Part shown: positions 1 through 32,447 of the stretch, one piece after another
Position numbering within the stretch: the first letter of the stretch is position 1
How the letters are laid out: every line of letters starts with the position of its first letter
Origin: a virus
Taxonomy: Duplodnaviria > Heunggongvirae > Uroviricota > Caudoviricetes
DNA: 32,447 nucleotides
Reading direction: 5' to 3' (one strand)
IMG/VR virus record: IMGVR_UViG_2585427783_000005
Made by a program: the position numbers and the translations under genes
The notes under the pieces: generated by a model
Told to the model about the DNA's origin: nothing
The model's database searches: none
What the model saw: the letters and a program-made list of their open reading frames with translations, nothing else

Positions 1-452
1 AACACCAGCAAACAGATAAAAAAGGGCCAGCCAATTGGCCAGCCCTTCTTAACAGGATGTCGCTTAAGCGAAATCTTAGTTAAGACGCTCCCAATAAAAC
101 CACATAAAAAACATATAATTATAATAAAAACAATTAGTTAATTTAATTTTTAATGCAGTGAATTGCAATATTCTGCAACCTCCGCCGCCACTTTGCCGCC
201 ACTTAAAGCTTTATACCACACAGACTTTAGTATACCCGAGTGAAACGCTAACACATGAGGTAGTTGGAAAATTTCCGTATATGTTGTAATATTGATACGC
301 ATTATATGATTTTTACCTGATATAATGTAATTATTAGCTTCAAAATTATTTTTGCACGAATCAGGTATTACCAAGTAGTTGTCAGTTTTTAAAAACCCAA
401 CATCCTAAAATTAGCATTGTTTTTTAACCACAAAACATCCACGGAGAAGAAC

Positions 453-1262
453 GTGTCAAAAAAGGATACAATCCAGATTATCGATATCAGGATGCAGAGA
501 CCAATCATAGCAAGAATAGAAGAAGAAAATTTAAATTTGACATTGCAAATGTCAGATAAAGCCACATTATCTGGTGCGACAGTTAGTTTTTTCACCCCAA
601 ATAACGTTTCTATATTCTTATCCTCAGCAAAAAAAGAGCTCTCAAAATCCAATTCTATATATAAAAGTCTTTTTGGAAAAATACACAAAACCAAACATAA
701 AAACTTTAAAATTTCCGACAAAGCCCTGCCGAGACTCTATAATTACTTTGAATCAATTCAGACGGCCATTATTTCTATGTATACTGCAATTGAGTCTTTT
801 GCAAATATATGCATACCACATGATTATGTTTATGAAAAAAACAATGCCAAGGGAATCAAAGAATCCTATAGCAAAGAGCTAATTGAGCGATATATACCAA
901 CAAGTGAAAAAATAGATAAAATCCTACCGTCTATTTTAAATTGTGATTCACCTAAAGGTTCAAAACTATGGCAAGATTTTAAAAGCCTTGAGTCACTTAG
1001 AAATGACATAATTCACCCCAAGACAACAAAGAAAAACACAGAAACAAAAGAAGACTCATCTTTTTTATGCATTTTACTATCAGATGACTTTATAAAAAAA
1101 GTTTCCTGTGGATTTGATTTGGTATCTTATTTTTGCAAACAAGACACTACTCATAGTCTTTTCCCAATGGGTTTCGGTGAAATTGAACTTAAACCTGTCC
1201 CAATTAAAGCCGGTGACTTTGAAAAAGTTGATGATCATGATGAAATAGAATTACCATCATAA
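453..1262 (+). CDS. AT-rich hypothetical protein with Rx4H (HEPN-like) motif; possible Abi-type cargo gene
   Basis: Long ORF (track 417..1262, TTG at 417); GTG at 453 has GGAG 9 nt upstream. Lys/Asn-rich, much lower GC than the prophage backbone. Motif LESLRNDIIHP. Start codon uncertain (ATG 492 also possible). Confidence 0.5.
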   Translation: MSKKDTIQIIDIRMQRPIIARIEEENLNLTLQMSDKATLSGATVSFFTPNNVSIFLSSAKKELSKSNSIYKSLFGKIHKTKHKNFKISDKALPRLYNYFESIQTAIISMYTAIESFANICIPHDYVYEKNNAKGIKESYSKELIERYIPTSEKIDKILPSILNCDSPKGSKLWQDFKSLESLRNDIIHPKTTKKNTETKEDSSFLCILLSDDFIKKVSCGFDLVSYFCKQDTTHSLFPMGFGEIELKPVPIKAGDFEKVDDHDEIELPS

Positions 1263-1310
1263 CAAAAAAACACAAACCATAAAGACGGCCATAGGTGGTC
1301 TTTATGGTTT
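1262..1310 (-). terminator. Rho-independent terminator downstream of int (13-bp perfect stem, T-run on minus strand)
   Basis: AAACCATAAAGAC (1274-1286) pairs with GTCTTTATGGTTT (1298-1310); on the minus strand the hairpin is followed by GTGTTTTTTTGT (complement of 1262-1273). Confidence 0.6.
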
Positions 1311-1378
1311 ACAATAGACGCAGCCGTTATTAAATTTAAATCCAACAGCGTTAAAATAAACTAACAATATACGCATAA

Positions 1379-2419
1379 TTAATCTTTCCATTTAAAACCA
1401 TTACATAATGTTAAAGGATTAAATGTTACAGCCTCCTCAAGATGATCCGGGGAGAAATGTGCATACTTCATAGTTTCACGAATATTCGCATGACCGAGTA
1501 TACGTTGCAGCACAAGAATATTCCCGCCATTCATCATAAAATGAGCGCCGAAGGTATGACGCAGAACGTGTGTCTTTTGCCCTTCCGTCAGTTCGATATC
1601 CGTTAGTTTGAGCATCTTTTTAAACTCCTGATAGCAAGGCTTAAACATCTTTCCCTGCCTTTCAGATAATTCGTCATACAACCATTTTGGGATCGGAACG
1701 GTTCGATTCTTTTTCCCTTTCGTTTTGGTGAAGGTCAGTTTATGTGGCGAGAGCTGGGGACGTGTCAACCTCTCAGCCTCACCCCATCTAGCACCTGTTG
1801 CAAGACAAATCTTAACAATCATGGTGAGGTCTTCTTTTCCGTATTGCTCGCATGCCTGAAACAATTTCGGAATTTGAGACAAAGTGAGCCAAGACATTTC
1901 TTTCTCGGCTTCCTTGAAAACACGGACTCCATCAAGTGGATTTGGTAAGCTCCACTCCCCTAGCCTTTTGAGCTCATTAAATACAGCCTCAAGATATTGT
2001 TGCTCACGATTGACAGTTATCGGTTTAGCAATCCATTTTGCCGGGTCTTTATGATAGCCATTATCTATCTCCCCCCGAAGTCGGCGGTCACGGTAATGAG
2101 CCCAATCTTTAGCAGTAAGGCGGGATGCAATAGGGTCACCAAGTCCATTACACACGATTTGAAGTTTAGCTAACCGCGACTTACTGGCGACCAGTGCCTG
2201 TCCGTGTAAATTATGCCAAAGCTGGATAATCTCACTTAAGCGTCGGCGGTCTTCTTTCTTGCCGAGCCACGGCTTATCCTCACTCTCACTTTTCGTAAAT
2301 GCTTCGAATGCCTCGGCCTCACCTTTGGTATTGAATTGCCGACGTATACGCCGCCCTTCTCGACCATTTGGATAGAGCTCGCATAACCATTTGCCATTTT
2401 TTTGCTTACTTACAGTCAT
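1379..2419 (-). CDS. int: Tyrosine integrase, P2/186 type
   Basis: 346 aa; C-terminal catalytic region VLRHTFGAHFMMNGGNILVLQRILGHANIRETMKYAH (R...HxxR...Y); lies beside the repressor gene as in P2/186 prophages. Confidence 0.9.
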   Translation of the reverse strand: MTVSKQKNGKWLCELYPNGREGRRIRRQFNTKGEAEAFEAFTKSESEDKPWLGKKEDRRRLSEIIQLWHNLHGQALVASKSRLAKLQIVCNGLGDPIASRLTAKDWAHYRDRRLRGEIDNGYHKDPAKWIAKPITVNREQQYLEAVFNELKRLGEWSLPNPLDGVRVFKEAEKEMSWLTLSQIPKLFQACEQYGKEDLTMIVKICLATGARWGEAERLTRPQLSPHKLTFTKTKGKKNRTVPIPKWLYDELSERQGKMFKPCYQEFKKMLKLTDIELTEGQKTHVLRHTFGAHFMMNGGNILVLQRILGHANIRETMKYAHFSPDHLEEAVTFNPLTLCNGFKWKD

Positions 2420-2441
2420 AATGTCACCGAGGCAACTCTAA

Positions 2442-2780
2442 TTATTCCCAAAGTGCTGTTGCAGCATCCATTACAGGATCCAAAGGAATTTTTACGCCTG
2501 CATACTCCGGGCTATCTTTCCAAACAGTATCAATATTGCTCCCCTCAAGCTTTCCAGACTTTACTCCATCAATCGCAAAACCATTTAATGGGTATCGGTC
2601 ATCTGTTGCTTTGTCGTACACAAAGGCATATTTACCGTTGACACAAGACACCGTAGCTTTTTCAAAAGTTAACGGCCAATCCTCACCAAACTTAGCGCCA
2701 TCTAAATCCTGTGTTTTTTCAGCGGCTGAGGCTCCAAAAGAAAGGGTAAGAAGCAGAGCTAAAAAGAGTTTACATTTCAT
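2442..2780 (-). CDS. Small secreted/periplasmic protein of unknown function, inserted between cI and int
   Basis: ATG at 2778-2780 (revcomp) with AAGGGA RBS; N-terminus MKCKLFLALLLTLSFGASAAEKT is a typical Sec signal peptide; mature part ~90 aa. Track ORF 2442..2852 has a longer, unlikely N-terminus. Confidence 0.7.
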   Translation of the reverse strand: MKCKLFLALLLTLSFGASAAEKTQDLDGAKFGEDWPLTFEKATVSCVNGKYAFVYDKATDDRYPLNGFAIDGVKSGKLEGSNIDTVWKDSPEYAGVKIPLDPVMDAATALWE

Positions 2781-2788
2781 AATGTCCC

Positions 2789-3649
2789 TTACACGTGTTT
2801 TTCCAATGTGAAAACTACAGCCCCGGCAGGAGTAATGTCTGTAATGTTGCATTCAAACTCAGCAGACTTATTTGACAACCTGACTTTTCCACCGGGCAAG
2901 CGAATTACATCAAAAACATCAAGAGCGCCGTCGATATCAATTAACCAGCGACCATTACTTATATTCGAAGCAGAACAGTCGACAAGCCAAGAGGCAGCTA
3001 CACCGTCAACAAAAATCAATTCCCCTGAGTTAGAAGGAATCATTGAGGGGTCAGGATGCCACGTTCCTGCATCCTTAAGCTCACCAGATTCAAGACGAGA
3101 TTTTTTAATAGAAAAACCAGATGTGACATCTTCCCTGTTAGCTCGCATTTGCCCCTTGCCTGTTGCTAACCATTCCAGTGACGTATCGGTATCAAGAGCG
3201 CATGTAACAACAACATCACCAGGGAAAAAATCTCGCCTTACCCATGTGCTAATTGTGCCAGAGGAAATGCCGAGCAAATCACCGAGCTCCTTTTGCATGG
3301 TAAAGCCATACGCATCAAGAATCCTACGCAAAACGGTTTTACCACCATTCGTCATAATCTCGTCATAAAGCTCTTTGCCTTTTAACTTGCAACTGGCTCG
3401 CTCGTGATTTGCATTTGCAAGTTCTCCATTTACAAGCCAATTGATATCAGCTCCCGTGTCAAGACAACACCTAACTATGACATTGCCAGGTATTGCATCA
3501 CGCTGAACCCAGCCGCTAACGCTGTGTTTAGCGATACCTAGCAGGTCAGCCAAATCCTTTTGCATCTTGACCCCATAGGCTGACATTAAGCGTTCCAATA
3601 CGCCGTTCGTTGCACTAACACGCCACTGAACATCAAGCTCAGAACTCAT
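2789..3649 (-). CDS. cI: CI-type immunity repressor (186-like) with tandemly duplicated N-terminal HTH domain
   Basis: 286 aa. Two homologous modules (VLERLMSAYGVKMQKDLADLLGIAKHSVSGWVQRDAIPGNVIVRCCLDTGADINWLVNGE / VLRRILDAYGFTMQKELGDLLGISSGTISTWVRRDFFPGDVVVTCALDTDTSLEWLATGK), then a C-terminal domain resembling the 186 CI oligomerisation domain. Divergent from the early operon. Confidence 0.85.
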   Translation of the reverse strand: MSSELDVQWRVSATNGVLERLMSAYGVKMQKDLADLLGIAKHSVSGWVQRDAIPGNVIVRCCLDTGADINWLVNGELANANHERASCKLKGKELYDEIMTNGGKTVLRRILDAYGFTMQKELGDLLGISSGTISTWVRRDFFPGDVVVTCALDTDTSLEWLATGKGQMRANREDVTSGFSIKKSRLESGELKDAGTWHPDPSMIPSNSGELIFVDGVAASWLVDCSASNISNGRWLIDIDGALDVFDVIRLPGGKVRLSNKSAEFECNITDITPAGAVVFTLEKHV

Positions 3650-3678
3650 AAAAACCCCTACAGATAATTTTATGGGTG

Positions 3679-3707
3679 TTTACAGAAAACTTTTTACGAT
3701 CTATAGT
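3679..3707 (+). promoter_or_regulatory. Candidate sigma70 early (lytic, pR-like) promoter in the cI/apl switch region
   Basis: TTTACA (3679-3684), 17-nt spacer, TATAGT (3702-3707); ~60 nt upstream of the AGGAG RBS and ATG at 3771. Confidence 0.5.
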
Positions 3708-3770
3708 GGCATTCATCGACCAAGATGCACACCACTGCACTACATTTCAAACAACAGGAGATAATGCGAT

Positions 3771-4142
3771 ATGTCAGATGCAAAATCAATCTCGACGCAC
3801 GACTCGCAAAACTCACAAAATCAAACTGTGCTGCTAGATCCAACACAGTTTGATGCCATCGTTACCGCCATGCTGCCAGCTCTACAGACAATGATTCGCT
3901 CCGCTATGTCAGACACGATGACTGTGAAAGACTTCGCCGCTACTCGCGGTGTTAGCGAGCGTCTGGTCTGGCAATGGCTCGATGAGGGAGTCCTTCTCAA
4001 AGCTCCGACCAAAGACTTTTCCAACAAAGAAGAAGCTGCTAAACGAAGCCGAACCCTCGTAAACGTAAAAGCATGGCGCGATAAGCTGACTCAACAAGCG
4101 ATTGATTGTCGCTACATCGACCAGCGCACCGCTCTTAACTGA
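3771..4142 (+). CDS. Putative Cox/Apl-like DNA-binding regulator/excisionase (first gene of early operon)
   Basis: ATG at 3771 with AGGAG RBS; HTH-like segment MTVKDFAATRGVSERLVWQWLDEGVL; position equivalent to 186 apl / P2 cox. Longer than Apl/Cox (123 aa), so the call is positional. Confidence 0.45.
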   Translation: MSDAKSISTHDSQNSQNQTVLLDPTQFDAIVTAMLPALQTMIRSAMSDTMTVKDFAATRGVSERLVWQWLDEGVLLKAPTKDFSNKEEAAKRSRTLVNVKAWRDKLTQQAIDCRYIDQRTALN

Positions 4143-4174
4143 ATTTGATTATGCAAGTTAGAGGGAATTTAACC

Positions 4175-4684
4175 ATGTTTGATTTTCAGGTTTCCAAACA
4201 TCCCCACTATGACGAAGCATGCCGCATTTTCGCACAGCGTCACAATATGGCGAAGCTGGCCGAGCGTGCAGGTATGAACGTTCAAACGTTACGTAACAAG
4301 CTCAACCCGGAACAGCCTCACCAGTTCACGCCGTCTGAATTGTGGCTGCTGACTGACCTGACCGAAGACTCAACCCTCATTGATGGTTTTTTAGCGCAGA
4401 TTCACTGCCTACCATGCGTGCCGGTTAATGAGTTGGCTAAAGACAAATTGCAGTCTTATGTCATGCGCGCAATGCGTGAACTCGGCGAACTGGCGAGCGG
4501 CGCGGTATCTGATGAACGTCTGACCATTGCCCGTAAGCACAACATGATTGAAAGCGTTAACTCCGGCATTCGCATGTTGTCATTGTCGGCTCTGGCTCTG
4601 CATGCACGTCTGCAGACTAATCCAGCTATGTCGAGCGTGGTCGATACCATGAGCGGTATTGGCGCATCGTTTGGTCTGATTTGA
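4175..4684 (+). CDS. cII: CII-like lysogeny-establishment regulator (phage 186 CII family)
   Basis: 169 aa starting MFDFQVSKHPHYDEACRIF, ATG at 4175 with GAGGG RBS; matches my recollection of 186 CII in size and position after apl. Track ORF starts at upstream TTG 4145. Confidence 0.8.
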   Translation: MFDFQVSKHPHYDEACRIFAQRHNMAKLAERAGMNVQTLRNKLNPEQPHQFTPSELWLLTDLTEDSTLIDGFLAQIHCLPCVPVNELAKDKLQSYVMRAMRELGELASGAVSDERLTIARKHNMIESVNSGIRMLSLSALALHARLQTNPAMSSVVDTMSGIGASFGLI

Positions 4685-4691
4685 GGTGCGT

Positions 4692-4892
4692 ATGCTGAAA
4701 AGTGAACCGTCATTCGCATCTCTGCTCGTTAAGCAAAGCCCCGGCATGCACTACGGCCACGGCTGGATCGCAGGTAAGGACGGCAAGCGCTGGCCCCCGA
4801 GCCACTCGCAGGCTGATTTACTGGCTGGCCTCTCTACTCAAAAGCGGGGGGGCTCATGGCTATCGAAGCTGTTTCCGCGACTGTTCCGCTAA
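4692..4892 (+). CDS. Hypothetical early protein (position of 186 fil/dhr region)
   Basis: ATG 4692 preceded by GAGG; 66 aa; overlaps next ORF in another frame. Confidence 0.4.
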   Translation: MLKSEPSFASLLVKQSPGMHYGHGWIAGKDGKRWPPSHSQADLLAGLSTQKRGGSWLSKLFPRLFR

Positions 4893-5194
4893 AAGCGGGT
4901 GAACGTCTGGCCGGTCTCAATCATGTTGCCGAATTGCGCGCGAGATATTGGGGCGATAGCTGGAAAGAGGTTGAACGTTTTGTCGATGATATGCGCGATA
5001 AACGTGACCCACAATTTGAAGAAAATAATCGGGCGCTGGCCGCTATTTTCTTTCTGGCAAAAATACCGGCGGCTCGTCATGAACTCGAATTAAGTGAGCT
5101 GACTACTGACGAGAAAAAGGCGCTTATTACAGCGATGAATCATTTTCGTGCAGTAGTGAGCTTATTTCCCAAACGGCTAACCATGCCGAATTAA
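4856..5194 (+). CDS. Hypothetical early protein
   Basis: 112 aa ORF with balanced composition; G-rich RBS region immediately upstream. Confidence 0.45.
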   Translation: MAIEAVSATVPLKAGERLAGLNHVAELRARYWGDSWKEVERFVDDMRDKRDPQFEENNRALAAIFFLAKIPAARHELELSELTTDEKKALITAMNHFRAVVSLFPKRLTMPN

Positions 5195-5261
5195 TCCAAA
5201 CAGAAATTTAATGGCGTAAACCCGCCGGGCATCTTATTGCCCGAAATCAGGAGAGTTAATT

Positions 5262-5489
5262 ATGCGTAATACCGAAATCCGTAGTTTTAACACTGATAGC
5301 GATGCGCTGGCCGTATTGCTGACCGATGCAAAAAAAGAAGAGCGTAAAGACCGCGCGCTCGCTGTTTCCATCCGCCTTGAGGCGCTGGCTATCCATATTA
5401 CCAGAGAGGGAATGAGCGGCACCGAAGCTGCCGAACTGCTGCGCCGTGAAGCAACCCGCTTTGAGAATGAATCACAGGAGCTGCACTAA
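5262..5489 (+). CDS. Hypothetical small early protein
   Basis: ATG 5262 with AGGAGAG RBS; 75 aa; stop overlaps next start (TAATG). Confidence 0.55.
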   Translation: MRNTEIRSFNTDSDALAVLLTDAKKEERKDRALAVSIRLEALAIHITREGMSGTEAAELLRREATRFENESQELH

Positions 5490-5710
5490 TGGCCGACGCA
5501 ATGGATTTAGCACAACTGCGCGAGCAGGAAGACCGCGAACGCCACATCAGCAACGCACGCACCCGTATCGCTGCACCTTCCCGTTTTCTTTGCGAGGAAT
5601 GTGACGCACCAATCCCGGAAGCTCGCCGCATTGCGATTCCTGGCGTGGCTTTTTGCGTAACCTGCCAGCAAATCGCAGAGCTAAAAAACAAACACTATCG
5701 GGGGGTATAA
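5489..5710 (+). CDS. TraR/DksA-family C4 zinc-finger protein
   Basis: 73 aa with CEEC-x17-CVTC (Cys4) motif; common just upstream of gene A in P2-like phages. Confidence 0.75.
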   Translation: MADAMDLAQLREQEDRERHISNARTRIAAPSRFLCEECDAPIPEARRIAIPGVAFCVTCQQIAELKNKHYRGV

Positions 5711-5711
5711 A

Positions 5712-7934
5712 TTGGCTGTTCAATTCGCTTATCCGTGGAACGTCCCACGGTCGGCAATCTCCAGCCCATACCTTACTTATGAGCAACAGCATCGCCGCGA
5801 CCGTATGTTCGCGGCTTTGCTGCATGCAAAAAAGGTGCTTTCTCTCCAGCCCGACTGCGTGCGGTTAGATGTTTATCGCACTGCTGCGGTGCTGGAACAA
5901 AATCAGGGTAGTCAACGAGCCAATGCATTTTTAATCAGCTTCTGCAAAAAGGCATTGCCGCGTCTTGAACTGGTCGCAAAAAAATACGAATGCGCTGGTA
6001 TCAACAGCAAGGTATCAACCGCTGTTTTTGGAAGTCATTTTGATACTCAGCAAATGCAATATCTGTCGTCACGCATGGTTAATATGGTCGCCCGATATAA
6101 CCGTCTCCCGGACATGTCGCGCGCTGATGTTGACCTGTTGGCCGCTGATATTGCTAATTTCATTCGTGGTGAACTTGCCAACATTAATGACCACGGATTC
6201 AGCGAGCTTAAAACGCTGTACACCTGGTATATTCGTGCTGGCTTTATTTCCCTCCAATTCAACGTTATCCCACCACATTGGGAGCGGGTTGAAAAAAAAT
6301 ATGTCGGTGCGGATGAAATCGCACCGGCTATCGCCAAAATGTTTAACGATGGGTGGTGGCGCGGTCGTTTGCGCCGTGTAGCAGCTACGTGGCGCGAACA
6401 CCTGCAAATTGCAGTCGGCAACGTCAGTAAGAAAAAAAACACTTACGCGAGTAAAAACTGCGTGACTGACTGGCGTGAACAAAAGCGCCGCACTCGTGAA
6501 TTTCTCAAAGGTCTGGATCTCGAAGACGAAGACGGCAACCGTATCAGCCTAATTGAAAAATATGATGGCTCAGTTGCTAACCCTGCGATTCGCCGCTGTG
6601 AGCTCATGACCCGCATTCGTGGGTTTGAAAACATCTGTAATGAGCTCGGTTATGTCGGTGAGTTTTACACTCTAACCGCGCCGTCAAAATATCACGCCAC
6701 GACTAAAGCCGGTTACCGTAACAGCAAATGGAGCGGTGCCAGCCCGGCTGACACGCAAAACTATCTAACCGGTATCTGGGCGCGTATCCGTGCCAAACTA
6801 CATCGGGAAGATGTCCGTATTTTCGGTATTCGTGTCGCCGAGCCCCATCACGACGGCACTCCACACTGGCACATGCTGATGTTCATGCTGCCGGAAGATG
6901 TTGAATATGTTCGCTCCATCGTCCGTAAATACGCATGGAAAGAAGACCGCCACGAACTGAAAAGCGATAAATCCCAAAAAGCACGTTTCCACGCGGAGTC
7001 CATTGACCCGGAGAAAGGCAGCGCAACCGGCTATGTTGCTAAATACATTTCAAAAAATATCGACGGTTATGCTCTCGATGGTGAAACCGATGATGAAAGC
7101 GGTGAGCTGCTGAAAGAGACAGCCCCCGCCGTTTCAGCATGGGCTGCGCGCTGGCACATCCGTCAGTTTCAGTTTATTGGTGGTGCGCCGGTGACGGTTT
7201 ACCGTGAGTTGCGTCGCCTCGCTGATACCGAAACCGCGCACGGTCTGAGCGTTGAGTTTGCCGCCGTCCATGATGCCGCCGACGCTGGTGACTGGGCTGG
7301 TTATGTTAATGCTCAGGGTGGGCCGTTTGTCCGTCGCGATGATTTACAGGTGCGCACACTGTATGAACCGCGTACCGAGCTTAATCAGTACGGTGAGGAA
7401 ACGGTATGTATTAAGGGGGTCTACGATTCCTCCATAGGTGCAGGAAGCCCGATTTTAACCCGGCTCACTCAGTGGAAGATTGTTCCGAAGCGTGCTGTTG
7501 ATTTGGCCGTTGACCTTCAGGACGGCAAAGCCGTCCCTCGGAGTTCTGTCAATAACTGTACGGGAAGCGAAAGCGATCCACCGATACTGGATTTAACAAA
7601 ACCACTGAGTCGGCGTGAAAGACGAGAATTGACCAACCGACTCAGGAAGCAAAAGCCAGCAGCACGGCGAAAATTCATCCACGGAACGGATGAGCAAAAC
7701 GCAGCTATAGCTAAAACTATCGATGAGATACATCTGACAACCGGCATTAATATCAGCCGGGGCGAAGCCCTGCACCTGATGGCCGGTGGTAAAAGTTGTT
7801 TTGATGGTAAATGGCTACGCGGAACGGCCAAAGGAGAAATATTTTCCGCAGCACCATCGCATGAGGCTAAAGCTCGGAAAATCCTTAATCGTGTTGCGGC
7901 GATGGCTGAAGCATCAAAACCAATACATGAGTAA
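5712..7934 (+). CDS. A: Rolling-circle replication initiator (P2 gpA family)
   Basis: 740 aa; HHDGTPHWHML and GYVAKYISKNIDGYALDG motifs; apparent TTG start at 5712 after a GGGGG RBS giving MAVQFAYPWNVPR, which resembles the P2 A N-terminus. Confidence 0.9.
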   Translation: MAVQFAYPWNVPRSAISSPYLTYEQQHRRDRMFAALLHAKKVLSLQPDCVRLDVYRTAAVLEQNQGSQRANAFLISFCKKALPRLELVAKKYECAGINSKVSTAVFGSHFDTQQMQYLSSRMVNMVARYNRLPDMSRADVDLLAADIANFIRGELANINDHGFSELKTLYTWYIRAGFISLQFNVIPPHWERVEKKYVGADEIAPAIAKMFNDGWWRGRLRRVAATWREHLQIAVGNVSKKKNTYASKNCVTDWREQKRRTREFLKGLDLEDEDGNRISLIEKYDGSVANPAIRRCELMTRIRGFENICNELGYVGEFYTLTAPSKYHATTKAGYRNSKWSGASPADTQNYLTGIWARIRAKLHREDVRIFGIRVAEPHHDGTPHWHMLMFMLPEDVEYVRSIVRKYAWKEDRHELKSDKSQKARFHAESIDPEKGSATGYVAKYISKNIDGYALDGETDDESGELLKETAPAVSAWAARWHIRQFQFIGGAPVTVYRELRRLADTETAHGLSVEFAAVHDAADAGDWAGYVNAQGGPFVRRDDLQVRTLYEPRTELNQYGEETVCIKGVYDSSIGAGSPILTRLTQWKIVPKRAVDLAVDLQDGKAVPRSSVNNCTGSESDPPILDLTKPLSRRERRELTNRLRKQKPAARRKFIHGTDEQNAAIAKTIDEIHLTTGINISRGEALHLMAGGKSCFDGKWLRGTAKGEIFSAAPSHEAKARKILNRVAAMAEASKPIHE

Positions 7935-8008
7935 TTCATATCCATATCATGCACATACAGCAATCGCTCTATTCGTTTTTTTTCTTCCCATCTTTTGCCA
8001 ATACGTGC

Positions 8009-8028
8009 TACTGTATAAATATACAGTA
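8009..8028 (+). promoter_or_regulatory. LexA (SOS) box overlapping a promoter upstream of the small-ORF/DinI-like operon
   Basis: TACTGTATAAATATACAGTA: CTGT-N8-ACAG, near-perfect palindrome matching the E. coli LexA consensus; TTGCCA -35-like hexamer at 7995-8000. Confidence 0.8.
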
Positions 8029-8047
8029 ACCCTGTGGGAGGGATTTC

Positions 8048-8230
8048 ATGGTTGGCGAACATTTCAGCCGAACGCAGCAAAAGTGGGCTTGTGTGCAATT
8101 TATTGCCGAGGTATCTCTGATTGCAAACTGCAAGCCATCAGACTTAAAGCTCGCGCTCACTCTCATTGCAGACCTAGCAAACAGCGAGAATAACGAAACC
8201 GAAGATGATAATTTTTATAAGGCTGATTAG
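8048..8230 (+). CDS. Small hypothetical protein, first gene of the putative LexA-controlled operon
   Basis: ATG 8048 with GGGAGGG RBS; 60 aa; acidic C-terminus. Confidence 0.55.
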   Translation: MVGEHFSRTQQKWACVQFIAEVSLIANCKPSDLKLALTLIADLANSENNETEDDNFYKAD

Positions 8231-8233
8231 ATT

Positions 8234-8467
8234 ATGAGAATCAATATCACGTTGGATAAAGAGCAAAAAATTAGTCAGGCAACATTGGATGCACTTGAGG
8301 CTGAACTGTACCGCAATCTTCAACCTATTTACCCAAAGACTGCTATCCGAATTCGCAAGGGCTCCGCTAATGGCGTTGAACTAAGCGGTTTGAAACTGGA
8401 CGAAGATAAAAAACGAGTAATGGAAATCATGCAGCAGGTATGGGAGGACGATAGCTGGCTGCATTAA
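8234..8467 (+). CDS. DinI/Tum-family protein (candidate SOS-induced antirepressor or RecA modulator)
   Basis: 77 aa; MRINITLDKEQKISQATLDALEAELYRNLQPIYP ... EIMQQVWEDDSWLH resembles DinI in length and conserved N- and C-terminal segments; downstream of the LexA box. Confidence 0.75.
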   Translation: MRINITLDKEQKISQATLDALEAELYRNLQPIYPKTAIRIRKGSANGVELSGLKLDEDKKRVMEIMQQVWEDDSWLH

Positions 8468-8469
8468 CA

Positions 8470-8541
8470 AACGCCGCCGGTGCTGAAACTTGCTTTCAGT
8501 GCTGGCGGGGTTGAACAACTCGCACCGCGAGGCGCTAGTTC
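8470..8541 (+). repeat. Copy 1 of ~72-bp direct repeat with internal stem-loop, 3 nt after the DinI-like stop
   Basis: AACGCCGCCGGTGCTGAAACTTGCTTTCAGTGCTGGCGGGGTTGAACAAC...GCGAGGCG; ~85% identical to copy 2. Confidence 0.8.
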
Positions 8542-8662
8542 TTCCTCTCAAAGTTTCTCGATGTTTTATTGGTTACACACCAGTGATGAATGGGACGTTA
8601 CCTTAGCGGGTTTTATAGTGGCGCTGTGGCAGCGCTAAATAAAATTCATTGAGGGCGATAAT

Positions 8663-8872
8663 ATGCATCGACTACCGGGCGAAATTCCGCAGCACAAAAC
8701 TAAAAGCATCAAACTGATGGCCATCGTTCATCGTCTGCAGCAGATAATGGTCAATGAGAATTTGACACCCGCCGAGCTGGTCGGGTGTGCCGAAATAGTC
8801 AGGGATAATTACGGCAAGCTGGATAGCATCAGCAAGCCGACACATTACTCACCGCCACCACGTCGACCATAG
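8663..8872 (+). CDS. Hypothetical small protein between the two repeat copies
   Basis: ATG 8663 with GAGGG RBS 7 nt upstream; 69 aa. Confidence 0.55.
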   Translation: MHRLPGEIPQHKTKSIKLMAIVHRLQQIMVNENLTPAELVGCAEIVRDNYGKLDSISKPTHYSPPPRRP

Positions 8873-8874
8873 AT

Positions 8875-8946
8875 AACGCCGCCGGAGCTGAAACTCGCTT
8901 TCAGGTCTGGCGGGGTTGAACAACGAGCTACGCGAGGCGTTAGCCG
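8875..8946 (+). repeat. Copy 2 of ~72-bp direct repeat with internal stem-loop, 3 nt after the 69-aa ORF stop
   Basis: AACGCCGCCGGAGCTGAAACTCGCTTTCAGGTCTGGCGGGGTTGAACAAC...GCGAGGCG; stem preserved by compensatory changes relative to copy 1. Confidence 0.8.
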
Positions 8947-9005
8947 GTCATAGCGTCGCAAATACTTCAACCGTCTGCTGGTTAAATAATTCGAGGTTTT
9001 TGGAC

Positions 9006-9200
9006 ATGCAAAATCCCCTTTCATCGAAAAATGACCCGTTTGCCGATTGGGCAAAGAATCTGACTTTAATGGCTTTAAATAACGACCTGAGCTCTCGCGA
9101 GGTGGAAAGCTACACCGCAAAAATGGTCGGGCAGGCCGGTAAAGATGAGCTATCAGTCGTTATCAAACACCTGTTAAATCACATCAGAATGCGCAAATAA
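9006..9200 (+). CDS. Hypothetical small protein
   Basis: ATG 9006 with GAGG 9 nt upstream; 64 aa (track ORF 8916..9200 starts at a TTG inside repeat copy 2). Confidence 0.4.
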   Translation: MQNPLSSKNDPFADWAKNLTLMALNNDLSSREVESYTAKMVGQAGKDELSVVIKHLLNHIRMRK

Positions 9201-9216
9201 GAGGAACTATATAAAT

Positions 9217-9318
9217 ATGTTATCTCTCGTTTATGAAAATCCGTGGACGACGATTTTTCTGATGATTGTTGCCAGCATGTGCCTCAACAGTGTTATTGGC
9301 GCATTGCGCGGCCATTAA
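9217..9318 (+). CDS. Small hydrophobic peptide (33 aa, single predicted TM helix)
   Basis: ATG 9217 with AAGAGGAA RBS 10 nt upstream; MLSLVYENPWTTIFLMIVASMCLNSVIGALRGH; followed by a strong terminator. Below the ORF-track size cutoff. Confidence 0.45.
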   Translation: MLSLVYENPWTTIFLMIVASMCLNSVIGALRGH

Positions 9319-9336
9319 TCGCGACAAAACCAGACT

Positions 9337-9367
9337 AAAACCGGCACCCTGAATGCCGGTTTTTTTA
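9337..9367 (+). terminator. Rho-independent terminator ending the post-A accessory operon
   Basis: AAAACCGGCA-ccctgaa-TGCCGGTTTT followed by a T-run (TTTTTTTAT). Confidence 0.8.
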
Positions 9368-9526
9368 TGCCATTTTTCCGCGAATTTCCCGTTTTTTAGT
9401 CGTGCATGCATCAGGTGCATGGTTTTGCATGCGTCAGTCTTGCCCGTTCTGTCCGTGCGCCGCCAGAGCTAGCGCGGATCCAGAGTTGTCATGCAACTGC
9501 ATTAAAACCGCCCCATAAAGCGGGCA

Positions 9527-9545
9527 GGCGTGGCGGGGAAAGCAT
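9527..9545. other. cos site (cohesive-end sequence, P2/186 type)
   Basis: GGCGTGGCGGGGAAAGCAT in a ~400-bp GC-rich non-coding interval between the early/accessory region and portal gene Q, where cos lies in P2-family prophages; resembles the P2 19-nt cohesive end as I recall it. Confidence 0.65.
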
Positions 9546-9764
9546 TGCGCGCCAGCAGTGATGCGTAATAATAAAAATTATCCTCTGAGCGCGTCGTGAT
9601 GGCGCTGTCGTGGTCGCTGCTGGTTCGTTGGTGGTCGAGTGTGTTCGTGCGCGTGAGACGCATCTGATGCGTGATGGTGGTGTGCATGGAAAAGCCACCA
9701 GGAGCAGCGGCTTTACAGGAGTGGCAGGATTCAAACTGCTAATTATGTTTCTACTATGATTAAA

Positions 9765-10769
9765 CTAATTTACATGTATGTAGAGTTCACCGTCGCCAGA
9801 CCAATCGGGACACTCTAAAACAAGCCCAAACTGCTTGAATATTTCATCAATGATTATTGTTATCTCCCGAAAATCACCAAAACCTGTAATGTGCTGGTCA
9901 TTAAACTTCCCATAAAGATTCTGAAAAGCAATGCCTAATTCTGATAATTGATATCTTATCTTTGAGTTGGATAGTGTAAGGGATAGCTTTGGATCGTATT
10001 CTTTAATATTGATGTTTAGAGAATGGACATAACCCATCGCATAAGCATAAGAGTTGATGATTAGCCTGATACGTTTTTTTACTTCAAGATACATGTCATT
10101 CAGAGAAATATTACCGTACTTATAACCCCAGATGAGTTTTTCAATCTCGTCAGATACTTCATTTACAACAGTGTCAAGATTCTCTAAAAATAAATCGACA
10201 GTTTCTTGAGGGGCAGACCCCGAAGACATGTAATTAGCGAGATATTCAGACCATGCACGCGTGGCTGAGATAAGAAGCGCGCTACCATACTCGTTGACTG
10301 TAAAGTTTTGGGCTAAGCATGTTAGTAAGTTTTTTTCATGTACGTGCACTAATTCATGGTGAATGCGATGGATGACTGCGAGGTATCCTTCTTCTTTCAG
10401 TTTTAAGAAGCTACCATCATTGAAAAGCTCAACAAAAAAATCAATCGATAGCACAAGGGTATATTCTTCATATAGCCCATCATTGCCAATTTTTGTTACT
10501 AACTGCCCGACGGCTGCGCCCTGTTTGCTATTGGTAAATGAACTAGGGGATTTGTGTTGGTAAGAGGATGTTACCTTTTGAAGAGCTTCACTGAAGTTAT
10601 AGGAAACAATCACGCATTTTAATTTGGAGATATCAAGATTGAGATTCTTTGTTAAAGCTCGGATAGCTTCTAGTGTGAAATTACCGATATTATTTGCTTC
10701 TTGCTCAGTAGCGAAACCTTCGAGGGTTATTTTAAAATCAGTTTCCAAAATATTAATCTCCGCGCCCAT
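9765..10769 (-). CDS. AT-rich hypothetical protein with HExxH motif (possible metal-dependent hydrolase); accessory gene between cos and Q
   Basis: 334 aa ORF, ATG at 10767-10769 (revcomp); IHRIHHELVHVHE motif; strongly AT-rich relative to flanking phage genes; no recognisable P2 homolog. Confidence 0.6.
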   Translation of the reverse strand: MGAEINILETDFKITLEGFATEQEANNIGNFTLEAIRALTKNLNLDISKLKCVIVSYNFSEALQKVTSSYQHKSPSSFTNSKQGAAVGQLVTKIGNDGLYEEYTLVLSIDFFVELFNDGSFLKLKEEGYLAVIHRIHHELVHVHEKNLLTCLAQNFTVNEYGSALLISATRAWSEYLANYMSSGSAPQETVDLFLENLDTVVNEVSDEIEKLIWGYKYGNISLNDMYLEVKKRIRLIINSYAYAMGYVHSLNINIKEYDPKLSLTLSNSKIRYQLSELGIAFQNLYGKFNDQHITGFGDFREITIIIDEIFKQFGLVLECPDWSGDGELYIHVN

Positions 10770-10846
10770 TGTTTTGATATTCGATGCACTATAGCTTTCG
10801 CAGATTGCATCTTCAATAATGAGCGCAGAGATTGTGGCGGCCTAAG

Positions 10847-11893
10847 TTATTCTGGGTTGTCGAGGGTGTACTCTTTGAATCTGATGACCTCCATGCCGAG
10901 CCAGTCATTTACCTCCCTGAACCTGTCCTGTAGCGGCGACAGCTCGTTGCGCACAAATACCTTTGCCACCTTCTCAACATCACCGAGTGAACCGATATTC
11001 TCGGGCTTGCCGCCCATGAGCTGGAACGGTACGCGGTGCGCGTCCATCAGATCGGCGGCACTGGCCTTCTTGATGTTGAAAAAGTCATCCTTTGTGGCGA
11101 CCTCGCTCAGTGGCACGATTTTGATGCCGTCCGGTTTTCCGCCGGGAGCGTAGAAAAACAGGTTCTTAAAGTTGCCGAGCCCTTTTGAGTTGCGCATCGC
11201 CTCGCGCAGCGATTCGACGTCGGTCGCGCTCTGCGCCGGGTCAGTCACATACATGATGTAGCCTGCGTGCGCGCCGTTCTGATAATACTTGCGGCGGAAC
11301 AGCGTCGCGGATTCATTCAGCCAAGCGGAATTAAGCGCGCTGAGATATTCCGGCAGACCGTAAATCTCCTGATTAATGTCGGGCTCCAGCAGGTGAAACA
11401 CGGTATCAGGCGCGAACTCGTGCGGCTGGGTGAAGTTTTCCACAAACCAGAAAATCGAATCGTCGACTCCGCGTCGGGTGTATTTGGCTGGCGAGGCCAG
11501 CAGTTTGATTAACTGGCCGGTGACGCTGTGGCGCTGCTCAAGAAAGGCGTTACCGAACACCAGATAATCGAGCGCAAAGCGGCTGAAATCCTGACGGGAT
11601 AACAACGGGTGCGGAATGTAGGTGCTCGCGAGCACGTTACGCTTAACATAAATTGGCGAGCTGTGATGCACGGCAGAGCGCAGGCTCTTTGCCAGCCCTG
11701 AGAAGCTGACCGGCGGCTCGTACCATTTGCCGTTACTGATGCACTCGACGTAATCCAGAATGTCGCGCTTATCGAGTACCGGCACCGGCTCGCCGAAGGT
11801 GAACGCTGTCGTTTTTGGCGGTGCGCTGGCGGTCAGTTGTTGTGGTTTGCTGGCCTTTTGTGCGTTGGCTTTACGGGATTTTTGTTTACCCAT
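10847..11893 (-). CDS. Q: Portal protein
   Basis: 348 aa; size, position and orientation (adjacent to and downstream of terminase P) match P2 gpQ. Confidence 0.9.
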   Translation of the reverse strand: MGKQKSRKANAQKASKPQQLTASAPPKTTAFTFGEPVPVLDKRDILDYVECISNGKWYEPPVSFSGLAKSLRSAVHHSSPIYVKRNVLASTYIPHPLLSRQDFSRFALDYLVFGNAFLEQRHSVTGQLIKLLASPAKYTRRGVDDSIFWFVENFTQPHEFAPDTVFHLLEPDINQEIYGLPEYLSALNSAWLNESATLFRRKYYQNGAHAGYIMYVTDPAQSATDVESLREAMRNSKGLGNFKNLFFYAPGGKPDGIKIVPLSEVATKDDFFNIKKASAADLMDAHRVPFQLMGGKPENIGSLGDVEKVAKVFVRNELSPLQDRFREVNDWLGMEVIRFKEYTLDNPE

Positions 11894-11894
11894 T

Positions 11895-13664
11895 TTAGTT
11901 GAACTCCAGAATAGATTTAGGCTGCATGCCGCTACCGGCAGAAAGCGGTTCGTTTAACAGGGCGTGCATGGTCGCCCATGCGATATCGGCGTGGCTGGCT
12001 TCCTCGGTGCGGCTGGCCTCATAGGTGGCGCAGCGCCCGCTGCTGGTCATGGTTTTGCGGATGGACATAAACGACTGCGTGACGTCGGTTGCTCCGGCGT
12101 CGTACTCCAGACAGCCACGGCGAATGGTGTCTTTCGCCTTGAGTACCATTGCGGTTTTCATTTCAGGTGTGTAACGGATGCCGCGTGCCGCCGGGTAAAA
12201 TGAGCGCACCAGCTGGAACACGCCGAGACCGAGGCCGGTTGCGTCAATGCCGATGTATTCGACGTTGTATTTCTCGGTCAGCTTGCGGATGCCCTCTGCC
12301 TGTGCTGCAAAATCCATGCCCTTCCACTGGTGGCGCTCCAGCATGCGGAACTTGCCACCAGAGACCACCGGCGGCGCGAGCACGACGCACCCGGCACTGT
12401 CGCCGGTGTGTGACGGGTCGTAGCCAATCCAGACAGGACGAGAGCCGAACGGATGGTCGGCGAACGGGGCAAAGTCCTCCCATTCCTCCATCACATCGAC
12501 CATGCAGCGCTGCAGCTCCTCGAACGGGAATACCGACGCTTTATCGTCGACAAACTCGCACATAAACAGGTTCTTAAAGTCCTCATCACTGTTTTCGCGT
12601 TTGAGCTGGTCGAGGTCGAACAGGGTGCAGCCACCCGCAAGGGCGTCCTCAATGGTGACAATCTGCCGCCACTGGCCATCGTCGCAGAGCTGGCCACCGG
12701 CGAGCGCGCTGTGACTGATGTCGATTTCGATGCGGTCGGCAATCCGGCTGCGCCCCTTGTTGAACAGCTCGCCAGACCAGAAGGGGTAAGCGCCGTGCGC
12801 CAGCGTGGAAGGTGTCGAAAAATAGGTCGAGCGCAGGTGCTTTTGCGAGGCCATGCCCGAGGCGACTTTGCGCAGTTTCTGAAAATTCGGGATCCAGAAT
12901 ATTTCATCGACATACAGATCGCCGTTATGGCTCTGCGCGGTGTTGGAATTGGTACCGAGAAAAATCAGTTTTGCGCCGTTGTTACCGATGACAATCGGGT
13001 CGCCAGTCAGGTCAACGTCGACCAGTCGCGCAAACTGGATGATGTATTCGCGGAACACGTAAGCCTGCGTTTTACTGGCTGATAAAAATATCTGGTTATG
13101 GCCGGTTTTGAGTGCGCGCAGCAGTGCCTCGCGGGAGAAATAGAATGTCGCGCCAATCTGGCGGGATTTGAGAATGTCACGAATACGGTGCTCCAGTCCT
13201 GCGCGGTACCACTGCAACTGGTACTCGAAAGACTGGTCGAAAAATAATTCCTCTAGTTTATCGATAGCCTCGTCGCTGAAAAAATTCTTTTTCGGCTTTT
13301 TGCGCTCCCCTTTGTTGCGGTTGGCGACGTTGGGGTTAAGGTCGGCTTCGTTGCCGGTCTGGCTGTAGCGGTTGACTCGCGCCAACCGTTCAATCTGCCG
13401 TCCGAGCAGGTCAATCTCTTTGAAATCACCCCCTGTCTTTTGCGGCTTGGCGATGAGCTGAATCAGCCTGGCCTCAAGGCTGCTTTCAACGCGGGAAATC
13501 GGCGCGATGCCGTCCCAGCCGTCGCGCTGCTTCCAGCTCTGCACGGTCGGGCGCTTGACCTGCAGCATTTCGGCAATCTGTGGCACGGAAAAACCCTGCC
13601 AGTAAAGCAGCGATGCCTGCCGTCGCGGGTCATGCAACAAGGTTGTATCGGTGGAAATGGTCAT
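11895..13664 (-). CDS. P: Terminase large (ATPase) subunit
   Basis: 589 aa; divergent from the O-N-M-L operon; matches P2 gpP in length and position. Confidence 0.9.
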   Translation of the reverse strand: MTISTDTTLLHDPRRQASLLYWQGFSVPQIAEMLQVKRPTVQSWKQRDGWDGIAPISRVESSLEARLIQLIAKPQKTGGDFKEIDLLGRQIERLARVNRYSQTGNEADLNPNVANRNKGERKKPKKNFFSDEAIDKLEELFFDQSFEYQLQWYRAGLEHRIRDILKSRQIGATFYFSREALLRALKTGHNQIFLSASKTQAYVFREYIIQFARLVDVDLTGDPIVIGNNGAKLIFLGTNSNTAQSHNGDLYVDEIFWIPNFQKLRKVASGMASQKHLRSTYFSTPSTLAHGAYPFWSGELFNKGRSRIADRIEIDISHSALAGGQLCDDGQWRQIVTIEDALAGGCTLFDLDQLKRENSDEDFKNLFMCEFVDDKASVFPFEELQRCMVDVMEEWEDFAPFADHPFGSRPVWIGYDPSHTGDSAGCVVLAPPVVSGGKFRMLERHQWKGMDFAAQAEGIRKLTEKYNVEYIGIDATGLGLGVFQLVRSFYPAARGIRYTPEMKTAMVLKAKDTIRRGCLEYDAGATDVTQSFMSIRKTMTSSGRCATYEASRTEEASHADIAWATMHALLNEPLSAGSGMQPKSILEFN

Positions 13665-13829
13665 TGATGCCTCGCCGTAGTGGATTCAGGGCAAGGCTAC
13701 TTAATGGCCGTCAGTGATTCGCTAAGGTGCTGTTGTGTGGACGGTTGTCCAGTCGTCATTGGTGGTCTGGCGTGTCCTGAGTCTGGAAACTGGCGGTGAC
13801 CAGTAACCTCAACCTCAGGACTCCTGACA

Positions 13830-14684
13830 ATGGCAAAAAAAGTCTCAAAATTCTTTCGCATCGGCGTCGAGGGTGACACCTGCGACGGCCGCATTATCAG
13901 CGGCAACGATATTCAGGAAATGGCCGAATCGTTTGACCCTCGCGTCTACGGTTGCCGCATTAACCTTGAGCATATTCGCGGTCTCTTTCCTGATGGCGAC
14001 TTCAAACGCTTAGGCGATGTGGTTGAACTGAAAGCTGAAATAATTGACGACGATTCTGCGCTTAACGGCAAATGGGCGTTGTTCGCCAGAATCACCCCAA
14101 CCGACGACCTGATTGCGATGAATAAAAAATTGCAGAAGGTCTACACCTCAATGGAAATTCAGCCGAATTTTGCCAATACCGGCAAATGCTACCTCGTCGG
14201 CCTTGCTGTCACCGATGACCCGGCGAGCCTCGGCACTGAATACCTCGAATTCTGCCGCAACGCGAAGCACAACCCGCTGCAGCGCTTTAAGACCAACCCT
14301 GAAAACGTCTTTTCCGCTGCCACTCTGGCCGAGCTGGAGTTTGAAGACGTTCCCGACACGGTGCTCAACAGCCTGGCCGATAAGGTGAAAGCCATTTTCA
14401 GCCGTAAGCAGGTCAGCGACGATGCGCGCCTGAATGATGTGCATGAAGCGGTGACCACCGTCAGCGAACATGTGCAAACCAACCTGACAAAACAGGACGA
14501 GCGCCTTTCCGCTATGGAAACCGCGTTTGCCACTTTCAAACAGGAACTGACCGGCAAGGTTGAAGAAACCAGCCAGGCATTTTCCGACCTGAAAACCACC
14601 CTCGATAAAACCGAAAGTTTCAGCCAGCCGCGACGCACGAAAGCCAGCGGCGGTGGTGGCGATGAGCTGCTGACCGACTGCTGA
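13830..14684 (+). CDS. O: Capsid scaffolding protein
   Basis: 284 aa, same length as P2 gpO; first gene of the rightward head operon. Confidence 0.9.
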   Translation: MAKKVSKFFRIGVEGDTCDGRIISGNDIQEMAESFDPRVYGCRINLEHIRGLFPDGDFKRLGDVVELKAEIIDDDSALNGKWALFARITPTDDLIAMNKKLQKVYTSMEIQPNFANTGKCYLVGLAVTDDPASLGTEYLEFCRNAKHNPLQRFKTNPENVFSAATLAELEFEDVPDTVLNSLADKVKAIFSRKQVSDDARLNDVHEAVTTVSEHVQTNLTKQDERLSAMETAFATFKQELTGKVEETSQAFSDLKTTLDKTESFSQPRRTKASGGGGDELLTDC

Positions 14685-14760
14685 TAAACCGCAGACCAGA
14701 AACCGGGCGGCATCCCCGCCCGATGCAGTGACTAACCGATAAATTCAAACAGGAAATACT

Positions 14761-15828
14761 ATGCGCCCGGATACCCGTTTTAAGTTCAATGCCTATCTGA
14801 CCCGCGTCGCTGAGCTAAACGGCATCAGCACTGATGACGTCAGTAAAAAATTCACCGTCGAGCCGTCCGTCACGCAAACACTGATGAACAAAGTGCAGGA
14901 GTCATCCGCGTTTCTGCAGACGATTAATATTCTGCCGGTCGCAGAAATGAAGGGAGAGAAAATCGGCGTCGGTGTGACCGGTACTATCGCCAGCACGACC
15001 GACACCTCGGGCGATGATGAGCGTAAGACCGCCGACTTCACCGCGCTTGAGTCCAACAAGTACGAGTGCGACCAAATTAATTTTGACTTCCATCTGAAAT
15101 ATAAAACCCTCGACCTGTGGGCGCGTTTTCAGGACTTCCAGCGCCGCATCCGCGACGCCATTGTCAAGCGTCAGGCACTGGATTTCATCATGGCCGGTTT
15201 TAACGGTACCACCCGCGCCGCCACCTCTGACCGCACCAAAAATCCGATGCTGCAGGATGTGGCCGTCGGCTGGCTGCAGAAATACCGCAATGAAGCCCCG
15301 ACGCGCGTGATGAGCAACATCACCGACGCTGACGGTAAGGTCGTTTCAGCAGTGATTCGTGTAGGTCGAAACGGCGACTATGAGAACCTCGACGCGCTGG
15401 TGATGGACGCCACCAACAACCTGATTGACGAGGTTTATCAGGATGACCCGAAACTCGTTGCCATCGTTGGCCGTAAGCTGCTGGCCGACAAATATTTCCC
15501 GCTGGTGAACAAGCCGCAGGAAAACAGCGAGGCGCTTGCGGCAGATATCATCATCAGCCAGAAGCGAATCGGCAACCTGCCTGCTGTGCGTGTGCCGTAC
15601 TTCCCGGCGAATGCCGTGTTAGTGACCACGCTGGAAAACCTATCTATCTATTTCATGGATGAGAGTCACCGCCGCAGCATTGATGAAAACCCGAAAAAAG
15701 ACCGCGTTGAAAACTACGAGTCGATGAATATCGACTATGTGGTCGAGGCGTATGCCGCCGGGTGCCTGCTGGAAAACATCACCCTGGGCGATTTCACCGC
15801 ACCTGCAGCACCGGAAAGCGGAGCCTAA
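14761..15828 (+). CDS. N: Major capsid protein
   Basis: 355 aa; MRPDTRFKFNAYLTRVAELNGI... matches my recollection of the P2 gpN N-terminus. Confidence 0.9.
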   Translation: MRPDTRFKFNAYLTRVAELNGISTDDVSKKFTVEPSVTQTLMNKVQESSAFLQTINILPVAEMKGEKIGVGVTGTIASTTDTSGDDERKTADFTALESNKYECDQINFDFHLKYKTLDLWARFQDFQRRIRDAIVKRQALDFIMAGFNGTTRAATSDRTKNPMLQDVAVGWLQKYRNEAPTRVMSNITDADGKVVSAVIRVGRNGDYENLDALVMDATNNLIDEVYQDDPKLVAIVGRKLLADKYFPLVNKPQENSEALAADIIISQKRIGNLPAVRVPYFPANAVLVTTLENLSIYFMDESHRRSIDENPKKDRVENYESMNIDYVVEAYAAGCLLENITLGDFTAPAAPESGA

Positions 15829-15831
15829 ACC

Positions 15832-16581
15832 ATGACGAGCCCCGCACAGCGTCACATGATGCGGGTCTCGGCCTCTCAAGCCGCGCAGCGGGAGCAAGCC
15901 CCGCTGCGCCATGCAACCGCCTATGAGCAGATGCTGGTTAAGCTGGCCGATGACCGCCGCACGTTAAAAAACATCCGTTCAAACGAACGTAAAGCCGAGA
16001 AAAAGCGCGAGCTGCTGCCGTTCTATGCGCCGTGGGTCGCCGGTGTGCTGGCTGATGGCCGTGGTGCGCAGGATGACATTGTCATGACCGTCATGCTGTG
16101 GCGTCTCGATGCCGGTGATATCGCTGGCGCGCTGGAAATTGCCCCGTACGCGCTGAAATACGGCCTCACCTCTGACCACCGCCGCACAACACCTTACATG
16201 CTGGTTGAGGAAGTGGCGCTTGCTGCGCAGCGCCTGCGCGATGCCGGTGAGTCTGTCGACCTTTCCTGGCTGCAGACCACTATCGACCTGACCGACGGCG
16301 CTGACGTTCCCGATATGGTGCGCGCCCGTCTGCATAAGGTGACAGGCCTGACCCTGCGTGATGCCGGTATGAATGCAGAGGCGCTGGCGCAGTTTCAGCG
16401 CGCGATGCAGCTCGACCGCAATGCCGGTGTGCGCAAGGAGATTGAGCGACTGGAACGGGCATTGAAGCCAAAGCCAGAGGCCGCGCCCCGTAAAACGACT
16501 AAACCGCGCACGCGCAAACCTGCCAACAAACCGGCGGCAAAGCGCGGGCGTCCACCAAAGGCGGTAAAAACCGCCGGTTAA
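15832..16581 (+). CDS. M: Terminase small (endonuclease) subunit
   Basis: 249 aa with basic Lys/Arg/Pro-rich C-terminal tail; position after N as P2 gpM. Confidence 0.85.
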   Translation: MTSPAQRHMMRVSASQAAQREQAPLRHATAYEQMLVKLADDRRTLKNIRSNERKAEKKRELLPFYAPWVAGVLADGRGAQDDIVMTVMLWRLDAGDIAGALEIAPYALKYGLTSDHRRTTPYMLVEEVALAAQRLRDAGESVDLSWLQTTIDLTDGADVPDMVRARLHKVTGLTLRDAGMNAEALAQFQRAMQLDRNAGVRKEIERLERALKPKPEAAPRKTTKPRTRKPANKPAAKRGRPPKAVKTAG

Positions 16582-16674
16582 CTGAACGCTCCCCGAGCCG
16601 GGCGGCACGCCGGTCAAAGCAGGTTTTGACCCTGACGGCGACCGGCGTCCACCGCCCAACCTAATGAGGTTGTC

Positions 16675-17184
16675 ATGACGACAGTAATACTGAATCAGCC
16701 CGACGAACCGCAGGACGTACCGGGCGTGGTGATTCCCGCACCGGAGACGGGCGACGCAGTGATTAAAAACACGTTCTTTTTCCCTGATGTGGATCCGAAG
16801 CGGGTGCGCGAACTGATGCGCCTTGAGCAGACGGTTTCCGATGCGCGCCTGCGCAACGCCATCAAGACCGGCATGGCGGAAACCAATGCGGAGCTTTACG
16901 ACTACCGGCTGCGCCAGATTGCCGCAGGGTTTAAGACACTGGCCGACGTGCCTGACGCCGAGGAAATCGACGGCGAGAATGTGCGCGTTTTCCACTACCT
17001 CAGCGCCGTGACGGCGATGGCGACCGCCACCCTGTATGAGCGTTATCGCGGGGTTGAGGCCACGGGCAAGGGTGACAAAAAAGCCGACAGCGTCGAAACC
17101 ACCATTGATGACCTGTGGCGGGATATGCGCTGGTCGGTCTCGCGTCTGCAGGACAAGCCGCGCTGCATCGTGGGTCAGCTCTGA
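16675..17184 (+). CDS. L: Head completion/stabilisation protein
   Basis: 169 aa, same length and position as P2 gpL. Confidence 0.85.
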   Translation: MTTVILNQPDEPQDVPGVVIPAPETGDAVIKNTFFFPDVDPKRVRELMRLEQTVSDARLRNAIKTGMAETNAELYDYRLRQIAAGFKTLADVPDAEEIDGENVRVFHYLSAVTAMATATLYERYRGVEATGKGDKKADSVETTIDDLWRDMRWSVSRLQDKPRCIVGQL

Positions 17185-17387
17185 TGAAAGTCTACGCGAT
17201 GCAGGGCGACACCCTCGACGCGCTTTGCGCCCGGTATTACGGGCGCACTGAGGGCGTGGTCGAGACGGTGCTGCAGGCTAATCCCGGTCTGTCTGAGCTG
17301 GGCGTCATTCTGCCGCATGGCACGGCGATTGACCTGCCCGACGTGGCATCGTCACCCGTAACAGAAACTATCAACCTTTGGGAGTAA
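17184..17387 (+). CDS. X: Tail protein X
   Basis: 67 aa starting MKVYAMQGDTLDALCARYYG; ATG overlaps the L stop (ATGA); track ORF 17115..17387 extends upstream. Confidence 0.85.
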   Translation: MKVYAMQGDTLDALCARYYGRTEGVVETVLQANPGLSELGVILPHGTAIDLPDVASSPVTETINLWE

Positions 17388-17390
17388 ACC

Positions 17391-17687
17391 ATGACAGAAG
17401 GGGAAAAAGGCGTCCTGTCACTGTTTGTGATTGGCGTGATGATTGTTGTCGGAAAAGTGCTGGCGGGGGGTGAGCCCATTACCCCGCGCCTGTTTATCGG
17501 CCGCATGCTGCTCGGCGGTTTTGTTTCAATGGTCGCCGGTGTTGTTCTGGTGCAGTTTCCAGATATGTCACTGCCTGCCGTTTGTGGGATTGGATCCATG
17601 CTCGGCATTGCAGGTTATCAGGTGGTGGAAATCGCCATTCAGCGCCGCTTTAAGTCACAACAGGGGGATAGCGATGCCGATCATTAA
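17391..17687 (+). CDS. Y: Holin
   Basis: 98 aa with hydrophobic TM segments and charged C-terminus; immediately upstream of endolysin. Confidence 0.85.
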   Translation: MTEGEKGVLSLFVIGVMIVVGKVLAGGEPITPRLFIGRMLLGGFVSMVAGVVLVQFPDMSLPAVCGIGSMLGIAGYQVVEIAIQRRFKSQQGDSDADH

Positions 17688-18171
17688 TACTCACCAGAAT
17701 ATCGCCGCATTTCTGGACATGCTGGCCTATTCCGAAGGGACGGCGACGCATCCGCTGACGAAAAATCGTGGTTACGACGTCATTGTCACTGGCCTTGATG
17801 GCAAGCCGGAAATTTTCACCGACTACACCGACCACCCTTTCGCACATGGCAGACCAGCGAAAGTGTTTAATCGACGCGGCGAAAAATCCACGGCATCAGG
17901 GCGTTACCAGCAGCTTTATCTCTACTGGCCGCACTATCAGAAACAACTCGCATTGCCTGATTTCAGCCCGTTGTCGCAGGACAAACTTGCGATTCAGTTA
18001 ATCCGCGAACGCGGTGCCATTGAGGATATTAAGGCGGGGCGTATTGAGCGGGCAATTTCACGGTGCCGCAATATCTGGGCGTCGTTACCGGGTGCCGGTT
18101 ACGGCCAACGTGAGCACAGCCTCGACAAACTGGTCACCGTATGGCGCACCGCTGGCGGGGTAATGGAATGA
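17674..18171 (+). CDS. K: Endolysin (phage lysozyme)
   Basis: 165 aa starting MPIINTHQNIAAFLDMLAYSEGT, GGGGGA RBS; matches P2 gpK; track ORF 17443..18171 is an upstream over-extension. Confidence 0.9.
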   Translation: MPIINTHQNIAAFLDMLAYSEGTATHPLTKNRGYDVIVTGLDGKPEIFTDYTDHPFAHGRPAKVFNRRGEKSTASGRYQQLYLYWPHYQKQLALPDFSPLSQDKLAIQLIRERGAIEDIKAGRIERAISRCRNIWASLPGAGYGQREHSLDKLVTVWRTAGGVME

Positions 18172-18581
18172 AAATCCTGATTACACTTCTGGTGCTGACT
18201 GTGCTCGGGATGTTGTGGTTGCGCCATGAGAACGGCAATTTATCCCGCTCCTTTGAGACAGCAAACCGCGTCGCGAGCGAACAAAAGACGACGATTGGCA
18301 TGCTGAAAAATCAGCTCAGTGTTGCCGGTCAGCTTGCCAGACGTAATGAATCTGCGCAGGTGGCACTGCGTGAACAGCTCGCAAAGGCCAGCGAGGAAGC
18401 CAGCCGCCGCGAGCAATCAATAACGAGGTTACTTAATGAAAATGAAGCCTTTCGCCGCTGGTATAACGCTGCTTTACCTGATGTTGTGCGTCGGTTGCAC
18501 ACCCGACCCGCCTGCGCCAGCGCCGGTGATTGTGGTCAGCGGATGCCCGAGGGTGAGCCTTTGCCCGATGCCGGGCAGTGA
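18168..18581 (+). CDS. lysB: Inner-membrane spanin (Rz-like)
   Basis: ATG 18168 overlapping the K stop; N-terminal TM helix MKILITLLVLTVLGMLWL then a charged coiled-coil-like region. Confidence 0.75.
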   Translation: MKILITLLVLTVLGMLWLRHENGNLSRSFETANRVASEQKTTIGMLKNQLSVAGQLARRNESAQVALREQLAKASEEASRREQSITRLLNENEAFRRWYNAALPDVVRRLHTRPACASAGDCGQRMPEGEPLPDAGQ

Positions 18582-18726
18582 CCCGAAAACCAATGGTGAC
18601 CTGAGCGCGGATATCCGCCGTCTTGAGGGCGCGCTGACTGCCTGCGCGCTGCAGGTCAAAACCGTCAAACACTGTCAGGATGAACTCGATGCAGAAGCAC
18701 AAAAGCCTGCGCAAGGCGCTGATTAA
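18436..18726 (+). CDS. lysC: Outer-membrane lipoprotein spanin (Rz1-like), overlapping lysB in another frame
   Basis: Signal peptide with lipobox LCVGC, Pro-rich mature part; overlaps the 3' end of the i-spanin gene. Confidence 0.75.
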   Translation: MKMKPFAAGITLLYLMLCVGCTPDPPAPAPVIVVSGCPRVSLCPMPGSDPKTNGDLSADIRRLEGALTACALQVKTVKHCQDELDAEAQKPAQGAD

Positions 18727-19156
18727 CGCTGTACCCCAGCTCAGAAACAACCCCGATATGCTGCGTCTTTTCGCCGACAACGGGCATATCGATTCCCGAC
18801 TGGCGAGCTCGCTGTCGTTTGAAAAGGTGTACGTGCTTAACATGGTGGTGACCGACTTTACCGGCGACCTCGATTTGATATTCGTGCCAGTGCAGGCGTG
18901 GCTGCGTGAACATCAGCCGGACATTATGACCACCGACGACGGGCGGGAAAAAGGATTCACCTGGATTATTGATATCAATAACGACGATTCGCTCGATATC
19001 AGTATCAGCCTGAGGCTCACCGAGCGCACGCTCGTCAAAGAGGTCGACGGCGCGCTGCATGTCAGCTATGCCCCAGAGCCGCCGCTGCCTGAGCCGGTGA
19101 CGCGCCCGGTCGAGCTGTACGTTAATGGCGAACTGGTGAGTAAGTGGGATGAGTGA
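18689..19156 (+). CDS. R: Tail completion protein R
   Basis: 155 aa from ATG 18689 (AGGA 8 nt upstream); MQKHKSLRKALINAV... resembles the P2 gpR N-terminus. Confidence 0.85.
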   Translation: MQKHKSLRKALINAVPQLRNNPDMLRLFADNGHIDSRLASSLSFEKVYVLNMVVTDFTGDLDLIFVPVQAWLREHQPDIMTTDDGREKGFTWIIDINNDDSLDISISLRLTERTLVKEVDGALHVSYAPEPPLPEPVTRPVELYVNGELVSKWDE

Positions 19157-19601
19157 GTTAACCGCGCTACAGGAACGTCTTGCCGGTCTGATTGCCAGCC
19201 TGTCACCGGCGGCGCGTCGGCAAATGGCGGCTGACATTGCAAAAAAACTGCGCGCCAGTCAGCAACAGCGCATTAAGCGCCAGCAGGCACCTGACGGCAC
19301 CCCGTATGCCGCCAGAAAGCGCCAGCCGGTGCGGAGCAAGAGAGGCCGTATCAGGCGCGAAATGTTCGCCAAACTGCGCACTAACCGCTTTATGAAAGCC
19401 AAAGGCAGCGACAGTGCGGCAGTGGTGGAGTTTACCGACAAGGTACAGCGCATGGCGCGGGTGCATCAGTACGGCCTCAAAGACCGGCCAAACCGCAACA
19501 GCCGGGATGTGCAGTACGAGGCACGCCCGTTGTTCGGTTTCACCCGGGACGATGAACTGCTTGTTGAGAAGCTAATAATCGGAGCTATTAGAAATGGTTA
19601 A
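19149..19601 (+). CDS. S: Tail completion protein S
   Basis: 150 aa, same length and position as P2 gpS. Confidence 0.85.
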   Translation: MSELTALQERLAGLIASLSPAARRQMAADIAKKLRASQQQRIKRQQAPDGTPYAARKRQPVRSKRGRIRREMFAKLRTNRFMKAKGSDSAAVVEFTDKVQRMARVHQYGLKDRPNRNSRDVQYEARPLFGFTRDDELLVEKLIIGAIRNG

Positions 19602-19652
19602 TTAACAAAAGCATGCTAACTCTTGACAATTTGACAACTAGAGTGCACCCTA

Positions 19653-19678
19653 ACGCCAGTCAATAGAGTGCGACTGGC
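19653..19678. other. 8-bp stem hairpin between convergent S and the pentapeptide gene
   Basis: CGCCAGTC-aatagagtgc-GACTGGCG; no clean T-run on either strand. Confidence 0.5.
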
Positions 19679-19718
19679 GTCAAGGAAGATTTTAATCTTT
19701 CTTTAGTGGTTCGATTCC

Positions 19719-20594
19719 CTAGCCTCGTAAATATCGTTTAGTAAATTTCGTGTTTGGTCTGGATGATAGGATTTGTCTTTCTATTTCACTATCACAGTCT
19801 ATATAGTCTAGTGTATTAGCTTCTATAAGTTTGTTCACGTCAATATTTTTTGCATCGATTATGTTGGCATTTCTAAGGTTTGCATTGGTGTATTCCACTT
19901 TATCCAAATCACACTCTCTGAGTACGCAACTTTTCATTTCCGCATTGGAAAAATCCCCACCATATAAATAGCAGCCTTCAAAAATAACACCGTTTAACTT
20001 TGAATCCTGAGCTTTAATATTTTTTATTTTACACTTTATAAATTTTACGTTTTTCATTTTGCTCTTGCTAATATTTAATGCCTGGATTGTACATCCAGTG
20101 AAAGAACAGTCTCTTATGTTAGATTTTTCCATATTTAACCCAGATAGTTCTGAGGTTTTAAAGTGTAAGTATTTAATGGTAAAAAGGTCACCCAACTCCA
20201 TTCTGGGTATGTCTATATTGAAGACACCTTTATTGTTGAGCTGTCTTATTATTTTTATTTTTTGTATTTTCAAATCAACATTAACGTGCTTAGCTAAGTT
20301 TCCCAAATCCTCAAGAAGTTCATTAATCGTTTCTTTGTTTTGTCTTCTGTATTCAAAGTAATAAAGGATGACACCTAATACAAAAAAATCCAAAATGGAT
20401 GAATTTGCATTTATTAGGAACCCAGACAGGAATGAATCATTGTAATTACCATAGTGTATAGAGGCAAGTGTTACGCCAAATGCATATAAAATAAAAATAA
20501 TAAACACGTGCTTCATTTTGCATAAGGATTGTATTATTGGTTTTATGGCATCAATTTTGTTCATTGCTGCAGCAGCGAAAGATTTAAAAGTCAT
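19719..20594 (-). CDS. Membrane-anchored pentapeptide-repeat protein (moron between S and V, antisense to late genes)
   Basis: 291 aa; two N-terminal hydrophobic helices (VFIIFILYAFGVTLASI, ILDFFVLGVILYYF); C-terminal five-residue periodicity (SNIRD CSFTG CTIQA LNISK ... ANLRN ANIID); strongly AT-rich. Start codon uncertain (no clear RBS). Confidence 0.7.
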   Translation of the reverse strand: MTFKSFAAAAMNKIDAIKPIIQSLCKMKHVFIIFILYAFGVTLASIHYGNYNDSFLSGFLINANSSILDFFVLGVILYYFEYRRQNKETINELLEDLGNLAKHVNVDLKIQKIKIIRQLNNKGVFNIDIPRMELGDLFTIKYLHFKTSELSGLNMEKSNIRDCSFTGCTIQALNISKSKMKNVKFIKCKIKNIKAQDSKLNGVIFEGCYLYGGDFSNAEMKSCVLRECDLDKVEYTNANLRNANIIDAKNIDVNKLIEANTLDYIDCDSEIERQILSSRPNTKFTKRYLRG

Positions 20595-20747
20595 TCTATT
20601 TTTAATGCATTCAGATTAAATGGGATTGATGATTTTTACGTGCCCAATGATGCGTGTCAATCAGATCTTTGAAAGTGTCTTGCTGTGTGAGCCCCTTTCC
20701 AATCCCGAAGTTTTGTCTGCAATGAAAAGAAGCGGCATGCTTACATA

Positions 20748-21383
20748 ATGAATACATCAAATATCATTCAAGAGCTTGCCCGTGCAATACGCAACCTCAT
20801 TCGCACAGGGGTGGTGACTGAGGTCGATACCGTGCAGGGGCTGTGCCGTGTACAAAGCGGCGGGATCCAGACTACATGGCTGAACTGGCTGACCACCCGA
20901 GCCGGTCGTTCGCGGACGTGGTGGGCTCCCTCGGTCGGTGAGCAGGTTCTGCTGCTGGCAATCGGTGGCGAGCTTGATACCGCTTTCGTGCTGCCGGGTA
21001 TTTTCTCCGACGATAACCCCGCCCCGTCTGCCTCGGCGGATGCGTGGCATGTGGCTTTCCCTGATGGTGCGGTCATTGAGTACGAGCCCGAGGCCGGCGC
21101 GCTGACGGCCAGCGGTATCAAAACTGCCGACGTGACGGCATCGGAGTCCATCACTGCAACCGTACCGCTGGTACTGGTGAAAGCCTCGACCAGTATCACC
21201 CTCGACACCCCGGAGGTGATTTGCACCAATAAGCTGACGACAGCGACGCTTGAGGTACAAAAAGGCGGCAAGATGAGCGGCAATATCGAACATACCGGCG
21301 GGTCACTGTCGTCTAATGGCAAGGTACTCCACACCCATAAACACCCAGGCGACAGCGGCGGGCAAACGGGGGCACCGTTATGA
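20748..21383 (+). CDS. V: Baseplate spike/assembly protein V
   Basis: 211 aa, same length as P2 gpV; first gene of the V-W-J-I-H-G operon. Confidence 0.9.
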   Translation: MNTSNIIQELARAIRNLIRTGVVTEVDTVQGLCRVQSGGIQTTWLNWLTTRAGRSRTWWAPSVGEQVLLLAIGGELDTAFVLPGIFSDDNPAPSASADAWHVAFPDGAVIEYEPEAGALTASGIKTADVTASESITATVPLVLVKASTSITLDTPEVICTNKLTTATLEVQKGGKMSGNIEHTGGSLSSNGKVLHTHKHPGDSGGQTGAPL

Positions 21384-21727
21384 CGGCGCGCTATCAGGGT
21401 ATGAACCGAAATACCGGCCTCGGCATCAGCGACACTGAGCACATCAGCCAGAGCATGCGCGACATACTGCTGACGCCGGTCGGCTCGCGGGTGATGCGCC
21501 GTGAATATGGCTCGCTTCTGTCGGCGCTGATTGATATGCCGCAAAACCCGGCGCTCAGGCTGCAAATTATGGTGGCGTGCTATTCGGCTATCCAGAAGTG
21601 GGAGCCGCGCATCAGGCTTACCTCCATCAACTTTGAGACCGGCGACGCTGGCGAAATGTATGTCGATATTACCGGGATGCGTACCGATACCGGTGCGTCA
21701 GTTTCAACCACTGTTTCACTGAGTTAA
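21380..21727 (+). CDS. W: Baseplate protein W
   Basis: 115 aa, same as P2 gpW; start overlaps the V stop. Confidence 0.9.
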   Translation: MTARYQGMNRNTGLGISDTEHISQSMRDILLTPVGSRVMRREYGSLLSALIDMPQNPALRLQIMVACYSAIQKWEPRIRLTSINFETGDAGEMYVDITGMRTDTGASVSTTVSLS

Positions 21728-21733
21728 ATCACT

Positions 21734-22642
21734 ATGGCAACCGTTGACCTGAGTCAGTTACCCGTTCCCGATGTGGTTGAGGAACTGGACTATGAAACTA
21801 TCCTTGCGGAACGCATTGCGACGCTGATTTCGCTCTATCCCGAAGACCAGCAGGAGGCCATTGCCCGGACGCTCACACTTGAGTCAGAGCCGATTGTTAA
21901 GCTGCTGCAGGAAAACGCCTACCGTGAAGTTATCTGGCGTCAGCGGGTGAACGAAGCCGCGCAGGCGGTGACGCTGGCCTACTCCGCCGGTAACGACCTC
22001 GACGTCGTAGCCGGGAACAATAATACCGAACGCCTGACCATCACCCCGGCGGATGATACCACCATCCCGCCGACACCTGCCGTTATGGAATCTGATACCG
22101 ACCTGCGACTGCGCACGCAACAGGCGTTTGAGGGATTGAGCGTGGCGGGTCCGGTCGGTGCATATGAGTATCACGGCCGCAGCGCCGACGGGCGGGTCGC
22201 TGACGTTTCGGTCGCCAGCCCGTCGCCAGCCTGCGTGACGATTACCGTGCTATCGCGTGAGGGGGACGGCACTGCCAGCCCTGAGCTACTGGCGATTGTT
22301 GATAAAGCGCTGAACGCCGAAGATGTGCGCCCGGTAGCTGACCGGGTGACCGTCCAGTCAGCCGAGATTGTGCCGTACCAGATTGACGCGACGATCTACG
22401 TTTACCCCGGCCCCGAATCTGAACCCATCAGGCAGGCGTCAGAGCAGAAGTTGCAGAGCTACATCAGCGCGCAGCACCGCCTCGGGCGTGATATCCGTCT
22501 GTCAGCCATTTATGCGGCGCTGCATGTTGAGGGGGTGCAGCGTGTCGAGCTGACATCACCGCAGGCCGACATAGTGCTGAGTAAGTCGCAGGCGTCGAAC
22601 TGTACCGAGTACCAGATAACTATCGGGGGCTCGGATGAATGA
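21734..22642 (+). CDS. J: Baseplate protein J
   Basis: 302 aa, same as P2 gpJ. Confidence 0.9.
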   Translation: MATVDLSQLPVPDVVEELDYETILAERIATLISLYPEDQQEAIARTLTLESEPIVKLLQENAYREVIWRQRVNEAAQAVTLAYSAGNDLDVVAGNNNTERLTITPADDTTIPPTPAVMESDTDLRLRTQQAFEGLSVAGPVGAYEYHGRSADGRVADVSVASPSPACVTITVLSREGDGTASPELLAIVDKALNAEDVRPVADRVTVQSAEIVPYQIDATIYVYPGPESEPIRQASEQKLQSYISAQHRLGRDIRLSAIYAALHVEGVQRVELTSPQADIVLSKSQASNCTEYQITIGGSDE

Positions 22643-23243
22643 CCGGCTATTACCCGTTGGCTCGTCGCCGCTGGAGGTTGCCGCCGCTGCCGCGCTCTCT
22701 GAGATTCAGCGTGTGCCGGTACCGCTGCGCACTCTGTGGAACTGGCGCACCTGCCCGGTAAAACTGCTGCCGTATCTGGCGTGGGCGCTGTCGGTCGACA
22801 GGTGGGATGAGAAATGGCCGGAGGCGACAAAGCGTAGCGTCTGCGCGTCCTCGTTTTTCGTCCATCAGCACAAAGGCACCATTAGCGCATTGCGTCGGGT
22901 GGTTGAGCCGCTCGGCTTTCTGATTGAAGTGCGCGAGTGGTGGCAGCTCAACGAGGAGCCAGGCACATTCCGCCTCGTTGTCGGCGTGCTCGATAGCGGC
23001 ATTACTGACGAAATGTATCAGGAGCTTGAGCGCCTGATTGAAGACGCCAAACCGGCAAGTCGCCACCTGACCGGGCTGGCTATCAGTCTGAGCTCGACCG
23101 GCGAACTGTATGTCGGCGCGGGATGCTATCACGGCGACGCGCTGACTGTTTACCCCTACACCCCCGAGGAGATTGTCGTCGGCGGTGAATATTACCCGGC
23201 CTCGGCCATCCATTTGATTGATAACCTGAGAGTGAACGCATGA
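22635..23243 (+). CDS. I: Baseplate/tail protein I
   Basis: 202 aa; overlaps the J stop and H start as in P2. Confidence 0.85.
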   Translation: MNDRLLPVGSSPLEVAAAAALSEIQRVPVPLRTLWNWRTCPVKLLPYLAWALSVDRWDEKWPEATKRSVCASSFFVHQHKGTISALRRVVEPLGFLIEVREWWQLNEEPGTFRLVVGVLDSGITDEMYQELERLIEDAKPASRHLTGLAISLSSTGELYVGAGCYHGDALTVYPYTPEEIVVGGEYYPASAIHLIDNLRVNA

Positions 23244-24157
23244 CCGCAAAATATTTTGCCATTCTGACCAATCAGGGCGCGGCGCGGCTGGCGAACGCGG
23301 CGGCACTCGGTACCAAACTCAACCTGACGCAGATGGCCGTCGGTGATGCGAATGGTACGTTGCCGACCCCTGACCCGGCGCAGACGAAGCTCATTAACCA
23401 GAAACGCATCGCGCCGCTGAACCTGCTGACCGTTGACCCGGCCAATACCAGTCAGATTATCGCGGAACAGATTATTCCCGAGAATGAAGGTGGTTTCTGG
23501 ATCCGCGAGATTGGTCTCTATGACGATGATGGTATTCTGATTGCCGTGGCGAACTGTCCGGAGACCTACAAGCCACAACTGCAGGAGGGAAGCGGTCGCA
23601 CGCAGACCATTCGCATGATTCTGATTGTGTCGAGCACATCGGCAATCACCCTGAAAATCGACCCGGCAGTCGTGCTGGCAACGCGCCAGTATGTCGACGA
23701 CAAGATTATCGAGGTGAAAGGATATGCTGATGACCTGATGAAAAAACATGTTGAGGCCGCCAATCCACACAAGCAGTACCCGTTAATCGCTAATGCTCTG
23801 AAAGAAATGGTTGACGCGGGACTGGCCGGCGACGTTCTTAAAAACCTTGGTTTAAGAGCAAGCGGGCAGTACACCGATAATTTGTTATTTACAGGTCCTG
23901 ATGGTCTTAAGATTCAGGTGTTTCGCCGGACGCTCGCAAATTTGACTACTGTCGGTGTAGTAAATTCTGTGCCAGTGACTTTCCCTGTCCCGTTCCCTGT
24001 TAATTGCTGGGGCGTTTTTTCTACCAAATTAACATGGGTTCAGATAACTAACTCATGCGAGTGGGTAAGCAATACAGGATTTACCGCTCAGGTCATGATG
24101 AATATTGCTGTAAATACAAACACCTCAGACGCTATGTTTTTAGCTATAGGATATTAA
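23240..24157 (+). CDS. H: Tail fibre protein (short form; conserved N-terminus plus invertible C-terminal domain)
   Basis: 305 aa; N-terminus (AVGDANGTLP..., IPENEGGFWIREIGLYDDDGILIAVANCPETYKP) resembles the P2 gpH N-terminus; C-terminal part lies inside the predicted invertible segment. Confidence 0.85.
   Translation: MTAKYFAILTNQGAARLANAAALGTKLNLTQMAVGDANGTLPTPDPAQTKLINQKRIAPLNLLTVDPANTSQIIAEQIIPENEGGFWIREIGLYDDDGILIAVANCPETYKPQLQEGSGRTQTIRMILIVSSTSAITLKIDPAVVLATRQYVDDKIIEVKGYADDLMKKHVEAANPHKQYPLIANALKEMVDAGLAGDVLKNLGLRASGQYTDNLLFTGPDGLKIQVFRRTLANLTTVGVVNSVPVTFPVPFPVNCWGVFSTKLTWVQITNSCEWVSNTGFTAQVMMNIAVNTNTSDAMFLAIGY
23835..23858. repeat. Left recombination (crossover) site of invertible tail-fibre segment (hix/gix-like)
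   Basis: TTCTTAAAAACCTTGGTTTAAGAG resembles hixL as recalled; inverted relative to the right site. Confidence 0.6.
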
Positions 24158-24158
24158 T

Positions 24159-24599
24159 ATGAATCGTTTTGTGTTCAGTCCATCTGAGTCCCGTTTTTAT
24201 GCCATCGAGTGGCAGGCTGATTATGTTGATAATAATTGTTGGCCACATGATGCCATTAACGTTAGTGACAGCATTTATTATGAGTTTTCCGGCACTCCCC
24301 CTACAGGTAAGCAACTTATAACTTTAAATAACATGCCAGCATGGGGTGATATTCCTCCACCTACACGAGAAGAATTAATTGTCGCTGCTGATGTGGAGAA
24401 GCAAAAAAGAATAGATTTAGCCAATGATTACATGAACGGTAAGCAATGGCCTGGTAAAGCAGCTATTGGTCGTCTGAAAGGTGAGGAACTGGCACAATAT
24501 AATTTGTGGCTGGATTATCTGGACGCACTGGAGCTGGTCGATACCGCCAGTGCGCCAGATATTGAATGGCCTACGCCTCCGGCAGTTCAGGCCAGATGA
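24159..24599 (+). CDS. G: Tail fibre assembly chaperone (expressed orientation)
   Basis: 146 aa; C-terminus ...SAPDIEWPTPP typical of the tail-fibre-assembly family. Confidence 0.85.
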   Translation: MNRFVFSPSESRFYAIEWQADYVDNNCWPHDAINVSDSIYYEFSGTPPTGKQLITLNNMPAWGDIPPPTREELIVAADVEKQKRIDLANDYMNGKQWPGKAAIGRLKGEELAQYNLWLDYLDALELVDTASAPDIEWPTPPAVQAR

Positions 24600-25173
24600 C
24601 ATCCGGCGCGGTGCTGGTATCTGTTGCCGTCACCGCGTCAATGTAATCCAGCACAGTGTTAAGGCTGGTTGTTTCTGCCTGCGTCAGTTTACGTCCGGCC
24701 TGCAATTTCAGCTGAATCAGACTGATTGAAGCCATTGCAGTATCAATCAGTGACTGGCGCTGTGCTTCTGCTGCATCTACTGCGGCGCTATGCTGTGCTT
24801 CGGTATCCGTCACCCATTTCTCACCATCCCATTTATCGTATGGCGTTAACGGGGCGATAGTGGTTGTATTATCAGGGTAATCACCCGGAGCTGTGATTTC
24901 TTTTGATTCTCCTGTTTCGGTGCTAAAGACGATTTCACCGCGATGGTCTGGCACATATTCCCATGAGTTAAAATCTACAGATCGGCAGATTGCATAACCA
25001 GCTTTGTATGTGCCAGGGGCATCTAAACAGGAATATGCAGGGATACCGACACCAACGGCAAGATATTCAGTTGATGTGGAAATATATTCCCGTGTTTCGC
25101 CATCATAGTTATAGACGGTAATATCCCCCGCCTTTGTAGCAATAAACTCGCTATTTAATACAGCGTTATCCAT
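24571..25173 (-). CDS. Alternative tail fibre assembly chaperone (inverted orientation)
   Basis: 200 aa on minus strand; C-terminus ...TAPDVIWPELPEA, paralogous to G; 3' ends of the two chaperone genes overlap convergently. Confidence 0.8.
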   Translation of the reverse strand: MDNAVLNSEFIATKAGDITVYNYDGETREYISTSTEYLAVGVGIPAYSCLDAPGTYKAGYAICRSVDFNSWEYVPDHRGEIVFSTETGESKEITAPGDYPDNTTTIAPLTPYDKWDGEKWVTDTEAQHSAAVDAAEAQRQSLIDTAMASISLIQLKLQAGRKLTQAETTSLNTVLDYIDAVTATDTSTAPDVIWPELPEA

Positions 25174-25670
25174 TATGCAGCCCTCACGATATAGTTAAAT
25201 GCAATATTCCGTGGACGGGTTTCATTTATCCCATATGCTGTTGTTCTCTGATTCCCGACAAAATATCCATTTGGATTAGAAGATACAGAATAATCATCAA
25301 AATCAAGTGGGCTATCAGCACCCGGCGTCAGGCTTGCAATATATCCTCTTCCCATAACTTCTGATGCTGGTATTTCTTTTGTACGATAATCACTAACTCT
25401 GAAGAGCTGCCCTTGGTGGGTGTGTGATTCCACTCCTCCATTCTGAAGACTTAGCAAGGCACGTACAGCATCAATACCACGCCCGTCATCCCAGCCACGA
25501 ATAAACTCACCACGTAAATCAGGCAATTTATTTGTCGGATAAGCCTTTGCCAGTTCCGGATATTCTTCAGCAGAAAAAGCGGCACCGTTGCATTTCAGCC
25601 AGCCTGTTGGCGGAGTGGCTGAAGGCCACGGAACAGGCACCCCAACCGGTAATGCAGAGCCTTCTCCCAA
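25173..25670 (-). CDS. Alternative tail-fibre C-terminal (receptor-binding) segment; promoterless, used only after inversion
   Basis: Minus-strand ORF without ATG start that begins at the right crossover site; LPDLRGEFIRGW and NETRPRNIAFNYIV tail-collar-like motifs. Confidence 0.7.
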   Translation of the reverse strand: MGEGSALPVGVPVPWPSATPPTGWLKCNGAAFSAEEYPELAKAYPTNKLPDLRGEFIRGWDDGRGIDAVRALLSLQNGGVESHTHQGQLFRVSDYRTKEIPASEVMGRGYIASLTPGADSPLDFDDYSVSSNPNGYFVGNQRTTAYGINETRPRNIAFNYIVRAA

Positions 25671-25688
25671 ACCAACCTTTTAGAAAAC
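25665..25688. repeat. Right recombination (crossover) site of invertible segment
   Basis: Reverse complement TTTTCTAAAAGGTTGGTTTGGGAG shares the AAAA-NN-TTGGTTT core with the left site. Confidence 0.55.
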
Positions 25689-25741
25689 GCAGATATTCCG
25701 TTCAGCTGGCATGATCCCGACTTTTTACCGGGTTATTTCTC

Positions 25742-25983
25742 ATGTTTATCGGTTATGTACGTGTATCAACAAATGACCAGAACACCGCATTACAGCGAAA
25801 TGAACTGGAGTGCGCAGGATGTGAGCTGATTTTCGAAGATAAAATCAGCGGCAAAACATCAGACTGGCCGGGCTAAAGAGGTTACTCAGAACCTTGTCAG
25901 AGGGCGATACGCTTGTGGTCTGGAAACTGGATCGCCTCGGGTATCTCAACGCTATACAAAAAATTTCCCGCATCCGTTGCTGA
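25742..25983 (+). pseudogene. Serine DNA invertase (Gin/Hin/Cin/Pin family) remnant: frameshifted and 3'-truncated
   Basis: MFIGYVRVSTNDQNTALQRNELECAGCELIFEDKISGK... stops after 44 codons (TAA 25874-25876); a -1 frame continues LKRLLRTLSEGDTLVVWKLDRLG then ends at 25983; the C-terminal ~110 aa including the HTH are absent. Confidence 0.8.
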
Positions 25984-26081
25984 TGTCTCAATGTGTCAGA
26001 CATCGCCCAACACTGACAAATAGCCCCTCAACAGACCAGCCAGGACAATAACACTCGCCCACTAACCACGGAGTTAACCGG

Positions 26082-27260
26082 ATGAGTGATTTTCACCACG
26101 GCGTGCAGGTGCTTGAGATTAACGACGGCACCCGCGTCATTTCCACTGTTGCAACCGCAATCGTCGGCATGGTCTGTACAGCCAGCGATGCGGATGCGGC
26201 AACCTTTCCCCTCAACGAGCCGGTACTGATTACCAATGTGCAAAGCGCCATTGCGAAAGCCGGTAAAAAAGGCACGCTGGCCGCGTCCCTGCAGGCCATC
26301 GCCGACCAGTCAAAACCTGTCACAGTTGTCGTGCGTGTTGCCGAAGGTACCGGAGAAGACGCCGAAGCGCAGACCATTTCCAATATCATCGGCGGCACGG
26401 ATGAGAACGGTAAATATACCGGCATCAAGGCGCTGTTGACTGCCGAAGCAGTCACCGGCGTTAAGCCGCGCATTCTCGGCGTGCCGGGTCTCGATACCAA
26501 AGAGGTCGCAGTCGCACTTGCTTCGGTCTGTATCAGCCTGCGCGCCTTTGGCTATATCAGCGCATGGGGTTGTAAAACCATTTCCGAGGCGATGGCCTAT
26601 CGCGAGAATTTCAGCCAGCGCGAGCTGATGGTCATCTGGCCTGATTTCCTTGCATGGGATACCACCACAAACGCCACCGCACCGGCATACGCAACTGCGC
26701 GCGCACTCGGCCTGCGTGCCTATATCGACCAGACCGTCGGCTGGCACAAAACCCTGTCTAACGTCGGCGTGCAGGGTGTTACCGGCATCAGTGCGTCAGT
26801 GTTTTGGGATTTGCAGGCATCCGGCACCGATGCTGATCTGCTCAACGAGGCCGGGGTCACGACACTGGTGCGTAAGGATGGCTTCCGCTTTTGGGGTAAC
26901 CGCACCTGCTCTGATGACCCGCTTTTCCTGTTTGAGAACTACACCCGCACCGCGCAGGTGCTGGCCGACACGATGGCCGAGGCGCACATGTGGGCGGTCG
27001 ATAAGCCCATCACCGCATCACTTATCCGTGACATTGTCGACGGCATTAACGCCAAATTCCGCGAGCTGAAATCAAACGGCTACATCGTGGACGGTGAATG
27101 CTGGTTCGACGAGGAATCGAACGATAAGGAAACCCTCAAGGCCGGGAAACTGTATATCGACTACGACTATACACCGGTTCCACCACTGGAAAGCCTGACC
27201 CTGCGCCAGCGTATCACCGATAAATATCTGGTGAATCTGTCCGAATCGGTCAACAGCTAA
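26082..27260 (+). CDS. FI: Tail sheath protein
   Basis: 392 aa; size and position match P2 gpFI. Confidence 0.9.
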   Translation: MSDFHHGVQVLEINDGTRVISTVATAIVGMVCTASDADAATFPLNEPVLITNVQSAIAKAGKKGTLAASLQAIADQSKPVTVVVRVAEGTGEDAEAQTISNIIGGTDENGKYTGIKALLTAEAVTGVKPRILGVPGLDTKEVAVALASVCISLRAFGYISAWGCKTISEAMAYRENFSQRELMVIWPDFLAWDTTTNATAPAYATARALGLRAYIDQTVGWHKTLSNVGVQGVTGISASVFWDLQASGTDADLLNEAGVTTLVRKDGFRFWGNRTCSDDPLFLFENYTRTAQVLADTMAEAHMWAVDKPITASLIRDIVDGINAKFRELKSNGYIVDGECWFDEESNDKETLKAGKLYIDYDYTPVPPLESLTLRQRITDKYLVNLSESVNS

Positions 27261-27275
27261 GGAGCCTGAAACAAC

Positions 27276-27794
27276 ATGGCACTACCCCGCAAACTTAAAT
27301 ATCTGAACATGTTCAATGACGGCCTTAGCTACATGGGCGTTGTTGAATCCGTGACGCTGCCGAAGCTGACCCGCAAGCTCGAAAACTATCGCGGCGGCGG
27401 CATGAATGGCGCGGCGGCGATTGACCTTGGTCTCGACGATGATGCGCTCACCGTCGAATGGTCTGTCGGTGGCCTGCCTGATGTGGCGCTGTGGGCGCAG
27501 TACGCCGCGCCGGGTGCTGACGCTGTGCCGTTGCGTTTTGCTGGCTCTTACCAACGTGACGACACTGGCGAAATCGTGGCGGTCGAGGTGGTCATGCGTG
27601 GCCGTCATAAAGAAATCGACGGCGGCGAGAATAAGCAGGGTGAAAACACCTCGACCAAACTGTCGACCGTATGCACCTATTACCGCCTCACGATTGATGG
27701 TAGCGACGTCATCGAAATCGATACCGTCAACATGGTTGAGAAGGTGAACGGCGTCGACCGTCTGGAACAGCACCGCCGCGCAATCGGGCTGTAA
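27276..27794 (+). CDS. FII: Tail tube protein
   Basis: 172 aa, same as P2 gpFII. Confidence 0.9.
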   Translation: MALPRKLKYLNMFNDGLSYMGVVESVTLPKLTRKLENYRGGGMNGAAAIDLGLDDDALTVEWSVGGLPDVALWAQYAAPGADAVPLRFAGSYQRDDTGEIVAVEVVMRGRHKEIDGGENKQGENTSTKLSTVCTYYRLTIDGSDVIEIDTVNMVEKVNGVDRLEQHRRAIGL

Positions 27795-27857
27795 TTCCCT
27801 GACCGGTCAGCACTGCTGGCCTGTTATTAATCCCCATTCAGAGCAGAGAAAAACATC

Positions 27858-28193
27858 ATGGCAAAAGCACCACGTAAAACCGCTGAATTTGTTGATATGG
27901 CTGGCAATGAAACTGACACCGTAAACCCGAACGTCGTGACCCTCGACAAGCCGATTAAGCGCGCCGGTCAGACGATTGATAAAGTCACACTGATTGAGCC
28001 GAACGCCGGTACCCTGCGCGGTGTCAGTCTGGCAGCGGTGGCGCAGTCCGAAGTCGATGCGCTGATTAAGGTATTGCCACGCATGACCTACCCCGCGCTT
28101 ACGGCGCAGGAGCTTACCGCAATGAACCTGCCCGATATGCTGTCGCTGGCCGCTAAGGTGATTGGTTTTTTGTCACCGGCTTCGGCGGAGTAG
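27858..28193 (+). CDS. E: Tail assembly chaperone E
   Basis: 111 aa; contains slippery site near its 3' end; immediately upstream of tape measure gene. Confidence 0.85.
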   Translation: MAKAPRKTAEFVDMAGNETDTVNPNVVTLDKPIKRAGQTIDKVTLIEPNAGTLRGVSLAAVAQSEVDALIKVLPRMTYPALTAQELTAMNLPDMLSLAAKVIGFLSPASAE

Positions 28194-28345
28194 ATTTCCC
28201 GCCCGACCTGTCGACCGATGACCTGATGGCGGATATCGCGGTGATATTCCACTGGCCGCTATCAGAGCTCTATTCCCTGAGCCTGACCGAGCTCATCACA
28301 TGGCGCGAAAAGGCGCTGCAGCGTAGCGGACACCACAATGAGTAA
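27858..28345 (+). CDS. Tail assembly chaperone E+E' made by -1 programmed frameshift
   Basis: Slippery GGTTTTTTG at 28164-28172; the -1 frame from 28166 is open for 59 codons (FFVTGFGGVDFPPDL...HHNE) to TAA 28343-28345, overlapping the T start. Confidence 0.7.
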
Positions 28346-30782
28346 TAACCTGAGACTTGAGGTTTTGCTGAAAGCGGTCGACCAGGCGACCCGACCGCTT
28401 AAATCCATCCAGACCGCGAGTAAAACCCTGTCGGGCGATATTCGCGACACACAAAAAGGGCTGCGTGACCTGAACGGGCAGGCCGCGAAAATCGACGGCT
28501 TTCGCAAAACCAGCGCTCAACTGGCCGTAACCGGCCAGTCGCTGGAGAAGGCAAAGCGCGAGGCTGAAGCGCTTGCCACGCAATTCAAAAATACTGAGCG
28601 CCCGACGCGAGCGCAGGCACAGGTGCTCGAATCCGCAAAACGTGCCGCCGAGGGGCTGCAGGTTAAATACAACAGCCTCACCGAGTCGGTTAAACGCCAA
28701 CAACGCGAGCTGGGTGCCGCCGGTATCAATACCCGCAATCTGGCAAACGATGAGCGGGGGCTTAAAACACGCATCAGCGAGACGACGGCGCAGCTCAACC
28801 GGCAGCGTGAAGCATTGGCGAAGGTCAGCGCACAGCAGGCGCACCTAAACCGAGTGAAAGAGCGATATAAATCGGGTAAGGAGCTTGCCGGTAACATGGC
28901 CGCTGCAGGTGCTGCCGGGGTCGGTATTGCGACAGCGGGAACGATGGCCGGGGTTAAATTGCTGATACCCGGTTATGACTTTGCGCAAAAAAACTCCGAG
29001 CTGCAGGCTGTGCTCGGGGTCGATAAGCAGTCGCCAGAAATGCAGTCGTTACGCAAACAGGCGCGCCAGCTCGGTGACAATACAGCCGCTTCTGCTGATG
29101 ATGCAGCCAGTGCGCAGATTATTATCGCCAAAGGGGGCGGCGATGCGGCAGCCATTCAGGCGACGACACCGGTCACCCTCAATATGGCGCTTGCCAACCG
29201 TCGCACGATGGAAGAAAACGCCGCATTACTGATGGGGATGCGCTCTGCGTTTCAGCTTTCCAATGACAAGGTGGCGCACATTGGCGACGTTCTGTCGACG
29301 GTGATGAATAAAACTGCTGCCGATTTCGACGGGCTGAGCGATGCGCTGACCTACGCCGCGCCGGTGGCGAAAAATGCCGGTGTCAGCATTGAAGAAACTG
29401 CCGCAATGGTGGGCGCCCTGCATGACGCCAAAATCACCGGCTCGATGGCCGGCACCGGGAGCCGTGCGGTTTTAAGCCGCCTGCAGGCTCCGACCGGTAA
29501 AGCGTGGGATGCGCTTAAGGAGCTGGGTGTCAAAACTTCCGACAGTAAAGGCAACACGCGCCCGATTTTTACCATCCTCAAGGAAATGCAGGCCAGTTTT
29601 GAGCGTAACAATCTCGGCACCGGTCAACAAGCCGAATACATGAAAACGATATTCGGTGAGGAAGCCAGTTCGGCGGCGGCGGTGCTCATGACTGCCGCCT
29701 CAACCGGCAAACTTGACCAGCTAACCTCCACCCTGAAAGCCTCAGACGGAAAAACCGCAGAGCTTGTTAAAATTATGCAGGACAACCTCGGCGGTGATTT
29801 TAAAGAGTTCCAGTCTGCTTATGAGGCTGTCGGTACCGACCTTTTTGACCAGCAAGAGGGCTCGCTGCGCAAACTCACCCAAACCGCCACACAATACGTG
29901 TTGAAGCTCGACGGCTGGATCCAGAAAAACAAAGGGCTGACGACAACTATCGGGATTATTGCCGGTGGTGCGCTGGCGCTGATTGGTATCATCGGCGGCA
30001 TTGGTCTCGTTGCGTGGCCGGTTGTCATGGGGATTAATGCCATTATCGCCGCTGCTGGCATGCTGGGTACGGTCTTTACTGTCGTCGGTAGTGCCATTGC
30101 GACAGCGCTCGGTGCGATTACCTGGCCGATAGTGGCCGTCGGTGCGGCGATTGTGGCGGGGGCGCTACTCATCCGTAAATATTGGGAGCCCATCAGCGCA
30201 TTTTTCTCGGGAGTGATTGAGGGCATCATGAGTGCCTTTGCCCCAGTCGGGGAAATGTTCGCTCCACTGGCTCCCATTTTTGATGGTCTCGGCGAGAAAC
30301 TGCGCGGCGTCTGGCAGTGGTTTAAAGACCTGATAGCACCGGTTAAGGCCACGCAGGAAACGCTTGATAGCTGCAAAAATGTCGGCGTCATATTTGGTCA
30401 GGCACTGGCCTCTGCCTTGATGGCTCCGCTCAATGTTTTTAACAAGCTGCGCAGCGGTGTCGACTGGCTTCTCGAAAAGCTCGGCATCATCAACAAAGAG
30501 TCGGACAGCCTCGACCAGACCGCCGCCAAAACCAATGCCGCCACACAGGGTAATTCCTACATCCCGGCAACCAGCACATATGGCGGCTATCAGGCTTATC
30601 AGCCAGTTACCGCACCGGCGGGGCGCTCTTACATTGACCAGAGCAAAAGCGAATACAACATCAATCTGCCGGGAGGTGTTGCGCAGGGGCATCAGCTTGA
30701 CAGACAACTACGCGACACGCTCGAACAGATTGAGCGCGATAAACGCGCCCGCCAGCGTGCCAACATGACCCACGACTATTGA
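28338..30782 (+). CDS. T: Tail tape measure protein
   Basis: 814 aa, alpha-helical, with a hydrophobic Gly/Ala/Ile-rich segment (GIIAGGALALIGIIGGIGLVAWPVV...); size matches P2 gpT. Confidence 0.9.
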   Translation: MSNNLRLEVLLKAVDQATRPLKSIQTASKTLSGDIRDTQKGLRDLNGQAAKIDGFRKTSAQLAVTGQSLEKAKREAEALATQFKNTERPTRAQAQVLESAKRAAEGLQVKYNSLTESVKRQQRELGAAGINTRNLANDERGLKTRISETTAQLNRQREALAKVSAQQAHLNRVKERYKSGKELAGNMAAAGAAGVGIATAGTMAGVKLLIPGYDFAQKNSELQAVLGVDKQSPEMQSLRKQARQLGDNTAASADDAASAQIIIAKGGGDAAAIQATTPVTLNMALANRRTMEENAALLMGMRSAFQLSNDKVAHIGDVLSTVMNKTAADFDGLSDALTYAAPVAKNAGVSIEETAAMVGALHDAKITGSMAGTGSRAVLSRLQAPTGKAWDALKELGVKTSDSKGNTRPIFTILKEMQASFERNNLGTGQQAEYMKTIFGEEASSAAAVLMTAASTGKLDQLTSTLKASDGKTAELVKIMQDNLGGDFKEFQSAYEAVGTDLFDQQEGSLRKLTQTATQYVLKLDGWIQKNKGLTTTIGIIAGGALALIGIIGGIGLVAWPVVMGINAIIAAAGMLGTVFTVVGSAIATALGAITWPIVAVGAAIVAGALLIRKYWEPISAFFSGVIEGIMSAFAPVGEMFAPLAPIFDGLGEKLRGVWQWFKDLIAPVKATQETLDSCKNVGVIFGQALASALMAPLNVFNKLRSGVDWLLEKLGIINKESDSLDQTAAKTNAATQGNSYIPATSTYGGYQAYQPVTAPAGRSYIDQSKSEYNINLPGGVAQGHQLDRQLRDTLEQIERDKRARQRANMTHDY

Positions 30783-30795
30783 GGGGGATTAAACG

Positions 30796-31281
30796 ATGAT
30801 GCTTGCTCTCGGAATGTTTGTGTTTGAACTTCGCACCCTGCCTTACCAGTCGATGCAGCATTCGAAAGATTATCGCTGGGTATCCAATGACCGGGTGGGT
30901 AAACCACCTGCCTATCAGTTTCTTGGCGAGGGGGAAACTTCGATACAGCTTGCTGGTACGCTATACCCCGCTATCACTGGCGGTTGGATCTCACTAAAGG
31001 CTGTAGAGGTGATGGCCAATGAAGGCAGAGCGTGGCCGTTGATAGAGGGAACCGGAAATATCCTCGGGATGTATATCGTCGATAAAGTATCGACTACACG
31101 CACCGAGTTTTTCAGTGATGGTGCGGCCAGAAAGATTGATTTCACGCTTTCGCTAAAACGGGTTGATGAATCGCTGACAGAGATGTTTGGTGACATGAAT
31201 AAACAGGCCAGTGAGCTTCTCGGCTCTGCCGGTAATTTGACAGATAAACTGCAGGGTATGCCCGGAGGTTTCACTGAATGA
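30796..31281 (+). CDS. U: Tail protein U
   Basis: 161 aa; position after T as P2 gpU. Confidence 0.85.
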   Translation: MMLALGMFVFELRTLPYQSMQHSKDYRWVSNDRVGKPPAYQFLGEGETSIQLAGTLYPAITGGWISLKAVEVMANEGRAWPLIEGTGNILGMYIVDKVSTTRTEFFSDGAARKIDFTLSLKRVDESLTEMFGDMNKQASELLGSAGNLTDKLQGMPGGFTE

Positions 31282-32447
31282 TAACGGGGATGGCAATTGA
31301 CGCCGGTGCCAGCCTTGCACCGGCTTTTATGCTGACGCTGAACAGTCAGGACATTACCAGCAACTTCAGCGACCGGCTGATTTCTCTTACCATGACGGAC
31401 AATAGGGGCTTTGAAGCTGACCAGCTCGACATTGAGCTCGATGACACCGATGGGAAAGTCGAGTTACCCCTGCGCGGGGCAGTGCTGACGTTGTGGCTTG
31501 GCTGGCAGGGTTCGGCGCTGTTGAATAAGGGGGATTTTACGGTCGATGAGATTGAGCACCGGGGGGCTCCTGATACCCTGACCATCCGGGCGCGCAGCGC
31601 GGACTTTCGCGGCACGCTAAATTCCAGGCGTGAAGAGTCATGGCACGACACCACCATCGGCGAACTGGTCAGTACCATCGCAAAGCGCAACAAACTGACG
31701 GCCAGCATTGCGGAATCGCTGAAAAAAATCCCGGTACCGCATATCGACCAGTCGCAGGAATCCGACGCGGTATTTTTGAGTCGACTGGCTGACCGCAACG
31801 GGGCAACGGTATCGGTGAAGGCAGGGAAACTGTTGTTTCTGAAAGCCGGTAGTGCGATGACGGCCAGCGGCAAACCCGTCCCGCAAATGACGCTGACCCG
31901 CAGTGATGGTGACCGTCATCAGTTTGCCATTGCCGACCGTGGGGCTTATACCGGCGTCACTGCTAAATGGTTGCACACCAAAGACCCGAAGCCACAAAAG
32001 CAGAAAGTAACGCTGAAACGCAAGCCAAAAGAGAAGCACCTGCGCGCACTGGAACACCCAAAAGCAAAGCCGGTCAGCAAAAAGACAAAGATCAAAAAAG
32101 AACAGGAAGCACGTGAGGGTGAGTACATGGCCGGTGAAGCCGATAACGTGCTGGCGCTGACGACGGTCTATGCCTCAAAGGCACAGGCGATGCGCGCCGC
32201 TCAGGCTAAGTGGGATAAACTGCAGCGAGGCGTTGCGGAGTTTTCAATCACACTGGCGCTAGGGCGAGCGGATTTATTTCCTGAGACGCCTGTACGCGTG
32301 TCAGGCTTTAAGCGCGTCATAGACGAGCAGGCATGGTTAATCAGCAAGGTGACCCACAACCTCAATAATAACGGTTTCACGACGGGCTTAGAGCTTGAGG
32401 TTAAACTCTCCGATGTGGAGTACAGCTCAGAAGAAAATGAGGAGTGA
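31278..32447 (+). CDS. D: Tail protein D (late control gene D family)
   Basis: 389 aa; start overlaps the U stop; last late gene before the expected ogr/attR, which are off-window. Stop codon is the last three bases of the window. Confidence 0.9.
   Translation: MITGMAIDAGASLAPAFMLTLNSQDITSNFSDRLISLTMTDNRGFEADQLDIELDDTDGKVELPLRGAVLTLWLGWQGSALLNKGDFTVDEIEHRGAPDTLTIRARSADFRGTLNSRREESWHDTTIGELVSTIAKRNKLTASIAESLKKIPVPHIDQSQESDAVFLSRLADRNGATVSVKAGKLLFLKAGSAMTASGKPVPQMTLTRSDGDRHQFAIADRGAYTGVTAKWLHTKDPKPQKQKVTLKRKPKEKHLRALEHPKAKPVSKKTKIKKEQEAREGEYMAGEADNVLALTTVYASKAQAMRAAQAKWDKLQRGVAEFSITLALGRADLFPETPVRVSGFKRVIDEQAWLISKVTHNLNNNGFTTGLELEVKLSDVEYSSEENEE

Follow-up and report, generated by a model that had tools for sequence, protein, structure and literature searches.

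What kind of gene separates the integrase gene from the attachment site in a P2/186-like prophage, and does it belong to the prophage at all? The DNA analysed here, referred to as the window (32,447 nucleotides, IMG/VR record IMGVR_UViG_2585427783_000005), carries such a prophage of Escherichia coli, integrated at the 3' end of rplS. Just beyond the 3' end of the integrase gene (int), as the initial annotation had noted, lies an AT-rich gene of about 810 bp, which is convergent with int, the stop codons of the two genes lying 116 bp apart. That annotation had read the product as HEPN-like and the gene as resembling defence cargo, and had left undecided whether it lay inside the prophage or in an adjacent island.

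The question of location is answered by the prophage boundaries. A 13-bp attL core, AGTTAAGACGCTC, is found at positions 78-90, where it overlaps the last rplS codons of the uninterrupted host site. In prophage-free E. coli the host match stops at position 90; an identical copy of the core lies at attR beside rplS of E. coli ECE313, and Klebsiella has kept the core as well. Window positions 1-201 and 1412-4000 are colinear with positions 3001-3203 and 3215-5783 of a sister prophage (L010), which has just 11 bp between the two blocks and at the same site is without exactly window positions 202-1411. This interval delimits an insertion cassette of 1,210 bp (GC 31.6%) containing the gene, its upstream region and a putative terminator. 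The two att cores, together with the comparison to the sister prophage, place the gene inside the prophage, between the attP arm and int, and exclude an island adjoining the prophage; the recourse to related genomes without the prophage, which had been proposed for this purpose, thus gave a definite answer. Nor is the gene part of the conserved host core, being carried by merely 19 of 5,426 complete E. coli genomes.

Sequence comparison of the junctions indicates that the cassette entered the 3' end of int, that a piece of the former int terminus stayed behind as a remnant and that the arm repeats were retained. The remnant (150-204, minus strand) encodes ...KVAAEVA... and overlaps the attP arm; Int of the sister prophage ends in ...VGDNVAAEVA*, and the homologous DNA is severed from int here. 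A tandem-repeat scan located in the attP arm (184-204) repeats of the 11-mer GCCGCCACTTT, present twice here and three times in Klebsiella, with a comparable pair close to attR; these repeats are probably arm-type sites of Int. The present int (1379-2419, minus strand) encodes an integrase of 346 aa with the Pfam domains Int_N and Phage_integrase. Comparison of its C-terminus with that of the sister Int showed that the last 8-11 codons or so (1379-1411) come from the cassette; ...MKYAHF... and the rest of the catalytic region are intact. Between the convergent genes there is a hairpin with a 13-bp perfect stem (1274-1310), a probable bidirectional terminator.

The limits of the gene itself were fixed within an open reading frame of the plus strand, which runs from a TTG at 417 to 1262. 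The true start is almost certainly the GTG at 453, giving a coding sequence of 810 bp including the stop codon (453-1262, plus strand) and a protein of 269 aa. This choice is made because a Shine-Dalgarno sequence (GGAG, 443-446) and the GTG (453-455) are conserved, the Klebsiella copy being identical over the whole region ACGGAGAAGAACGTGTCAAAAAA; because D11 and R13, which are kept in the homologues, are encoded upstream of an internal ATG at 492; and because the RefSeq coding sequence, also of 810 bp, has the identical start. The ATG at 492, where the PHROG model begins, was rejected on the same grounds. DNA homology sets in at position 430 with the Morganella copy and at 443 with the Serratia copy. 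As for transcription, reading of the sequence offers a candidate extended -10 promoter, TGATATAAT (318-326, plus strand), whose Klebsiella counterpart is TGATAAGAT; a two-hexamer promoter scan reported no convincing plus-strand promoter upstream of the gene and did not report TGATATAAT.

The low GC content described at the outset holds, at 31.9% for the gene versus 52.2% for window positions 1412-32447. The protein had also been called rich in Lys and Asn; the first part stands (Lys 11.9%, together with Ile and Ser at 11.2% each), the second does not (Asn 4.8%). Among four orthologues dN/dS is 0.04-0.08; therefore this is a genuine protein-coding gene under strong purifying selection.

To which family does this protein belong? 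It matches PHROG 17113 over the entire profile (positions 1-256 of 256, E 3.1e-180), and the Pfam family PF27216 (YopA_C) is precomputed on the 99% identical protein P0001 and on 11 other homologues, the label being flagged 'weak' in one listing. The family counts about 1,100 cluster representatives at 50% identity. PHROG 17113 is annotated as of unknown function, and the protein is labelled 'hypothetical protein' in every source. The name YopA_C implies a domain found at the C-terminus of longer, YopA-type proteins. Relatives of 375-487 aa, extended at the N-terminus by an unannotated stretch, do occur; a Pfam scan of the extensions of ten of them detected no domains. No family-level match for the protein was obtained with a Pfam copy that lacks the PF27216 model, with NCBIfam or with full-length PADLOC models. 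A literature search returned no paper on PF27216, on the protein accession WP_001394629 or on YopA combined with HEPN, and WP_001394629 is absent from the supplement of Rousset 2022 (PMC9122126). The 'putative HEPN' of E. coli S88 that was assayed in that study (pFR103; PMC9122126) is unrelated and longer. Abi_2 and Swt1-like families, named in the initial annotation as those to search, did not account for the protein: Abi_2 gave no match at E <= 1, either for the protein or for any of 31 family members, and HEPN_Swt1 matched 2 of the 31 at E 0.12. Since neither of them matched, the protein appears, by profile comparison, to represent a separate HEPN family corresponding to PF27216 / PHROG 17113.

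The reason to speak of HEPN at all is the peptide LRNDIIH, encoded at 996-1016. The HEPN definition calls for Rx4-6H where helix 3 ends, the Arg being followed by a polar residue (N, D or H), and for a second conserved residue, acidic and in helix 2, typically within E-x3-[KR] (PMC3710099). In the protein R183-N-D-I-I-H188 (999-1016, plus strand; R183 at 999-1001, H188 at 1014-1016) is the sole Rx4-6H. By itself the motif says little: shuffled versions of the protein contain Rx4H in 13% and Rx4-6H in 33% of cases, and therefore it is meaningful only through its conservation and structural position. Both are informative. Among 151 family representatives, R183 is conserved in all and H188 in 149; position 184 is N in 79%, D in 13% and H in 7%. 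In the predicted structure of the monomer, helix 3 has the motif at its C-terminal end, as would be expected of a catalytic Rx4H, with N following the R. E114, conserved in 99% of the 151 representatives, falls within helix 2, where the motif reads E-x3-N (N118 100% conserved) instead of the typical E-x3-[KR].

The predicted HEPN domain covers residues 51-230 (603-1142, plus strand) and is composed of helices H1 (51-74), H2 (89-120, containing E114 and N118), H3 (171-187) and H4 (213-230), with an insert at 121-170 between H2 and H3 that agrees with the HEPN definition (PMC3710099). It is preceded by a small module predicted to form a beta-sheet (residues 11-50; 483-602, plus strand), whose motifs D11-x-R13, P17 and P49-N50 are 86-97% conserved among the 151 representatives; this module is a candidate regulatory or sensor element. 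Judging from the modelled fold and the placement of the motif, the HEPN domain would be catalytically competent.

Matches to HEPN profiles are weak. Among 31 family members, the Pfam models HEPN_RiboL-PSP (10 members, best E 2e-4) and HEPN_Cthe2314 (10 members, best E 3.8e-3) matched in the region of the motif, and HEPN_Apea matched 3 members (best E 6.9e-4); all these Pfam matches are below cut-off, with 15-20 bits against curated thresholds of 27-28. The PADLOC model RTasHEPN matched 22 of the 31, including the protein studied here (E 1.2e-4), and CARF_HEPN matched 11. The weak matches go exclusively to HEPN models. The structures closest to the predicted model are the HEPN toxins 5yep_B, 7ae2_A and 8xdj_A, at 2-9% identity; Foldseek against PDB and BFVD yielded nothing at E <= 1e-3, and a profile search of PDB sequences gave just two spurious matches (E 0.18 and 0.93). 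With the motif at the end of helix 3, E114 in helix 2 and weak matches to HEPN models only, the R-x4-H signature and the HEPN-like reading proposed initially are upheld.

The sub-threshold profile matches and the empty Foldseek searches are also what would be expected of an inactive, non-nuclease HEPN-like helical protein, acting as a ligand- or nucleic-acid-binding adaptor or regulator, with a fitness effect that is unrelated or nil beyond hitch-hiking. Non-catalytic HEPN domains exist and are typically without the Rx4-6H motif (PMC3710099), whereas in this family the Arg, the His, the polar residue and the helix-2 Glu are 99-100% conserved; together with the low dN/dS this makes an inactive protein very unlikely.

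If the protein is a ribonuclease, does it act alone? The neighbouring open reading frames of 17 contexts were compared all against all, and no family other than integrases was shared. Within the cassette no open reading frame of at least 40 aa is present on the plus strand beside the gene, a tandem-repeat scan (TRF) reported nothing beyond the 11-mer arm repeats and a short run rich in A within the coding sequence, and an Rfam scan gave no family at E <= 0.4. According to the DNA homology comparison, the unit that moves between hosts is the open reading frame alone. The gene is thus solo, being without a conserved partner gene, tandem-repeat RNA or Rfam element.

This solitude bears on a second alternative, namely that the protein is an addiction or stabilisation toxin, a HEPN RNase that penalises loss of the prophage or island and is neutralised by an unrecognised antitoxin (protein or RNA) or by autoregulation. 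The nearest structures are indeed HEPN toxins of toxin-antitoxin systems, toxin-antitoxin genes lie near some homologues (VapBC in L013, YafO on pA2584), and a position adjacent to int and att would fit a stabilising role. The absence of MNT or any other conserved neighbour from the 17 contexts, the lack of a small open reading frame alongside in the cassette, the negative scans for an RNA antitoxin and the mobility of the open reading frame by itself all weigh against it, and at 269 aa, with its extra N-terminal module, the protein is twice the size of a HepT-type toxin. An addiction toxin is consequently considered unlikely, and a self-contained HEPN ribonuclease is preferred.

The places in which the homologues are found give an indication of what such a ribonuclease may be for. 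In E. coli and Klebsiella the gene occupies the att-int slot of P2-like prophages; in Serratia the order is P4-like, psu-delta-cos-[gene]-int, and in Providencia the homologue lies in a lambdoid Q-[gene]-holin slot. Other homologues are located in a Morganella island that also carries a toxSAS-like gene and part of an integrase gene, a Pseudomonas island with SIR2, an integron-like cassette array and a small mobilisable plasmid of Acinetobacter; one adjoins a PLD protein near an MmeI-like RM gene, and another a reverse transcriptase gene (RVT_1) on a viral contig. The Psychrobacter homologue, between mnmA and mnmG, and that of Duganella have no recognisable mobile or defence genes nearby. P2-like phages are reported to have a minor defence hotspot between att and int (PMC13586616), and the psu-int locus of P4 is a defence hotspot as well (PMC9122126). 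As is characteristic of hotspot cargo, the gene is variable, present or absent between otherwise colinear elements. What supports the proposed resemblance to defence cargo at an integration hotspot is this location, in the att-int hotspot here and in cargo slots for the homologues, and from it the gene is most likely to be anti-phage cargo of the abortive-infection type.

Phage accessory slots are likewise occupied by anti-defence genes, and some HEPN domains deplete cyclic oligoadenylate signals (DARNA preprint). A counter-defence or phage-beneficial nuclease, for example one degrading the host's immune signalling nucleotides or specific host RNAs to the benefit of the prophage or satellite during induction, was accordingly weighed; weak matches to CARF_HEPN, Csx1 or Cas13 models in 11 of the 31 members would be in keeping with it. 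Yet no CARF or other nucleotide-sensor domain was detected, the contexts extend beyond phages to the integron-like array, the plasmid and chromosomal islands, and the gene is convergent to int with an upstream region of its own, like morons expressed in the lysogen. A tblastn search of 50,697 sequenced phage records, moreover, did not find it. Counter-defence is regarded as the least probable of the alternatives.

Taken together, the findings make it probable that the gene, the single accessory gene (moron) of the cassette in this P2/186-like prophage, codes for a solo HEPN ribonuclease. By analogy, its likeliest function is that of a self-contained RNase activated by infection. HEPN active sites are composite, comprising two Rx4-6H motifs. 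The lysogen would produce the protein in an inactive state, as a dimer or a higher oligomer, until a signal from another infecting phage, possibly sensed through the insert between H2 and H3 or through the conserved beta module at the N-terminus, activates it. It would then cut RNA in a metal-independent manner, leaving 2',3'-cyclic phosphate ends; tRNA anticodon loops may be the likeliest target, by analogy with HepS, ApeA and DARNA. Translation would halt and the infection would be aborted, protecting the lysogenic population and hence the prophage. More tentatively, and with less confidence than the ribonuclease assignment, the protein could be the founding member of a new solo-HEPN immunity family (the approximately 1,100 clusters), distributed as a bare one-gene cassette across phage, satellite, array and plasmid slots, whose N-terminal beta module (D-x-R...P, P-N-N) senses a cue unlike those of HepS, ApeA or DARNA.

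If confirmed, this would enlarge the immune repertoire of prophages and satellites by another compact HEPN family of the abortive-infection type that consists of a single gene; at 810 bp and partnerless, the gene is readily testable. The locus is a clean natural case of the minor hotspot that P2-like phages have between att and int, and a lone open reading frame shuttling among P2-like, P4-like and lambdoid slots illustrates how a helper phage lineage and its satellites exchange defence genes as modules. The analysis also provides a rationale for relabelling the 'hypothetical protein' family PHROG 17113 / PF27216 as predicted HEPN RNases.

By sequence or architecture the protein is not a member of ApeA, DARNA/PD-T7-3, PD-T4-2 or HepS, and PADLOC 2.0.0 (2023, newer systems being outside its scope) gave no full-length match to any system, ApeA and DARNA included. 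HepT and related HEPN toxins (5yep, 7ae2, 8xdj) are proteins of about 130-140 aa always paired with an AMPylating MNT antitoxin, whereas no MNT gene occurs in the cassette or among the 17 contexts and identity to these toxins is 2-9%. The lactococcal HEPN proteins AbiD/AbiF, AbiJ, AbiV and AbiA differ as well: Abi_2, the family of AbiD/AbiF, was not matched, there is no fused reverse transcriptase, and antitoxin RNA repeats of the AbiF or type III toxin-antitoxin kind were not found next to the gene (TRF, Rfam). DARNA (PD-T7-3), a protein of 456 aa, carries its HEPN domain at the N-terminus and a Pds5-like ssDNA sensor at the C-terminus, and ApeA assembles into doughnut-shaped oligomers that contain a ligand pocket; the 269-aa protein described here has a layout different from both. 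HepS, DARNA and ApeA are nevertheless instructive as solo HEPN prophage or defence proteins that act as infection-triggered anticodon nucleases (PMC13043305; bioRxiv 10.64898/2026.01.26.701840, 10.64898/2026.02.22.705581). The closest parallel is HepS (HEPN Solo) of the Gifsy-1 prophage of Salmonella Typhimurium, which is constitutive and autoinhibited by oligomerisation, is activated by an infecting-phage protein and cuts tRNAs in the anticodon loop (PMC13043305). The two differ in motif position and size; both are prophage-encoded single genes without a partner, with one HEPN domain, a canonical Rx4H and a place in a temperate-phage accessory slot, and by this analogy HepS may serve as the best functional model for the gene.

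A P2/186-like prophage carries, as cargo within it, the AT-rich gene that converges on int (hereafter the HEPN gene). This gene encodes a solo HEPN protein not characterised before and is, by analogy with characterised systems, a plausible candidate abortive-infection determinant. The initial annotation, which noted an HEPN-like motif and proposed defence cargo, was confirmed in its observation and supported in its interpretation. The longest ORF at the site (+ strand) extends from a TTG at 417 to 1262, and the true start was placed at GTG 453, for a predicted product of 269 aa (810 bp including the stop), because a GGAG (443-446) lies 6 nt 5' of it, the 23-nt block ACGGAGAAGAACGTGTCAAAAAA is unchanged in the Klebsiella variicola prophage copy though the flanking DNA there is only 76% identical, and D11 and R13, encoded 5' of the internal ATG 492, are conserved among homologues. 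The identical 810-bp CDS in RefSeq is WP_001394629.1, labelled 'hypothetical protein'. The gene has a GC content of 31.9% versus 52.2% in window 1412-32447; a 13-bp perfect hairpin (1274-1310) separates it from int (1379..2419, - strand; Pfam Int_N and Phage_integrase). The protein had been described as Lys/Asn-rich, which is half right: it is rich in Lys, Ile and Ser, with Asn at only 4.8%.

The motif LRNDIIH, encoded at 996-1016, is the sole Rx4-6H within the protein. Shuffled versions of the protein contain Rx4H in 13% and Rx4-6H in 33% of cases, and taken alone the Rx4H motif is no more than chance; it becomes meaningful through its conservation and placement. A word-indexed search retrieved 33 relatives. 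When 1.84 billion cluster representatives were searched with a profile, 1,093 matched at E <= 1e-3, and 677 of them at E <= 1e-10. When the protein was aligned with 150 representatives, each of at least 230 aa, R183 was present in all 151 sequences and H188 in 149/151, the residue following R183 was N, D or H in 150/151, and E114 (99%), N118 (100%), K153 (99%) and K190 (96%) were also conserved. An inactive HEPN-like adaptor is contradicted by this 99-100% conservation of the catalytic residues. The product is a functional protein strongly constrained by purifying selection, with dN/dS of 0.04-0.08 among four orthologues (E. coli, Klebsiella, Morganella and Serratia).

An AlphaFold2 model (31 input sequences; mean pLDDT 80.6, pTM 0.77) shows a small four-stranded beta module (aa 14-47), a helix (aa 51-74), a helix carrying E114 (aa 89-120), an insert made of a beta hairpin and two short helices (aa 121-170), a helix ending with R183-H188 (aa 171-187), and a loop followed by a helix (aa 213-230). 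In the HEPN superfamily the Rx4-6H motif closes helix 3, with N, D or H usually following its R directly; helix 2 holds a further conserved acidic residue, and H2-H3 inserts are frequent (PMC3710099). All four superfamily features stated in that work hold for the protein; its helix-2 motif is E-x3-N, not E-x3-K/R. The PADLOC profile RTasHEPN matches the protein (E 1.2e-4) and, weakly, 22 of 31 family members; CARF_HEPN (PADLOC) weakly matches 11/31, and Csx1 and Cas13a a few. The Pfam models HEPN_RiboL-PSP (10/31), HEPN_Cthe2314 (10/31) and HEPN_Apea (3/31) align to the motif region with scores of 15-19 bits, below their cut-offs of 27-28. In PDB and BFVD, Foldseek gave no significant match, and a profile search of PDB sequences gave none. 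Motif conservation, helix-end placement, E114 in helix 2 and the weak profile matches bear out the HEPN-like assignment, and it is concluded that the protein represents a divergent family of HEPN proteins whose catalytic signature is intact. Sequence comparison places it in PHROG 17113 ('unknown function'; E 3e-180) and in Pfam PF27216 'YopA_C', a precomputed label on its homologues. Some relatives are longer (375-487 aa; the two with names come from Bacteroidota) and have an N-terminal extension in which Pfam detects no domain.

Whether the gene lies inside the prophage or in an adjacent island had been left open; it lies inside. The 13-mer AGTTAAGACGCTC (window 78-90) is found again at the right end adjoining rplS, as an attL/attR core repeat, and in prophage-free E. 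coli the window match stops at 90, between yfiB and rplS; all sampled rows from the 5,407 genomes without the full region showed this. The order in lysogen ECE313 is yfiB, then HEPN gene, int, CI, CII and Fil through to tape measure, D and an ogr-like regulator, then rplS. The HEPN gene is not a conserved host core gene: among 5,426 complete E. coli genomes, 19 carry it, each as one chromosomal copy with at least 99.8% identity. Window 1-201 has matches of only 80-90% identity in another 49 genomes; six of these were listed, and in each the match continues directly into an integrase gene. One of the six was confirmed to have a prophage without the cassette.

At the same site, E. coli Res13-Sevr-PER07-33 has a sister prophage that aligns colinearly with window 1-201 and 1412-4000; between these two segments it has 11 bp, against 1,210 bp in the window. 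The 1,210-bp cassette (202-1411, GC 31.6%), which carries the HEPN gene, was inserted into the final codons of int: the C-terminus of the sister Int reads ...LYVGDNVAAEVA*, a remnant coding for ...KVAAEVA... from the original int end is orphaned beside attL (- strand, at about 170-201 within 150-204), and the resident Int, its catalytic region intact, ends in ...LCNGFKWKD*, encoded by cassette DNA. Int has thereby acquired a new C-terminal tail of 8-11 residues (1379-1411), the original last codons being split off. Tandem GCCGCCACTTT repeats at 184-204 in the left att arm (two copies in E. coli, three in Klebsiella) lie just outside the insertion and probably represent Int arm-type binding sites that were retained; a similar pair, TGCCGCCAATTTGCCGCCACC, lies near attR. 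In retrieved loci, repeats of this kind lie at ~2880-2905 (L002) and ~7735-7770 (L003). The Klebsiella variicola prophage shows the arrangement of the window at 76% DNA identity over 14-2995, so the cassette has been carried through substantial divergence of the phage lineage. A 2026 survey of P2-like prophages describes the integrase-att interval as a minor defence hotspot, with 3% of P2 systems (PMC13586616).

Other accessory genes were observed in these prophages. A second low-GC island (about 30-39%) in the late/tail region (19719-20594, - strand) lies where P2 has its classical tail-region accessory hotspot (Z/fun); its 291-aa product is a pentapeptide-repeat protein (PF13599, E 3.9e-19; PF00805) with no PADLOC match. 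A third low-GC patch (9765-10769, - strand; about 37%) lies between the replication gene gpA (5712-7934) and the portal/Q gene (10847-11893), a position corresponding to old/tin, the main defence hotspot of P2, and the 334-aa protein that it encodes has no match in Pfam or PADLOC. A DUF2511/YebY-family gene (2442-2852, - strand; PF10709, PHROG 2950) between int and the CI repressor is intact in the window and Klebsiella and annotated as frameshifted in ECE313, and downstream of gpA lies a gene (8234-8467, + strand) for a DinI-like protein (PF06183, E 7e-24). The Klebsiella prophage (L004) has a different HEPN gene (16354-16810; PF18735, HEPN_RiboL-PSP) in the gpA-Q hotspot; one prophage can thus hold two unrelated HEPN cargo genes.

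DNA homology with the Morganella and Serratia copies spans the ORF only (430 or 443 to 1262); the mobile unit is the ORF alone. The Serratia marcescens homologue resides in a P4-like satellite, flanked on one side by Psu-like and Delta genes plus a P4-cos-like sequence and on the opposite side by a P4-type integrase; alpha primase, Ash and AlpA are likewise encoded by the satellite, and the slot is the psu-int defence hotspot (PMC9122126). In Providencia the homologue lies in a lambdoid prophage between antiterminator Q and holin, and on a 45.7-kb viral contig another lies between an RVT_1 gene and umuC. Further homologues occur in a Pseudomonas tremae island that also encodes SIR2_2 and MvaT, in Simplicispira next to an integrase, an HNH gene and IS110, in a long, integron-like same-strand array of small ORFs with VapBC on a metagenomic contig, directly 5' of a PLD-family gene, with an MmeI-like RM gene nearby, and on an 8-kb mobilisable plasmid of Acinetobacter. 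Nothing mobile was seen around the Duganella homologue or the Psychrobacter one (between mnmA and mnmG). In Morganella (L005/L006), the homologue adjoins a 118-aa gene that is followed by a 259-aa RelA/SpoT-like (toxSAS-type) gene (the two at 9468-10605); these may form a defence pair or a toxSAS toxin-antitoxin pair. Close by is an integrase fragment, and in L006 the island adjoins icd. A counter-defence nuclease could be envisaged, as HEPN domains can degrade signalling nucleotides; this is disfavoured by the occurrence of the gene on non-phage elements too and by the lack of a sensor domain.

An all-against-all comparison of neighbouring ORFs within 3 kb in 17 contexts gave no common family except integrases, and in the window no small ORF adjoining the gene, tandem-repeat RNA or Rfam element was detected; the HEPN gene is therefore a solo module. 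An addiction-type toxin, suggested by HepT toxins being the nearest folds, would sit poorly with this organisation, which includes no antitoxin gene or RNA.

A mechanism for the candidate abortive-infection protein may be drawn from established HEPN RNase biochemistry (PMC3710099) and from three solo HEPN systems that were characterised recently. In this scheme the protein would oligomerise, two Rx4H motifs building a composite site, and would stay inactive in the lysogen until switched on by an infecting-phage cue; it would then cut RNA, most likely tRNA anticodon loops, halting translation and aborting infection. The N-terminal beta module is strongly conserved (D11, R13, P17, P49 and N50 at 86-97%) and, speculatively, sensing or auto-inhibition could be the task of this module or of the H2-H3 insert. 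The protein matches no PADLOC system model. Among the known systems, HepS of the Gifsy-1 prophage is an auto-inhibited tetramer opened by tail-tip protein J (PMC13043305), the dodecameric DARNA (PD-T7-3) is switched on by ssDNA that phage SSB presents, and ApeA is activated by deoxydinucleotides (for ApeA and DARNA, bioRxiv 10.64898/2026.01.26.701840 and 10.64898/2026.02.22.705581); the HEPN-gene protein, with its different architecture, falls outside all three families.

What the first reader, a model, noticed from the sequence alone, without database searches (positions are those of the whole stretch)
2442..2780. Secreted small protein embedded in the lysogenic operon between cI and int
In P2 and 186 the repressor and integrase genes are adjacent on one leftward transcript. 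Here a 112-aa protein with a clear Sec signal peptide and a good RBS sits between them in the same orientation. It would therefore be made in lysogens and exported to the periplasm, the expected profile of a lysogenic-conversion or exclusion factor.
Basis: partly seen in the sequence, partly recalled or inferred. Interest (0 to 1): 0.55.

Follow-up and report, generated by a model that had tools for sequence, protein, structure and literature searches.

The report
Known YebY-like periplasmic prophage gene
The small secreted protein between the repressor and integrase genes is real. It is an already catalogued YebY/DUF2511-family gene (gp28 of Salmonella phage PSP3), its function in phages is untested, and the copy in this window has lost the family's conserved disulfide cysteine.

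Summary
Window 2442..2780 (-) encodes a 112-aa protein with a Sec-type signal peptide. A conserved Shine-Dalgarno overlaps the cI stop codon, and the gene sits 8 nt after cI and 22 nt before int.

It is not new. It matches Pfam DUF2511 (YebY family) and PHROG 2950 over its full length. It is orf28/gp28 of phage PSP3, and RefSeq annotates it as 'DUF2511 domain-containing protein'. A 2021 paper on E. coli YebY already noted family members lying between a CI repressor and a recombinase.

This window's lineage is the only full-length one with Trp in place of the C-terminal disulfide cysteine. In 7 of 19 sister prophages the gene also carries a 10-bp frameshift.

Expression in lysogens and any exclusion or conversion role remain inferences. 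My best guess is a periplasmic binding protein that protects the lysogen (about 0.35–0.4). The main rival is a YebY-like damper of copper import (about 0.25). Interest is low to moderate.

The parts
2442..2780 (-). DUF2511/YebY-family gene (PSP3 gp28 type), 112 codons plus TAA
   Evidence: ORF; Pfam PF10709 E 4.5e-16; PHROG 2950 full length; identical to RefSeq WP_001394631.1 'DUF2511 domain-containing protein'; dN/dS 0.12
2724..2780 (-). Codons 1-19: Sec-type signal peptide (MKCK / LFLALLLTLSFG / ASA|A). The predicted mature protein is 93 aa, 10.2 kDa, pI 4.4
   Evidence: Sequence features and computed properties; A17/A19/A20 conserved; low pLDDT for residues 1-20; higher dN/dS (0.31) than the mature part (0.09); E. 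coli YebY shown to be periplasmic (PMC8689200)
2448..2450 (-). Codon 111, TGG (Trp), at the position of the conserved C-terminal disulfide cysteine (YebY Cys113)
   Evidence: Alignments. 116 of 124 family representatives have Cys here. The only full-length exceptions are this allele and its close variant P0001. PSP3, Midge and 613R3 have TGC/TGT Cys
2643..2645 (-). Codon 46, Cys, the disulfide partner (YebY Cys48). It is unpaired in the mature protein of this allele
   Evidence: Alignment; disulfide C48-C113 in YebY (PMC8689200)
2587..2596 (-). 10 bp that are deleted in otherwise identical sister prophages, giving a frameshifted pseudogene
   Evidence: L005 versus the window: 0 mismatches over about 3 kb apart from this gap; RefSeq flags the gene as 'frameshifted'; 7 complete E. 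coli genomes fall in this identity band
2785..2791 (-). Shine-Dalgarno TAAGGGA, whose TAA is the cI stop codon
   Evidence: Sequence; conserved as TAAGGGA or TAAGGAG in related loci
2789..3649 (-). cI repressor, 286 aa, with two tandem PF07022 HTH domains plus Phage_CI_C
   Evidence: Pfam; 97.9% identical to PSP3 CI
1379..2419 (-). P2-type tyrosine integrase, 346 aa, last gene of the unit. It is preceded by the conserved motif GCCTCGGTG
   Evidence: Pfam Int_N and Phage_integrase; junction conservation
3679..3707 (+). pR-like promoter (TTTACA-17-TATAGT) facing away from cI
   Evidence: Consensus scan, 10 of 12 matches; a consensus match only
3761..3789 (-). Weak candidate for the pL-type lysogenic promoter (TTGATT-17-CATTAT, 8 of 12), face to face with pR as in phage 186
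   Evidence: My own relaxed scan; position analogous to annotated 186 pL; not verified

Best explanation
Shown: this is the PSP3 gp28-type member of the DUF2511/YebY family. It is a roughly 10-kDa soluble protein with a cleavable Sec signal peptide. It is a fixed, purifying-selected gene of the lysogeny unit cI - DUF2511 - int in PSP3-like (Eganvirus-type, tandem-HTH CI) prophages of Escherichia, Salmonella, Klebsiella, Enterobacter and Pantoea.

Inferred: it is transcribed with cI and int from the lysogenic (pL-type) promoter and, during establishment, the CII-activated promoter. It is translated from its own SD, which overlaps the cI stop, and is exported to the periplasm of lysogens.

Most likely mechanism (inferred, about 0.35-0.4): it acts as a small periplasmic binding or blocking protein that protects the lysogen at the outer face of the inner membrane. 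This would be an immunity- or exclusion-type function against something entering through the envelope, such as superinfecting phage DNA or an envelope-targeting agent. Both characterised relatives work by binding or modulating a target at that location: YebY damps the importer YebZ, and MlbQ gives immunity to a lipid-II-binding lantibiotic.

The phage clade has its own conserved signature, distinct from YebY, so its target is probably different.

For this window specifically, the allele carries Trp instead of the C-terminal disulfide cysteine and so is probably destabilised or weakened. Seven of 19 sister prophages carry a frameshift, so the gene is dispensable for prophage maintenance.
For: Identity:
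- Pfam PF10709 at 59.5 bits; PHROG 2950; PDB YebY 7N0J at E 3e-6.

Fixed position:
- PSP3, SEN1, Midge, 613R3, SW9, SI22 and RCIP0057.
- 45 IMG/VR loci and 3 GTDB loci.
- Klebsiella and Pantoea prophages whose protein is only 46-54% identical.

Selection: dN/dS is 0.12 overall and 0.09 for the mature part, against 0.13 for cI and 0.03 for int.

Operon:
- Gaps of 8 nt and 22 nt, with a conserved SD.
- No internal promoter-like or terminator-like site.
- GC 41.9%, like cI and int.
- The 186 operon serves as the model, and a 186-like prophage transcribes repressor and integrase in all conditions.

Divergence from YebY: 16 positions are conserved in both clades with different residues, and 18 are conserved only in YebY.

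The operon serves as a platform for lysogen-expressed cargo. Relatives carry an extra secreted protein or a bPH+SHOCT protein in the same unit.

W111 and the frameshift. Cys48 or Cys113 substitutions abolished YebY expression (PMC8689200).
Against: There is no direct evidence of transcription, export or any phenotype. There is no PADLOC hit and no fold or sequence link to any known exclusion protein.

The gene is an invariant, slowly evolving occupant of its slot, unlike typical variable defence cargo.

The W111 allele occurs on at least 1000 public contigs, so it may be tolerated and functional. AF2 cannot judge that.

The signal peptide was judged by rules, not by SignalP.
Confidence: 0.4

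Rival explanations
1. YebY mimic. The prophage supplies an extra periplasmic YebY-like protein, made constitutively in lysogens, that damps copper import through the host CopD-type importer YebZ (with YobA). That would change copper-dependent mar activation or copper stress in the lysogen. This is lysogenic conversion of host physiology rather than phage exclusion.
For: It belongs to the same Pfam family and has the same fold. Size, signal peptide and (in all other alleles) the disulfide match. 19 conserved positions are shared, including W35, YPL, GK, P91 and P102. Co-expression of YebY lowers YebZ-dependent copper accumulation (PMC11923076). The hosts are enterobacteria, where AZY operons are common.
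Against: Identity to YebY is only about 30%. 16 positions are conserved in both clades with different residues, several of them charge changes, and 18 are conserved only in YebY. The host already has yebY. The YebY authors class this context as unrelated to copper. The mature protein has no His and one Met, and this allele lacks the Cys pair. Very divergent alleles (46-100% identity) occur within E. coli alone, which is unexpected for a single conserved host target.
Confidence: 0.25
2. In this particular window the gene is a decaying remnant. The Cys111Trp change already inactivated or destabilised the protein, so the copy does nothing whatever the family's function. This is compatible with either functional reading for the family.
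For: Trp occurs at the disulfide position only in this lineage. Cys-to-Ala or Cys-to-Ser substitution at either cysteine abolished YebY expression. A 10-bp frameshift is present in 7 of 19 otherwise identical prophages.
Against: The intact W111 allele is on at least 1000 contigs. Only one other mature-region substitution separates it from the 613R3 allele, so there is no general excess of damage. Reduced YebY keeps its secondary structure and loses only about 5 degrees of Tm. A bulky Trp might pack in place of the disulfide.
Confidence: 0.4
3. The ORF matters mainly in cis, as a translated spacer that sets how much integrase is made from the repressor transcript. In phage 186 cI and int overlap and are coupled; here int, with a weak SD, would be coupled to gp28 translation. 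The protein product would be secondary.
For: There is a tight 22-nt gap and a conserved GCCTCGGTG motif before int. In 186, cI and int overlap by 1 nt.
Against: Purifying selection on the mature amino-acid sequence (dN/dS 0.09), together with the conserved signal peptide, disulfide and fold, shows the protein itself is selected. Frameshifted prophages persist.
Confidence: 0.05
4. Chance ORF or mis-called start. The true product would be the 136-aa ORF starting at 2852, or nothing at all.
For: An in-frame ATG exists at 2852.
Against: The extension would overlap cI by 64 nt. The start at 2780 and its SD are conserved in all loci. Pfam and PHROG cover the full 112-aa protein. dN/dS is 0.12.
Confidence: 0.01

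Closest known systems
gp28 (orf28, PSP3p30, NP_958085) of Salmonella phage PSP3, and its orthologues in phages SEN1, Midge, vB_EcoM-613R3, SW9, SI22 and RCIP0057
   Same: It is the same gene in the same place (cI - gp28 - int). Identity is 92-94% to the PSP3 and 613R3 proteins. The length is the same (112 aa), as are the signal peptide and SD.
   Different: The window allele has Trp111 where all of these have Cys, and Cys3 in the signal peptide n-region where they have Arg or His. None of these orthologues has been studied experimentally.
E. coli YebY (PDB 7N0J), the third gene of the yobA-yebZ-yebY copper-uptake operon
   Different: Identity is about 30%. The genomic context is a phage lysogeny operon, not copC/copD. 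16 clade-specific conserved substitutions separate the clades. The window allele lacks the Cys48-Cys113-type disulfide.
MlbQ (PDB 2MVO/6QFP), the lantibiotic NAI-107 self-resistance lipoprotein of Microbispora
   Different: MlbQ is a lipoprotein with a long linker and sits beside ABC transporter genes in an actinomycete. The window protein has no lipobox. Identity is 22-24%.
Envelope-located superinfection-exclusion proteins made by prophages (P1 Sim, phi80/N15 Cor, T5 Llp, TP-J34 Ltp, P22 SieA, HK97 gp15), listed from my own knowledge. Only P22 SieA (PMC10883804) and the Ltp family (PMC3952083) appeared in a search here
   Same: These are small proteins expressed from the prophage and located outside the cytoplasm. 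Some, like this gene, are a constant part of the phage's lysogeny region.
   Different: There is no sequence or fold similarity, and no exclusion phenotype has been tested.

Membership tests
Pfam DUF2511 / YebY family (PF10709) | Match to the family HMM above the curated gathering score | tested here: met
   59.5 bits against a cut-off of 21, E 4.5e-16, profile positions 5-86 of 87
Pfam DUF2511 / YebY family (PF10709) | YebY/MlbQ fold (four-stranded antiparallel sheet with flanking helices) | tested here: met
Pfam DUF2511 / YebY family (PF10709) | N-terminal signal peptide / extracytoplasmic location | tested here: met
   n/h/c regions with an AXA|A site and no lipobox; conserved A17/A19/A20. 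This is a rule-based reading only. Export itself is not testable here.
Pfam DUF2511 / YebY family (PF10709) | Two conserved cysteines forming the stabilising disulfide (YebY C48-C113) | tested here: not met
   Cys46 is present but position 111 is Trp (TGG) in the window. 116 of 124 representatives have Cys, and all other phage alleles do. The window copy is therefore an atypical, possibly impaired, member.
YebY sensu stricto (AZY copper-uptake operon protein) | Encoded next to copD/yebZ and copC/yobA | tested here: not met
   Flanked by cI and int in all 57 loci
YebY sensu stricto (AZY copper-uptake operon protein) | Modulates YebZ-dependent copper import | not testable with these tools
   Needs ICP-MS or reporter assays. 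Sequence signature differs at 16 positions conserved in both clades.
PHROG 2950 (phage protein family of unknown function) | Full-length match to the family profile | tested here: met
   E 1.3e-51, residues 1-112 on profile positions 1-112 of 112
Prophage superinfection-exclusion / anti-phage defence proteins | Similarity to a known defence or exclusion protein | tested here: not met
   No PADLOC family; no BFVD match with E below 0.05; no PDB fold match beyond YebY and MlbQ
Prophage superinfection-exclusion / anti-phage defence proteins | Expressed from the prophage in lysogens | tested here: inconclusive
   Operon architecture supports it, but there are no transcript data for this prophage
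Prophage superinfection-exclusion / anti-phage defence proteins | Reduces infection by other phages | not testable with these tools
   Needs plating and DNA-entry assays
Moron (independent accessory transcription unit in a phage genome) | Own promoter and terminator, atypical composition, variable presence | tested here: not met
   No promoter-like or terminator-like site within 2380-2860. GC is 41.9% against 45.2% for cI and 44.7% for int, whereas the real morons in the window are 32-38%. The gene is present in every PSP3-type module examined.

The most novel reading that the evidence does not exclude
PSP3-type temperate phages carry, as a constant part of their repressor-integrase operon, a YebY-fold periplasmic protein that would be a new class of lysogen-protecting factor. 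It would either block entry of superinfecting phage DNA or envelope-acting toxins, or reprogramme host copper import and thereby mar-dependent antibiotic tolerance. In either case it would give the DUF2511 fold its first phage-biology function. The natural Cys111Trp and frameshift alleles would serve as ready-made loss-of-function controls.
Probability: 0.3. Interest if true: 0.55.

Novelty: already known. Interest (0 to 1): 0.27.

Why it matters
The finding re-identifies a catalogued gene of unknown function, so the window adds little beyond what databases and one paper already state.

Two points give it some value. First, DUF2511 proteins are a conserved, purifying-selected, lysogen-expressed periplasmic component of a whole group of P2/186-like phages in E. 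coli, Salmonella, Klebsiella and Enterobacter, and nobody has tested what they do. A simple plasmid-expression screen could assign a function to a widespread DUF. Second, the family's only functional links are copper import (tied to antibiotic resistance) and lantibiotic immunity. A prophage-borne copy could therefore matter for host fitness in clinical enterobacteria.

The loss of the disulfide cysteine in a very common E. coli allele is a small curiosity. It could inform how essential that disulfide really is.

Tried and rejected
- NCBIfam gave no family for the protein. PADLOC gave none.
- Rfam found no RNA family anywhere in the window. ARAGORN found no tRNA.
- The GTDB genome scan returned only 3 loci because the peptide patterns were narrow.
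- Literature searches for DUF2511, YebY plus prophage, PSP3, and accession numbers found no functional study of the phage gene. The two proteomics papers that mention DUF2511 concern the chromosomal YebY or an unidentified entry.
- The copper paper models only the YebZ-YobA pair and gives no YebY interface, so interface conservation could not be checked.
- Rejected readings:
  - The 136-aa ORF from ATG 2852: it overlaps cI, and the start at 2780 is the conserved one.
  - The antisense ORFs 2402..2641(+) and 2536..2811(+): they lie opposite a purifying-selected gene.
  - A lipoprotein: there is no lipobox cysteine.
  - A Tat substrate: there is no twin arginine.
  - An independent moron: it has no promoter or terminator of its own, its composition matches its neighbours, and it is invariably present.
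- Linkage of the DUF2511 allele to cI immunity type was examined and not found. For example, L055 has cI at 85% identity but DUF2511 at 49%, and the window versus 613R3 shows three different divergence blocks.

Full report
**1. The observation**

The minus-strand ORF at 2442..2780 exists exactly as described, with ATG at 2780 and TAA at 2442-2444, and encodes 112 aa. It lies between a 286-aa CI repressor (2789..3649) and a P2-type tyrosine integrase (1379..2419), all on the minus strand. The cI stop codon is 8 nt upstream of the ATG and forms part of the Shine-Dalgarno TAAGGGA. The int ATG follows 22 nt after the stop.

The N-terminus has the three regions of a Sec signal peptide:
- n-region MKCK;
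- a 12-residue hydrophobic core with mean Kyte-Doolittle 2.36;
- A-S-A|A as the cleavage region.

There is no lipobox and no twin arginine. The predicted mature protein is 93 aa, 10.2 kDa, with pI 4.4. I could not run SignalP, so this reading rests on rules. It also rests on family-wide conservation of A17, A19 and A20 and on the low model confidence of residues 1-20. In addition, the homologue YebY has been shown experimentally to be periplasmic (PMC8689200).

**2. What it is**

The window is an E. coli chromosome carrying a PSP3-like (genus Eganvirus) prophage inserted just downstream of yfiB. RefSeq already annotates this exact gene as WP_001394631.1, 'DUF2511 domain-containing protein'. 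It is orf28/gp28 of Salmonella phage PSP3. The same gene lies between cI and int in phages SEN1, Midge ('putative periplasmic protein'), vB_EcoM-613R3, SW9, SI22 and Klebsiella phage RCIP0057. [quoted passage not shown] The feature is therefore already known as a gene and as an arrangement. Its function in phages has not been studied.

**3. How fixed the arrangement is**

I examined 57 loci in total:
- 45 IMG/VR viral contigs and 3 GTDB genomes;
- the deposited phages and E. coli chromosomes;
- a Klebsiella and a Pantoea prophage whose protein is only 46-54% identical.

Every one has a tandem-HTH cI, then DUF2511, then int, on one strand. The only departures are additions. Some loci have an extra 134-aa secreted protein between cI and DUF2511 (L034, L054). 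Others have a bPH_3+SHOCT protein between DUF2511 and int (L047-L050). A different tandem-HTH CI phage, Klebsiella 4LV2017, has an unrelated 349-aa unknown protein after cI. Phage 186 itself has cI and int overlapping by one base in the pL operon cI-int-orf69.

The SD overlapping the cI stop is conserved as TAAGGGA or TAAGGAG in nearly all the loci, as is a GCCTCGGTG motif before int. No sigma-70-like promoter or intrinsic-terminator-like site lies on the minus strand between 2380 and 2860. GC content (41.9%) matches cI (45.2%) and int (44.7%) rather than the 32-38% of the real morons in the window. The gene is thus an integral part of this lysogeny unit, not an independent moron.

**4. Selection and mosaicism**

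I computed Nei-Gojobori dN/dS with my own script on 38 distinct alleles. DUF2511 gives 0.12 overall, 0.09 for the mature part and 0.31 for the signal peptide. cI gives 0.13 and int gives 0.03. The protein itself is therefore under purifying selection.

The three genes reassort. Against phage 613R3 the window's cI is about 0-1% diverged at the DNA level, the DUF2511 gene 5-8% and int 15-20%. DUF2511 allele type does not track cI type.

**5.

YebY's two 'strictly conserved' cysteines form a stabilising C48-C113 disulfide. Replacing either one with Ala or Ser abolished expression (PMC8689200). In the window protein the first cysteine is present (Cys46), but the second position is Trp (codon 111, TGG, at 2448-2450).

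Among 124 family representatives, 116 have Cys there. Apart from this allele and its near-identical variant P0001, every exception is truncated or frameshifted. All 33 other distinct phage alleles, including PSP3, Midge and 613R3, have Cys.

Within the window's own prophage lineage, 19 complete E. coli genomes carry the 4.2-kb stretch. Seven of them have a 10-bp deletion at 2587-2596 in an otherwise identical sequence, which RefSeq flags as 'frameshifted'. The intact W111 allele is nevertheless very common, on at least 1000 public contigs.

I read this as follows. The family is functional. This lineage's copy is at least atypical and probably weakened. The gene is dispensable for keeping the prophage.

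**6. Mechanism**

These points are shown: family, fold, export signals, operon position and purifying selection. These are inferred: transcription with cI and int in lysogens, by analogy with 186 and with a 186-like Salmonella prophage whose repressor and integrase are transcribed in all conditions, and export to the periplasm.

For function there are two anchors. YebY lowers YebZ-dependent copper accumulation (PMC11923076). MlbQ is proposed to bind a lantibiotic. Both act on something at the outer face of the cytoplasmic membrane.

The phage clade shares 19 conserved positions with YebY, mostly the fold-defining ones. It differs at 16 positions that are conserved in both clades, for example F39 against R and V47 against R. 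It also lacks 18 positions conserved only in YebY. Alleles as far apart as 46% and 100% identity occur within E. coli alone.

I therefore favour a distinct target and a lysogen-protecting 'immunity/exclusion' role at about 0.35-0.4. A YebY-like damping of copper import comes second at about 0.25. None of this is tested. There is no similarity to any known exclusion or defence protein.

**7. Verdict**

The gene is already catalogued, so the novelty class is 'already known'. Interest is low to moderate. The constant presence of a YebY-fold periplasmic protein in a repressor-integrase operon is an easily testable open question. The natural Cys-to-Trp and frameshift alleles provide built-in controls.

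Noticed in passing
window 417..1262 (+) (RefSeq start at about 453; WP_001394629.1): A low-GC (32%) gene for a 270-281-aa protein sits between the yfiB/attL side and int. Sister prophages at the same site (E. coli 222, phage 613R3) lack it. It matches PHROG 17113 over its full length and gives a weak PADLOC RTasHEPN hit (E 1e-4). It contains an R-N-D-I-I-H (Rx4H) motif. It is a candidate HEPN-type defence moron.
   Followed up: partly
window 19719..20594 (-): A 291-aa pentapeptide-repeat protein (PF13599, E 4e-19) with GC 31.6% lies on the opposite strand in the middle of the late (tail/lysis) genes. It looks like an accessory insertion.
   Followed up: partly
window 9765..10769 (-): A 334-aa ORF with no Pfam or PADLOC match and GC 37.6% lies next to the portal gene (10847..11893). 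This is the position where P2-like phages carry old/tin-type cargo.
   Followed up: partly
window 24571..25670 (-), next to 23240..24599 (+): A tail-fibre assembly gene (Caudo_TAP) and a tail-Collar-domain ORF lie in inverted orientation directly after the forward tail-fibre and assembly genes. This could be an alternative fibre cassette, either invertible or a remnant. I did not look for an invertase.
   Followed up: no
window 2789..3649 (-): The CI repressor has two tandem PF07022 helix-turn-helix domains plus the CI C-terminal domain (286 aa). Phage 186 CI has one HTH domain (192 aa). All DUF2511-carrying modules have this tandem form.
   Followed up: partly
L054 2570..2974; L047 3355..3861; L058 3764..4813: Related prophages carry further cargo inside the cI-int unit. 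One is a second secreted 134-aa protein with no Pfam match. Another is a bacterial-PH plus SHOCT protein. In Klebsiella phage 4LV2017 a 349-aa unknown protein follows a tandem-HTH cI.
   Followed up: partly
window 1379..3649 compared with L003 (phage vB_EcoM-613R3): There are sharp mosaic boundaries. cI is about 0-1% diverged, the DUF2511 gene 5-8% and int 15-20%, with breakpoints near 2880 and 2300. int differs mostly at synonymous sites (dS above 1.2, dN/dS 0.03).
   Followed up: partly
window 3771..4142 (+): The 123-aa protein in the Cox/Apl position has no Pfam family and only a weak Cox-like PHROG hit. An earlier study called the PSP3 counterpart a singleton (PMC3448106).
   Followed up: no

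What the first reader, a model, noticed from the sequence alone, without database searches (positions are those of the whole stretch)
2789..3649. CI repressor with a tandemly duplicated DNA-binding domain
The repressor is 286 aa, against 192 aa for 186 CI as I recall it. It carries two consecutive, clearly homologous ~60-aa HTH modules before the oligomerisation domain, so a single chain could bind two operator half-sites, or the second module may have a new specificity. This is an unusual architecture for this family and bears directly on how the immunity switch is wired.
Basis: seen in the sequence. Interest (0 to 1): 0.6.

Follow-up and report, generated by a model that had tools for sequence, protein, structure and literature searches.

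The report
Phage repressor with two DNA-reading heads
The immunity repressor of this PSP3-like prophage really carries two copies of its DNA-binding domain. Comparative evidence suggests the first, variable copy sets immunity at the lytic promoter, while the second, almost invariant copy reads a conserved 18-bp palindrome at distant sites and at the late-gene activator promoter.

Summary
ORF 2789-3649(-) encodes a 286-aa CI with two Pfam Phage_CI_repr domains (aa 16-76 and 103-165; 50% identical, E 4e-25) and a 186-type C-terminal domain. It is not a fusion artefact. It is 98% identical to phage PSP3 CI, and the architecture recurs across Enterobacterales and in at least three independent lineages of the family.

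Module 2 plus the C-terminal domain is collinear with 186 CI, so module 1 is an N-terminal add-on. Module 1 and the pR -35/spacer region vary together as one heteroimmune cassette (partial r 0.67).

Module 2 is nearly invariant. Its likely target is the palindrome AACTTGCA-WW-TGCAAGTT. Single-domain relatives with the same recognition helix carry this palindrome as their pR operator. In two-domain phages it sits inside cI (3406-3423, conserved at synonymous sites), at the cox-analogue/cII junction (4142-4159), and over the -35 of the late-activator promoter just beyond the window.

The best reading is therefore two heads with two specificities, not one chain spanning two half-sites. All binding assignments are computational. 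The gene is known; I found no paper describing this division of labour. Verdict: new variant of the 186-type switch.

The parts
2789..3649 (-). cI gene: 286-aa immunity repressor (HTH1 - linker - HTH2 - linker - C-terminal domain)
   Evidence: ORF; Pfam 2x PF07022 + PF16452; 97.9% identical to PSP3 CI
3422..3604 (-). HTH module 1 (aa 16-76). Variable, inferred immunity-specific DNA-binding domain; recognition helix AKHSVSGWVQR
   Evidence: HMM domain 16-76; helices 17-74; more than 30 helix-3 variants among 68 loci; co-varies with the pR operator zone
3344..3421 (-). Inter-module linker (aa 77-102): a disordered stretch that encodes the FL palindrome, then a conserved extra helix (aa 92-101)
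   Evidence: pLDDT <50 at aa 78-87, helix 92-101; G91, K92, Y95 invariant
3155..3343 (-). HTH module 2 (aa 103-165). Nearly invariant; recognition helix SSGTISTWVRR; collinear with the single HTH of 186 CI
   Evidence: Alignment A1; 64-79% identity among representatives that share <50% overall; 186 CI residues 9-183 align to query 105-280
2801..3112 (-). C-terminal oligomerisation domain (aa 180-283), 186 CI CTD fold
   Evidence: PF16452; Foldseek 2fkd_A TM 0.89, rmsd 1.7 A
3406..3423 (.). FL-like operator: palindrome AACTTGCAAATGCAAATC (read on the minus strand) inside cI codons 76-81; inferred HTH2 site
   Evidence: PWM score 19.7, the best site in the 32-kb window; same position in 42/48 non-redundant loci; codons 77-80 are the most codon-invariant in the gene
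3384..3391 (.). Extra half-site AACTTGCA, 24 bp from the FL palindrome and inverted relative to the FL half-site TGCAAGTT at 3416-3423
   Evidence: Inverted repeat I8; present in the PSP3 group and L009; function untested
4142..4159 (.). FR-like operator AATTTGATTATGCAAGTT, between the stop of the cox/apl analogue and the cII start; inferred HTH2 site
   Evidence: PWM 18.1, second best in the window; equivalent position in 27/48 loci; same position as 186 FR
3810..3827 (.). Weaker HTH2-type site about 25 bp upstream of the pL -35
   Evidence: PWM 11.6; same position in PSP3, Midge and SI22 with scores 11.6-12.2
3140..3157 (.). Weak HTH2-type match in the linker after module 2, the position homologous to FL after module 1
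   Evidence: PWM 12.2; above threshold only in this window, L004 and PSP3; may be chance
3679..3707 (+). pR, early lytic promoter: TTTACA-17-TATAGT
   Evidence: The only sigma-70 match in 3300-4400, 10/12; same architecture in about 45 of 48 related loci
3659..3698 (.). Candidate HTH1 operators for this immunity type: repeats TACAGATAATTTT (3659) and TACAGAAAACTTT (3681), 22 bp apart, covering the pR -35 and spacer. Tentative.
   Evidence: Repeat D8; conserved within the AKHSVSGWVQR group; lies in the heteroimmune low-identity block 3370-3689; no clear palindrome for this group
3761..3789 (-). Predicted pL (cI promoter), convergent with pR: TTGATT-17-CATTAT, 8/12
   Evidence: Read from the sequence; position matches 186 pL relative to the apl start; below the scan threshold, so inferred
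3771..4142 (+). orf30: 123-aa analogue of Apl/Cox, first gene of the lytic operon
   Evidence: phrog_3554, with a weak Cox-like hit at E 8e-5; no Pfam hit; called a 'singleton' in PMC3448106
4175..4684 (+). cII (Phage_CP76), lysogeny establishment activator
   Evidence: Pfam E 4e-46; start taken as in PSP3 gp31
8011..8467 (+). LexA box CTGTATAAATATACAG (8011-8026) followed by a Tum (antirepressor) homologue split into two ORFs (8048-8230 and 8234-8467)
   Evidence: tblastn against 186 Tum: 37% identity, E 3e-27, and the LexA pattern; in-frame stop

Best explanation
CI of this PSP3-like prophage is a 186-type repressor that gained a second, N-terminal copy of its helix-turn-helix domain. The two copies now appear to read different DNA.

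Shown directly: the domain order is HTH1, flexible linker, HTH2, linker, then a 186-like C-terminal domain.

Inferred from comparative genomics: HTH2 keeps the ancestral specificity for the 18-bp palindrome AACTTGCA-WW-TGCAAGTT. Copies lie inside cI (FL-like, 3406-3423), at the cox-analogue/cII junction (FR-like, 4142-4159), weakly upstream of pL (3810-3827), and over the -35 of the late-activator (pag/ogr) promoter 14-31 bp beyond the right end of the window.

Also inferred: HTH1 is the immunity determinant. It binds type-specific operators over the -35 and spacer of pR (about 3659-3698 here) and is exchanged together with them as one cassette.

By analogy with 186, and not tested here: C-terminal domains join dimers into a higher oligomer, so pairs of HTH1 hold pR while pairs of HTH2 hold the distant sites. 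This would loop the DNA, shut pR, relieve interference on the convergent pL, and keep the late activator off. A LexA-controlled Tum-like antirepressor would reverse it.

Consequences: immunity can diversify by changing only HTH1 and the adjacent operators, while HTH2, which serves several dispersed sites, is locked in.
For: Architecture.

HTH2 plus the C-terminal domain is the canonical CI: the 186 CI structure 2FJR aligns at residues 9-183 with query 105-280 (E 6e-22). The C-terminal model matches 2FKD with TM 0.89. In the representative search, single-domain family members of about 190 aa align to query 100-285.

HTH2 is conserved and HTH1 is variable: see alignment A1. Identity to the window module is 64-79% for HTH2 against 34-56% for HTH1 in representatives found without bias toward either module. 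Mean pairwise identity is HTH1 54%, HTH2 78%, C-terminal domain 42%.

HTH2 target: single-domain relatives L078, L079 and L083 (196 aa, recognition helix SSGTISTW[VI]RR as in module 2) have ACTTGCAAAATCAAGTT-type palindromes filling the 17-bp spacer of their pR. A weight matrix built only from those sites finds 88 hits in 48 non-redundant two-domain loci, against 6.4 in shuffles. 42 hits are at +226/+234 of cI and 27 at the FR-like position; only 2 fall outside the regulatory zone. In the 32-kb window the two best hits by a wide margin are FL and FR.

DNA-level selection at FL: codons 77-80 use CTT 22/22, GCA 37/37, AAT 36/36 and GCA 26/31. The gene-wide mean for the commonest codon is 0.50. 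These codons lie in a linker predicted to be disordered.

Late-activator promoter: the same palindrome overlaps the -35 TTGCAA of pag/ogr in three heteroimmune phages, PSP3, Midge and SI22. It is also present in an E. coli genome carrying this exact prophage.

HTH1 target: in two-domain loci the pR spacer carries type-specific symmetric elements where single-domain relatives have the HTH2 palindrome. Examples are ATCGCATTTGCGAT for PANNISSWIQR, CCCGCAAAATGCGGG for PKSTVSNWVSR and GCCGCATAATGCGGC for PRSTVSNWVSR. Against relatives L006 and L007, nucleotide identity is 85-100% at 3690-4209, 17-72% at 3370-3689 (seven of the eight 40-nt windows at or below 0.65 in L007, six of eight in L006) and 60-93% at 2810-3369. 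Operator-zone similarity tracks HTH1 identity: r 0.72, partial r 0.67 controlling for the C-terminal domain, Mantel p <= 0.0005. The partial r for the C-terminal domain is 0.20.

186-like layout: FL/FR, convergent promoters and operators two helical turns apart are described in the 186 record and in PMC3675496. A Tum homologue with a LexA box is present.
Against: No binding experiment exists; every protein-to-site assignment is by association.

For the window's own immunity type (AKHSVSGWVQR), the pR region has no convincing palindrome, only AT-rich repeats 21-22 bp apart. Its HTH1 operators are therefore tentative.

The related genome loci were retrieved with peptide patterns lying in HTH2. 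This inflates HTH2 conservation in that set. The unbiased set shows the same direction.

In the Serratia group an HTH2-type palindrome sits next to the HTH1-type palindrome at pR itself, so the division of labour is not absolute.

186 CI recognises two operator classes with one HTH (my recollection of Shearwin et al. 2002, not checked here), so relaxed specificity is possible.

Formation of a 14-mer wheel is assumed, not tested. If HTH2 of a resident prophage really represses pag of heteroimmune relatives, simple heteroimmunity would be compromised. That is either a real and interesting effect or a sign the model is incomplete.
Confidence: 0.65

Rival explanations
1. Single-chain pseudo-dimer. 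The two HTH modules of one chain sit side by side on the two half-sites of one operator, so that a monomer does what a 186 CI dimer does.
For: Tandem modules are joined by a flexible linker of about 28 aa. In the 4LV2017-type lineage the two modules have nearly the same recognition helix, SQSTMANRYARD against SKSTLANRYLRD, which would suit this mode. In Serratia loci an HTH2-type and an HTH1-type site lie about 13 bp apart at pR.
Against: In the PSP3 clade the recognition helices differ. The conserved operator is a self-complementary 18-bp palindrome, and many type-specific operators are also self-complementary. That implies pairs of identical modules from two chains. No operator with one conserved half and one variable half was found. 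AlphaFold2 gives no defined HTH1-HTH2 packing (pTM 0.39).
Confidence: 0.1
2. HTH2 is no longer mainly a DNA-binding domain. It is conserved because it is a structural spacer or the docking surface for a conserved partner, such as the Tum-like antirepressor. The conserved palindromes would then be bound by another factor (the cox analogue, CII or a host protein), or by HTH1.
For: HTH2 is more conserved (78%) than the C-terminal domain (42%), which a protein-protein interface could also explain. A Tum homologue is present. 186 Tum is annotated as inhibiting CI DNA binding.
Against: Relatives whose only HTH has the same recognition helix must bind DNA with it, and their pR operator is this palindrome. 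The palindromes occupy the positions of known CI sites in 186, namely FL and FR. By my recollection 186 CI also represses the late-activator promoter. The cox analogues differ in type among loci while the palindrome stays the same.
Confidence: 0.1
3. Avidity only. Both modules bind both operator classes with relaxed specificity, as the single 186 HTH binds two operator classes. The duplication would simply double the number of DNA contacts per oligomer.
For: Many HTH1-type half-sites (TCGCA, CCGCA) are one or two bases from the HTH2 half-site TTGCA, consistent with overlapping specificity. The 186 precedent is from memory.
Against: Strong asymmetry of conservation. The operator zone co-varies with HTH1 and not with HTH2 or the C-terminal domain. 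FL, FR and pag sites are invariant across heteroimmune phages.
Confidence: 0.12
4. Artefact: a sequencing frameshift or a recent fusion of two adjacent repressor genes, with no functional meaning.
For: None found.
Against: One uninterrupted frame. The same length and architecture appear in cultured phages PSP3, SEN1, Midge and SI22 and in hundreds of genomes. Both modules are under clear purifying selection.
Confidence: 0.01

Closest known systems
Coliphage 186 CI repressor and its switch (PDB 2FJR, 2FKD)
   Same: Same Pfam families, with HTH2 plus the C-terminal domain collinear to 186 CI and the same C-terminal fold. Same gene order int-cI / apl-cII-fil. Strong pR facing a weak convergent pL. 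Distal operators inside cI and at the apl/cII junction: the FL-FR distance is 736 bp here against 678 bp in 186. Repeats two helical turns apart at pR. LexA-controlled Tum homologue. An operator at the late-activator promoter (the 186 counterpart is from memory).
   Different: 186 CI has one HTH (192 aa). As I recall, that one HTH recognises both the pR-type and the FL/FR-type operators. Here there are two HTH domains, and the comparative data assign the two site classes to different domains. The apl/cox analogue is unrelated in sequence. Tum is split into two ORFs.
Salmonella phage PSP3 CI (AAN08403, orf29)
   Same: Essentially the same protein (97.9% identity, 286 aa) in the same genomic context.
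   Different: Nothing substantive. The published comparison (PMC3448106) described it as having 'a longer C-terminal domain' than 186 CI and did not mention a duplicated HTH.
Single-HTH relatives in Ewingella, Chimaeribacter and Rahnella prophages (L078-L083; P0133)
   Same: Their HTH is 79% identical to module 2, with the same recognition helix and the same C-terminal domain. They carry the same palindrome.
   Different: There is only one HTH, and the palindrome is the pR operator itself. This looks like the ancestral state.
Other tandem-HTH lineages of the same family (Klebsiella phage 4LV2017 type, P0137; P0184/P0196/P0199 type)
   Same: Two PF07022 domains plus PF16452.
   Different: These appear to be independent duplications. 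Their two modules are 52-69% identical to each other and at most 46% identical to PSP3-type modules. Their recognition helices have not diverged, so they may work differently. Their operators were not resolved.
Engineered single-chain 434 repressors; natural dual-HTH proteins (MarA/Rob/AraC; POU and paired domains); two-domain mycobacteriophage repressors (PMC9283540)
   Same: More than one DNA-reading unit in one polypeptide.
   Different: Those use both units on one contiguous, asymmetric site. Here the evidence points to two separate, individually symmetric site classes, served through oligomerisation. This comparison is from general knowledge and the abstract listed, and was not tested.

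Membership tests
186-type CI repressor (Phage_CI_repr + Phage_CI_C) | N-terminal Phage_CI_repr helix-turn-helix domain | tested here: met
   PF07022 E 1.3e-52, present twice
186-type CI repressor (Phage_CI_repr + Phage_CI_C) | C-terminal beta-rich oligomerisation domain with the 186 CTD fold | tested here: met
   PF16452 E 1e-20; model against 2fkd_A TM 0.89, rmsd 1.7 A
186-type CI repressor (Phage_CI_repr + Phage_CI_C) | One HTH domain per chain (the 192-aa architecture) | tested here: not met
   Two domains, 286 aa. This is the point of difference, making it a variant within the family.
186-type CI repressor (Phage_CI_repr + Phage_CI_C) | Assembly into a wheel of seven dimers | not testable with these tools
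   Only a monomer could be modelled
186-type lysis-lysogeny switch | cI next to int, divergent from an apl/cox-cII-fil early operon | tested here: met
   int 1379-2419, cI, orf30, cII; PSP3 annotation
186-type lysis-lysogeny switch | Convergent (face-to-face) pR and pL promoters | tested here: inconclusive
   pR is clear at 10/12. pL (TTGATT-17-CATTAT, 8/12) is inferred by position and conservation only.
186-type lysis-lysogeny switch | Distal CI operators (FL inside cI, FR at the apl/cII junction), a few hundred bp from pR | tested here: met
   Palindromes at 3406-3423 and 4142-4159 are the two best matrix hits in the window. Positions are conserved in 42/48 and 27/48 loci. Binding itself is untested.
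186-type lysis-lysogeny switch | SOS induction through a LexA-repressed Tum antirepressor | tested here: inconclusive
   Homologue at 37% identity with a perfect LexA box, but it is split by an in-frame stop into two ORFs. Function is untested.
186-type lysis-lysogeny switch | CI operator at the promoter of the late-gene activator (B/ogr/pag) | tested here: met
   The palindrome overlaps the -35 of pag in PSP3, Midge, SI22 and in the E. coli genome with this prophage. It lies just outside the window.
Single-chain (intramolecular) HTH pseudo-dimer | Two HTH units of one chain occupy the two halves of one operator | tested here: inconclusive
   Operators are individually symmetric and of two classes, and no fixed inter-module packing was predicted. 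This argues against the mode, but only binding stoichiometry can settle it.
P2 C-type immunity repressor | Small repressor of about 99 aa, unrelated fold, binding direct repeats | tested here: not met
   Domain content is 186-type. PMC3448106 states that C and CI cannot be aligned.

The most novel reading that the evidence does not exclude
This may be a natural two-specificity repressor. A duplicated HTH has been split into two roles. One is a fast-evolving immunity head that moves as a cassette with its adjacent pR operators. The other is a frozen housekeeping head that serves dispersed sites: the loop anchors FL and FR and the late-activator promoter. If so, prophages of different immunity types share HTH2 and its sites. 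They should then bind each other's FL and FR and repress each other's late activator, giving a hidden layer of cross-immunity among nominally heteroimmune P2/186-like phages. The same duplication has arisen independently at least three times in this family.
Probability: 0.5. Interest if true: 0.75.

Novelty: new variant of a known kind. Interest (0 to 1): 0.6.

Why it matters
The 186 switch is a main model for gene control by DNA looping and wrapping around an oligomeric repressor. An old question there is how one HTH reads two operator classes. The PSP3-type CI looks like a natural experiment in which the two tasks sit on separate domains, so they could be mutated independently.

It also suggests how immunity types diversify without breaking long-range architecture: only HTH1 and the neighbouring operators change.

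It predicts cross-talk between heteroimmune prophages through the shared HTH2 sites, including the late-activator promoter. These prophages are common in E. coli, Klebsiella, Salmonella, Enterobacter and plant-associated Enterobacterales.

Finally, the two heads with an orthogonal, swappable HTH1 would be useful parts for synthetic circuits. All of this rests on computation and needs binding experiments.

Tried and rejected
1. The pL -35 (3775-3792) as an HTH2 site. It looked similar by eye (TTGATTTTGCA) but scores only 3.5 with the independent matrix, so I dropped it. The nearby site at 3810-3827 is kept as weak.
2. Matrix hits at 534-557. These lie in AT-rich cargo DNA between attL and int, and I treated them as chance.
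3. A clean palindromic HTH1 operator for the window's own immunity type. None was found, only AT-rich repeats 21-22 bp apart.
4. Co-variation between minor HTH2 helix variants (STATIST, SSGTMST) and palindrome variants. No clear pattern emerged.
5. Operators of the 4LV2017-type tandem repressor. The repeat search was uninformative.
6. Inter-domain geometry from AlphaFold2. pTM was 0.39 and the linkers have low confidence, so nothing can be said. No multimer or DNA modelling was available.
7. Apparent 'truncated' Lonsdalea genes (L046, L047, L050, L055). This was an artefact of my ATG-only ORF calling; the frame is open through module 1. L077 appears frameshifted and was excluded.
8. Literature. 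Searches for PSP3 CI, Phage_CI_repr and tandem HTH phage repressors found no description of the duplication. One search failed on a short term. The library lacks most subscription journals, so absence is not proof.
9. The window stops at the D gene, so the pag promoter site had to be read from PSP3 and from an E. coli genome carrying the identical prophage.
Full report
**1. The observation**

The minus-strand ORF 2789..3649 starts with ATG and encodes 286 aa. Pfam reports Phage_CI_repr (PF07022) with two independent stretches (E 1.3e-52). It also reports Phage_CI_C (PF16452) at aa 180-277. The first 91 aa align to the next 92 aa with 50% identity over 74 columns, E 4e-25. A module HMM places the copies at aa 16-76 and 105-165.

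AlphaFold2, run on a 36-sequence alignment, gives three separately folded domains. Module 1 is a five-helix domain (helices 17-74). Module 2 follows an extra helix (92-101) and is a second five-helix domain (103-163). The C-terminal domain is beta-rich (181-283). The linkers at 78-87 and 171-177 have pLDDT below 50, and pTM is 0.39, so no inter-domain arrangement is predicted.

**2. What the window is, and whether this could be an artefact**

The protein is 97.9% identical to CI (orf29) of Salmonella phage PSP3. It is 99.7% identical to that of Escherichia phage vB_EcoM-613R3 and 97.2% to SEN1. The neighbourhood matches PSP3: integrase, a DUF2511 gene, cI, then divergently orf30, cII and fil.

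The exact cI-plus-switch DNA occurs in 37 complete E. coli genomes at >=99% identity, and 68 of 5426 genomes have a match. The 120 best clusters in the 5.8-billion-protein collection are almost all 277-290 aa with the same two Pfam families. They come from Klebsiella, Enterobacter, Salmonella, Citrobacter, Escherichia, Pantoea, Cronobacter and others. A frameshift or fusion artefact is excluded.

**3. Which module is the extra one**

The solved 186 CI (2FJR) aligns at residues 9-183 with query residues 105-280, E 6e-22. The C-terminal model superposes on the 186 C-terminal domain (2FKD) with TM 0.89 and rmsd 1.7 A. In an index-free HMMER search of 1.84 billion representatives the whole family is small, with 432 hits at E <= 0.001. 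The ordinary members of about 190 aa align to query positions of about 100-285. So module 2 plus the C-terminal domain is the canonical repressor, and module 1 with its linker is an N-terminal addition.

**4. How unusual the architecture is**

About 13 of the best 150 representatives are 285-358 aa with two PF07022 domains and the C-terminal domain. A module-by-module identity matrix shows at least three lineages.
- In the PSP3 type, d1 and d2 are 30-51% identical. The d2 modules cluster with single-domain proteins such as P0133 (79%).
- In the Klebsiella 4LV2017 type (P0137), d1 and d2 are 64% identical and at most 46% identical to any other module.
- In the P0184/P0196/P0199 type, d1 and d2 are 52-69% identical.

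The duplication has therefore happened repeatedly, or the copies have been homogenised within lineages.

[quoted passage not shown] The duplication seems to have gone unremarked. Searches of the available literature found no description of it. That library omits most subscription journals.

**5. Asymmetric conservation**

In the alignment of 36 two-domain proteins (58-90% identical overall), module 2 is almost invariant: VLRRILDAYGFTMQKELGDLLGISSGTISTWVRRDFFPGDVVVTCALDTGVSLEWLATGKG. Module 1 varies, above all in the recognition helix. Among 68 genome loci there are more than 30 different module-1 helix-3 sequences.

Those loci were retrieved with peptide patterns inside module 2, so I checked a set not biased toward either module. 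These are representatives sharing less than 50% overall identity with the window protein, found with the full-length sequence. Their module 2 is 64-77% identical to the window's and their module 1 is 34-56% identical. Mean pairwise identities in the genome set are HTH1 54%, HTH2 78% and C-terminal domain 42%.

**6. The target of module 2**

Six loci (L078-L083, from Ewingella, Chimaeribacter and Rahnella) encode 196-aa CI proteins. Their only HTH is of the module-2 type, with helix SSGTISTW[VI]RR. They sit in the same kind of prophage. In three of them (L078, L079, L083) the lytic promoter reads as follows, so a 17-18-bp palindrome fills the -35/-10 spacer. The equivalent palindrome in L080-L082 lies about 50 nt upstream of the conserved MQLDELEGG / MRLDELEGG start, the ATG-only ORF caller having begun those ORFs further upstream; its -35/-10 context was not inspected there.
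- TTGACG-ACTTGCAAAATCAAGTT-TAAATT
- TTGACA-GCTTGCAAAGTCAAGAT-TAGAGT
- TTGACA-ACTCGCAAATGCAAGCT-TAGATT

I built a weight matrix from these single-domain operators alone and scanned 48 non-redundant two-domain loci of 5.8 kb each. There were 88 hits, against 6.4 in shuffled sequence. Of these, 42 loci have a hit at +226/+234 of cI and 27 loci have one at -340 to -530, which is the cox-analogue/cII junction. A few hits lie near pR or pL, and only two lie outside the regulatory zone.

In the 32-kb window the two best sites by a wide margin are 3406-3423 (score 19.7) and 4142-4159 (18.1). Next come 18376-18393 (12.7, unrelated and taken as chance), 3140-3157 (12.2) and 3810-3827 (11.6). The site at 3810-3827 recurs at the same position in PSP3, Midge and SI22.

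These positions mirror 186 FL (inside cI, in the linker after the HTH) and FR (at the apl/cII junction). The centre-to-centre FL-FR distance is 736 bp here, against 678 bp in 186.

**7. The site inside cI is selected as DNA**

The palindrome is encoded by residues 76-81 (E-L-A-N-A-N). These lie in the linker that AlphaFold2 predicts to be disordered. Across 48 non-redundant genes, the codons for L77, A78, N79 and A80 are CTT 22/22, GCA 37/37, AAT 36/36 and GCA 26/31. A78, N79 and A80 rank first, second and sixth for codon conservation among the 133 columns that pass the aa-conservation filter; L77, though CTT in all 22 Leu-bearing sequences, falls below that filter (46% Leu) and is not ranked. 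Across those 133 conserved columns the mean frequency of the commonest codon is 0.50. The amino-acid motif is therefore probably a by-product of a DNA element.

**8. A further site at the late-activator promoter**

In PSP3, AACTTGCAAATGCAAACTT lies between the D gene and pag. It overlaps a TTGCAA-16-TATTAT promoter. The same site, scoring 20.8-22.4, is present upstream of ogr/pag in Midge and SI22. Their CI proteins have different module 1 sequences.

The window ends at the D stop codon. In an E. coli genome whose prophage is identical to the window at both places compared (the last 648 nt and the 982-nt cI-switch segment, each 100%), the palindrome AACTTGCAAATGCAATTT begins 14 nt beyond the window's last base. 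As I recall, 186 CI represses the promoter of its late activator B directly (Dibbens et al. 1992, not checked here). This would be the counterpart.

**9. The target of module 1**

In nearly all two-domain loci pR is TTTACA-17-TAnAnT. In the window it is TTTACA-17-TATAGT at 3679-3707, the only sigma-70 match in 3300-4400. Where single-domain relatives carry the module-2 palindrome, two-domain loci carry symmetric elements specific to the module-1 type:

| Module-1 helix | pR element |
|---|---|
| PANNISSWIQR | ATCGCATTTGCGAT |
| APNNISSWQQR | GTCGCATTTTGCGAT |
| PKSTVSNWVSR | TCCCGCAAAATGCGGGA |
| PRSTVSNWVSR | TGCCGCATAATGCGGCA |
| HGNNVSSWLAR | wider inverted repeat centred on the -35 |
| AKSNVAGWLQR | wider inverted repeat centred on the -35 |

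Between the window and close relatives L006 and L007, nucleotide identity is 85-100% from 3690 to 4209. That stretch covers the pR -10, pL and orf30. Identity falls to 17-72% from 3370 to 3689 (most 40-nt windows at or below 0.65), which covers the pR -35 and upstream region, module 1 and the linker. It returns to 60-93% over module 2 and the C-terminal domain. This is the classic mosaic of an immunity cassette.

Across 37 loci, similarity of the operator zone correlates with HTH1 identity, r 0.72. The operator zone is defined as the 14 nt upstream of the -35 plus the 17-nt spacer. Controlling for the C-terminal domain, the partial r is 0.67 (Mantel p <= 0.0005). The partials for the C-terminal domain and for HTH2 are 0.20 and 0.27. 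A control region downstream of the -10 tracks the C-terminal domain and HTH2 instead.

For the window's own type (AKHSVSGWVQR) I see only repeats TACAGATAATTTT and TACAGAAAACTTT, 22 bp apart, at 3659 and 3681. They are conserved within the group. Their spacing matches the two-turn phasing of the 186 pR operators. These are candidates only.

**10. Mechanism**

Shown: the domain architecture, homology to 186 CI, the 186-like layout, and the presence, positions and conservation of the two classes of DNA element.

Inferred from comparison: HTH2 reads the conserved palindrome, and HTH1 reads the type-specific operators at pR.

Assumed by analogy with 186 (PMC3675496): C-terminal domains form dimers and a higher oligomer. 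Pairs of like modules then bind symmetric sites. Distal sites loop to pR, repression of pR relieves interference on the convergent pL, and a LexA-controlled Tum-like antirepressor induces the prophage. The LexA box is at 8011-8026 and the homologue has E 3e-27.

The asymmetry of conservation has a simple rationale. HTH2 serves at least three or four dispersed sites, so its specificity is hard to change. HTH1 serves one cluster immediately next to its own coding sequence, so the pair can co-evolve or be exchanged as a unit.

**11. Rivals**

- Intramolecular pseudo-dimer. This is disfavoured for the PSP3 clade by operator symmetry. It remains plausible for the 4LV2017 type, whose two helices are nearly identical.
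- HTH2 as a protein-docking or structural module. This is disfavoured by the single-domain relatives.
- Relaxed specificity of both modules. This is disfavoured by the co-variation pattern.
- Artefact. This is excluded.

Caveats:
- In Serratia loci an HTH2-type palindrome lies next to the HTH1-type one at pR, so both heads can act there.
- If HTH2 of a resident prophage represses pag of heteroimmune relatives, nominal heteroimmunity would be leaky. That needs testing.

**12. Verdict**

The finding is real. The gene is already in the databases as PSP3 CI, and Pfam sees both domains. The inferred split of operator recognition between a variable and a frozen HTH is, as far as I could find, undescribed. 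So are the conserved palindrome regulon (FL, FR, pag) and the recurrence of the duplication. I class it as a new variant of the 186-type switch. Interest is 0.6, and confidence in the division-of-labour model is 0.65.

Noticed in passing
window 8011-8467: A perfect LexA box, CTGTATAAATATACAG (8011-8026), precedes a homologue of the 186 Tum antirepressor (37% identity, E 3e-27). An in-frame stop at 8228-8230 splits the homologue into two ORFs, 8048-8230 and 8234-8467. The second is DinI-like by eye. 186 Tum is a single 146-aa protein with internal starts.
   Followed up: partly
window 3726-3741: Direct repeats of TGCAC exactly 10 bp apart (GATGCACACCACTGCAC) lie between the pR and pL start points. 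The motif ATGCAnnnCAnTGCA is conserved across several heteroimmune groups that share the MSDAKSI-type orf30. Other orf30 types carry a different conserved block, CACACCACATGTAACACCATAGAACA. These are candidate binding sites for the Apl/Cox analogue.
   Followed up: partly
window 3771-4142: orf30, the positional analogue of Apl/Cox, has no Pfam hit. It belongs to phrog_3554 (unknown function), with only a weak Cox-like match (E 8e-5, aa 48-110). The literature calls the PSP3 protein a singleton. At least four unrelated N-terminal types of this gene occur next to the conserved module-2-type repressors.
   Followed up: partly
window 3820-3854: A 14-nt inverted repeat, 93% complementary with a 7-nt gap (ATCAAACTGTGCTG / CAACACAGTTTGAT), lies inside the orf30 coding region. 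It abuts the weak HTH2-type site and is conserved in close relatives. Its function is unknown.
   Followed up: no
window 3698-3701 and related loci: A GATC (Dam) site lies immediately upstream of the pR -10 (CGATCTATAGT). It is present in most of the 48 related loci regardless of immunity type. Methylation might modulate pR or repressor binding.
   Followed up: no
window 2442-2741: A small DUF2511 gene with a signal-peptide-like start (MKCKLFLALLLTLSFGASA) sits between int and cI on the lysogenic strand. It is conserved in PSP3 (gp28), Midge and SI22. It is probably a lysogen-expressed moron.
   Followed up: partly
window 93-1378: The att core (AGTTAAGACGCT, about 79-90) is followed by about 1.1 kb of AT-rich DNA that is absent from PSP3. 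This DNA carries a 281-aa ORF (417-1262) with only a weak HEPN-like hit in PADLOC (RTasHEPN, E 1e-4). It may be an anti-phage cargo gene at the att-int hotspot.
   Followed up: partly
P0237 (323 aa) and P0214 (525 aa), from the representative search: P0237 has three Phage_CI_repr-like stretches and no CI C-terminal domain. P0214 is a chain of six or seven Xre-type HTH repeats. HTH multiplication therefore goes beyond two copies in related proteins.
   Followed up: no
L028-L045 (Serratia loci), pR region: In the Serratia group an HTH2-type palindrome (ACTTGTAAATGCAAAT) overlaps the pR -35. It lies directly next to the HTH1-type palindrome (GTCGCATTTTGCGAT), with centres about 13.5 bp apart. Both heads may act at one promoter there.
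   Followed up: partly
L046, L047, L050, L055 (Lonsdalea): These two-domain cI genes have no ATG before module 1, so they presumably use an alternative start codon. Their linker (GEFIDGPEMLHQD) lacks the LANAN motif and the FL palindrome, making them natural FL-less variants.
   Followed up: partly

What the first reader, a model, noticed from the sequence alone, without database searches (positions are those of the whole stretch)
7995..8467. Consensus LexA box driving a small-ORF / DinI-family operon: SOS-inducible module of 186 type
TACTGTATAAATATACAGTA at 8009-8028 is a near-perfect LexA operator overlapping a promoter, immediately upstream of a 60-aa ORF and a 77-aa DinI-like protein. In phage 186, prophage induction depends on a LexA-repressed antirepressor gene (tum) in the same genomic position, and DinI has been reported to be related to Tum. 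This prophage is therefore predicted to be SOS-inducible, unlike P2, with the DinI-family protein or the small ORF as antirepressor.
Basis: partly seen in the sequence, partly recalled or inferred. Interest (0 to 1): 0.55.

Follow-up and report, generated by a model that had tools for sequence, protein, structure and literature searches.

The report
LexA-controlled tumA–tumB prophage induction operon
This is the already described DNA-damage switch of phage PSP3 and its 186-type relatives, a LexA-repressed promoter driving a small antirepressor (TumA) and a DinI-like protein (TumB), sitting in an E. coli prophage, so it is real but ordinary.

Summary
TACTGTATAAATATACAGTA at 8009-8028 matches the LexA consensus at 19 of 20 positions. 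It is the only such site in the window and scores above 20 E. coli SOS boxes recalled from memory. It lies 19 nt upstream of a 60-aa ORF (8048-8230), which is followed by a 77-aa DinI-family ORF (8234-8467).

The region is 94.5% identical in DNA to the tumA/tumB genes of Salmonella phage PSP3. TumA matches at 59/60 residues, TumB at 76/77 and the CI repressor at 98%. GenBank annotates PSP3 tumA as "similar to 5' end 186 tum; UV induction of prophage". The promoter and operator region aligns with the annotated LexA-repressed p95 promoter of 186. Published work says tum is split by a stop codon in PSP3 and Fels-2, and that the upstream gene is the antirepressor.

My comparison of 34 loci agrees. 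A strong LexA box sits 17-23 nt before every tumA homologue, whereas a DinI-like gene follows in only 14 of 33 assessable loci. The small ORF, not the DinI protein, is therefore the likely antirepressor.

Novelty: already known. Side observations are a tandem-HTH CI and a repeated structured element placed directly after genes.

The parts
7985..7990 (+). -35-like hexamer TTCCCA of the p95-type promoter (inferred)
   Evidence: It aligns column for column with the annotated p95 -35 (TTCACA) of phage 186 and has the same 18-nt spacer. The generic promoter scan did not detect it.
8009..8014 (+). -10 hexamer TACTGT of the p95-type promoter (inferred); it is the left arm of the LexA box
   Evidence: Identical to the annotated p95 -10 of 186.
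8009..8028 (.). LexA operator (SOS box) TACTGTATAAATATACAGTA
   Evidence: 19/20 to the consensus and unique in the window. It scores 29.1 of 30.6 bits. The same box is present in PSP3, Midge, SW9 and SEN1, and 186 has a box at the same position. A box lies 17-23 nt upstream of tumA in 34 of 34 loci.
8036..8042 (+). Shine-Dalgarno sequence GGGAGGG for tumA
   Evidence: Read directly from the sequence. It is annotated as a ribosome binding site in phage Midge.
8048..8230 (+). tumA, 60 aa: predicted antirepressor of CI
   Evidence: 59/60 identical to PSP3 TumA. Homologous to 186 Tum residues 14-53. Hits phrog_1993. 208 homologue clusters, nearly all about 60 aa. Predicted as a two-helix hairpin, pLDDT 70.6.
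8234..8467 (+). tumB, 77 aa: DinI-family protein. Its start lies 3 nt after the tumA stop and in the same frame.
   Evidence: Pfam DinI at E = 7.4e-24. 76/77 identical to PSP3 TumB. 47% identical to 186 Tum 71-145. Matches the E. coli DinI structure 1GHH at E = 2.6e-9.
8470..8512 (+). Strong hairpin directly after tumB with no U-run: first copy of a repeated element placed directly after genes (full element about 8468-8541)
   Evidence: The 84-nt stretch containing it folds at -39.4 kcal/mol, z = -5.6. The element is conserved in 186 and PSP3. Covariation is seen in 16 sequences.
8663..8872 (+). 69-aa ORF (PSP3 orf37 homologue), probably a distal gene of the same transcript
   Evidence: Called by PGAP and in the PSP3 record. 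Hits phrog_11386. No terminator with a U-run and no promoter-like site lies between tumB and this ORF.
8873..8946 (+). Second copy of the repeated element
9006..9200 (+). 64-aa ORF of unknown function, lying before the terminator
   Evidence: PGAP gene call. Hits phrog_2454 over residues 31-94 of the longer ORF.
9337..9367 (+). Intrinsic terminator homologous to 186 t95b: likely end of the SOS operon
   Evidence: Aligns with the annotated 186 t95b, and the following sequence is about 91% identical up to the 186 right cohesive end, near window 9527. It folds as a stem followed by a U7 run.
2789..3649 (-). cI, 286 aa: immunity repressor and presumed target of TumA
   Evidence: 98% identical to PSP3 CI. 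Pfam shows Phage_CI_repr twice plus Phage_CI_C and no S24 peptidase. 32% identical to 186 CI. Matches the 186 CI structure 2FJR.

Best explanation
This is the SOS operon of a PSP3-type (186-like, Eganvirus) prophage of E. coli.

In an undamaged lysogen, host LexA binds the near-consensus box at 8009-8028. The box overlaps the -10 region of a p95-type promoter, so the operon is kept off. DNA damage activates RecA, LexA cleaves itself, and the operon is transcribed.

TumA is a 60-aa protein predicted to be a two-helix hairpin, and it corresponds to the N-terminal half of 186 Tum. It binds the CI immunity repressor and stops it binding its operators. This derepresses the early lytic promoter and induces the prophage. 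CI itself is not cleaved.

TumB corresponds to the DinI-like C-terminal half of 186 Tum, and to the internally initiated 186 product Tum95.5. It is an accessory protein. It probably acts on RecA filaments to modulate the SOS signal and is not the antirepressor.

The transcript probably continues through two small ORFs to a t95b-type terminator at 9337-9367.

Shown here: the operator, the ORFs, all the homologies, and the conservation of the LexA box with tumA. Inferred: LexA binding, promoter activity, the TumA-CI interaction and the role of TumB.
For: - The operator matches the consensus at 19/20, is unique in the window and scores above a set of recalled E. coli SOS boxes.
- The intergenic region aligns with the 186 promoter p95, which GenBank annotates as giving "SOS-dependent transcription of SOS operon" with a LexA site at the same columns.
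- TumA is 59/60, TumB 76/77 and CI 280/286 identical to PSP3, where tumA is annotated "UV induction of prophage".
- TumA aligns with 186 Tum 14-53, with 0 of 3000 shuffles reaching the score. TumB aligns with Tum 71-145 at 47% identity, and TumB residue 1 aligns with the GTG start of the annotated product Tum95.5.
- The literature says Tum binds CI and prevents operator binding, that PSP3 and Fels-2 have tum split by a stop codon, and that the upstream PSP3 gene carries the antirepressor activity (PMC3121763). It also says 186, PSP3 and Fels-2 are UV-inducible because of tum (PMC2771037), and that p95-tum alone confers UV-dependent derepression of the 186 switch (PMC7708051).
- In 34 loci (window, 4 phages, 29 genomes) every tumA homologue has a LexA box of 21.7-29.1 bits lying 17-23 nt upstream. 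A DinI-like gene follows in only 14 of 33 assessable loci.
- A distant TumA-like gene in Yersinia phage YenM_31.17 also has a LexA box and no DinI gene.
- CI has no S24 autocleavage domain.
Against: - There are no experimental data for this prophage.
- The statement that PSP3 TumA is the antirepressor reaches print only as a personal communication cited second-hand. I could not retrieve the citing paper, Bunny et al. 2002.
- A generic sigma-70 scan finds no promoter, and both inferred hexamers are weak.
- BLASTP finds no TumA/Tum N-terminal similarity. The relationship rests on a Smith-Waterman shuffle test and on bridging sequences.
- The TumA structural model has only moderate confidence and matches nothing informative.
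- I did not check systematically that the prophage is intact.
Confidence: 0.88

Rival explanations
1. The DinI-like TumB, alone or as an obligatory partner of TumA, is the antirepressor.
For: In 186 the two parts form one polypeptide. Here tumA and tumB are in the same frame, separated only by TAG plus one codon. The two genes are tightly juxtaposed and probably translationally coupled.
Against: - 19 of 33 assessable tumA loci have a LexA box and no DinI-like gene within 420 nt downstream, as does phage YenM_31.17.
- The 186 record describes the DinI-only product Tum95.5 as one that "modulates SOS induction" and assigns inhibition of CI DNA binding to full-length Tum.
- PMC3121763 reports that the upstream PSP3 gene holds the antirepressor activity. 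It also reports that non-polar dinI deletions in Gifsy prophages did not affect induction.
- The spacing and frame between tumA and tumB are not conserved in diverged loci, where the gaps are 2, 13 and 17 nt.
Confidence: 0.05
2. The operon is SOS-regulated but does not induce this particular prophage. This could be because the element is defective, or because the module here only modulates the host SOS response or excludes other phages.
For: I did not check the integrity of every gene. The nearest 'phage' record, vB_EcoM-613R3, is a prophage identified in sequenced genomes rather than an induced virus. The 186 SOS operon also encodes a non-induction function, orf97.
Against: The window has a complete-looking 186-type gene order: int, cI, cII, fil, A, then portal, terminase and tail genes. 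CI and TumA are 98% identical to those of the viable phage PSP3. Identical modules occur in the isolated phages Midge, SW9 and SEN1.
Confidence: 0.06
3. The palindrome is a chance or non-LexA feature, for example a binding site for a phage protein.
For: None beyond the lack of a direct binding test.
Against: No shuffle of 100 gave a match. The score is above a set of recalled E. coli SOS boxes. The box is conserved in position across 34 loci whose neighbouring bases vary.
Confidence: 0.01

Closest known systems
tumA-tumB of Salmonella phage PSP3 (GenBank AY135486)
   Same: The region 7900-8700 is 94.5% identical in DNA. TumA is 59/60, TumB 76/77 and CI 280/286 identical. The LexA box, the position after gene A, the TAG-ATT-ATG junction and the downstream orf37 are the same.
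   Different: The host is E. coli rather than Salmonella, with identical copies in several E. coli chromosomes. There are a few substitutions. The distal part of the operon and the cargo near cos differ.
p95-tum SOS operon of coliphage 186 (GenBank U32222; Lamont 1989, Brumby 1996 and Shearwin 1998 cited from my own knowledge and from reference lists)
   Same: The promoter/operator region is homologous, with the LexA box overlapping the -10. The operon lies after gene A. The N-terminal part of Tum corresponds to TumA, and the DinI-like C-terminal part (Tum95.5) corresponds to TumB. There is a t95b-type terminator before cos. The target is a CI of the same family.
   Different: In 186 the two parts form one 146-aa polypeptide, whereas here they are two genes. 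orf97 and t95a are absent and two small unrelated ORFs take their place. TumA and the Tum N-terminal part are only about 30% identical. CI here has two tandem HTH domains instead of one.
LexA-controlled dinI-antirepressor operons of the Gifsy-1/2/3 prophages (gfoA, gftA, gfhA)
   Same: A LexA box controls an operon that contains a DinI homologue and a small antirepressor. The antirepressor inactivates a non-cleavable repressor by binding to it (PMC3121763).
   Different: The gene order is reversed, with dinI first. These are lambdoid phages, and their repressor and antirepressor families were not compared here.
E. coli chromosomal DinI (PDB 1GHH)
   Same: TumB is in the same Pfam family, aligns over its full length and has the acidic C-terminal helix motif W-E-D-D-S-W.
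   Different: TumB scores 52 bits against a cut-off of 111 for the NCBIfam DinI equivalog, so it is a phage paralogue and not the host protein.

Membership tests
Enterobacterial LexA operator (SOS box) | A 20-bp palindrome TACTG(TA)5CAGTA with invariant CTG...CAG arms | tested here: met
   19/20 match and a perfect CTGT-N8-ACAG. Scores 29.1 of 30.6 bits, above a set of 20 E. coli SOS boxes listed from memory.
Enterobacterial LexA operator (SOS box) | Overlaps the promoter of the regulated gene | tested here: inconclusive
   It overlaps the -10 hexamer inferred by alignment with the annotated 186 p95, but the generic promoter scan finds nothing. It lies 19 nt upstream of the tumA ATG.
Enterobacterial LexA operator (SOS box) | Bound by LexA and derepressed by DNA damage | not testable with these tools
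   Needs EMSA or ChIP, or a reporter assay.
Tum/TumA antirepressors of 186-type phages | Sequence homology to PSP3 TumA and the N-terminal half of 186 Tum | tested here: met
   59/60 identical to PSP3 TumA. Smith-Waterman score 60 against 21 +/- 4 for Tum 14-53. BLASTP alone was negative.
Tum/TumA antirepressors of 186-type phages | Expressed from a LexA-repressed promoter downstream of replication gene A | tested here: met
   The box is present in 34 of 34 family loci.
Tum/TumA antirepressors of 186-type phages | The cognate repressor belongs to the 186 CI family and is not RecA-cleavable | tested here: met
   Pfam shows Phage_CI_repr plus Phage_CI_C and no Peptidase_S24. 32% identical to 186 CI. 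Every complete CI linked to a tumA homologue is of this family. Non-cleavage itself is an inference.
Tum/TumA antirepressors of 186-type phages | Binds CI and reversibly blocks its DNA binding | not testable with these tools
   Reported for 186 Tum (PMC3121763). Not tested for this protein.
DinI family (PF06183) | Profile match above the curated threshold | tested here: met
   84.3 bits against a cut-off of 24.2. Aligns with 1GHH over its full length.
DinI family (PF06183) | Orthologue of the host DinI (NCBIfam equivalog NF007893) | tested here: not met
   52.3 bits against a cut-off of 111. TumB is a phage paralogue of the family.
DinI family (PF06183) | Binds RecA filaments | not testable with these tools
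   Biochemical property.
186 SOS operon architecture (p95-tum-t95a-orf97-t95b) | A single fused tum gene, plus orf97 | tested here: not met
   tum is split by TAG. orf97 is absent. The sequence after tumB joins what follows orf97 in 186.
186 SOS operon architecture (p95-tum-t95a-orf97-t95b) | p95-type promoter/operator and t95b-type terminator next to cos | tested here: met

The most novel reading that the evidence does not exclude
TumA may act on the conserved second HTH domain of the tandem-HTH, PSP3-type CI, rather than on the variable first HTH domain that appears to set immunity specificity.

If so, one and the same TumA would work as a cross-immunity antirepressor, and SOS induction of one prophage could co-induce heteroimmune relatives in the same cell. 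The DinI module would be a dispensable add-on.

The basis is as follows.
- TumA is 98-100% identical in phages whose CI first HTH domain is only about 50% identical, while the second HTH domain and the C-terminal domain stay almost invariant.
- All 24 complete CI genes linked to a tumA homologue keep a domain of the second-HTH type at 68% identity or more. This includes three 192-194-aa repressors with a single HTH.

Slower evolution of that domain, or mosaic recombination, would explain the same pattern.
Probability: 0.3. Interest if true: 0.35.

Novelty: already known. Interest (0 to 1): 0.12.

Why it matters
In practice it means this E. coli prophage should be induced by DNA-damaging agents, including antibiotics such as fluoroquinolones. 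It belongs to a family present in 111 of 5426 complete E. coli genomes. RefSeq labels the key gene only as 'hypothetical protein', so the known function could be carried over to its annotation. It opens no new question. The antirepressor route of SOS induction in 186-type phages has been established since the late 1980s and 1990s.

Tried and rejected
- BLASTP of the 60-aa ORF against 186 Tum gave nothing. A Smith-Waterman shuffle test and bridging homologues were needed.
- A sequence search of the PDB with TumA found nothing. The AlphaFold model is a two-helix hairpin at pLDDT 70.6, and Foldseek returned only non-significant generic helical hits.
- The generic promoter scan found no sigma-70 site.
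- Rfam found nothing relevant in 7800-9800, only a sub-threshold Thr_leader match. PADLOC found no hits for the operon proteins or the neighbouring 334-aa ORF.
- I considered programmed read-through of the TAG between the in-frame tumA and tumB. I rejected it because stop codons vary between TAG and TAA, and the gap and frame are not conserved in diverged loci, where the gaps are 2, 13 and 17 nt.
- A second LexA-like site at 24106 scores 14.6 bits, which is within the range of shuffled sequence, so I treat it as chance.
- Bunny et al. 2002, the source of the PSP3 personal communication, is not in the library. One literature search was wasted on word-start matching.
- In loci L026 and L034 the CI gene lies beyond the fetched flank, so they could not be used for the CI comparison.

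Full report
**What is in the sequence**

The 20-mer TACTGTATAAATATACAGTA lies exactly at 8009-8028. It differs from the LexA consensus TACTGTATATATATACAGTA at one central position. It is the only match in the window at up to 3 mismatches, and none of 100 dinucleotide-preserving shuffles gave a match. It is also the only perfect CTGT-N8-ACAG.

I built a symmetric weight matrix from 20 E. coli SOS boxes listed from memory of the published compilations, so the matrix is approximate. The site scores 29.1 bits of a possible 30.6, above every training site. umuDC scores 27.4, recA 22.8 and the 186 p95 site 27.5. The next best site in the window scores 14.6 bits, and the best score in 100 shuffles was 20.3.

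A Shine-Dalgarno sequence, GGGAGGG, lies at 8036-8042. It precedes a 60-aa ORF (8048-8230). Three bases after that ORF's TAG stop a 77-aa ORF begins (8234-8467). The 77-aa protein is a clear DinI-family member: Pfam PF06183 at E = 7.4e-24, and it aligns over its full length with the E. coli DinI structure 1GHH. The 60-aa protein has no Pfam, NCBIfam or PDB match and falls in a PHROG of unknown function.

**Context**

The window is a 186-type (Peduoviridae, Eganvirus-like) prophage in an E. coli chromosome.
- Its genes include an integrase, a CI repressor of the 186 family, a CII (CP76) homologue and replication gene A (5712-7934). The SOS module follows, and after the cos region come the portal and terminase genes.
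- The 801 bp around the finding are 100% identical in several complete E. coli chromosomes. Matches occur in 111 of 5426 genomes.

**Identity of the module**

The region 7900-8700 is 94.5% identical to Salmonella phage PSP3. There the two genes are annotated as follows:
- tumA: "similar to 5' end 186 tum; UV induction of prophage".
- tumB: "similar to dinI and 3' end of 186 tum".

Protein identities to PSP3 are 59/60 for TumA, 76/77 for TumB and 280/286 for CI.

The intergenic region aligns with the p95 promoter of phage 186. GenBank annotates p95 as SOS-dependent, with a LexA site whose left arm is the -10 hexamer TACTGT. The box, the -10, the -35 position and the spacer are all in register.

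A generic sigma-70 scan does not call a promoter here. The promoter therefore rests on homology and not on consensus strength.

TumB is 47% identical to residues 71-145 of 186 Tum. Its first residue aligns with the GTG start of the annotated internal product Tum95.5.

TumA gave no BLASTP hit to Tum. A Smith-Waterman alignment to Tum residues 14-53 scores 60, against 21 +/- 4 for shuffled sequences, and 0 of 3000 shuffles reached it. A Yersinia phage homologue bridges the two sequences.

**What the literature says**

Lemire et al. 2011 (PMC3121763) make four relevant statements.
- Tum binds its cognate repressor and prevents operator binding.
- The second half of Tum resembles DinI.
[quoted passage not shown] This is a personal communication from G. 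E. Christie, cited through Bunny et al. 2002, which I could not retrieve.

Lavigne et al. [quoted passage not shown] Murchland et al. 2020 (PMC7708051) use a p95-tum fragment as a self-contained UV-induction module.

**Comparative test of which gene matters**

The TumA family has 208 clusters at 90% identity, nearly all about 60 aa long, across Enterobacteriaceae. I fetched 29 genomic loci and analysed them together with the window and four phages, 34 loci in all.
- Every tumA homologue has a LexA-like box of 21.7-29.1 bits ending 17-23 nt before its start codon (34 of 34).
- A DinI-like gene follows in only 14 of 33 assessable loci.
- tumA and tumB share a frame in the window. That relation, the 3-nt gap and the stop codon are not conserved in diverged loci, so programmed read-through is unlikely.
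- A distant TumA-like gene (34% identity) in Yersinia phage vB_YenM_31.17 also sits behind a near-consensus box, TACTGTACATAAATACAGTA, and has no DinI gene.

The invariant unit is therefore the LexA box plus tumA, and DinI is optional.

**Mechanism**

The most likely sequence of events is this.
1. LexA occupies the box and blocks the p95-type promoter.
2. DNA damage leads to LexA self-cleavage.
3. TumA is made and sequesters CI, which derepresses the lytic promoter.

CI has two Phage_CI_repr domains and a Phage_CI_C domain but no S24 peptidase domain. Direct RecA-stimulated cleavage, as in lambda, is therefore not expected.

TumB probably modulates RecA filaments or the SOS signal. This rests on its family membership and on the 186 annotation that truncated Tum products "modulate SOS induction".

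- No U-tract terminator follows tumB.
- Two further small ORFs follow, at 8663-8872 and 9006-9200, both also called by PGAP.
- A terminator homologous to 186 t95b lies at 9337-9367, just before the cos region at about 9527.

LexA binding, promoter activity and the TumA-CI contact are all inferred and were not shown here.

**The repressor**

CI, like PSP3 CI, is 286 aa long because its helix-turn-helix domain is duplicated in tandem (residues 13-80 and 102-169). Each copy is about 32% identical to the single N-terminal domain of 186 CI.
- Among phages with a 98-100% identical TumA, the first HTH is only about 50% identical, while the second HTH and the C-terminal domain are almost invariant.
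- In all 24 complete CI genes linked to a tumA homologue, a domain of the second-HTH type is kept at 68% identity or more. This includes three single-HTH repressors of 192-194 aa.

This fits TumA acting on the conserved second HTH, which would allow cross-induction of heteroimmune relatives. Slower evolution of that domain, or mosaic recombination, would fit equally well.

**Structure of TumA**

AlphaFold2, run with 41 homologues, predicts a two-helix hairpin (helices at residues 4-25 and 30-51) with mean pLDDT 70.6. Foldseek against the PDB gives no significant match.

**Verdict**

The feature is an already known system, a near-identical copy of the PSP3 tumA-tumB SOS operon, so interest is low. 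The side observations may be worth a separate look: the tandem-HTH CI and a repeated, covarying element placed directly after genes.

Noticed in passing
window 8468-8541 and 8873-8946 (+); also L001 (PSP3, two copies), L002 2499-2579 (186, after orf97), L010-L012, L014, L015, L021, L034, L036, L039, L040: A repeat of about 75 nt sits directly after the stop codons of tumB and of the next ORF. It has a 15-bp hairpin followed by the invariant motif GGTTGAACAAC...GCGAGGCGTTAG, with no U-run. Across 16 copies the stem sequence changes and pairing is kept, with compensatory changes at 9 pairs. It has no Rfam match and is unannotated in 186. In many phages it is the only stretch conserved between otherwise unrelated flanks. 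That suggests either a recombination linker at module boundaries or an RNA 3'-end stabiliser or attenuator.
   Followed up: partly
window 2789-3649 (-): The CI repressor (286 aa, as in PSP3) carries a tandem duplication of its HTH domain (residues 13-80 and 102-169). The first copy varies between heteroimmune relatives, at about 50% identity, while the second copy and the C-terminal domain are nearly invariant. An earlier comparative paper (PMC3448106) described PSP3 CI as having a longer C-terminal domain.
   Followed up: partly
window 8228-8236: tumA and tumB are in the same reading frame, separated only by TAG and one ATT codon. An amber-suppressor host would make a 139-aa fused protein resembling 186 Tum. 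The frame relation is not conserved in diverged loci, so it is probably a relic of a fusion or a split and not a regulated read-through.
   Followed up: yes
window 9765-10769 (-): A 334-aa ORF lies between the cos region (about 9527) and the portal gene, a position where P2-like phages often carry cargo genes. It has no Pfam, NCBIfam or PADLOC match and falls only in a PHROG of unknown function (phrog_11743).
   Followed up: partly
window 3771-4142 (+): The gene in the Apl/Cox position encodes a 123-aa protein with no Pfam hit and only a weak match to Cox-like excisionases (phrog_575, E = 8e-5). The literature calls its PSP3 counterpart a singleton.
   Followed up: no
window 7940-7963 (+): A block of about 22 bp (ATCCATATCATG.ACATACAG) just after the stop of gene A is conserved between the window, its PSP3-type relatives and 186, although the sequence around it diverges. 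Its function is unknown and it is not a second LexA box.
   Followed up: no
L019 and L022 (genome-contig hits): Two tumA loci come from records titled as a Bacillota MAG and a Chryseobacterium isolate. Their sequences are typical enterobacterial prophage, so contamination or mis-binning of those assemblies is likely.
   Followed up: no

What the first reader, a model, noticed from the sequence alone, without database searches (positions are those of the whole stretch)
8470..8946. Two copies of a ~72-bp structured element, each 3 nt after a small-gene stop, with compensatory stem changes
Copies at 8470-8541 and 8875-8946 are ~85% identical and each begins 3 nt after the stop codon of a small gene. 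Both fold into the same 15-bp stem with a 5-nt loop. Where the copies differ in the stem, pairing is maintained (U·G and G·U in copy 1 versus A-U and G-C in copy 2), which is evidence of selection on RNA structure rather than sequence. No U-tract follows, so it is not a simple intrinsic terminator. It may be a 3' stability or processing element, a protein-binding site, or a recombination scar marking cassette-like gene exchange.
Basis: seen in the sequence. Interest (0 to 1): 0.55.

Follow-up and report, generated by a model that had tools for sequence, protein, structure and literature searches.

The report
Strand-specific two-hairpin module of P2 phages and IncF plasmids
The two repeats are real copies of an unannotated, about 72-base non-coding module made of two hairpins, conserved in P2/186-like phages and, unexpectedly, in thousands of IncF conjugative plasmids, where it always lies on the DNA strand that is nicked and transferred.

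Summary
Observation confirmed, with one correction. The window (a 186/PSP3-like prophage) holds exactly two copies, at 8467-8539 and 8872-8944. Each starts 2-3 nt after a stop codon.

They belong to a large family. I found more than 140 copies in P2/186-like phages, always downstream of gpA and co-oriented with it. A sister lineage occurs in at least 5000 IncF plasmid records. There is no Rfam match and no annotation.

The unit has two parts:
- Hairpin 1 has 19 pairs and a free sequence. 14 pairs show compensatory changes, and a G·G mismatch is conserved.
- Hairpin 2 is sequence-conserved. Its stem holds either tandem G·A or Watson-Crick pairs.

Wobble statistics (180 G·T against 19 A·C) show that only the + strand is under selection to fold. 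In plasmids that strand is antisense to every neighbouring gene and carries the oriT nick motif. It is therefore the transferred T-strand.

The unit has sharp ends and sits between backbone and variable cargo (22 left-flank types, 48 right-flank types).

It is not a terminator, an attC site or a REP.

Best reading (about 0.35): a folded single-strand DNA signal on the nicked or displaced strand, of the single-strand-origin kind, that also serves as a cargo-exchange joint. An mRNA 3' element (about 0.3) remains a serious rival.

The parts
8467..8539 (+). Element copy 1 (whole unit, covariance-model bounds). It begins on the last base of the TAA stop of the DinI/TumB-like ORF.
   Evidence: 87.4 bits, E 2e-22. 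This 'TCGC' type is also found after DinI-like genes in other phages.
8470..8512 (+). Copy 1, hairpin 1. AAC-G-CCGCCGGUGCUGAAA / loop CUUGC / UUUCAGUGCUGGCGG-G-GUU. It has 18 pairs plus a conserved G·G mismatch, and three G·U wobbles.
   Evidence: Folds (RNA; DNA, -21.2 kcal/mol). Covariation.
8514..8536 (+). Copy 1, hairpin 2 in its Watson-Crick form. Inner stem CUCGC / loop ACC / GCGAG. In this copy the AAC/GUU base is weakened to GCU.
8872..8944 (+). Element copy 2 (whole unit). It begins on the last base of the TAG stop of the gp37-like ORF.
   Evidence: 89.7 bits, E 4e-23.
8875..8917 (+). Copy 2, hairpin 1. Same register as copy 1. It has one extra internal G·G mismatch, and an A-U pair where copy 1 has U·G.
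8919..8941 (+). Copy 2, hairpin 2 in its tandem G·A form. Base AAC/GUU; inner stem C-GA-GC / loop UAC / GC-GA-G.
8234..8467 (+). DinI/TumB-like ORF whose stop abuts copy 1.
   Evidence: Pfam DinI 7.4e-24; PSP3 tumB annotation.
8663..8872 (+). gp37-like small ORF (ends ...PPPRRP*) whose stop abuts copy 2. Members of this ORF family precede the element in both P2-type and 186-type phages.
   Evidence: No Pfam family.
5712..7934 (+). gpA rolling-circle replication endonuclease. Its internal ori consists of a compensated hairpin plus the nick motif CCTCGGAGTTCTGTCAATAAC at about 7520-7556. The element lies 0.9-1.4 kb downstream on the same strand.
   Evidence: 125 of 125 copies co-oriented with gpA and downstream of it.
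9527..9545 (+). cos cohesive-end sequence GGCGTGGCGGGGAAAGCAT. It marks the right border of the region that the element opens.
   Evidence: the 186 record ends at window 9526; P2 cosR is the homologous 19-mer.

Best explanation
WHAT IT IS (high confidence). Each repeat is one copy of a discrete non-coding module of about 72-76 nt with sharp ends.
- Layout: 5'-(A)AAC-[hairpin 1]-GTT-G-[hairpin 2: A/G-AC AAC (GA|TC)GC NNN GCGAG GC GT-T/C]-AG-3'.
- Hairpin 1 is a 19-20 bp stem. Its sequence is free but its pairing is kept.
- Hairpin 2 and the linker are sequence-conserved.
- Only one strand is under selection to fold. This is the window's + strand.
- The family lives in P2/186-like phages of Enterobacterales and in IncF conjugative plasmids.

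HOW IT MOST LIKELY WORKS (inferred, about 0.35). It acts as folded single-stranded DNA on the strand that an HUH nickase (TraI in IncF, gpA in the phage) cuts and that is then displaced or transferred.
- It would be a single-strand signal of the ssi / single-strand-origin kind.
- The hairpins stay free of SSB, and a shared host factor reads hairpin 2. This would let complementary (lagging) strand synthesis or primosome entry start there.
- In R100, a primer laid at the copies would be extended straight into copB-repA and into orf245-traD.
- In the phage it would be the first structured site exposed on the displaced strand, about 1 kb past ori.

Because it is the last conserved patch before variable cargo, it also serves as the joint at which cargo is exchanged.

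Shown here: the structure, the strandedness, the family, the position and the orientation relative to the nick in R100.
Inferred: that the phage + strand is the one gpA nicks, and that the ssDNA form is the active one.
Not shown: any priming activity.
For: Structure
- Hairpin 1: 91.8% of 1518 cells are paired, against 42-46% when the partner is slid. 14 of 19 pairs change on both sides. 0 of 500 shuffles reach the observed values.
- The same holds on a structure-blind MAFFT alignment (87.4% paired, 12 pairs).
- Hairpin 2: the base pair is A-U in 73 phage rows and G-C in 7 plasmid rows, and is never unpaired. Tandem G·A/A·G alternates with U-A/C-G. One lineage has a paired T/A insertion.

Strandedness
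- 180 G·T cells against 19 A·C cells.
- The + strand hairpin is more stable in 75 of 80 distinct copies, by 8.8 kcal/mol with RNA parameters and 4.8 with DNA parameters.
- By my hand count from the sequences, the plasmid lineages alone show 9 G·T and 0 A·C.
- As ssDNA the + strand folds at -20 to -24 kcal/mol, against -14 to -16 for the complement.

Carriers and orientation
- 125 of 125 phage copies are on the gpA strand, 288-1872 nt downstream of it.
- In R100 both copies (record 75294-75367 and 88009-88085) are antisense to the co-oriented tra, leading-region and rep genes.
- Both lie on the same strand as the oriT nick motif GTGTGT|GGTGCTTT. Reading 5'->3' from that motif leads into the leading region, as expected of the T-strand (PMC11541004).
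- The same antisense arrangement holds in F-type, pSLT, Klebsiella and E. marmotae plasmids and in a hok context.
- No sigma-70 promoter is predicted upstream of the plasmid copy, and no terminator at any copy.

Module-like behaviour
- An identical 76-nt copy sits in two unrelated plasmid contexts, and identity stops exactly at GAAAC...GTCAG.
- 22 left-flank and 48 right-flank sequence clusters occur in 66 combinations.

From established knowledge
- Complementary-strand origins of ssDNA phages, the SSOs of rolling-circle plasmids and the F Frpo/ssi sites are all strand-specific intergenic hairpins on the nicked strand.
- SSOs are known to behave as exchangeable cassettes.
Against: - No priming or binding activity was or could be tested.
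- There is no sequence similarity to any curated family (Rfam).
- I could not compare it with the published F/R100 ssi sequences.
- The strand nicked by P2/186 gpA was not verified. My only support is that a compensated hairpin lies 5' of the nick motif on the + strand, as at relaxase nic sites.
- Canonical P2 lacks the element altogether, so it is dispensable for P2-type replication.
- P2 is already known to use gpB/DnaB for lagging-strand synthesis (PMC3986222).
- Three G·U-type wobbles in four consecutive pairs, and the position 3 nt after stop codons with ORF-element-ORF-element arrays, look more like an RNA helix in an mRNA than like a DNA hairpin.
- The element is restricted to Enterobacterales, in P2-like phages and IncF only. 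A general host priming signal might be expected more widely.
Confidence: 0.35

Rival explanations
1. It is a structured RNA element acting in cis within transcripts. As a 3'-UTR or intercistronic hairpin pair it would block 3'-5' exonucleases. Alternatively it is an RNase III / RNase E processing site of the lambda sib type, or it slows termination at a stop codon only 3 nt away. In each case it would set the level of the small upstream genes (tumB/dinI, gp37, orf97).
For: - In phages it is always in the sense orientation, directly after stop codons of at least 5 unrelated ORF families.
- It occurs in tandem ORF-element units in 17 loci.
- It lies inside the SOS (p95) transcription unit of 186, between orf97 and terminator t95b.
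- The tum transcript is the most expressed in a related Salmonella prophage (PMC7067206).
- G·U wobbles and tandem G·A pairs are typical of RNA helices.
- In one plasmid it follows vapBC in the sense orientation.
Against: - In IncF plasmids the strand under selection is antisense to traT, traD, copB/repA, hok and their neighbours, in at least 3 independent contexts.
- Compensatory evolution is nevertheless ongoing between plasmid lineages.
- No promoter is predicted to drive such an antisense RNA.
- The sense-strand RNA of the plasmid genes would carry A·C and pyrimidine-pyrimidine mismatches and folds poorly.
- The distance to the stop codon is not constant. It is 3 nt in two ORF families, 8-24 nt in others, and in some cases there is no ORF.
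Confidence: 0.3
2. It is mainly a recombination joint or a small mobile module with no physiological role of its own. It would be a conserved patch (kept or spread selfishly, perhaps inserting into ssDNA) at which homologous or illegitimate recombination swaps cargo. This would apply to the P2 variable (tin/old-type) locus and to the traT-traD slot of IncF plasmids.
For: - The ends are sharp, and an identical copy sits in unrelated flanks.
- 22 x 48 flank types occur in 66 combinations, and one left flank is seen with up to 12 right flanks.
- It lies at the left border of the P2 hotspot described in PMC9122126, next to varied cargo: a methylase, a reverse transcriptase, ORF226.
- In plasmids it lies next to orf245, orf203 or vapBC.
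Against: - A passive homology patch would not maintain 14 compensated pairs, a strand bias of 180 G·T to 19 A·C, or an isosteric G·A / Watson-Crick switch.
- No target-site duplication, no terminal inverted repeats and no linked transposase or recombinase were seen.
- There are only 1-2 copies per phage and 2-3 per plasmid.
- There are none in chromosomal backbones.
Confidence: 0.2
3. It is an attC-like or nic-like site: a folded ssDNA substrate for a site-specific enzyme (an integron-type tyrosine recombinase or an HUH nuclease) that inserts or excises ORF-plus-element cassettes.
For: - There are ORF-element arrays with the element right after the stop codon.
- It is a strand-specific imperfect hairpin with a conserved mismatch.
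- AAC...GTT lies at the base of both hairpins, and the unit ends in GTTAG / GTCAG.
- The layout of a hairpin followed by a conserved 3' sequence on the nicked strand matches the layout of the P2 ori and the F/R100 oriT.
Against: - The end-to-end helix an attC needs (AACGCC/GGCGTT) shows no covariation and breaks wherever it varies.
- The R'' box RYYYAAC is not matched, and GTTRRRY only sometimes.
- There is no integrase in cis.
- The folding strand in phages is the coding-sense strand, the opposite of attC bottom-strand logic.
- There is no similarity to the gpA nick motif.
Confidence: 0.07
4. It is a transcription terminator or insulator between the rightward early/SOS operon and leftward cargo genes.
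For: - Stable GC-rich hairpins lie at convergent gene ends. The RT cargo stop is 74 nt to the right in L127, and the traT stop is 35 nt away in R100.
Against: - There is no U-tract on either strand, and no terminator-like call.
- 186 and this window have separate canonical terminators further downstream: t95b and 9337-9363.
- The strand bias and the conserved hairpin 2 are left unexplained.
Confidence: 0.04

Closest known systems
Single-strand origins and single-strand initiation signals (ssoA/ssoU of rolling-circle plasmids; phiX174 n' site and G4 oric; F plasmid ssi/Frpo)
   Same: - A non-coding, intergenic, orientation-specific set of hairpins on the nicked or displaced strand of an HUH-initiated replicon.
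- Part structure-conserved and part sequence-conserved.
- Dispensable.
- Behaves as an exchangeable module at recombination-prone borders.
   Different: - No sequence similarity was found to any curated family.
- At about 72 nt it is much shorter than Frpo (about 300 nt), and it has no -35/-10 mimic.
- It has no CTG start site conserved across the family.
- No activity has been shown.
- In the phage it lies about 1 kb downstream of ori rather than just upstream of it.
Integron attC sites (59-base elements)
   Same: - Follows the stop codon of small promoterless ORFs, sometimes in arrays.
- An imperfect, strand-specific hairpin with a conserved unpaired position.
- AAC/GTT triplets at the helix base.
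- ssDNA delivered by conjugation would be the natural substrate.
   Different: - It forms two separate hairpins rather than one bulged hairpin joining both ends. The joining helix has no covariation.
- The R''/L''/L'/R' boxes are not met.
- No IntI gene is present.
- Sequence conservation is high.
- The folding strand is the sense strand in phages.
REP/BIME and other intercistronic mRNA-stabilising hairpins; the lambda sib retroregulator
   Same: - A stable hairpin just 3' of coding regions inside operons.
- No U-tract.
- A hairpin within 15 nt of a stop codon could also slow termination.
   Different: - It is not a chromosomal multi-copy family (only prophages and plasmids).
- It has no GTAG motif.
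- It has a second, sequence-conserved hairpin.
- The plasmid copies are antisense to the genes.
HUH nick sites (P2/186 ori; F/R100 oriT)
   Same: - A hairpin followed 3' by a conserved single-strand sequence.
- Located on the same strand as the true nick site in R100 (shown) and in P2-like phages (inferred).
   Different: - The tail has no similarity to either nick motif.
- The tail is itself folded into hairpin 2.
- No cognate enzyme is known.

Membership tests
Intrinsic (Rho-independent) terminator | GC-rich hairpin followed at once by a run of U/T | tested here: not met
   The hairpin is present, but the scan finds no terminator-like site at either copy on either strand or at the R100 copy. 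The sequence after the stem is GAACAAC on the + strand and UGU/AUC on the - strand.
Any curated RNA family (Rfam 15) | Covariance-model match at or near the gathering score | tested here: not met
   Searches at E<=10 on window 7500-10000 and on R100 L126 2700-3300 gave only chance-level hits, at most 23 bits against gathering scores of 40-55.
Integron attC site | One imperfect hairpin that pairs the 5' end (R'' RYYYAAC) with the 3' end (R' GTTRRRY) | tested here: not met
   The end-to-end helix AACGCC/GGCGTT can form in 91% of cells. However, it has 0 compensated pairs, is no better than shuffles (500/500), and breaks in plasmid and AACCCC variants. The 5' heptamers (AACAAAC, AGATAAC, AGAGAAC) do not fit RYYYAAC.
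Integron attC site | Association with an integron integrase and attI | tested here: not met
   No integrase other than the phage Int is annotated in the loci examined.
REP/BIME | Hundreds of chromosomal intergenic copies with a conserved GTAG-containing palindrome | tested here: not met
   There are 1-3 places per E. coli genome, in 452-1073 of 5426 genomes, consistent with prophages only. The one-genome-per-species scan found 20 loci: P2-like prophages and IncF plasmids, a few short contigs labelled as other taxa, and one chance hit that the covariance model rejected.
Single-strand origin / ssi signal | Lies on the strand that is nicked and displaced or transferred, in one fixed orientation | tested here: met
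   For IncF, both R100 copies are on the strand that carries the nic motif, and all plasmid contexts are antisense to the co-oriented genes. For phages, 125 of 125 copies are on the gpA / annotated-ori strand. Whether that strand is the nicked one is inferred, not verified.
Single-strand origin / ssi signal | Strand-specific secondary structure under selection | tested here: met
Single-strand origin / ssi signal | Supports orientation-dependent priming of complementary-strand synthesis | not testable with these tools
   Needs an M13 delta-ori plaque assay or in vitro priming.
Single-strand origin / ssi signal | Sequence relationship to known ssi/SSO types (Frpo, G4-type, phiX-type, ssoA RSB/CS-6) | not tested
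The element is too short for a Frpo-type -35/-10 mimic, and no promoter-like hexamers were found.
mRNA 3' stabiliser or processing hairpin | Present in the sense orientation within a transcript, 3' of the regulated gene | tested here: inconclusive
   Met in all phage copies. Not met in IncF copies, apart from the vapBC case.

The most novel reading that the evidence does not exclude
The module is a previously unrecognised class of ssDNA-active site shared by rolling-circle phages and conjugative plasmids of Enterobacterales. It would be read on the nicked strand by a common (host or mobile-element) factor. It would both start complementary-strand synthesis and mediate precise, strand-specific capture and exchange of cargo, including anti-phage defence genes. 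In effect it would be an integron-like cassette joint without an integron. It would operate at the border of the P2 defence hotspot and in the traT-traD slot of IncF plasmids.
Probability: 0.15. Interest if true: 0.85.

Novelty: new variant of a known kind. Interest (0 to 1): 0.6.

Why it matters
P2-like prophages and IncF plasmids are among the commonest mobile elements of E. coli, Salmonella and Klebsiella. The P2 locus that this element borders is a known reservoir of anti-phage defence systems. IncF plasmids are the main carriers of resistance genes.

A conserved, strand-specific structured module shared by both, lying on the strand that becomes single-stranded, has not been annotated in any record I examined and has no Rfam family.

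If it is a single-strand origin or primosome entry site, it bears on two questions. One is how incoming plasmid DNA is converted to duplex beyond the leading region. The other is how P2-type rolling circles start lagging-strand synthesis.

If it is a recombination joint, it would explain how defence and other cargo is swapped so precisely at these loci.

In either case the covariance model gives a ready marker for the left border of the P2 hotspot and for the traT-traD cargo slot.

Tried and rejected
- Rfam at E<=10 on the phage and plasmid copies: nothing.
- Terminator and sigma-70 promoter scans: nothing at the element.
- attC-type end-to-end helix: no covariation.
- Similarity of the conserved tail to the gpA ori nick motif: only a 5-mer is shared, and the P2 'GCGCC' is not conserved in 186 or the window.
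- Coding potential: both strands have short ORFs through the element. However, the loop of hairpin 2 varies by 2-4 nt and one lineage has T/A insertions, so no frame is kept.
- Resemblances recalled from memory and dismissed on the sequence:
  - LexA box: here CTG-N11-CAG, one base too long, and absent from plasmid copies.
  - Chi: GCTGGCGG is 7/8, and absent from plasmid copies.
  - RfaH ops: GGCGTTAG against GGCGGTAG, with the essential G5 changed; the plasmids have GTCAG.
  - Tus Ter core, IHF and DnaA boxes.
  - Tn3-family terminal repeats (GGGG...TAAG).
- Fourfold-site GC/AT skew, to infer the direction of phage replication: uninformative.
- Literature:
  - Nilsson et al. 2004, Odegrip et al. 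2006, Liu and Haggard-Ljungquist 1994 and the Christie and Calendar P2 review are not held.
  - According to PMC8987985, the repeats of Nilsson 2004 concern the Z/fun locus, not this one.
  - No paper in the library contains the element's conserved strings, apart from unrelated primers.
- Searching the tail alone against E. coli genomes for a chromosomal target or copy: only prophage-type hits.
Full report
**1. The observation**

The window is a 186/PSP3-like member of the P2 family.
- The gpA replication endonuclease is at 5712-7934.
- A LexA box (8011-8026) lies upstream of tumA-like and DinI/TumB-like ORFs.
- The cos cohesive end is at 9527-9545, and the portal gene lies on the other strand.

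The two repeats are real.
- They lie at 8470-8538 and 8875-8943 and are 87% identical.
- A degenerate 50-mer matches twice, against 0 expected.
- Each begins 3 nt after a stop codon: TAA 8465-8467 and TAG 8870-8872.
- Each folds into the same long hairpin with a 5-nt loop.

U·G in copy 1 becomes A-U in copy 2, but the adjacent G·U becomes a G·G mismatch, not G-C. No terminator-like site is called at either copy.

**2. It is a family, not a local duplication**

BLAST finds the 81-nt query in 66 phage records, and no record I examined annotates it. These include 186 (30341-30412, between orf97 and terminator t95b), PSP3, SEN1, Wphi and ECOR P2-like phages.

A scan of IMG/VR followed by profile search gave 143 non-overlapping copies in 126 sequences, 17 of which hold two copies. 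That pattern was anchored on the 3' arm and tail, so conservation there is partly by selection.

A covariance model built from 38 non-redundant copies gave these results:
- It finds exactly two copies in the window.
- It finds none in canonical P2, where orf91 and tin are 38 nt apart.

All 125 copies in loci that also hold gpA are on the gpA strand, 288-1872 nt downstream of it, with a median of 969 nt.

The element directly follows at least five unrelated ORF families:
- DinI/TumB;
- the fused Tum protein;
- gp37-like proteins ending in PPPRRP;
- the 186 orf97 family;
- a 66-aa ORF and ORF85 of P2-EC58.

**3. The unexpected relatives**

The 3' third of the element matches about 1600 conjugative plasmids. 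A query from R100 matches at least 5000 plasmid records, mostly IncF, and often at two places per record.

Reading R100 shows the whole architecture with a completely different first hairpin: GAAAC-GCC GGGAGGTGACAAAA TTTA TTTTGTTACATCCC GGGGTT-GGACAACGAGCAACGCGAGGCGTCAG.

R100 has two copies:
- one between traT and orf245/traD (record 75294-75367);
- one between a DUF2726 gene and copB/repA2 (record 88009-88085).

Further variants occur in F-type, pSLT, Klebsiella and E. marmotae plasmids, and next to hok.

A scan of one genome per species found only 20 loci:
- P2-like prophages or IncF plasmids of Enterobacterales;
- a few short contigs labelled as other taxa whose sequence is identical to the IncF copy, which I take to be contaminants;
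- one chance hit, later rejected by the covariance model.

**4. Anatomy**

*Hairpin 1* runs from AAC to GTT and has 19 modelled pairs.
- On 80 distinct sequences, 91.8% of cells pair, against 42-46% when the partner is slid.
- 14 pairs change on both sides, and no shuffle out of 500 reaches the observed values.
- A structure-blind MAFFT alignment gives the same picture.
- One position near the base is a conserved G·G mismatch in 67 of 80 sequences. It is replaced by C-G in 11 and by A-U in 1.

- Its base AAC/GTT becomes GAC/GTC in every plasmid copy (73 A-U, 7 G-C, none unpaired). This is probably a single evolutionary event.
- Its inner stem is either C-GA-GC...GC-GA-G, with tandem G·A pairs, or C-TC-GC...GC-GA-G, fully Watson-Crick. 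The Watson-Crick form occurs on several different hairpin-1 backgrounds.
- The repA2-type plasmid copy has a paired T/A insertion.
- The variable triplet is the loop.

A helix joining the two ends of the unit can form but shows no covariation.

**5. Only one strand is selected**

Across the family there are 180 G·T cells against 19 A·C cells. The + strand hairpin is the more stable in 75 of 80 sequences, with either RNA or DNA parameters. In the plasmid lineages alone I count 9 G·T and 0 A·C (sequences). Tandem G·A pairs become pyrimidine-pyrimidine mismatches on the complement. As DNA, the + strand folds at -20 to -24 kcal/mol and the complement at -14 to -16.

**6. Which strand is that?**

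In phages it is the sense strand of gpA and of the SOS operon.

In plasmids it is antisense to every neighbouring gene. Since leading-region, tra and rep genes are co-oriented, it is the template strand.

The R100 nic motif GTGTGT|GGTGCTTT is recalled from the TraI specificity literature. It is found once, between the SLT gene and traM, on the same strand as both copies. Reading 5'->3' from it runs into the leading region, as the T-strand must (PMC11541004). So in IncF the folded form lies on the transferred strand.

No promoter-like site precedes the plasmid copy.

For the phage, the records give the gpA nick only as a coordinate. On the + strand a hairpin lies just 5' of the nick motif, and its sequence differs between phages while its pairing is kept: GCGGC/GCCGC in P2, GGGCGC/GCGCCC in 186, GGACGGC/GCCGTCC in the window. 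This layout is usual at relaxase nic sites. I therefore infer, but did not verify, that the + strand is the one nicked and displaced.

**7. Behaviour as a module**

Two plasmid contexts (upstream of repA2, and next to hok) carry a 100% identical 76-nt copy, and the similarity stops exactly at GAAAC and GTCAG.

Over 166 copies there are 22 left-flank and 48 right-flank sequence clusters in 66 combinations. The right flank is the variable locus of P2-like phages, the hotspot of PMC9122126. There the cargo includes a methylase, a reverse transcriptase and others. In plasmids the adjoining traT-traD gap holds orf245, orf203, vapBC or nothing.

**8. Interpretation**

The structure, the strand bias, the family and its positions are shown. 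The function is inferred.

The one property that P2-like phages and IncF plasmids share, besides their hosts, is an HUH nickase that turns one strand into ssDNA. In IncF the element lies on that strand.

Strand-specific intergenic hairpins on the nicked strand are what complementary-strand origins look like in ssDNA phages, rolling-circle plasmids and F (Frpo/ssi). Such origins are known to behave as exchangeable cassettes. I therefore rank a single-strand DNA signal first (about 0.35). It would be a priming or primosome-entry site, read through the conserved hairpin 2 by a shared factor. Cargo exchange at the element would be a consequence of its being the last conserved patch.

The mRNA reading is nearly as likely (about 0.3). 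It fits every phage copy and the wobble-rich helix, but it needs an unseen antisense transcript in plasmids.

The remaining rivals are:
- a purely recombinational or selfish module (about 0.2);
- an attC-like or nic-like enzymatic site (about 0.07);
- a terminator or insulator (about 0.04).

**9. Novelty and limits**

There is no Rfam family and no annotation in the records examined. No paper in the searchable library contains its conserved strings. Older subscription papers on 186, P2 and F traT could not be read, so a passing earlier description of the hairpin cannot be excluded.

The covariance-model alignment is fitted to the structure. The MAFFT control and the slid controls address this. 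Many sequences are closely related, so cell counts overstate the number of independent events. The hairpin-2 base covariation is probably one event.

Noticed in passing
window about 7520-7556 (and L155 2853-2933; L001 696-776): The gpA origin lies inside the gene. It consists of a short hairpin just 5' of the conserved nick motif CTCGG|AGTYCTGTCAATAAC. The hairpin sequence differs between phages but its pairing is kept: P2 GCGGC/GCCGC, 186 GGGCGC/GCGCCC, window GGACGGC/GCCGTCC. This is a compensated DNA hairpin within a coding region.
   Followed up: partly
window 9765-10769 (-): A 334-aa ORF with no Pfam match sits between cos (9527-9545) and the portal gene (10847-11893, -). In 186-type phages this is a second variable slot, so the ORF is possibly defence cargo.
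   Followed up: no
window 8011-8026: A perfect LexA-box-like palindrome, CTGTATAAATATACAG, lies upstream of the tumA-like ORF (8048-8230). It corresponds to the SOS-controlled p95 promoter region of 186.
   Followed up: no
window 9337-9363: A hairpin with T-runs on both sides, AAAACCGGCA...TGCCGGTTTTTTT. It was called terminator-like on the - strand and reads as one on the + strand too. It is probably the real end of the SOS operon, equivalent to 186 t95b.
   Followed up: no
L126/L149 (R100), L135, L151-L153: The traT-traD intergenic gap of IncF plasmids is a cargo slot: R100 has orf245, Klebsiella plasmids have orf203, an E. marmotae plasmid has vapBC in the anti-tra orientation, and F-type plasmids have nothing. 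The element always stays next to traT.
   Followed up: partly
L150 713-789 versus L154 1509-1585: A 100% identical 76-nt copy occurs in two unrelated plasmid contexts (upstream of repA2/copB, and next to hok/PIN genes). Identity ends exactly at the unit's borders, and no target duplication is visible.
   Followed up: partly
L126 about 2945-2960; L149, L153 and L154 equivalents: All four plasmid contexts share a short A/T leader (..TTTATT plus 0-4 nt) just 5' of GAAAC. Its meaning is unknown.
   Followed up: no
L127 (IncC plasmid NZ_CP025141.1) and L128 (Enterobacter plasmid): Complete P2-like prophages are integrated in plasmids, one carrying an Abi-P2-type reverse transcriptase right of the element. 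This shows a direct route for exchange between the phage and plasmid gene pools.
   Followed up: no
L140 (Escherichia sp. ESNIH1) 6267-6340 (-): Here the element is followed at once by a UmuD'-like ORF (MGFPSPAQDYVE...). Its longest reading frame runs back through hairpin 2, so gene callers may mis-extend ORFs into the element.
   Followed up: no

What the first reader, a model, noticed from the sequence alone, without database searches (positions are those of the whole stretch)
9217..9367. Unannotated 33-codon hydrophobic peptide gene with strong RBS and terminator
ATG 9217 has an AAGAGGAA RBS and encodes MLSLVYENPWTTIFLMIVASMCLNSVIGALRGH, a single TM helix, followed within 20 nt by a near-perfect intrinsic terminator. 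Small membrane peptides next to defence or accessory loci are often toxins of type I toxin-antitoxin pairs or membrane regulators. It falls below typical ORF-calling thresholds.
Basis: seen in the sequence. Interest (0 to 1): 0.4.

Follow-up and report, generated by a model that had tools for sequence, protein, structure and literature searches.

The report
Conserved 33-residue prophage membrane peptide gene
The 33-codon reading frame is a real, evolutionarily conserved gene for a tiny membrane-spanning peptide, placed last in a DNA-damage-inducible operon at the right end of a 186-like prophage; its function is unknown and nothing supports a toxin-antitoxin pair.

Summary
ATG 9217 to TAA 9318 encodes MLSLVYENPWTTIFLMIVASMCLNSVIGALRGH. 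It is preceded by AAGAGGAA and followed 18 nt later by a hairpin plus U-run, which is the homologue of terminator t95b of phage 186.

The window is a 186-like (Peduoviridae) prophage. The ORF is the last cistron after a LexA box/p95 promoter, a Tum-like gene, a DinI-like gene, and 69-aa and 64-aa genes. It lies 310 nt from cos.

Comparison of about 130 related loci shows protein-level selection:
- The ORF is intact in 53 of 62 distinct contexts.
- dN/dS is about 0.24, against 0.22 for the annotated neighbour and 0.40-1.11 in the other five frames.
- There are 77 synonymous changes against 43 ± 5 expected.
- A Shine-Dalgarno site is retained in three unrelated 5' flanks.

The peptide is predicted as one transmembrane helix. 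It is accessory: absent from 186 and PSP3, and decayed in prophage remnants.

It is not wholly unannotated. GenBank and UniProt carry it as "uncharacterised protein", and one Klebsiella phage record calls it gp06.

The type I toxin idea fails the testable criteria: no antisense promoter, no known antitoxin RNA, no separate transcription unit, no toxin-family match. Function remains unknown. Interest is modest.

The parts
7985..8028 (+). p95-type promoter (-35 TTCCCA 7985-7990; -10 TACTGT 8009-8014) overlapped by a LexA box TACTGTATAAATATACAGTA (8009-8028)
   Evidence: Read from the sequence. Aligns almost identically with the annotated p95 promoter and LexA site of phage 186.
8048..8230 (+). 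60-aa first gene of the operon (TumA-like position; PHROG 1993, unknown function)
   Evidence: Annotated as a hypothetical protein in E. coli and phage records. Labelled 'UV induction of bacteriophage' in SEN1.
8234..8467 (+). DinI-like (TumB-type) gene
   Evidence: PHROG 189, RecA filament binding protein DinI, E = 3e-30. Annotated as a DinI family protein.
8469..8540 (+). Copy 1 of a ~70-bp hairpin-containing repeat that bounds gene cassettes
8663..8872 (+). 69-aa cassette gene (PHROG 11386, unknown function)
   Evidence: Absent, together with one repeat copy, from the otherwise 99-100% identical prophage of E. coli TW10598.
8866..8938 (+). Copy 2 of the ~70-bp repeat
   Evidence: The same element follows orf97 in phage 186 and directly precedes the small ORF in phage SEN1.
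9006..9200 (+). 64-aa gene (PHROG 2454, unknown function), immediately upstream of the small ORF
   Evidence: dN/dS about 0.22. AF2 gives a three-helix model with pLDDT 69 and no fold match.
9199..9206 (+). Shine-Dalgarno sequence AAGAGGAA of the small ORF, overlapping the upstream stop codon
   Evidence: An SD is kept in 3 different 5' contexts.
9217..9318 (+). 33-codon gene for a single-pass membrane peptide (the finding)
9337..9366 (+). Intrinsic terminator (10-bp stem, 7-nt loop, U7). Homologue of t95b of phage 186. Palindromic A/T flanks make it potentially bidirectional.
   Evidence: Alignment with 186, where t95b is annotated. Placed 20-23 nt after the stop codon in 46 of 53 intact contexts.
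9527..9545 (.). cos cohesive-end sequence GGCGTGGCGGGGAAAGCAT. This is the right end of the mature phage genome, 310 nt from the ORF's ATG.
   Evidence: The linear records of 186, SEN1 and SI22 end at ...AAAG(C/T)GGGCA immediately before it. The ATG-to-cos distance is constant at 294-311 nt in related loci.

Best explanation
The ORF at 9217-9318 is a genuine, translated accessory gene of 186-like (Peduoviridae) prophages. It encodes a 33-residue single-pass inner-membrane peptide. The peptide has a short conserved N-terminal segment (MLSLVYENPW), a TM helix with conserved polar residues (S20, C22, N24, S25, G28) and a 3-residue basic C-terminal tail. By the positive-inside rule the inferred topology is N-out/C-in.

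In this window it is the last cistron of the rightward LexA-controlled p95 ('SOS') operon. The order is promoter/LexA box, Tum-like gene, DinI-like gene, 69-aa gene, 64-aa gene, 33-aa ORF, then the t95b terminator, 160 nt before cos. It should therefore be made when the SOS response or lytic transcription switches the operon on. Translation would be initiated at its own SD, and probably helped by ribosomes terminating 16 nt upstream.

What is shown: the gene structure, the operon context, purifying selection on the amino-acid sequence, and the predicted TM helix.

What is inferred: it acts through helix-helix contact with a membrane partner of the host or of an incoming phage, as a dispensable accessory function. 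Candidates are exclusion of superinfecting phage or modulation of a host membrane protein during induction. The alternative of a non-specific membrane poison is less likely. This functional step is a low-confidence guess, about 0.25.
For: 1. Protein-level selection. Among 43 distinct intact ORF sequences, parsimony on a neighbour-joining tree gives 77 synonymous and 67 non-synonymous changes. dN/dS is about 0.24 and changes per codon position are 42:26:76. The other five frames give 0.40-1.11.
2. Permutation control. A permutation that keeps the mutation spectrum expects 42.8 ± 5.3 synonymous changes, and 0 of 5000 permutations reach 77. The annotated upstream gene gives 0.22 by the same method. 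One lineage has Ser3 TCT changed to AGC.
3. Retention. The ORF is intact with ATG and exactly 33 codons in 53 of 62 distinct contexts, with 31 peptide variants. Hosts include E. coli, Salmonella, Klebsiella, Citrobacter, Lelliottia and Edwardsiella.
4. Ribosome-binding site. An SD is present in three unrelated 5' flanks: AAGAGGAA or AAAAGGAT overlapping the 64-aa gene's stop...AAAAAGAGGATTAGA-ATG in L070...GATAGAGGATAAAA-ATG in L071.
5. Independence from the neighbour. In phage SEN1 the 64-aa gene is deleted, but the SD, ORF and terminator are kept.
6. Not a packaging signal. Phage 186 is viable and has the terminator and pre-cos region but lacks the ORF.
7. Operon context. The LexA box and p95 promoter are nearly identical to those of 186. 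No + strand terminator is predicted between them and the ORF.
8. TM helix. KD19 is 2.09 and AF2 gives a helix over residues 9-32.
9. Locus. It lies in the gpA-gpQ accessory/defence hotspot (PMC9122126). The 186 record annotates orf97, at the equivalent operon position, as blocking 186 infection when expressed from a plasmid.
Against: - There is no expression data of any kind: no Ribo-seq, proteomics or tagging.
- The SD-AUG spacer is long (10 nt) in the commonest context. A few lineages with an intact ORF have a weakened SD, such as AAAATGAT or ATATGGAT.
- The ORF has been lost several times: a 1-nt deletion in a T5 run, ATG changed to ACG/ACA/AGG, stop loss, and TGG changed to TAG. Two complete-looking phage contigs (L039, L040) lack it while keeping the 64-aa gene. 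It is therefore dispensable.
- LexA control is not general for the family. Only 25 of 63 contexts have a LexA box within 1.5 kb. In Edwardsiella the 64-aa/33-aa pair directly follows gene A.
- The family is narrow and matches no characterised protein. The proposed mode of action rests on analogy only.
Confidence: 0.85

Rival explanations
1. Type I toxin-antitoxin. The peptide would be a membrane-depolarising toxin whose translation is held down by an antisense or nearby small RNA. A variant is a TisB/DinQ-like SOS toxin controlled only by LexA.
For: It is small, hydrophobic and single-TM. In this window it lies behind a perfect LexA box, as do the E. coli SOS toxins TisB and DinQ (PMC3567139, PMC13159721). 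It sits in an accessory/defence hotspot (PMC9122126).
Against: - No promoter-like site on the minus strand, or on the + strand, in 9200-9420.
- No Rfam hit to any antitoxin sRNA. The best hit is Thr_leader at 22.8 bits against a gathering score of 55.
- It is not a separate transcription unit: the ATG lies 16 nt after the preceding stop codon.
- No Pfam, NCBIfam or PADLOC match to Hok, Ldr, TisB, Fst or similar families at E up to 10.
- The most conserved part is the N-terminal YENPW motif together with polar TM residues. A merely hydrophobic or amphipathic helix is not what is conserved.
- The 18-nt 3' UTR between stop and terminator is the least conserved stretch.
Confidence: 0.08
2. A chance ORF in DNA that is conserved for non-coding reasons, such as the terminator, cos-proximal packaging signals or an RNA element. 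It would not be translated into a functional peptide.
For: - The whole stretch from the ORF to cos is well conserved, with nearly fixed spacing.
- RefSeq/PGAP does not call the ORF.
- The ORF is disrupted in 9 of 62 contexts.
- A weak terminator-like hairpin lies inside it at 9227-9250.
Against: - The synonymous excess is 6 sd above the spectrum-preserving expectation, and third-position periodicity appears only in this frame.
- Constraint equals that of the annotated neighbour.
- A ribosome-binding site is retained or replaced in unrelated flanks.
- Phage 186 packages without this segment.
- Disruptions sit on terminal branches, and some are in visibly decayed remnants where the terminator is also lost.
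Confidence: 0.05
3. The real gene is the antisense ORF on the minus strand (9220..9420, 66 aa). It is annotated as a CDS in some records: Midge CPTMidge_047 and E. coli S3 RG65_RS24775.
For: It is open in the window and is called by some annotation pipelines.
Against: In that frame dN/dS is 0.62, and the most variable codon position is the first (76:26:42), which is the opposite of a coding pattern. It also reads straight through the terminator hairpin and its A/T tracts.
Confidence: 0.02

Closest known systems
SOS operon of coliphage 186 (p95-tum-t95a-orf97-t95b; Brumby et al. 1996 as cited in PMC5322425; record NC_001317)
   Same: The promoter and LexA box are nearly identical. Both have a Tum/DinI-type gene first. 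Both end at a homologous t95b terminator and share the pre-cos region and cos. Accessory genes sit between tum and t95b.
   Different: 186 carries orf97 (243 aa) in place of the 69-aa, 64-aa and 33-aa genes. The 33-codon ORF is absent from 186, where the ~70-bp repeat abuts t95b directly.
Hypothetical protein gp06 of Klebsiella phage ST147-VIM1phi7.1 (YP_009882563.1) and GenBank/UniProt 'uncharacterised protein' entries (e.g. ELD32690.1, A0A376PRW0_ECOLX)
   Same: True homologues or identical sequences. They are 33 aa and 73-100% identical, occupy the same position after the 64-aa gene and before the terminator and cos.
   Different: They carry no functional annotation. The Klebsiella phage belongs to another genus (Vimunumvirus), and no LexA box was found in the 1.5 kb upstream.
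LexA-controlled small membrane toxins of E. coli (TisB/IstR-1, DinQ/AgrB)
   Same: A peptide of about 30 residues with a single TM helix, whose transcription is repressed by LexA (PMC3567139, PMC13159721).
   Different: Those are separate transcription units with processed, structured mRNAs and dedicated antisense sRNAs, and none of these features was found here. There is no sequence similarity. The conserved polar motif here suggests specific contacts.
Prophage-encoded small inner-membrane accessory proteins that block phage DNA entry (e.g. HK97 gp15, T4 Imm). From my own knowledge, not tested here.
   Same: Short single-pass membrane proteins encoded as dispensable accessory genes of phages. 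This ORF lies in a locus that holds exclusion genes in relatives: P2 old and tin (PMC9122126), and 186 orf97 (record note).
   Different: There is no sequence relationship. Those proteins are larger. No exclusion phenotype is known for this peptide. Expression here is expected on SOS or lytic transcription, not constitutively in the lysogen.

Membership tests
Type I toxin-antitoxin system | Small (<60 aa) hydrophobic peptide with a predicted TM helix | tested here: met
   33 aa; KD19 maximum 2.09 at residues 12-30; AF2 helix over residues 9-32.
Type I toxin-antitoxin system | A cis- or trans-encoded antisense sRNA antitoxin with its own promoter | tested here: not met
   No promoter-like site on either strand in 9200-9420. 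No Rfam antitoxin family and no significant RNA hit. The 3' UTR is the least conserved stretch. Consensus scans are weak tests, so transcript mapping is still needed.
Type I toxin-antitoxin system | Toxin mRNA is its own transcription unit with a regulated, usually long and structured, 5' UTR | tested here: not met
   The ATG lies 16 nt after the stop of the 64-aa gene and the SD overlaps that stop. The ORF is the last cistron of an operon.
Type I toxin-antitoxin system | Sequence membership in a known toxin family (Hok/Gef, Ldr, Ibs, ShoB, TisB, DinQ, Fst, Zor and others) | tested here: not met
   No hit in Pfam, NCBIfam or PADLOC at permissive thresholds, or in PHROGs (E up to 0.1). A search of 1.84 billion representatives found only close orthologues.
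Type I toxin-antitoxin system | Growth arrest or membrane damage on expression, relieved by the RNA | not testable with these tools
   Needs an experiment.
SOS (p95) operon of 186-like phages | LexA box overlapping the -10 of a promoter downstream of gene A, followed by a Tum/DinI-type gene | tested here: met
   TACTGTATAAATATACAGTA at 8009-8028. The alignment to 186 p95 is nearly identical. DinI PHROG 189, E = 3e-30.
SOS (p95) operon of 186-like phages | Operon ends at the t95b terminator just left of cos | tested here: met
   The terminator at 9337-9366 aligns with the annotated t95b of 186 and with the conserved pre-cos region.
SOS (p95) operon of 186-like phages | The small ORF is co-transcribed from p95 (transcript continuity) | tested here: inconclusive
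   No + strand terminator with a U-run is predicted between 8028 and 9217, apart from a weak one inside the ORF. The two ~70-bp hairpin repeats could attenuate transcription. There is no RNA data.
Bona fide protein-coding gene (small protein) | Purifying selection on the encoded amino-acid sequence, specific to this frame | tested here: met
   dN/dS 0.24 against 0.40-1.11 in the other frames. 77 synonymous changes against 42.8 ± 5.3 expected, 0 of 5000 permutations.
Bona fide protein-coding gene (small protein) | Start codon, length and ribosome-binding site conserved across relatives and across different flanks | tested here: met
   53 of 62 contexts have ATG plus 33 codons. An SD is present in three unrelated 5' flanks.
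Bona fide protein-coding gene (small protein) | Direct evidence of translation | not testable with these tools
   No Ribo-seq or proteomics is accessible. A literature search for the peptide string found nothing.
Leader peptide / transcription attenuator (raised by the weak Rfam Thr_leader hit) | Match above the family threshold, and regulated genes downstream of the terminator | tested here: not met
   22.8 bits against a gathering score of 55, E = 0.2. Downstream on the + strand are only cos and convergent minus-strand genes.

The most novel reading that the evidence does not exclude
The peptide is a phage-encoded effector of the SOS/induction programme with no RNA antitoxin. On LexA cleavage it inserts into the inner membrane. 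There it either lowers the proton-motive force (TisB/DinQ-like) or blocks a specific membrane machine, such as the divisome or a phage DNA-entry route. This would tune host physiology or exclude competitors during prophage induction. It would be the first functional assignment for a microprotein family present in thousands of enterobacterial P2/186-like prophages.
Probability: 0.15. Interest if true: 0.6.

Novelty: new member of a known kind. Interest (0 to 1): 0.35.

Why it matters
Small proteins under 50 residues are systematically missed. RefSeq omits this one even though it evolves under the same constraint as its annotated neighbour and occurs on well over a thousand assembled contigs of E. 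coli, Salmonella and Klebsiella.

It lies in the cos-proximal hotspot of P2-like phages, which is being mined for anti-phage systems. In this phage it is also inside the operon that triggers SOS induction. It is therefore a cheap and well-defined candidate for a new membrane-acting accessory function.

If it has no phenotype, it is still a useful positive control for small-ORF callers. It also corrects the spurious antisense CDS annotated in several phage records.

Tried and rejected
The all-representatives search was used instead and found only close orthologues plus one spurious repeat-protein hit.
- PHROGs, Pfam, NCBIfam and PADLOC gave nothing for the peptide. The Pfam DUF883_C hit at E = 0.21 is noise.
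- The only Rfam hits are sub-threshold chance matches on the terminator.
- A structure prediction and two fold searches of the neighbouring 64-aa protein, run in the hope of a functional hint, gave a three-helix model (pLDDT 69) with no match at E below 1.
- A full-text search for the peptide string found no paper.
- I first took the ~70-bp repeats for homologues of the 186 partial terminator t95a. The alignment shows they are not: they match the segment after orf97.
- I considered that lineages in which the upstream operon is replaced by a divergent gene had evolved a private promoter, because a perfect TATAAT lies about 25 nt upstream of the ATG. The scan finds no -35 for it. It instead calls a leftward promoter-like site for the divergent gene, so I do not rely on this.
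- An SD-sequestering hairpin in the MFE fold of the window sequence was not followed up; the commonest homologues carry a different SD (AAAAGGAT).
- Co-variation between peptide variants and 64-aa protein variants was looked for by eye, and they appear reshuffled.
- A leader-peptide/attenuator reading was rejected because nothing lies downstream.

Full report
**What is in the sequence**

- The 64-aa gene stops with TAA at 9198-9200.
- AAGAGGAA lies at 9199-9206.
- ATG is at 9217, followed by 33 sense codons (MLSLVYENPWTTIFLMIVASMCLNSVIGALRGH) and TAA at 9316-9318.
- A hairpin follows with a 10-bp stem (9337-9346/9354-9363), a 7-nt loop and seven U. It folds at -14.2 kcal/mol, better than all 200 shuffles.

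The SD:anti-SD duplex is -6.0 kcal/mol with a 10-nt spacer. That is ordinary, not 'strong', and comparable to the annotated neighbours. An ORF of this length means nothing alone: 89 ORFs of at least 20 aa overlap the surrounding 5 kb.

**Genomic setting**

The window is a P2/186-like prophage (Peduoviridae; the best phage matches are Eganvirus SW9, SI22, SEN1 and PSP3). The layout is:
- Replication gene A ends at 7934.
- A -35/-10 pair and a perfect LexA box (TACTGTATAAATATACAGTA, 8009-8028) follow. They align almost base for base with the annotated p95 promoter and LexA site of phage 186.
- Next come a 60-aa gene, a DinI-like gene (PHROG 189), a 69-aa gene, a 64-aa gene (PHROG 2454), the 33-codon ORF, and the terminator.
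- The terminator aligns with the annotated t95b of 186. The conserved pre-cos region leads to the cohesive-end sequence at 9527-9545, where the linear records of 186 and SEN1 end.

The ORF is therefore the last gene at the right end of the mature phage genome. It lies in the gpA-gpQ cos-proximal hotspot described for P2-like phages (PMC9122126).

**Is it a gene?**

I collected about 130 related loci from viral contigs, metagenomes, GTDB genomes, phage records and NCBI assemblies.
- Retention: of 62 distinct 480-nt contexts, 53 keep ATG plus exactly 33 codons, giving 31 peptide variants.
- Substitution pattern: on a neighbour-joining tree of the 43 distinct intact ORF sequences, parsimony gives 77 synonymous and 67 non-synonymous changes. 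dN/dS is about 0.24 and changes per codon position are 42:26:76. The other five frames give 0.40-1.11 (smaller set).
- Permutation control: re-placing each observed change at a random site with the same source base expects 42.8 ± 5.3 synonymous changes. None of 5000 permutations reaches 77.
- Positive control: the annotated 64-aa gene scores 0.22 by the same procedure.
- One lineage has the Ser3 codon switched from TCT to AGC.

The ribosome-binding site travels with the ORF or is replaced.
- The common flank has AAAAGGAT or AAGAGGAA overlapping the upstream stop.
- Two unrelated flanks have GAGGA 5 nt before the ATG (L070, L071).
- In phage SEN1 the 64-aa gene is cleanly deleted, while the SD, ORF and terminator remain.

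Phage 186, a viable phage, has the terminator and pre-cos region but not the ORF. The conservation is therefore not a packaging constraint.

The antisense ORF that some records annotate (9220..9420 minus) has dN/dS 0.62 with the first codon position most variable, and it reads through the terminator. It is most likely spurious.

**Losses**

The ORF is dispensable.
- It is absent from 186 and PSP3.
- It is missing from the two most divergent contigs, which keep the 64-aa gene (ATG changed to ACG plus stops).
- It is frameshifted in a T5 run in two contigs, which could be sequencing error.
- It is hit by start-codon or stop-codon mutations in a few others.
- In Cronobacter (TGG changed to TAG) and Kluyvera (ATG lost) the terminator is degraded too, and the Kluyvera copies are not in a complete prophage.
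- In Edwardsiella and Lelliottia it is intact, and in one Lelliottia assembly it was called as a 33-aa gene.

**The product**

- Hydropathy peaks at a 19-residue mean of 2.09 over residues 12-30.
- AlphaFold2 without an alignment predicts one helix over residues 9-32, with pLDDT 93-96 in the core.
- Invariant or nearly invariant residues are M1, L2, Y6, N8, P9, W10, T11, T12, F14, S20, C22, N24 and S25.
- The C-terminal tail varies (RGH, RGQ, RNK, RDK) but almost always keeps Arg31.
- The positive-inside rule (general knowledge) suggests N-out/C-in. This is inference.
- The conserved interfacial YENPW motif and the polar residues inside the helix look more like specific helix-helix recognition than non-specific membrane disruption. 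This too is inference.

**Expression logic**

In this window no U-tailed + strand terminator is predicted between the LexA box and the ORF. The simplest reading is co-transcription from p95 on SOS induction.

Two caveats apply.
- Two hairpin-containing ~70-bp repeats (8469-8540, 8866-8938) lie in between and could attenuate transcription.
- SOS control is not a family trait. Only 25 of 63 contexts have a CTGT-N8-ACAG box within 1.5 kb, and in Edwardsiella the 64-aa/33-aa pair follows gene A directly.

The constant feature is position: the last cistron before t95b, 294-311 nt from cos.

**Type I toxin-antitoxin?**

Only the 'small hydrophobic peptide' criterion is met.
- No promoter-like site exists on either strand in 9200-9420.
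- There is no Rfam antitoxin. The best hit is Thr_leader at 22.8 bits against a threshold of 55, driven by the terminator.
- There is no independent transcription unit.
- There is no toxin-family similarity.
- The short 3' UTR is the least conserved segment.

The analogy with the LexA-controlled TisB and DinQ peptides (PMC3567139, PMC13159721) is worth an experiment. As a membership claim it fails.

**What is already known**

The exact peptide is in GenBank and UniProt as an uncharacterised protein, seen on 964 contigs. The commonest variant is seen on at least 1000. Klebsiella phage ST147-VIM1phi7.1 lists the 73%-identical homologue as gp06. No Pfam, PHROG or NCBIfam family covers it, RefSeq omits it in the identical E. 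coli copy, and no paper in the library contains the sequence.

**Verdict**

This is a real, conserved but dispensable microprotein gene of a known general kind: a phage accessory single-pass membrane peptide. It is well defined structurally and unknown functionally. Interest is modest (0.35). It is a clean candidate for small-protein and phage-accessory-gene studies, and it is not a surprise.

Noticed in passing
window 8469-8540 and 8866-8938 (also L098 2044-2115 in phage 186; L044 805-880 in SEN1): A ~70-bp hairpin-containing direct repeat follows the stop codons of successive genes in the SOS operon and bounds a gene cassette. The otherwise 99-100% identical prophage of E. coli TW10598 lacks exactly one repeat-to-repeat unit, i.e. 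one repeat copy plus the 69-aa gene (397 bp). The same element follows orf97 in 186 and directly precedes the small ORF in SEN1. It looks like a recombination or attenuation module for cassette exchange.
   Followed up: partly
window 9765-10769 (minus strand): A 334-aa ORF lies between cos and the portal gene Q, in the P2-type defence hotspot. It matches PHROG 11743 (unknown function) and has no Pfam, NCBIfam or PADLOC hit. It is annotated as two separate CDS in E. coli TW10598. It is a candidate uncharacterised accessory or defence gene.
   Followed up: partly
window 9220-9420 (minus strand): An antisense 66-aa ORF runs through the terminator. Its equivalents are annotated as CDS in phage Midge (CPTMidge_047) and E. 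coli S3 (RG65_RS24775). The substitution pattern in that frame is non-coding (dN/dS 0.62, first position most variable), so these annotations are probably spurious.
   Followed up: yes
window 9395-9500: Several TGCATG-type palindromes (gtgcatgcat, gtgcatgg, ttgcatgcg, catgcaactgcat) sit in the pre-cos region. They are conserved in phage 186 and in a Klebsiella Vimunumvirus. They may be terminase recognition elements.
   Followed up: no
L048, L069, L075, L077, L084, L087 (about 25-120 nt upstream of the small ORF): In lineages where the upstream operon is replaced by a divergent ~190-aa minus-strand gene, a remnant of the 3' end of the 64-aa gene is kept. It has mutated to a perfect TATAAT on the + strand. 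The scan instead calls a leftward TTGATA-16-TACATT (TG immediately before the -10) site there. Which gene, if either, this promoter-like sequence serves is unresolved.
   Followed up: partly
window 9006-9200: The 64-aa gene (PHROG 2454) is widespread in prophages of Enterobacterales: E. coli, Salmonella, Citrobacter, Klebsiella, Kosakonia, Enterobacter, Lelliottia, Kluyvera, Edwardsiella and Cronobacter. It is predicted as a three-helix bundle with no structural or family match.
   Followed up: partly

Follow-up and report, generated by a model that had tools for sequence, protein, structure and literature searches.

We propose, with a probability of roughly 0.5, that a lone AT-rich gene at the cos hotspot of an Escherichia coli prophage encodes a soluble metallopeptidase with a gluzincin core that acts as a one-protein proteolytic defence against phages or other mobile elements. 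The functional part of this reading taken by itself, that the protein protects its carrier from phages or other mobile elements, we consider marginally better than an even bet. The window (the whole stretch of DNA analysed, 32,447 nucleotides) is a 186/P2-family prophage integrated beside yfiB in E. coli; its prophage region is 100% identical to E. coli strain JKHS016, and its genes include those for CI, CII, Fil, the replication endonuclease A, portal, terminase, capsid and tail. A database record of an E. coli protein is identical to the product of the gene. The features referred to below are as follows.

5712 to 7934, plus strand: replication gene A.
9527 to 9545, plus strand: cos cohesive-end sequence of the 186 type, an exact match to GGCGTGGCGGGGAAAGCAT (0 expected by chance).
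9765 to 10769, minus strand: the orphan metallopeptidase-like ORF, 334 aa from the ATG at 10769, with its stop codon at 9765-9767.
9765 to 10214, minus strand: C-terminal helical region, residues 186-334, of which residues 251-334 are the most variable.
10233 to 10253, minus strand: proposed 'glutamate helix' motif W173-S-E-Y-L-A-N179, in predicted helix 160-185.
10335 to 10361, minus strand: putative active-site helix motif H137-H-E-L-V-H-V-H-E145, in the middle of predicted helix 126-148.
10746 to 10748, minus strand: TTG (codon 8), the likelier start codon, giving a product of 327 aa.
10758 to 10761, minus strand: GGAG, Shine-Dalgarno-like as read from the sequence, 9 nt upstream of the TTG.
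10788 to 10816, minus strand: sigma-70 promoter-like TTGAAG-17-TATAGT, within the 77 bp that separate the portal stop codon from the ORF.
10847 to 11893, minus strand: portal gene Q, a conserved hotspot flank, co-directional with the orphan ORF.

The sequence GGCGTGGCGGGGAAAGCAT, which we take to be the cohesive end of phage 186, lies 220 bp past the stop codon of the orphan ORF and defines the hotspot. The ORF is the sole gene between cos and portal gene Q, with gene A on the far side; the coordinates and the exact cos match thus agree with the placement given in a preliminary description of this DNA. That description had also called the interval around cos the hotspot in which P2 carries old and tin, and this is documented: the gpA-cos-gpQ interval is a P2 defence hotspot, it houses old and tin in P2 itself, and a survey of 18,150 P2 hotspot loci counted 1,650 gene arrangements (Rousset et al. 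2022, PMC9122126). Like old and tin, the orphan gene is swappable, AT-rich accessory cargo of this slot. Its product is unrelated to Old, which is an ATPase-TOPRIM nuclease. At 0.376, the GC content of the ORF lies below that of the window (0.513), portal gene Q (0.555) and the terminase gene (0.571), and its GC3 is 0.364 against 0.705 for Q, so that the contrast first noticed by eye between an AT-rich gene and a GC-rich backbone is borne out.

The TTG at codon 8 is a likelier start than the ATG. PGAP annotates a gene of 984 nt starting at the TTG at 10748, 7 codons downstream of the ATG; the GGAG lies 9 nt upstream of it; most homologs begin M-E-x-D-L at the TTG column of the alignment; and pLDDT values below 50 are confined to residues 1-7 of the structural model described below.

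No named family accommodates the protein, as had been supposed from its sequence. It had zero matches in Pfam and zero in NCBIfam, none of the families of PADLOC-DB v2.0.0 matched it at E values up to 10, and searches of PDB sequences came back empty for the single orphan sequence and for two family profiles, including the broader one. From end to end, however, it matches PHROG 11743, a family labelled 'unknown function' (E 2.5e-157). An indexed search returned 78 clusters, all 'hypothetical' and reaching down to 42% identity, from the genera Escherichia, Salmonella, Citrobacter, Klebsiella, Pectobacterium, Serratia, Enterobacter, Yersinia, Kosakonia, Shewanella and Psychromonas. An exhaustive profile search over 1.84 billion representatives yielded 354 proteins, 125 of them with E <=1e-10 and nearly all of them 300-340 aa long and matching end to end; counted as clusters at 50% identity, the family numbers 354, and its range runs from Enterobacterales to Firmicutes. 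When 75 family members were compared with Pfam, there were only two matches, both marginal, to Peptidase_Mx1 (E 0.0025), and the remote-homology searches with profiles gave no named sequence family.

The string IHRIHHELVHVHE, quoted in the preliminary description for its HELVH motif, is found in the ORF translation, where HExxH occurs as a single copy at residue 138 (0.02 expected by chance from composition). Among 32 close relatives both HHELxHxxE and WSEYxAN are invariant. In an alignment of 75 members, with identities down to 17-25%, the only invariant columns are H138, E139, H142 and E175; because the first three hold throughout the 75 members down to 17% identity, the HExxH match is not a chance one. 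Residues W173 (69/75), A178 (73/75), G246 (74/75) and G315 are each conserved in at least 90%, and Y216 (62/75) and Y243 (60/75) are conserved in the C-terminal lobe. Residue 145 is acidic (D in 57/75, E in 13/75) and is an alternative candidate zinc ligand. The catalytic core is the least variable part of the protein, with an entropy of 1.07 bits compared with 1.7-1.9 bits in the C-terminal helical region.

With the family alignment as input, AlphaFold2 gave a model with a pLDDT of 90.3 and a pTM of 0.89. Four strands and two helices make up its N-terminal lobe, after which come helix 126-148, helix 160-185 and a helical C-terminal lobe; a sheet-containing N-terminal lobe followed by a helical C-terminal one fits the two-lobed, thermolysin-like layout. 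HExxH falls in the middle of its helix, and E175, invariant in 75/75, stands 33 residues after H142 on the next predicted helix, where we propose it as the third zinc ligand, the glutamate of the following helix. The predicted fold is gluzincin-like and carries the invariant tetrad H-E-H-E, and the zinc-dependent hydrolase fold suggested earlier from HELVH has a confident, zincin-like model behind it, with catalytic activity as a prediction. Y216, Y243 and G246 are candidates for a distal role, catalytic or structural. In M1 and M4 enzymes a distal Tyr or His stabilises the transition state, and Y216 or Y243 could do the same here. In the chemistry that we envisage, H138 and H142 of the active-site helix and E175 of the next would hold the zinc, and E139 would serve as general base.

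Foldseek searches against PDB and BFVD gave nothing at E 0.001 or better. The weak matches YbeY, M61 and Wss1 are zincins, as is the best viral-structure match, a 'Peptidase' with probability 1.0 and E 0.016; overall the fold matches are M1/M4/M9-like, not ImmA-like. A profile comparison with PepN aligned over the motif helix alone, and membership in M1 was rejected. Because the PepN profile, like that of Lit (below), aligns with the motif helix only, the peptidase assignment rests on fold and motif. No transmembrane segment or signal peptide was found (the maximum 19-residue Kyte-Doolittle mean is 1.19), and a membrane or secreted protein was rejected; lacking a hydrophobic segment, the protein, which is acidic, is predicted to be cytoplasmic.

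From the modelled fold and the conservation together, we predict with good confidence that the protein is a zinc metallopeptidase. It is very probably related at the level of fold to MEROPS clan MA(E), judging from the model, while standing outside every named sequence family. With the gluzincins of that clan it would share the HExxH helix and the glutamate (E175) on the next helix, at an HExxH-to-Glu spacing of 33 residues, but it has no sequence-level membership in the gluzincin families M1, M4 (thermolysin), M9 (collagenase), M30 or M36. It differs from these in being a compact, cytoplasmic single domain of 327-334 aa with a C-terminal helical bundle of its own, and it has none of the pro-peptides, signal peptides and accessory domains typical of them; the GxMEN exopeptidase motif of M1 is also missing.

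The gene is rare and moves. Of 5,426 complete E. coli genomes, 26 carry it, each as one chromosomal copy, whereas the cos/portal flank sequence was matched in 253 E. coli genomes; among 50,697 phage records, one carries it. With a gene present in 1/50,697 phage records and 26/5,426 E. coli genomes, we reject a conserved P2-family structural or housekeeping role. The slot between portal gene Q and a 186-type cos holds the gene in 15-16 further enterobacterial loci. Two distant P2-like phages have a homolog in the same slot, with cargo 51-56% identical, where their portals are 33-35% and their terminases 38-40% identical. In many pairwise comparisons the cargo has a much lower dS than the neighbouring portal gene (for example, 0.079 vs 0.422), which in several pairs indicates recent swapping; other pairs are reversed, with 87-91% protein identity for the cargo and 96-99% for the portal. 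Together, the low cargo dS and the reversed pairs argue for exchange between phage backbones.

Relatives 40-50% identical occur in the free-living marine genera Psychromonas, Colwellia, Shewanella, Pseudoalteromonas and Vibrio, in bee-gut Gilliamella and on plasmids of soil Firmicutes. The dN/dS of the orphan gene is 0.23 against 0.05 for the portal gene, a sign of purifying though relaxed selection, from which we infer a functional protein; at this omega there is no positive selection at the whole-gene level. Intact copies make up 25 of the 26 in complete E. coli genomes. Damaged ones are a frameshifted copy (locus L023), a split gene in strain TW10598 and fragments of 106-113 aa on dozens of contigs.

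These data bear on the strongest competing explanation, still an unlikely one, that the zincin fold is non-proteolytic, serving for binding or for a hydrolysis other than that of peptides, or that the gene is hitch-hiking cargo of no benefit to its carrier. Some zincin-like folds are not peptidases, YbeY, one of the weaker fold matches, is a zincin-like RNase, and the truncated and frameshifted copies just mentioned are what a passenger might leave. Moreover, among eight additional P2-hotspot systems that were cloned, three were active and five inactive on a phage panel (Rousset et al. 2022, PMC9122126). Against this speak the strict invariance of the four putative catalytic or ligand residues at about 20% identity, the purifying selection, the near-complete integrity of the E. 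coli copies, and the repeated and independent capture of the gene by different mobile elements, all of which favour an enzymatic function under selection.

The neighbourhoods outside P2-type phages show how varied these captures are. In about 20 contexts the homologs are always lone genes, with no conserved partner gene. The Colwellia homolog adjoins a TIR protein (PycTIR/PDC-S35-like), with Shedu SduA (E 1e-152) 5 kb off; that of Psychromonas aquimarina is beside the DRT accessory genes DUF1848 and SbcB; that of Vibrio is flanked by a TPR-GreAB-C-PIN system and a PDC-S32 candidate; and that of Psychromonas marina lies within an island of type I R-M and helicase genes. Members about 21% identical sit beside CBASS operons on two metagenomic contigs, and one CBASS-adjacent copy is at the cargo end of a P2-like prophage. 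A Paenibacillus plasmid copy, which sits after an HTH gene, has a Pycsar system 5.5 kb away, and a Pseudomonas megaplasmid copy adjoins an integrase. The Gilliamella, Kosakonia and Sphingomonas homologs are in, or at the edge of, other prophages. In Pseudoalteromonas the gene is a single-gene cassette with attC-like repeats on either side, in a chromosomal integron array; an abundance of phage-defence genes in integron cassettes has been reported (bioRxiv 10.1101/2024.07.02.601719; PMC12614218). Contexts that do not resemble defence were also seen, namely PutA/PP-loop genes (locus L015) and a copper/mercury-resistance transposon (locus L036). As a qualitative, anecdotal tally over the roughly 20 contexts, uncorrected for genomic background, known defence genes occur within about 7 kb of homologs in separate lineages.

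The hotspot slot, the defence-rich neighbourhoods and the single-gene integron cassette point to defence. The absence of a named family and of a conserved partner, with the repeated neighbouring of defence systems, fits what had been proposed from the sequence at the outset, an uncharacterised single-gene defence candidate. The word uncharacterised needs a qualification: it stands as regards annotation and functional tests, of which the literature searched holds none, but the gene had already been catalogued. A single protein with a blank Pfam field is listed as system #76, with 51 occurrences, in Table S5B of Rousset et al. 2022 (PMC9122126). That protein differs from the orphan protein by one residue, and its frequency is 51 of 18,150 P2-hotspot loci. 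System #76 is absent from the tables of tested systems in the same study (PMC9122126). The orphan protein is likewise absent from the supplements of Vassallo et al. 2022, DefensePredictor 2026 and a 2026 integron-cassette screen, and from the text of a 2025 metagenomic selection paper and a 2026 NAR study of P2/P4 hotspots; a literature search by PHROG id, motif and accession, together with five defence-discovery papers and their supplements, turned up only the Rousset catalogue entry. To our knowledge, then, the gene has been catalogued before, yet with neither annotation nor a published functional test.

The classic point of comparison is Lit (Peptidase_U49) of the E. coli e14 prophage, likewise a lone prophage gene encoding an HExxH protein of about 300 aa that has no partner; the core H-H-E-[LI]-x-H-V is common to the two proteins. 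Lit itself is a zinc metalloprotease that lies dormant until it is switched on by a phage product, the Gol peptide from the major capsid protein of T4, whereupon it cleaves the essential host factor EF-Tu (PMC9712102). The likeness does not extend to ancestry or to location. Homology with Lit was rejected, as hhalign gave a probability of 16% over the 19 columns of the motif helix and BLASTP an E of 15; the orphan protein has no Pfam match to Peptidase_U49 (PF10463); and the element and the insertion site differ. By analogy, the lone gene is a plausible single-gene proteolytic defence, Lit-like but not Lit-related.

A broader version of the proposal, which we hold tentatively and at somewhat less than even odds, is that with the orphan protein begins a widespread family, as yet unnamed, of stand-alone immune metallopeptidases, and that it embodies a second, evolutionarily independent mechanism of the Lit type. 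The sensing of infection and the defence itself, by zinc-dependent proteolysis, would be united in one protein of about 37 kDa, encoded by a one-gene module moving among P2-phage hotspots, integron cassettes, plasmids and defence islands. In the lysogen, expression probably comes from the gene's own promoter-like site at 10788-10816, which is a weak match to the consensus and nothing further, in a region where 5 such sites were found against 3.5 expected. Read-through from the late P/Q transcript is also possible, since we found no terminator-like site between the Q stop codon and the orphan ORF.

As to how the enzyme would act, the sub-model that we prefer is that a phage product triggers it to cleave an essential host factor, resulting in abortive infection; the alternative is that it cleaves a phage protein directly. 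Recognition would fall to the faster-evolving C-terminal helical region, the variability of which fits a recognition surface. Lit-like logic is favoured because a partner-less protease must stay harmless until infection and because the C-terminal region is the most variable, although we find nothing in the sequence that would act as a safeguard keeping a constitutive, partner-less protease harmless. Taken specifically, the abortive, Lit-like mode remains an analogy, and we regard it as rather unlikely to be correct in full.

A different reading of the same locus, which we consider improbable and slightly weaker than that of a non-proteolytic or passenger protein, is that the protease serves the phage, degrading an immune protein of the host or of a rival, or a host factor, during induction or infection. 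The gene directly follows the late genes P and Q in their own orientation, and as nothing like a terminator was found after the Q stop codon, it could be co-expressed with them in the lytic cycle. Anti-defence genes, too, are generally known from the variable regions of phages (as noted in PMC9122126), and the two distant relatives that adjoin CBASS operons could be seen in the same light. But relatives also reside in non-phage defence islands and integron arrays, where an anti-defence gene would harm the systems of its own host; the cos-proximal hotspot of P2 has so far yielded defence systems (PMC9122126); and the gene's own promoter-like site suggests expression in the lysogen. One-protein defence therefore remains the reading that we prefer.

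The CBASS neighbours could equally recall a regulatory protease of the ImmA/IrrE or CapP type, which would cleave a repressor on a stress cue and so control induction or a neighbouring immune operon; we think this quite unlikely. HExxH metallopeptidases of the ImmA/CapP type are common in prophages and beside CBASS (bioRxiv 10.1101/2022.04.27.489752). Like the ImmA/IrrE-CapP proteins (M78), including pFR104, the orphan family has the HExxH motif and turns up in prophages, P2 hotspots and the vicinity of CBASS, and the Paenibacillus copy is preceded by its HTH gene. The orphan protein differs from the M78 proteins in having no HTH or TM partner gene and no match to Peptidase_M78, even at E values up to 10. 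In the window the neighbours are the portal gene and cos, with no HTH partner and with the CI/CII immunity region about 6 kb away; most other loci have no HTH partner either, a partner-less single-gene integron cassette exists, and the fold matches, as given above, are not of the ImmA kind. Identity with the 'Peptidase + TM' system (pFR104), one of those that Rousset et al. did test, was also considered and rejected, as its protein 1 is a different, 160-aa M78-like protein with a HELAHH motif.

The type III secretion system effectors NleC and NleD provide the model for a last alternative, a zinc protease delivered by a secretion system onto proteins of the host animal in lysogenic conversion or virulence. 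Although the gene is AT-rich prophage cargo whose product of about 330 aa with HExxH is superficially similar to NleC, and although many carriers are human or avian isolates, this is very improbable: the effector peptidase families in Pfam are unmatched, there is no signal peptide, the 40-50% identical relatives live in marine bacteria, bee-gut Gilliamella and soil Firmicute plasmids, the carriers also include E. coli from wastewater, river and seawater, and the slot is a defence hotspot (PMC9122126).

What emerges is a family, new and unnamed, of a known enzyme type at a known type of locus; as a candidate it is well defined and easily put to the test, but in principle it is no surprise. Since the four putative catalytic residues are pinpointed, the prediction lends itself to direct testing. 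Should no defence phenotype emerge, the proteins would still constitute a new sequence family of gluzincin fold on mobile elements. If the proposal is true, it would give a function to the orphan family PHROG 11743 and its relatives, and to an unannotated entry in the catalogue of the P2 hotspot. Few of the bacterial anti-phage systems characterised so far use proteolysis as their effector mode, and Lit, the classic single-gene case, is now decades old; a compact zinc peptidase that needs no partner and recurs in P2 hotspots, integron cassettes and defence islands would, if the proposal holds, make it easy to study how one protein couples the sensing of a phage to proteolysis.

In the interval between the replication gene A and the cos site (window 7934-9527), the side of the P2 hotspot that is occupied in P2 itself by tin, there is one gene of the DinI family (8234-8467) along with three very small ORFs for which no family match was found, and nothing else. 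The hotspot cargo of this prophage is therefore essentially the peptidase gene alone. At cos itself, PGAP makes a further call:
9502-9687, minus strand: 61-aa 'hypothetical protein', covering the cos cleavage site (9527-9545).
Linearization of the virion DNA would cut this ORF in two, and it is probably not a real gene.

On the other side of the peptidase gene, we compared its divergence with that of the neighboring portal gene Q (window 9765-11893 against the homolog-bearing loci L006, L019, L024 and L026) and found the dS values of the two genes to be decoupled, in both directions. One pair gave a dS of 0.079 for the cargo vs 0.422 for the portal; in another the values were 0.34 and 0.31, with protein identities of 88% vs 99%, respectively. 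This decoupling locates a recombination breakpoint within the 77 bp that separate Q from the peptidase gene.

Several other positions in the window are also of note:
417-1262, plus strand: 281-aa ORF, GC 0.32, between the chromosomal yfiB and the prophage integrase.
2442-2852, minus strand: DUF2511 gene, flanked by the integrase and CI repressor genes.
19719-20594, minus strand: 291-aa pentapeptide-repeat protein (Pentapeptide_4, E 3.9e-19).
24571-25670, minus strand: tail-fibre assembly ORF (Caudo_TAP) and collar-domain ORF, with the tail-fibre operon on the other strand.
The pentapeptide-repeat gene (GC 0.316) lies antisense between tail/virion-morphogenesis genes and the baseplate gene V, apparently a second AT-rich slot for cargo in the same prophage; pentapeptide proteins are also listed in the P4-hotspot table of Rousset et al. 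2022 (PMC9122126). The DUF2511 gene marks another accessory position, and the 281-aa ORF, which had no Pfam match, is possibly additional cargo at the attachment-site end. The 24571-25670 arrangement resembles an alternative tail-fibre or invertible segment.

Some copies of the peptidase gene are damaged: one is frameshifted, with six in-frame stops (L023:10001-11005), that of strain TW10598 (NZ_CP035846.1 3928887-3929890) is broken into two CDS, and fragments of 106-113 aa occur on ~58 contigs, with PHROGs 28537 and 30021 as the two halves. Such copies could signal a fitness cost, or ordinary decay.

Homologs also occur in other contexts. On Pseudoalteromonas phenolica chromosome 2 (L011:3500-16700), a 48%-identical homolog makes up a cassette by itself within an array that resembles an integron and has at least 11 attC-like repeats (TAACAA...GCGTTAG) in 15 kb; the repeats at 9891-9981 and about 11390-11500 lie on either side of the homolog. 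Family members of ~21% identity are directly adjoined by CBASS operons (L034:5247-8020 and L035:2202-8035; listed in order as CD-NTase with Cap15, and patatin with a DncV-like CD-NTase and Cap15-PNP); L034 lies where a P2-like prophage has its cargo end, and a DNA methylase comes after it. This adjacency may reflect either simple co-residence in islands or a functional link.
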